16,471 nt of DNA. Origin: a bacterium (GTDB lineage: Bacteria > Eisenbacteria > RBG-16-71-46). Below, in pieces: positions 1 to 16,471 of the stretch. Position numbers and translations under genes: made by a program. A model generated the notes under the pieces. It was not told where the DNA came from. It searched no databases and was given only the letters and a program-made list of their open reading frames with translations. The stretch spans positions 1-16,471 of the forward strand of contig JAYWEM010000166.1 in NCBI GenBank assembly GCA_043779265.1, given 5' to 3'. Each line of letters opens with the position of its first letter. Position 1 is the first letter of the stretch.

Positions 1-498
1 GCGCGAGAACTCCCGCGACGTCGGGGACACGATCAGCCCGGCGTCGCGAAGTCCCTTGAGGATCGCCGCGAACTCGGTGGGCGGCACCGCCAGATAGAAC
101 AAGCGGTTCCCGGCGGTTCCGAACCTCTCATCCAATGCCCGCAGACTGAGCGCGAGCCGCGCGTACGTCGCCGGGTCGTTGAAGTCGCCCGAGACGTAGT
201 CACACCGCTCACTGAGCCAGTCCCAGCGCTCGGCATCGATGCCCGAGCGCGAGAACTCGCGCACACCGGCTTCCATCTGCGAGGCGAACTCCTGCTTCGA
301 CCACGGCCGCCTCGCACAGCCGACCACCGCGAACTGCGGCGGTAGGTGGCCGCTGACCGAGAGGTTGTAGAGCGCCGGGAGCAGCTTGCGACGGGTCAGG
401 TCCCCCGTCGCGCCGAAGACGACCACCGCACAGGGCGGCGCCACGGTGGCGCGGCCATTGAGCGCGACCGCCGCTGCGGCCTCGACGCGCGCGGTCAT
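1..498 (-). CDS. zwf: Glucose-6-phosphate 1-dehydrogenase, N-terminal part (runs off the left edge)
   Basis: Hand translation from ATG at 498: MTARVEAAAAVALNGRATVAPPCAVVVFGATGDLTRRKLLPALYNL..., containing the G6PD Rossmann signature GATGDL.RKL.PALY and later RLFYLAVPP. It starts 1 nt after the gnd stop. Absent from the ORF track because there is no stop in the window. Confidence 0.95.
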   Translation of the reverse strand, partial: MTARVEAAAAVALNGRATVAPPCAVVVFGATGDLTRRKLLPALYNLSVSGHLPPQFAVVGCARRPWSKQEFASQMEAGVREFSRSGIDAERWDWLSERCDYVSGDFNDPATYARLALSLRALDERFGTAGNRLFYLAVPPTEFAAILKGLRDAGLIVSPTSREFSR

Positions 499-499
499 C

Positions 500-1396
500 T
501 CACTTGGCCTTGACGGCGTGCCCGCCGAACTCGGCGCGCAGCGCAGCCAGGACACGATCGGTGAACGTGTCCTCCTGGCGCGAGCGGAATCGCCGCATCA
601 GCGACAGCGTCAGCACCTCGGCCGGGACGTTCTTGTCGATCGCCTCGAGCACGGTCCAGCGCCCCTCGCCCGAGTCCTCGACGTAGCCCTTGATCTTCTG
701 GAGCTTGGGGTCCTTCTCGAACGCGAGCTCGGCCAGTTCGAGCAGCCAGGAGCGGATGACGCTGCCCTGATTCCAGAGATGCGAGAGCTTGGCGAGATCG
801 AAGTCGTACTCGCTCGCCTTGAGGATCTCGAAGCCCTCAGCGTAGGCCTGCATCATGCCGTACTCGATGCCGTTGTGGATCATCTTGGCGAAGTGACCCG
901 AGCCCACCGGCCCGCAGTGCAGCCAGCCATCGGGCGGCGCGAGCGCGTCGAGCGCCGGACGCAGCCGTGTGATCGCCGCGTCCTCGCCGCCGGCCATCAT
1001 GCAGTAGCCGTTCGCGAGACCCCAGATGCCGCCCGAGGTGCCGACATCGACATAATGGATGCCCGACTCGGCCAGGCGCTTCGCGCGTCGTTGGTCATCG
1101 TGGAAGTTCGTGTTGCCGCCATCGACGATGATGTCGCCCTTCGAGAGGAGCGGCGCGAGTTCGTCGATCATCGAGTCGGTCGCCTCGCCGGCCGGCAGCA
1201 TCACCCACACGACGCGCGGTGCGGCGAGCCCCTGGACCAGATCGGCGATCGATCCCGCGGCGACAGCGCCGTGCGAAGCCGCCTCGGCCGTCTTGTCGGC
1301 GCTGCGATTCCAGGCCACCACGCGATGACCACCTTGCAGCAACCGACGGACCATGTTGAATCCCATACGGCCAAGACCCACGAACCCGAGTTCCAT
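500..1396 (-). CDS. gnd: 6-phosphogluconate dehydrogenase, decarboxylating, short (~298 aa, YqeC/GntZ-like) type
   Basis: C-terminal part of ORF 500..2356. Start reassigned to ATG 1396 (MELGFVGLGRMG), with GGAGGGAG RBS at 1401-1408. Motifs VWVMLPAG, DGGN, VDVGTSGG, GHFAKMIHNGIEYGMMQAYAEG, DSGEGRWT and FGGHAVK. Confidence 0.95.
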   Translation of the reverse strand: MELGFVGLGRMGFNMVRRLLQGGHRVVAWNRSADKTAEAASHGAVAAGSIADLVQGLAAPRVVWVMLPAGEATDSMIDELAPLLSKGDIIVDGGNTNFHDDQRRAKRLAESGIHYVDVGTSGGIWGLANGYCMMAGGEDAAITRLRPALDALAPPDGWLHCGPVGSGHFAKMIHNGIEYGMMQAYAEGFEILKASEYDFDLAKLSHLWNQGSVIRSWLLELAELAFEKDPKLQKIKGYVEDSGEGRWTVLEAIDKNVPAEVLTLSLMRRFRSRQEDTFTDRVLAALRAEFGGHAVKAK

Positions 1397-1656
1397 GCGA
1401 CTCCCTCCAATCCATGAGGCGGCCACAGTGGGGCCGTGGATGACATTCGCTCGAGTGGACGCGAGGGGCTGGCCGTCCGAGGGTGCGGAGAGCCATGCGC
1501 GCATGAGAACCCCATCCCGCTCGCTCGGCAACCGAGATCGGAGCGCGGGACGGGAGGCCGGCCACTCGTTCTGCCGGCCCTCGGGAGTATCGGAAGCTCG
1601 GGCCGACGGCTGCAGCCCCCTGTCGCGAGCCGCCAGCCGGGTCGCAAGGGCGCCCT

Positions 1657-1678
1657 GTGCTACCGTCCGCGCCCCATG
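1657..1678 (+). promoter_or_regulatory. Extended -10-like element (TG-c-TACCGT) 9 nt before the ATG; probable leaderless or very short leader promoter
   Basis: GTGCTACCGTCCGCGCCCCATG with no Shine-Dalgarno. A near-identical motif precedes the MFS gene. Confidence 0.55.
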
Positions 1679-3088
1679 TCCCGGGACGCTCGCATCTGGC
1701 CCATCCTGACCGCCTCGCTGCTGCTCTCGCTGGCGATCGCGGCTCTGTTCCCCCTCGTCGACCCCGACGAGGGCCGCAACGCCGAGGTGGCACGTGAGAT
1801 GGCTCGCACGGGCGACCTGGTGGTCCCGCATCTGGCGGGGCTCCCCTACCTCGATAAGCCTCCCCTCCTGTTCGCGCTCGGGGCAGCCGCCATCTCGGCC
1901 CTCGGGCCCACGCCGCTCGCGGTGCGCCTGCCCGCGATCGTCTGCTCCCTCATCGCTCTCGCGCTGCTGGGCTGGCTGGCGAGCCGGCGGGGAGAAGCGG
2001 ACCGAGGCGCCTGGGCGATGGGTCTCACCGCATCGGCCCCTCTGTTCGCGGTGATTGCGGCGTACGTCATCTTCGACATGCCTCTGGCCGCGGCCGTGAC
2101 CGCCGTCTGGGTGCTGATCGCGGACGAAGTCGAGCGCGGCCCCGACACGAAGCGCCGCGCCTGTCTCTCCCTGGCGATCGCCCTCGGCGTCCTGGCCAAG
2201 GGCCCGATCATGTTGGCGTGGGCGATCGGGGGTTCGATCGGCGCTGCGGCGCTGATGCGCTCGCGCGCGCCGCTGCGATGGCTCGCGTGGGGTCCGGGCT
2301 GGCTCATCGTGCTCGCGATCGCCGGAGGCTGGTTCGCCACCGCGCTCGCGCGCCACCCCGAGTATCTCCGCTACGCGTTCCTCGAGGAGTCGCTCGAGCG
2401 CATGACCAGCGGCAGTTTCGCACGTGAACAGCCGTGGTGGTTCGTGGCCGCCGTGTTGGTCGGCGGCGCCCTGCCGTGGTCGCTGGCGACGCCGTGGAAG
2501 GCGCCGAGGAGCGATGCGAGCCGCGTCGCGCTCGGCTTCGTCCTGTTCGCGAGCGTGTTCTTCACGATGTCACGCAGCAAGCTCGTCACCTACCTCGTGC
2601 CGGCGATCCCCGCGCTCGCCTGGTGGGCAGCGGAGTGCTGGCGCTCGGCACCCCCGACGAGGCGGCCGCTCGCCTTGCGAATCGCGGTGTTCGGCCTGAC
2701 GCCGTTGCTCGTCCTGGGCGGCGCACCCTGGTTGCGGAACGAGGCGAGGCAGCGCTCGGGGGCCTCGTTGGCGGAAGCGGTCGAGCGGATCGGCGCCCCT
2801 TCGGTGCTCTATGAGGACTGCTATAGTCCCGGCTCCGATTTCCTGAGGGATGAGCGCTCGCGCGTGGTCTCCCGACTCGGGCATCCCATCACGAGCAATT
2901 ACATTCTCCGCTATCGGGACTCCTTGCGCGCTCGCGGGCTCTGGACACTCATCGATTCGGTCTCGGCTCCGCTCCCCGACGTGTGGGTGCGTGAGGTCCG
3001 CGACCCGCGTCCGGCGCCCGAGGGTTATGCGCCGTTCCACCGTGACATCCGGTTCGACGCCTTCCGGCCAGAGAGAGAGCAGGACTGA
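1676..3088 (+). CDS. ArnT/PMT-like (GT-C fold, GT39/GT83-like) lipid-carrier-dependent membrane glycosyltransferase
   Basis: Start reassigned to ATG 1676 (MSRDARIWP). TM1 is followed by DPDEGRNAEVAREM...PHLAGLPYLDKPPL, then VRLP, IFDMPL, LAKGP, PWWF, LPWS and SKLVTYLVPAIP, all typical of the ArnT family. Many hydrophobic segments. Confidence 0.88.
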   Translation: MSRDARIWPILTASLLLSLAIAALFPLVDPDEGRNAEVAREMARTGDLVVPHLAGLPYLDKPPLLFALGAAAISALGPTPLAVRLPAIVCSLIALALLGWLASRRGEADRGAWAMGLTASAPLFAVIAAYVIFDMPLAAAVTAVWVLIADEVERGPDTKRRACLSLAIALGVLAKGPIMLAWAIGGSIGAAALMRSRAPLRWLAWGPGWLIVLAIAGGWFATALARHPEYLRYAFLEESLERMTSGSFAREQPWWFVAAVLVGGALPWSLATPWKAPRSDASRVALGFVLFASVFFTMSRSKLVTYLVPAIPALAWWAAECWRSAPPTRRPLALRIAVFGLTPLLVLGGAPWLRNEARQRSGASLAEAVERIGAPSVLYEDCYSPGSDFLRDERSRVVSRLGHPITSNYILRYRDSLRARGLWTLIDSVSAPLPDVWVREVRDPRPAPEGYAPFHRDIRFDAFRPEREQD

Positions 3089-3092
3089 TCGC

Positions 3093-5069
3093 ATGTGCGG
3101 CATCGCCGGACTCGTCGCCCCCGACATCGCCGCTCCCGAGCGGCTCGCGTGGGTACAGCGCATGGTCTCGCGACTCGCGCATCGCGGCCCTTCGGGTGAG
3201 GCACTGTGGTCGGATGGGCACATCGCGATGGGACTGGCGAGGCTCGCGATCGTCGCACCCGGGGAGCGCGCCCGCGTTCTCGAGGATGACGCCGGCCGGT
3301 TCGTCGGCGTGGCCAATGGCGAACTCTACAATCACGCCGAACTCCGAACGGCGATCCGCGCGCGAGGCCGCCGTATCCCCGATGGTCCCGACACGACCGT
3401 GCTGCCCTTCCTGTTGGCGCAGCATGGCGATCGCTTCCCCGAGACGCTCGATGGCATGTTCGCCGCGGCGCTGTGGGATCGCACTCAGCAGACGCTGACC
3501 CTCGCGCGGGATCGAGCGGGCGAGAAACCGCTCTTCATCTGGGAACGAGGCGAGCGCATCGCGTTCGCTTCGGAACCGGCCGCGCTGCTGGCCCTTCCGT
3601 GGATCGAGCGTCAGCCCTCCGCCGAGGCGATCTCCCGCTATCTCGTGCATGGCTTCTTCGCGCACGAGGACTGCGTCTGGCAGGGCATTCGACAACTCCC
3701 GCCCGGACACACGCTCGAGTGGCGCTCCGGCACGGGCCGGCTCCGACGCTACTGGCGTCCGTGGGATGCCCTGCTCGAGTCGCGAGACGTCGTCTCCGCG
3801 GCCGAAAGTCCCGCCGTGATCGAGCAGGCCCTCGCGAGCGCCGTGGCCTCGCGCATGCCCGGCGAGGTCCGCTTCGGCGTGTTCCTCTCGGGCGGTGTCG
3901 ACTCCGGACTCGTGGCAACGCTGGCCGCGCGGGCCTCGCGCCGTCCCTTCCCCACCTTCAGCCTCCAGTTGCCCCATCGAGGCTACGACGAATCTTCGTA
4001 CGCCGCCGAGGTGGCTCGCCGCATCGGCTCCGAGCACCACGTGCTGACCATGACCGACCGTGAGGGCGAAGAAGCGCTCACGCTCTGGGCCGATGGGATG
4101 GACCAGCCGCTCGGGGATCCCAGCGTTCTCCCGACCTGGGCGTTGGCCCGAATGGCCGCACAGCACGTGCCGGTGGTGCTCACGGGCGAGGGCGGCGACG
4201 AACTCTTCGCAGGCTACCCCACGTATCTCGGGCATCGTCACGCCGCCTGGGCCGAGCGTATGCCCGCGCCGCTCGCCTCGCTCGCTCTGACGCTGGCGAG
4301 GCGGTTCCGGCCGCGCCACCATCACGTCACGATCGCCCACCTGCTCGAGCGATTCCTCTCGGTGCGCGGACTCCCGGCATTCGAGCGCCACCTCGCGTGG
4401 TGGGGGATCGCCCGCGCTCCGGATGCCCTGGCGCTGCTCCATCCCGCGCTGCGTGAGGTCGTGCCGGCGGACGCGCCGCTGGCCCACGCCCACCGGCTCC
4501 AGACGCAACTGAGCGAGATGGAACTCCTGCGCGACGGTCGCACGCCGCTCTCCGCCTACCAATTGCTCGACTTCGAGACCTACCTCTCGGGCGATCTGCT
4601 CACCAAGGTGGACCGTTGCACGATGGCGCATGGGGTCGAGTCGCGCGCACCGTTCCTGCGGCACTCGCTGATCGAGACGGCACTCACGCTCCCCGACTCC
4701 GCGCGGCTGCGCGGCACCTCGGGCAAGTGGGCACTCAAGCAGGCGGCGCGCCGGCTGCTGCCGGCCGAGTTGCTCGCGCGTCGCAAGCAGGGCTTCTCCC
4801 CACCCTTCTCCGCATGGGCACGCGGTCCGTGGCGGAGCCTCGTGCTCGACCGACTCTCCCCCGCCCGCCTCGAAGCGGGCGGCGTGCTCGATGCGCCACT
4901 CGTGCAGGGCATCGTGCGCGAGCACCTCGATGGTCGTGAGGACCGCGGACGACTGCTGTGGACGCTGCTCTCGCTGCAGGCGTGGGCCGAGCGCTGGTGG
5001 CATGGGAATGCCGCGCTCGCGACGCCGCTCGCGACCGATCAGGTCCGGGAACTCTCGCTCAGGGACTGA
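3093..5069 (+). CDS. asnB: Asparagine synthase (glutamine-hydrolysing)-family amidotransferase
   Basis: True start ATG 3093 gives MCGIAG (Ntn catalytic Cys). Motifs HRGP, NGELYNH, DGMFA, ARDRAGEKPL, FLSGGVDS, VLTGEGGDELFAGY, LLTKVDR, ESRAPFL and RRKQGF. Begins 4 nt after the glycosyltransferase stop. Confidence 0.92.
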   Translation: MCGIAGLVAPDIAAPERLAWVQRMVSRLAHRGPSGEALWSDGHIAMGLARLAIVAPGERARVLEDDAGRFVGVANGELYNHAELRTAIRARGRRIPDGPDTTVLPFLLAQHGDRFPETLDGMFAAALWDRTQQTLTLARDRAGEKPLFIWERGERIAFASEPAALLALPWIERQPSAEAISRYLVHGFFAHEDCVWQGIRQLPPGHTLEWRSGTGRLRRYWRPWDALLESRDVVSAAESPAVIEQALASAVASRMPGEVRFGVFLSGGVDSGLVATLAARASRRPFPTFSLQLPHRGYDESSYAAEVARRIGSEHHVLTMTDREGEEALTLWADGMDQPLGDPSVLPTWALARMAAQHVPVVLTGEGGDELFAGYPTYLGHRHAAWAERMPAPLASLALTLARRFRPRHHHVTIAHLLERFLSVRGLPAFERHLAWWGIARAPDALALLHPALREVVPADAPLAHAHRLQTQLSEMELLRDGRTPLSAYQLLDFETYLSGDLLTKVDRCTMAHGVESRAPFLRHSLIETALTLPDSARLRGTSGKWALKQAARRLLPAELLARRKQGFSPPFSAWARGPWRSLVLDRLSPARLEAGGVLDAPLVQGIVREHLDGREDRGRLLWTLLSLQAWAERWWHGNAALATPLATDQVRELSLRD

Positions 5070-6219
5070 CCGTGCGGCGCTGCGCCAGACTCGCGAACGC
5101 CGAAGCGCACGCGAAGCCGACCACGAGCAACAGCGAGAGCAGCATCAGCGCCCGGGTCAGTCCCGCATGGTCGGCGAACGCGCCGATCGGGCCGATCAGC
5201 AGCGCCCCGAGCCCCCAGGCCGCTCCCATCAACAGGCTCGAGATGGTGCCCGCATGCGCGGGCGAGAGTTCCTGGCCCAGCACGACGTTGACGGGCAGCG
5301 ACGTCTGGAGCCCGAAGTAGCCCACGAGCAGAGCGGCCAACGACCATGGCTGGGGCAGCACGAAGAACGCTGCGAAGAACGGCATCGCGAACAGGAAGGA
5401 CACGCGAATGACGCGATGCCCGCCGACGCGGCTGGCGAACCACCCTCCCGCCAGCCCGCCGAGTGCGCCCAACGTCAGATAGAGTGTCGTGAGCGCGCCG
5501 CCCGCGACGACACTCCATCCACGCTCGCTCGCCCATAGCGGCAGGAACGTCGCGAACCCCGCGGAGACCGCCGAGCGCGTCGCGACCGCGCCGTAGAGGT
5601 AGGCGAGCGGCTTCGCCACCGGCCGCAGGTCGGCGAGTCGGGTCGGGGCGCGGGGCGTGCGGGGCACCGCGGACTCGCGCAAGAACCACGGCACGAGGAA
5701 CGCGCACAGCACGAGCCCTGGGATCGCAGCGAGATAGGTGTTGTGGAGACCGAACAGCCGCACGGTCGTGCTCGCGAACAGCGGCCCCAGCGCCCAACCC
5801 AGCGTGCCGCCGGTGATCCAGAACGACATCGCCACGCCACGATTCGGACTCGAGGCCCCGGCGATCGAGGCGGTCTGCGGATGGAAGGCCGCGACTCCGA
5901 GCCCGCCGAGCAGCAGCAGCATCACGAGCCCCGCGTAGCTGTCGACCAACCCGATCGAACTCATGAACACCGCAGCCACGAGCGGACCGAGGATCACGAA
6001 CCACGGCCGGTGCATTCGATCGGCCCACCACCCGAACAGCGGCTGGGAGAACGAGCTGGAGAGCGACGCGATCGCCACGAGGCCGCCGACCATCGTGTAG
6101 TTGAGCCCGAGTCGGACCACGAGCAACGGCAACACGGGCAGGAAGAAGCTCGAGTAGGCGTCGATCGTGAAGTGGGCGACGGCGAGGATGCGCAGCCGGG
6201 GCGTCAGCGCTGGATGCAT
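5059..6219 (-). CDS. MFS transporter, Fsr (fosmidomycin resistance)-like
   Basis: Start reassigned to ATG 6219 (MHPALTPRLRILAVAHFTIDAY). Motifs QPLFGWWADR, GLGVAAFHP, GGTLGWALGPL. About 12 hydrophobic segments. Its 3' end overlaps the asnB 3' end by 11 nt. Confidence 0.88.
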   Translation of the reverse strand: MHPALTPRLRILAVAHFTIDAYSSFFLPVLPLLVVRLGLNYTMVGGLVAIASLSSSFSQPLFGWWADRMHRPWFVILGPLVAAVFMSSIGLVDSYAGLVMLLLLGGLGVAAFHPQTASIAGASSPNRGVAMSFWITGGTLGWALGPLFASTTVRLFGLHNTYLAAIPGLVLCAFLVPWFLRESAVPRTPRAPTRLADLRPVAKPLAYLYGAVATRSAVSAGFATFLPLWASERGWSVVAGGALTTLYLTLGALGGLAGGWFASRVGGHRVIRVSFLFAMPFFAAFFVLPQPWSLAALLVGYFGLQTSLPVNVVLGQELSPAHAGTISSLLMGAAWGLGALLIGPIGAFADHAGLTRALMLLSLLLVVGFACASAFASLAQRRTVSP

Positions 6220-6239
6220 GGAGCGCGGGACGGTAGCAC
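6217..6239 (-). promoter_or_regulatory. Extended -10-like element (TG-c-TACCGT) 10 nt before the MFS ATG
   Basis: Minus strand reads GTGCTACCGTCCCGCGCTCCATG, with no Shine-Dalgarno. Confidence 0.55.
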
Positions 6240-6258
6240 GCGGATGGCGTGAGCATCG

Positions 6259-6289
6259 AGGGGGCGGTCGCGCCAGGCGACCGCCCCCT
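6259..6289. terminator. 13-bp perfect GC-rich hairpin just after the histidine kinase stop; probable terminator or processing stem
   Basis: AGGGGGCGGTCGC-gccag-GCGACCGCCCCCT, about 20 nt past the stop at 6309. There is no U-tract on the minus strand. Confidence 0.6.
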
Positions 6290-6308
6290 TCGGATGGAGG
6301 GAAGATGC

Positions 6309-8969
6309 TCAGGCGGCGTAGCGCGTGATCATCTTCTCGAATCGATCGATCCACAGCTCGACGCGGGCGATCTCATCCATCACCGGTCGCAGGAGGACCC
6401 GAGCCTCGCTCGTGCGCTCCTCACGAGCCCAGTGCTCGATCGCCGCGAACTGCTCGACACAGCCGGTCGCGCCGATCGTGGCGCACATGCCGCGCAGCCC
6501 ATGCGCCTCGAACTCCACTCGCCGCGAGTCGTTGCGGTCGAAGGCCGCACCGAGTCGGTCGATCCGTGCCCCGACATCACCGACGAACGTGTGCAACAGC
6601 GACGTCCGCAGTGCCGGCAGGCCCATGCAGGCCTGATCGAGCTGCTCGATGTCGACTGGTGAACCCTCGACCGGGGACGGCGGCAGGATCGGGTCGCGGA
6701 TCGGCTGAGGCGGCGGAGGCGGAGCAGCGGCAGCAGCAGCGGGCGGATCGAATGCACCCGAGACAACCGTGAGCTTGGGCGATGGGGCAGGAGCCGAAGC
6801 CTCGAGCGATCGACCCTCGCTTCGAGCTGTCCAGCGTTCCACGGCGTGCGTCAGGGCATCGAGATCCACCGGCTTGCCGAGCACATCGTCCATGCCGGCA
6901 GCGATACAGCGTTCGCGCTCGGAGTGATGCTGGGCGCTCCCGGTCAGTCCGACGATCGGCGTGCGACGCGAACCGCGTTCGCGCGCGCGGATCGCAGAGG
7001 TCGCGCGGCAGCCATCCATGTCCGGCATCTGCAGGTCCATGAGGACCAGGTCGAAGTCGTCATCCTCGGTGCGGCGGATCGCCTCGCGACCGGTCGACGC
7101 CACTTCGACCGTGTAGCCGACGCGGTGCAGCGCACTGGTCGTGACGAGCTGATTGACGGCGTCGTCCTCGACCAGCAGCAGTCGAACGCGGCCACGCCGA
7201 GCTTCGGCGATCGAGTGGCGCGTCACGAGCAGCGCCGGGCCATCATCCGACTCCGACGTCGCCAGCACCTCCTGGAGCGCCTCGTGCAGCTGCGACACCT
7301 CGAGCGGCTTGAGCAGATAGCCGGTGAAGCCGGCCTCACGTGCGCGCTGCGCATCGCCCGGTCGCCCGACCGATGTCGTCAGGACGAGTCGCGTGTCGGC
7401 GAGCGCGCCACTCTCACGAAGTCGCTCGGCGAGTGCGAAGGCATCGAGCCCGTTCAACTGCATGTCGGCGAAGGCCACCGTGTACGGACGGCCATCGAGC
7501 GAGGCCTCCGCCAAGCGCGCCATGGCGCTGGCGCCGTCATCGGCGAGGCCCACTTCACACCCCCACGCGGCGAGTACCGTCCCCAGTTGCTCGCGCTCGG
7601 ACGTGTCGGCATCGGCGATCAGGATGCGCTGGTCGCGCAGGGAACCACGGTCGATCGCGGGAGCGCCGACGCGCATCGGCTGCATCGAGAGCGTGAGGCG
7701 GAACCAGAAGGTGCTGCCGACGCCCTCGGCGCTCTCGACTCCGACCTCGCCTCCCATCAGGTCGATGAGGCGACGTGAGATCGCGAGCCCGAGCCCCGAG
7801 CCACCGAAGCGGCGCGCGACGGACGGATCGGCCTGCGTGAAGATCGCGAAGAGACGAGCCTGGGCCTCGGGCGACATCCCGACTCCCGTGTCCTGGACGC
7901 GGAACATCAGCGTGACGCGATCATCATCCTCGGTCTCGCGATCGACCCGCAGCGAGATGCGACCGGCCTCGGTGAACTTGATGGCATTGCCCAGCAGATT
8001 CAGGAGCACCTGGCGGATACGACCCGGGTCGCCCTGGACGCGCGAGGGAACCCGCGAGTCGACTCGATGCTCGAACGTCAGTCCCTTATTGTCGGCTGAG
8101 GGGAACAGCAGGGCGGTGACCTGCTCGACCGCGACCCGGATGTCGAAGTCGAGGCACTCGACCGGCATGCGGCCCGCTTCGAGGCGCGAATAGTCGAGCG
8201 TGTCATTGACCAGCGTCATCAGCGTCTGACTCGACTGGTGGATGATCTCGACCAGGGAGCGCTGCTGGGGCTCGAGCGAGCTGTCGAGCAGCATGCGCGA
8301 CATCCCGATCAATCCGTTCATCGGCGTGCGGATCTCGTGGCTCATCGTGGCGAGGAACTCGCTCTTCGACTGAGCCTGGGCGCGCGCCTCCTCGATCTCG
8401 TGATGGAGCGCGGCGACGGTCTCGTCATCGAGCGAGAAGCGTGCCGGCGGCTCCGCATCCGAGGCCACGGAAGGAGCGGGTCCACTCGCAGAGCCGCTGC
8501 CCATCTCGTGCAGCGGGGATGCGGCGAAGCCGTCGAGCGAGAGCATCGAGGCCAGACTCCGCGGCGCCTCCGTCTCGGGCCTCGCGACGCCGACGAGATA
8601 GATCTCGCCATCCGAGCGCTCCCAGCGGCGCAGATTCAAGGTCAGTCGGACAAGCGAACCCTCGGAGTGCCGCACGTGCACGATGTGATGCGCTAACGCG
8701 AGGCCGCCACGGTGCTGGCGCCACACCGAGCGCAGACTCGACGTGCGGTGTTCGGCCGAGAGGAGCGGCACGGCCGACTTGCCGATCAGCTCTGCTCCGC
8801 GATGGCCGGTGAGCGTCTCGAGCGAGCCGGAGACCCAGGCCAGTCGGCCCCAGGCATCACAGCAGAAGACGAGATCCGGCGATGCCTCGAGCACCTCGCG
8901 CAACCCGATGGTCGGGGCGAAGGTCGGAATCGAGACAGTGGCGCGGGACGGCGGGACCAGATCGGACAT
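6309..8969 (-). CDS. Cytoplasmic hybrid sensor histidine kinase (PAS-HisKA-HATPase_c-REC-REC-Hpt)
   Basis: PAS-like N-terminus ([21 protein letters not shown]...LTGH...ELIGK). H-box [16 protein letters not shown]-box [15 protein letters not shown]-boxes VQDTGVGM and [11 protein letters not shown]. Two receivers ([34 protein letters not shown]) and an Hpt ([14 protein letters not shown]). No TM segment seen. Confidence 0.93.
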
Positions 8970-9042
8970 GGCGCCCTCGTGAGGGTCGAGTGCGGGCTCT
9001 CGACGCGCCGAGTGCGCGCCGGGAAACCGGCTTCCTTGCTCG

Positions 9043-9070
9043 TTGTCGGCCTTCTCGGCTCGGCGCTTGA
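9043..9070 (-). promoter_or_regulatory. Sigma28 (FliA/SigD)-like promoter for the hybrid kinase
   Basis: Minus strand TCAAG-N15-GCCGACAA, close to the sigma28 consensus (TAAA/TCAAG...GCCGATAA), 73 nt upstream of the ATG. Confidence 0.55.
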
Positions 9071-9098
9071 GCCTTTGAGAGGGCGGGACCGACCCGGC

Positions 9099-9893
9099 TC
9101 AGCGCCTGCGGCGACTCCGCCCACGAGAGGCCGTGGTGACCTCGGTCACCACGTAAGTGCCGCTGCGGTCGTCTTTTCGGAGGGTCAGCACCTTCGCTTG
9201 CTGGGCGTCCTCCAGCAGTTCGCTGAAGCTGTCGTACCCCAGCGCCCGCTCGCTGAACGCGGGGCGCTTGCGCTTGATGGTGTCCTTGATGAGGGAGGCC
9301 TGGATGGTCTCGAAACCCTCGCGCTGGAGCGCCCGGACCGTGTCCGCCACCAATCGGAACGCCTCGGCCCCGCCTTCGACCGGCTTCTGGCTGGCGGGCT
9401 CCTGGGCGGACTCGGGCTCGAGGTCCTCGTAGTAGATGAACTCGTCGCAGCCATTGGCGAGGAGCGGCGAGGTCGAGGCCCGCATCCCGAGCCCGATGAC
9501 CCGCTTGCCGTTCTCCTTGAGCTTGGAGACGAGCGGTGAGAAGTCGCTGTCGCCCGAGACGATGACGAAGGTGTCGATGTGCTCCTTGCTCCAGGCGAGA
9601 TCCATCGCATCCACGACGAGCCGGATGTCGGCGGAGTTCTTGCCCGTCTGGGCACGCCTCGGGATCTCGATCAGCTCGACGCCGTTCTCATGCAGGGCCT
9701 TCGTGTACTCGCGAAAGCGGTTCCAGTCGGCGTAGGCGATCCGCACGAGGATGCGGCCCTTGTCGAGCAGCCGCTGCAGCACGCGCCGGACATCGAATGA
9801 CTCGTTGCCCTTGAGGCCCAGCGCGATGTTCTCGAAGTCGACGAACACCGCGAGCCGGAGCTGCGTGTCGGAAGAGCCGGAGGATGCGGGCAT
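9099..9893 (-). CDS. NYN-domain (LabA/DUF88, PIN-like) protein with C-terminal OST-HTH/LOTUS domain
   Basis: LAVFVDFENI, AYADW, GKNSADIRLVVDAMDL, IVSGDSDFSPLV and CDEFIYYEDL. C-terminus IKDTIKRKRPAFSERALGYDSFSELLE is OST-HTH-like. Start chosen at ATG 9893 behind AGGAAGG. Confidence 0.9.
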   Translation of the reverse strand: MPASSGSSDTQLRLAVFVDFENIALGLKGNESFDVRRVLQRLLDKGRILVRIAYADWNRFREYTKALHENGVELIEIPRRAQTGKNSADIRLVVDAMDLAWSKEHIDTFVIVSGDSDFSPLVSKLKENGKRVIGLGMRASTSPLLANGCDEFIYYEDLEPESAQEPASQKPVEGGAEAFRLVADTVRALQREGFETIQASLIKDTIKRKRPAFSERALGYDSFSELLEDAQQAKVLTLRKDDRSGTYVVTEVTTASRGRSRRRR

Positions 9894-10023
9894 GTGCGCC
9901 TTCCTGGCGCGGCGACCGACGGAGCGTGGTCGGTCGGCGCTGCGGGCGCCTGACGCCCGGGAGGAGGGATTTGCGGCAGTCGGCATCGGGCCGAACCGCG
10001 CAGGGGACCTCGGGAACGAGGCG

Positions 10024-10032
10024 ACCCTATCA
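10024..10032 (-). promoter_or_regulatory. Extended -10-like element (TGaTAGGGT), candidate promoter of the NYN gene, divergent from the K+ channel promoter
   Basis: Matches TGnTAnnnT inside the short divergent intergenic region. Confidence 0.35.
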
Positions 10033-10096
10033 CACGCCATCGCGCCCGCTCCGCCTCGCTGGCGATGTCCGCTTGGCGCGCTTAGGCTGCGCCCCC

Positions 10097-10924
10097 ATGA
10101 ACGAACCCAAGGAAGCCGCCGGTTGGAGGCGATCCCTGCACCGGATCATCTTCGAGGCCGACACGGGCTTCGGGAAGCTGTTCGACGCGCTGCTGTTGAT
10201 CGCCATCGTCGCCAGCGTGCTCGCGGTGATGTTGGAGAGTGTGTTGACCTTCCGCGTGCAGCACGGCACCGGGCTCCGGATCGCCGAGTGGATGTTCACG
10301 GTGATTTTCACGGTCGAGTACATCCTCCGCCTCGTCATCGTCGAGAAGCCGACGCGCTACGCGCGCAGCTTCTTCGGAGTCGTGGACCTGCTCGCCATCC
10401 TCCCCACTTACCTCTCCCTCTTCCTGCCCGGCGCGCAGACGCTGCTGATCATCCGCGCCCTGCGCCTGCTTCGGATCTTCCGGGTGTTCAAGTTGGGCAG
10501 GTTCCTCGGCGAACAGAACCTGTTGCTCATCTCGATGCGACGCAGTCGCGAGAAGGTGTTCGTCTTCCTCGCCACCGTGCTCGTGCTGGTGATGATCCTC
10601 GGCTCGGCGATGTACCTGATCGAGGGACCGGCTTCGGGCTTCACCAGCATCCCGCGCAGCATGTACTGGGCGATCGTCACGCTCACCACTGTGGGCTACG
10701 GCGATATCGCGCCCAAGACGGGTTACGGGCAGGCGCTCGCGGCTCTGGTGATGGTGCTCGGCTACAGCATCATCGCCGTGCCGACGGGGATCCTCACGGC
10801 GGGTATCGTCGAGGCGGCGCGGCAGCCGATCACGACGCGAGCCTGCCCGCATTGCATGAGCGAAGGGCACGCGTCGACGGCGCTCTTCTGCAAGGATTGT
10901 GGCGACACGCTGCCGGAGGCGTAG
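10097..10924 (+). CDS. Voltage-gated-type (6TM) potassium channel with C-terminal zinc ribbon
   Basis: Start ATG 10097 (MNEPKE), preceded by TAGGCT 8 nt upstream. S4-like RALRLLRIFRVFK, pore helix and filter YWAIVTLTTVGYGDIAPKT, C-terminal CPHC...CKDCG. Confidence 0.92.
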   Translation: MNEPKEAAGWRRSLHRIIFEADTGFGKLFDALLLIAIVASVLAVMLESVLTFRVQHGTGLRIAEWMFTVIFTVEYILRLVIVEKPTRYARSFFGVVDLLAILPTYLSLFLPGAQTLLIIRALRLLRIFRVFKLGRFLGEQNLLLISMRRSREKVFVFLATVLVLVMILGSAMYLIEGPASGFTSIPRSMYWAIVTLTTVGYGDIAPKTGYGQALAALVMVLGYSIIAVPTGILTAGIVEAARQPITTRACPHCMSEGHASTALFCKDCGDTLPEA

Positions 10925-10978
10925 CCGCGCCCAAGGCTGCTTGCAGCCAATGCCTCGCACCGTGCAGACTCATCGCCC

Positions 10979-13468
10979 ATGTCCATCACCTCCGGTTCCC
11001 GCATCGCCCGCTATGAAGTGCGTTCCCTGCTCGGCCGCGGCGCGATGGGCGAGGTGTATCGCGCCTTCGATGACCGCTTGGGCCGTGATGTCGCCATCAA
11101 AGTGCTGCCGGCGGTGTTCAGCGCCGACGCCGAGCGCTTGAGGCGCTTCGATCAGGAGGCCCGCGCCGCGAGCGCCCTCAACCACCCCAACGTGCTGTCG
11201 ATCTTCGACACCGGCACGCATGAGGGCCAGCCCTACATCGTCTCCGAACTGCTCGATGGGGACACGCTGCGGGCACGGCTCTCATCGGGAGCACTGCCCG
11301 TGCGCAAGGTCGCCGAGTTCGGCATCCAGATCGCGCGTGGGCTCTCGGCGGCGCACGCCAAGGGAATCGTGCACCGCGACTTGAAGCCCGAGAACCTGTT
11401 CGTGACTCGGGACGGCCACGTCAAGATCCTCGACTTCGGGCTCGCCAAGTTGATCCGCAATGACGTGGATGCCCAGGTCCCGGGCGACTCGCTCGCCGCG
11501 ACGATGACCGAGGCCGGTCGCGTGCTCGGCACCGTCGGCTACATGGCTCCGGAGCAGGTTCGAGGCGAGCCGGCCGATCATCGGGCCGACCTCTTCGCGC
11601 TCGGCTGCGTCCTGTTCGAGGCGCTGAGCGGCTCTCCCCCGTTCCACCGCGACTCCGCCGTCGAGACGATGGCGGCGATCGTGCGCGAGGACCTGCCGTC
11701 GCTGCCGTTGGAGATCGAGCAGCAGAGCGCCGGACTGGCCGCGCTCATCCGCCGCTGCGTCGAGAAACACGTCGGCGAGCGCTTCGAATCGGCACGCGAC
11801 CTCGCCTTCAGCCTGGAAGCTGTGGGTTCGTTGACACAGTCCGTCGAGGAGGCTGGCGTTGCGGGCTCCGGCGCAGGCGCTGCGGACGTGGCCTACCAGC
11901 GCATCTCGTTCCGGCGCGGCTGCATCTGGTCGGCTCGGTTCACCTCCGACGCCCACTCGGTCATCTACAGTGCGAGTTGGGAGGGCAAGCCGCTCGAGAT
12001 GTTCTGGGCGCATATCGGCAATCCGGAGGCGCGCGCATTGGGGTTCCGCGACACCGATCTGCTCGGCGTCGCGCCCTCCAACGAGATGGCGATGCTGCTC
12101 CGCACCGAGTTCGTGACATCGTTCGATCGGCGCGGCACGCTGGCGCGAGTGCCGCCGATGGGCGGCGCCGCACGGGAACTCCTGCACGATGTGCATGCCG
12201 CCGACTGGAGCCCCGATGGCGCGCAGCTCGCAATCGTCCGTTGGAAGGAGGGCATGCTCCGGCTTGAATACCCGATCGGCAACGTGCTCTACAAGACCGC
12301 CGGGTGGATCAGCGGCGTCCGGATCTCCGCCGACGGGGAGCAGATCGCGTTCCTCGACCACCCGACACGCAACGCCGACTCGGCGACTGTGAGCATCGTG
12401 GACCGCCGGGGCGAGCGCCGCACACTCACCGAAGTCTGGGGCACGATGCGCGGCCTCGCGTGGTCCGCCGACGGCAAGGAGGTGTGGTTCACCGCCGATC
12501 GTGCCGGCGCTGCTCGCGGTCTGTACGCCGTGACGCTCGAGGGCTCGCTCCGCCGCGTGCTGCAGGTGGCGAGCAACCTGACGCTGCACGACGTGGCGCG
12601 CGATGGACGGGTGCTGCTCGCCCACGGCGCCGAGCGGGCGGGGATCAACGGCCAGGCCCCGGGCGACGAGCATGAGCGCGACTACTCATGGCTCGACTGG
12701 TCCCTGCTGCAGGACCTCTCGGCGGACGGACGGATGATCCTGCTCGATGAGACGGCCGAGGGCGGCGGCGAGAAGGGCTCACTCTACCTGCGTCCCATGG
12801 ACGGCTCCCCGGCGATCCGACTCGGCGACGGCTCCGCGCGCACGATCTCGGCGGATGGCCAGTGGGTGATCGGCGCCCAGTACGGCGGTTCACAGGGCTC
12901 GCTGCACCTGTTGCCGACTGGCGTCGGCGAGGCCCGCACGATCCCCACGGGCGATCTCTTCTGTCACTATCCGAGGTGGCTGCCGCAGCCGAACCAACTC
13001 GTCGTCTCGGCGAGCGAACCGGGCAAGGGAGTCCGCCTCTACCGCCTCGACACCGTGACGGGCGACCACGAGCCGATCACGCCCGAAGGCGTGGACTTCA
13101 TGGAGTTCCATGTGCTGCCGGGCGCCACGCACGTCGCGGCGATGAACTCCGACCAGGAGCATCGGACCTACGCGCTCGATGGCGGCGACTCGCTCGCGAT
13201 CCCGCATCTCGGCCGCACCGACCGCATCGTGCAGTGGCTGGGCGACTCGAATTCGGTGCTCGTCTACAGCACGAACGAACTGCCTTCGCGTGTCCAACGA
13301 GTCGATCTCGCGACCGGCGAGCGCACGCTGTGGCGTGAGATCACGCCTCCAGATCCGACGGGCATCTACCGGGTCGGCCGCCTCAAGGCGAGCCAGGACC
13401 TGCGTGCCTACGCGTACACCTACTACATGCAGCTGGTGGACCTGCACGTGGTCGAGGGGTTGCGCTAG
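10979..13468 (+). CDS. Hanks-type Ser/Thr protein kinase with C-terminal TolB/WD40-like (PD40) beta-propeller repeats
   Basis: LGRGAMGEVY, VAIK, HRDLKPEN, KILDFGLAK and GTVGYMAPE. Repeated WSPDG/SADG units in the C-terminal ~520 aa. Confidence 0.93.
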   Translation: MSITSGSRIARYEVRSLLGRGAMGEVYRAFDDRLGRDVAIKVLPAVFSADAERLRRFDQEARAASALNHPNVLSIFDTGTHEGQPYIVSELLDGDTLRARLSSGALPVRKVAEFGIQIARGLSAAHAKGIVHRDLKPENLFVTRDGHVKILDFGLAKLIRNDVDAQVPGDSLAATMTEAGRVLGTVGYMAPEQVRGEPADHRADLFALGCVLFEALSGSPPFHRDSAVETMAAIVREDLPSLPLEIEQQSAGLAALIRRCVEKHVGERFESARDLAFSLEAVGSLTQSVEEAGVAGSGAGAADVAYQRISFRRGCIWSARFTSDAHSVIYSASWEGKPLEMFWAHIGNPEARALGFRDTDLLGVAPSNEMAMLLRTEFVTSFDRRGTLARVPPMGGAARELLHDVHAADWSPDGAQLAIVRWKEGMLRLEYPIGNVLYKTAGWISGVRISADGEQIAFLDHPTRNADSATVSIVDRRGERRTLTEVWGTMRGLAWSADGKEVWFTADRAGAARGLYAVTLEGSLRRVLQVASNLTLHDVARDGRVLLAHGAERAGINGQAPGDEHERDYSWLDWSLLQDLSADGRMILLDETAEGGGEKGSLYLRPMDGSPAIRLGDGSARTISADGQWVIGAQYGGSQGSLHLLPTGVGEARTIPTGDLFCHYPRWLPQPNQLVVSASEPGKGVRLYRLDTVTGDHEPITPEGVDFMEFHVLPGATHVAAMNSDQEHRTYALDGGDSLAIPHLGRTDRIVQWLGDSNSVLVYSTNELPSRVQRVDLATGERTLWREITPPDPTGIYRVGRLKASQDLRAYAYTYYMQLVDLHVVEGLR

Positions 13469-13559
13469 GCACAGGCGGCGTTCATCCCCGACGGGCTCGC
13501 ACCCGAGCGCAAAGCGCCACGGCGGCCCTCGCCTGGCCAGGGGGACCCCGGGTAAGAAC

Positions 13560-13591
13560 TGGAGGCGGCGCCCGGATTCGAACCGGGGAAT
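13560..13591 (-). tRNA. 3' fragment of a tRNA (most like tRNA-Cys): T-arm, acceptor 3' strand and CCA; probable att-site duplication, not a full gene
   Basis: Minus strand ATTCCCCGG-TTCGAAT-CCGGG-CGCCGCC-T-CCA: canonical T stem-loop, U73 discriminator, encoded CCA. No GGCGGCG 5' acceptor strand, D-arm or anticodon arm at the expected upstream position. Confidence 0.85.
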
Positions 13592-13679
13592 CGGTGGCAA
13601 TTGGGAAATCCAGCGGGAACACCGGAAGGCGCTGAGGGGGCCGTGGACGGCCGCGTAGGCCGCGGCGCGCGCGAGCCCG

Positions 13680-14084
13680 GGGCCGCACGCCGCGTGCGAG
13701 GCCAGTTGACGGTTTGGCGCGGTACGGGGCCGCCTTTACCCCGTTCACGGGAAGAACGTCGGCCACCGGGGGCCACTGCCAGAGTTGGCGCGCGGAGGAA
13801 CTTCTGGGGGCGTCGGGCGTGCCGCCAGCAGAAGCGTACGCGCCGCAGCCGGCCCCGGGGAACGCCCGGCCGTCTGCTTCCTAGCTACGGGTTGTCCACT
13901 TCCGCGGCTAGGCCCGCCACCTCGGGTGAAGGGAGCGTGCTCCCACCGCGGGCAGCCTGTTCGAGGCTGGCGGCGGCGGATTGCCTTTCGAGCCTCGCGT
14001 CGGGTGTCAACGGAAACGCGCATCACGGAGCGCAGGCCCTCGCTCATCGGGGCAGGAGCGGGTCAAGTTTGCCCTTCCTGTTTT
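13680..14084 (+). ncRNA. Candidate structured non-coding RNA or long cis-regulatory leader (unclassified)
   Basis: No credible ORF. Consecutive hairpin domains at 13684-13698, 13724-13744, 13787-13844, 13845-13877, 13880-13912, 13913-13952 and 13953-13969. Ends in a hairpin followed by TTTT. Confidence 0.45.
14053..14084 (+). terminator. Intrinsic-terminator-like hairpin with short U-tract
   Basis: CAGGAG-c-GGG...CCC-TTCCTG followed by TTTT. The stem is imperfect. Confidence 0.4.
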
Positions 14085-14225
14085 AGACCGTAGCTGTCCC
14101 GTCGCGACGGGCACGCAATCGCCCGTTCGATCGACGGCTTGAAGAATCACACCTTCCACCTCCACGAGCGCATCGCCGCCATTCGAGCTGCGAGGCTTAG
14201 GCCGCGTAGGCCGTAGGAAGCGCCC

Positions 14226-15008
14226 ATGCGAAAGGATTGCTCGACCCTCGGAGTTCAGCTCGACAACGTTCCAACGATCAACCTACGGAACGAGTTCGTC
14301 TGCCACCTCCATCTGATGAGGCAGACCGAGTTCCGAGACGCGTTCCACAAGCGAGGCGTGATCCAAACACCCTTCTTCACGTGGCACGGATCGCCGGAAG
14401 AGGCGCTCTCGCTGATGGTGCAACGCGCGGTCGCCGGGCTCGAGGCGTGGATCGTTGGCGCGGCCTGGTCCGAGTTGGCCGCCACGGGTCGCATCGCGAC
14501 CCACATTAAGTCTGTCCGGAACCCCGCCTCGCTCTCCGGCAAGGGGATGGCCGAGAAGTACTACTGCTCGCTTCCCGGCCTCGTGTACGCGGAAGTTGCT
14601 CTCGATCGAGCAGACCCTGCGCTATGGAGCCGCACCCAGGTCCTTTACCGGGAGATCCGCAACCCGCTCATGCACGGCTACCAGATTGATGCCGCCTCCG
14701 TGGACGGTGTACTCGAGTGCTTCGAGCACGTCGCGAAGCTCTTTCGATGGACCGACACCTGGCACGACTGGGTCTTTCAGCACCCACCATGGACGGCACC
14801 GATCCACATCATGGCCCGGCGCCTCCTGCTGACGCTTCAGCCTGAAATGGCGCTCGATGCCGAGGATGTGCGCACGACCATTAGCGACTTTGTGCGCGAC
14901 GGCCGATGCTCTCCTGTTCCTGAGCATGAACTCGACCTAATCCAGACGCTTGCCGACCTACTCGCGTGTGCCCGCCGTCACGAAATCCCGCCGCCCTGCT
15001 CAGCGTGA
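14226..15008 (+). CDS. Hypothetical protein with a HEPN-like RxxxxH motif (putative RNase/toxin)
   Basis: 260-aa ORF with AGGAAG RBS and globular, helical-looking composition. LYREIRNPLMHG (R145-N146...H150) with an upstream helical Glu (RAVAGLE73AW). Confidence 0.65.
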   Translation: MRKDCSTLGVQLDNVPTINLRNEFVCHLHLMRQTEFRDAFHKRGVIQTPFFTWHGSPEEALSLMVQRAVAGLEAWIVGAAWSELAATGRIATHIKSVRNPASLSGKGMAEKYYCSLPGLVYAEVALDRADPALWSRTQVLYREIRNPLMHGYQIDAASVDGVLECFEHVAKLFRWTDTWHDWVFQHPPWTAPIHIMARRLLLTLQPEMALDAEDVRTTISDFVRDGRCSPVPEHELDLIQTLADLLACARRHEIPPPCSA

Positions 15009-15074
15009 CGGGAGCGCGAGCAAATTGCGGTAGGCTGAGCGTCACCATCACCATCACAAGCATGAGGAAGCCCA

Positions 15075-15815
15075 GTGAATCCTGAGTTAAGCGCCGCGAT
15101 GGAAACCGTCCGCCACATGATCCTGTGTCTCGGCGGGGCTCAGGTCGTCGTCGTTGGCCTGATTGTCTGGTTCGGTCAGCTTTGGAGAGACCGTCAGCTT
15201 GCAAAGGAGCGGGCCGCCATTGAAACCCGGCTCGCCGACCACAATCACGCTCTTGAGCTGAAGCTTGAGGGCTACCGACTTGAGATCAATGGCGCCCTGG
15301 CCCACTACACGGCTCGCACGGGTCTACTTTCCGAGCTTCAACTCAAGGCCACCGAAGAAATCTGGGGCAAGCTCTTTCGCGTCCAATGGGACGTCGTTCG
15401 TCGCTTGTCGCCGCTCCAGTCGGTGCGGAATGATGGTCCTGGGTTCCCGAATCCCGAAGAACTGCGCGAGGCGTACTTCAAACAAATGCAGGAAGAGTTG
15501 GGGAAGCTGGATGCAGCTCGCCTCGAATTGCTCGAGGTGGTTCATGCGCGTCGCCCCTTCCTGCCGAAGACCCTGTTCGACGAGATGGAGCAGTACAACG
15601 GGCTCTTGTTCGAGACTGTCACGCTGCTTCAGCATCACCTTGAGGATGAGCGCGAGCCCACTCCCGGCGAGGACCGCGATGCCGCGGTGGAGCGCCGGAA
15701 GGGCCATCGAGTGAAGCGCGAGGACTTCGTCAAGCGACTCTCAGACAAGCACGACAAGATAGCCGAGGAGATTCGAGCCCTGACGAGCCCTCCGCCTCCG
15801 AGCTCACTCGAGTAG
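15075..15815 (+). CDS. Hypothetical protein: single N-terminal transmembrane helix followed by coiled-coil/helical domain
   Basis: GTG start behind GAGGAAG (alternative ATG 15099). Hydrophobic ILCLGGAQVVVVGLIVWFG, then heptad-like LAKERAAIETRLADHNHALELKLEGYRLEI. TAGGCT -10-like hexamer at 15031-15036. Confidence 0.75.
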   Translation: MNPELSAAMETVRHMILCLGGAQVVVVGLIVWFGQLWRDRQLAKERAAIETRLADHNHALELKLEGYRLEINGALAHYTARTGLLSELQLKATEEIWGKLFRVQWDVVRRLSPLQSVRNDGPGFPNPEELREAYFKQMQEELGKLDAARLELLEVVHARRPFLPKTLFDEMEQYNGLLFETVTLLQHHLEDEREPTPGEDRDAAVERRKGHRVKREDFVKRLSDKHDKIAEEIRALTSPPPPSSLE

Positions 15816-16111
15816 CCAAGCTATGGATAGGCCCATCGGCTCCAGAGGCGCTCGAACTGGGAGCGCCTGGGCGAAGGCCAAGGCCGTGAAGGCGAGTCAC
15901 CGCGCGAAGGCCATGGGTTTCTGGAACCACCCGCAACGGAAGAAACGAAAGAACCCAACAATAGGCGGCCTGGGAGCCGGCGAAACCAGCGACCCACTGC
16001 CACACCCTGCGTTGGACGAAACCGACTCCGCATCCGATGTTCTACCCAGCCCGGACTCGCACCGATCTGCCCGCCGTGATCTGCTCCAAGTTGAAAGAGC
16101 CGCGCGGTCGT

Positions 16112-16471
16112 TCAACTCGGACCATTCGCCTCGCGCTTCGCCGCCCGCTGCCTGCGTTTGTTCGCGCGAGACATCTTCTGCGACGGCGGGATGTATCGGG
16201 CTCCGGCCGCGAGCGCGTCGAGCTTCTGCTGCATCGCGGCGGTGCGCGTAAGCTCGTAGAAGATGGTGCGCTCACAGTGCTTCTCCTGCCTCAGCCATTT
16301 CACGACCCAGGCGAAGTCTTCTGCTCGCAACTCGAGGAGCTGCCTTCGCAGCCCGCGAATCTCATCAGCGTCGGCCCTGACCAGCCTCCCGCCTGACAGC
16401 GCATTGAACCGGAGCGCCTCCTGTTCATCCCATGCTGCCCCCCGGCTCCACGTCATGCGATGAATGATCAC
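16112..16471 (-). CDS. Hypothetical protein, probably the C-terminal part of a gene entering from the right edge
   Basis: Open to the window edge, with protein-like composition and GC3-rich codons. Basic C-terminal tail (RANKRRQRAAKRE). A hairpin overlaps the stop. Confidence 0.55.
   Translation of the reverse strand: MIIHRMTWSRGAAWDEQEALRFNALSGGRLVRADADEIRGLRRQLLELRAEDFAWVVKWLRQEKHCERTIFYELTRTAAMQQKLDALAAGARYIPPSQKMSRANKRRQRAAKREANGPS

Follow-up and report, generated by a model that had tools for sequence, protein, structure and literature searches.

The window analysed here is a stretch of 16,471 nt and constitutes an entire contig (C166) of a 3.43 Mb genome with 68% GC. Host genes extend to a Ser/Thr kinase gene with WD40-like repeats (10979–13468, + strand, assigned by Pfam), which flanks the element described below; G002, a genome of the same genus, carries its orthologue in the corresponding position. 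Beyond the window's kinase gene lie an attachment scar, a displaced duplicate of the last 32 nt of tRNA-Cys(GCA) terminating in CCA (13560–13591, − strand), a region of approximately 630 nt, and two genes on the + strand, ORF1 (14226–15008, 260 amino acids) and ORF2 (15075–15815, 246 amino acids). ORF1 is predicted to be a HEPN-fold RNase (residues ~1–180) with a clade-specific C-terminal domain, and ORF2 is modeled with one N-terminal membrane helix, a long helix or coiled coil, and a four-helix bundle (85–242). A convergent ORF that runs off the contig (16112–16471, − strand) probably represents the 3′ portion of another cargo gene; it had no Pfam, PADLOC, or PHROG match and no counterpart among 41 loci of the ORF1 family, and a 94% identical piece of it is present in sequencing run X3. 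In the host part, the ORF at 9099–10040 (− strand) presumably encodes a protein resembling NYN-domain proteins with a C-terminal LOTUS/OST-HTH part.

Genomic islands integrated in tRNA genes carry a duplication of the tRNA 3′ end. In this locus, both such a duplication at the boundary and an empty site in a relative were found. The scar is the same as the intact tRNA-Cys genes of relatives at 31 of 32 nt, and in G002 the orthologous kinase gene is followed directly by an intact tRNA-Cys; therefore, G002 represents the empty site and the window the insertion. Contigs from two public sequencing runs stop at 13589 and start at 13562, as would be expected because a 32-nt repeat produces such breaks; the second of these public contigs is 3733 nt long and extends approximately 820 nt beyond the window. 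The GC content drops from approximately 69% in the host part to 59 to 64% across ORF1 and ORF2, and this lower-GC cargo, the displaced tRNA-Cys copy, and the occupation of the same site by islands in five relatives examined all resemble known tRNA-integrated islands. No intact tRNA-Cys was found in this assembly, and the far end of the element and any integrase lie off the contig. The sequence thus supports the locus as cargo at the end of a tRNA-Cys-integrated element, in agreement with the initial annotation, which had proposed both the att scar and this end-cargo position.

Comparison of the tRNA-Cys sites in stretches from six relatives showed that four have an intact tRNA-Cys and a second, displaced copy 3 to 17 kb away, one has the scar only, and one is an empty site. 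In the host's family, tRNA-Cys is an insertion hotspot, with islands of 3 to 17 kb in L091–L095 (genomes G030, G022, G010, G032, and G019). A short CAATTGG-type motif adjoins the scar in these islands, and a tandem series of decayed scar-like copies is present in G019 and G022. The inner end of the window's element, the attachment arm (13592–13729), is common to other such islands: 13559–13729 is 85% identical over 171 nt to G030:C20:214491-214660, and shorter matches of 45 to 81 nt including the scar were found in G010, G019, G022, and G032. The G030 island (L091:2751-17898), 16.6 kb in size and with the same element end as the window, carries ZacB and ZacC, a 1780-amino-acid SNF2-type helicase, and three further ORFs; a PADLOC search with 10 of its proteins gave two strong matches and one generic match, and neither ORF1 nor ORF2 was found in G030. 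The ORFs predicted in these islands of the relatives included no integrase, so the islands may be mobilized by an integrase acting from elsewhere.

The structural model of ORF1 shows a four-helix fold with the sequence R145-N-P-L-M-H150 (14658–14675, + strand), identified by alignment and in the model, at the end of helix 3 (residues 131–149), where a loop follows. E73 (14442–14444, + strand) lies in the helix spanning residues 57 to 86. In the family alignment, R145 and H150 are both present in 138 of the 143 rows covering the motif and N146 in 135, and E73 is found in approximately 100% of 144 rows and is invariant across 103 full-length members; the K or R of an Ex3[KR] form is absent after E73. 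In PMC3710099, HEPN domains are defined by an Rx4-6H motif with a polar residue (N, D, or H) after the arginine and by an acidic residue in an upstream helix, and ORF1 agrees with that description both in where E73 lies and in having its motif at a helix end. Among solved structures, the nearest folds are those of HepT toxins from HEPN–MNT pairs (PDB 6m6u, 5yep, 7ae2, and 8xdj) at 4 to 13% identity; compared with HepT, the ORF1 core of approximately 180 residues has an extra N-terminal part. Both ORF1 and ORF2 are under purifying selection (dN/dS 0.06–0.19; 0.15 for ORF2). Sequence and model together support ORF1 as a member of the HEPN superfamily with an intact E…RNxxxH motif and predicted RNase activity. 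The HEPN-like character assigned to ORF1 at the outset was therefore confirmed by its fold and intact RNase motif; the RNPLMH motif was likewise found, at residues 145 to 150, but the gene is not an orphan, as 181 representatives of its family were collected at E ≤ 0.001.

The clade to which the window belongs adds a tail of approximately 65 residues to the HEPN core, whereas, of the 118 family members whose domain end can be recognized, 106 have a tail no longer than 40 residues. The modeled domain within it (residues ~191–254; 14796–14987, + strand) has a fold resembling acyl carrier protein (ACP) without the conserved serine, which we treat as a lead only. The tail had no Pfam or PDB sequence match, and its profile alignment with 21 ACP-type sequences scored no better than shuffled controls (7 of 60 as high). 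In an alignment made by eye, the position of the DSL serine is occupied by serine in one of six sequences, and the tail has neither a PP-binding match nor the DSL serine for phosphopantetheine. The tail is most plausibly a clade-specific add-on with a regulatory or sensing function. It is very unlikely, though conceivable, that it is a serine-less ACP mimic that lures phage proteins targeting or hijacking host ACP, so that their capture would activate the RNase, while ORF2, as a membrane-anchored partner, would tether or restrain the complex at the membrane.

The ORF1 family is unnamed and was captured by no Pfam, NCBIfam, or PADLOC model; a PHROG scan also misses it. Loci from 41 metagenome and 36 genome sequences were assembled, which together with the window and after removal of eight near-duplicates gave 70 nonredundant loci. 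The spread is patchy: the 36 genome loci are distributed over many phyla, and a search of 205 other genomes of the window's phylum found none. No member was found in viral contigs or phages. A second clade of approximately 300 residues (P0010, P0027, P0097, and P0098; L006, L010, L013, L017, L019, and L020) has a different conserved C-terminal extension of approximately 100 to 120 residues with no library match; P0074 carries TPRs, and one full-length member matched AAA/NACHT models. In six nonredundant loci (L041, L048, L072, L075, L076, and L077/L078), the gene is split into several ORFs or truncated, and therefore it appears to be often lost or broken.

Of the 64 loci in which the gene start was usable, 11 have an attC-like site (score ≥ 10) no more than 45 nt upstream or 60 nt downstream of the gene, compared with 0.7% and 1.3% of 1220 random places each. 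With a stricter attC fold test, sites were found downstream of 3 of 68 family genes versus 6 of 172 other ORFs, the latter six being located in three cassette-array-like loci. The window's own copy is not a cassette. In L047 (L047:5579-10574), an array of six attC-like sites includes cassettes for the HEPN gene and for PDC-S31, and no integron integrase was seen in that locus.

All-against-all clustering of the ORFs of 78 loci revealed no neighbor recurring in more than five nonredundant loci. The most frequent neighbor was a tyrosine recombinase (five loci), and the others were methylases, transposases, and genes common to related hosts. No partner or inhibitor gene was found family-wide, the exception being ORF2 in three loci of the close clade. 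For PADLOC, we used 119 neighbor proteins from 52 loci (118 of the 177 called plus one), omitting those that were distant or plainly housekeeping. At E ≤ 1e-20, matches were obtained in 15 of the 52 loci, of which three were generic (DinG, a kinase, and FtsK) and 12 were to restriction–modification, Druantia, Tin, or PDC genes, two of these 12 being related loci. Among 20 random 7.6-kb host windows, five had a PADLOC match, all judged partial or generic; raw PADLOC rates in the family loci were no different from this control. The association of the family with defense genes is thus suggestive. The same defense context includes the Mrr-type nuclease and MTaX1-HNH genes beside L002 and L004 and the ZacB/ZacC genes of the G030 island. 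The defense role originally proposed is plausible. In one locus, a C4 antisense RNA (L073:6669-6756, − strand) lies approximately 1.2 kb upstream of the family member, which suggests a phage or satellite remnant there.

Several characterized HEPN systems were compared with ORF1. HepS (HEPN Solo), from the Salmonella Gifsy-1 prophage, is a single-gene HEPN defense; according to PMC13043305, HepS is a tetramer that is activated by a phage tail-tip peptide and cleaves tRNA anticodons, leading to abortive infection. The ORF1 family similarly lacks a conserved partner gene. It differs from HepS, which is often prophage-borne, in occurring in integron-like cassettes and islands, and the family profile had no sequence match to HepS-type PDB chains at E ≤ 10. 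A further difference is that the window's clade has the extra tail and a linked membrane gene, its activity being predicted here. In Vibrio cholerae, Esos and Taranis each consist of one HEPN gene that is carried as an integron cassette and acts against phages (bioRxiv 10.1101/2024.07.02.601686). Esos resembles the ORF1 family in being a HEPN-only gene carried as a cassette, as the 11 loci above appear to be. Taranis matches Pfam Abi_C, and no ORF1 family member does so among the 25 of 33 families listed.

Two other assignments were rejected. HEPN–MNT pairs have an adjacent nucleotidyltransferase gene, and none was present in the window or recurred in the 70 family loci, which rules out ORF1 as the toxin of such a pair. 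In AbiF/AbiD, as given in bioRxiv 10.1101/2025.04.15.648962, an Abi_2 protein is linked to repeated abiF motifs forming a cis-encoded RNA; the RxxxxH-bearing HEPN domain of ORF1 and the noncoding DNA upstream resemble that arrangement. However, for 103 members searched at E ≤ 0.1, Abi_2 was not among the listed matches, which comprised 25 of 33 families (each with one member only), no Abi_2 or AbiF match was found in NCBIfam or PADLOC either, and the abiF motif RF03085 was absent from the window and 20 family loci. Unlike AbiF, ORF1 has no repeated stem-loop motif and no conserved RNA–gene linkage, and on these three grounds (Abi_2, abiF motif, and linked RNA) ORF1 was ruled out as an AbiF.

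With confidence that is evenly balanced, we favor the interpretation that ORF1 is a stand-alone HEPN RNase, off at rest, that aborts infection once a phage product activates it. The computational basis for this comprises the fold, the motif, purifying selection, the absence of a conserved antitoxin gene or RNA, single-gene mobility, and the cargo position; the defense genes near family members and the patchy distribution over phyla also favor it. A member of an unnamed and widely scattered family, ORF1 would be carried as cargo at the end of the tRNA-Cys element and would most likely act as HepS or Esos do. By analogy with known HEPN proteins, it may assemble into dimers or tetramers, with composite R/H sites that stay inactive in the resting state; a phage protein would bind it and switch the RNase on, and cleavage of tRNA or mRNA would then stop the infected cell.

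ORF2 offers the main alternative. Its hydrophobic segment starts at residue 15 (Kyte–Doolittle 19-mer mean 2.36) and is followed by a long helix, and a single N-terminal hydrophobic segment was present in all seven full-start ORF2 sequences tested, so that the transmembrane and coiled-coil description given earlier stands. The model (pLDDT 71.6) matches only generic four-helix bundles; eight homologues were found, and the protein falls in unnamed Atlas clusters at 0.93 to 0.94. ORF2 lies 3′ of ORF1 in 3 of the 70 loci, some of which are short, and all three (the window, L002, and L003/L004) belong to the close clade, with gaps of 44 to 67 nt between the genes. One may suppose that in this clade the two genes form a system in which the HEPN protein is bound by ORF2, possibly via the extra tail, and ORF2 restrains it or senses infection at the membrane. 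The succession of ORF1 and ORF2 in three different genomic settings, despite a dS of 0.8 to 1.0 and a spacer that cannot be aligned between loci, favors this, as does the restriction of both tail and ORF2 to the same clade. However, in L005, which is 66% identical and tail-bearing, the 331 nt available 3′ of ORF1 contain no match to ORF2, ORF2 is missing from the other 67 loci, most family members have at most a short tail, and linkage at approximately 80% identity could be simple co-inheritance. We regard a two-gene system as rather unlikely. The earlier suggestion of ORF2 as a sensor or partner therefore holds as far as its linkage to ORF1 in the close clade, but not as an obligatory component of the family. 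The best explanation for ORF2 is a co-oriented, membrane-anchored gene gained and kept by the clade, either as a second independent defense gene or as an optional helper.

Alternatively, ORF1 could be a stress or addiction toxin, or act against plasmids rather than phages, as cargo that helps to retain the element. That HepT toxins are the closest solved folds is in line with this idea, and the element that carries the pair in L002 (L002:1-14116) also encodes ParA, ParB, a 484-amino-acid ORF, and a replication-relaxation protein; moreover, the tRNA-Cys island L093 contains a small two-gene pair that, judged from sequence, resembles a toxin–antitoxin module. Addiction requires a labile antitoxin, though, and neither a nucleotidyltransferase nor any other antitoxin gene recurs beside the family, so we consider such a role unlikely. 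On the L002 element, the ORF1–ORF2 pair is also located beside MTaX1-HNH and an Mrr-type nuclease.

ORF1 might also be functional cargo outside defense, for example in RNA turnover or processing, or be retained for other reasons. Many family loci have housekeeping neighbors, and the raw PADLOC rates, which do not differ from those of the control, fit this. Against it, the ORF1 family is scattered over phyla, occurs as cassettes, and swaps domains (TPR and other extensions), all of which is characteristic of conflict genes (PMC3710099). A function outside defense appears improbable to us.

The remaining explanation concerns the DNA upstream of ORF1, for which the initial annotation had proposed an RNA antitoxin. 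All ORFs inside the region between the scar and ORF1 have negative composition scores, indicating that it is noncoding, as had been stated; it measures approximately 630 nt rather than 400 nt, and its structure is no greater than expected by chance. The minimum free energy compared with shuffled sequences gave z = 0.15 for 13640–14225 and z = −0.11 for 13730–14200. For 13900–14200, a subwindow picked after the scan was seen, z was −1.83 on one strand, where 4 of 100 shuffles did as well, and −0.99 on the other, and the best of 40 window/strand values for sliding 100-nt windows was −2.04. Perfect hairpins with stems of at least 6 bp numbered 6 versus 2.4 expected (p = 0.04), and those with stems of at least 5 bp numbered 12 versus 7.9 (p = 0.09), so that any surplus of short hairpins in this DNA of 68 to 73% GC is weak at best. 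Inside the attachment arm lies the first copy (13649–13662, + strand) of an exact 14-nt direct repeat, GGCCGCGTAGGCCG, whose second copy (14200–14213, + strand) is immediately 5′ of the ORF1 ribosome-binding site; only these two copies, flanking the noncoding stretch, exist in the whole genome. G030 has a one-letter variant of the first copy at the equivalent place, and our guess is that the repeat may be a recombinase arm or recombination site. A low-depth contig of run X4 tracks the window from 13593 to 13665 only, ending just beyond the first copy.

Downstream of the attachment arm lie a GC-rich unique spacer and the ORF1 leader (13730–14225). This part had no Rfam match at E ≤ 1, was absent from the 205 other genomes of the phylum, and had no match in plasmids or phages; six of the 205 genomes match the noncoding stretch, but only in its first 135 nt, in the element end. 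The noncoding stretch as a whole had no tandem motif array, and a scan that is blind to other promoter types found no sigma-70 consensus promoter and no + strand terminator. In L002 and L003/L004, whose ORF1 is 79 to 83% identical, the DNA matches the window only from inside ORF1 onward, and a divergent Mrr-type nuclease gene sits upstream instead, so that the initial annotation's own condition for refutation, homologues with unrelated upstream sequence, is what was observed; MTaX1-HNH is near this nuclease gene in L002 and L004, and L004 also has a methylase and an integrase. When 58 upstream regions of family members were compared, using automatic gene starts of which some are placed too early, five pairs had common DNA and none of the 57 others shared that of the window. 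In L060, the family gene begins 3 nt past the preceding gene. Run X4, from another study at a depth of about 3, contains an approximately 97% identical piece over 14141–14310, so that at least 85 nt of leader stay joined to ORF1 in a near-identical copy, as with any leader. The near-identical ribosome-binding contexts of the two genes are present as described, but are replaced by other AGGA/GGAG contexts in relatives with 76 to 83% identity. These data do not support the upstream stretch as part of a conserved module, and it is best read as the attachment end of the element followed by a spacer and leader rather than as an antitoxin RNA. That a structured RNA upstream neutralizes the HEPN protein, in the manner of AbiF or type III systems and with ORF2 acting as the sensor, is therefore extremely improbable: the length of noncoding DNA, the hairpin excess and low z value of the subwindow, the bracketing repeat, and the leader kept in X4 speak for it, whereas the whole-region z of about 0, the missing Rfam match, array, promoter, and terminator, the different upstream DNA of the closest relatives and of the family at large, the 3-nt spacing in L060, and the occurrence of the 5′ part in G030 without either gene speak against it. 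The two genes and the scar are real, but the new RNA-regulated three-part system initially envisaged is not supported.

If ORF1 is protective against phages, it would add a HEPN family that is missed by Pfam, NCBIfam, PADLOC 2.0, and a PHROG scan. How partner-less HEPN RNases stay off and switch on has been answered so far for HepS, and the approximately 180 divergent representatives, which are tail-less, TPR-fused, or tail-bearing, form a natural series on the control of such enzymes. The ACP-like tail, if real, would be an unusual sensor.
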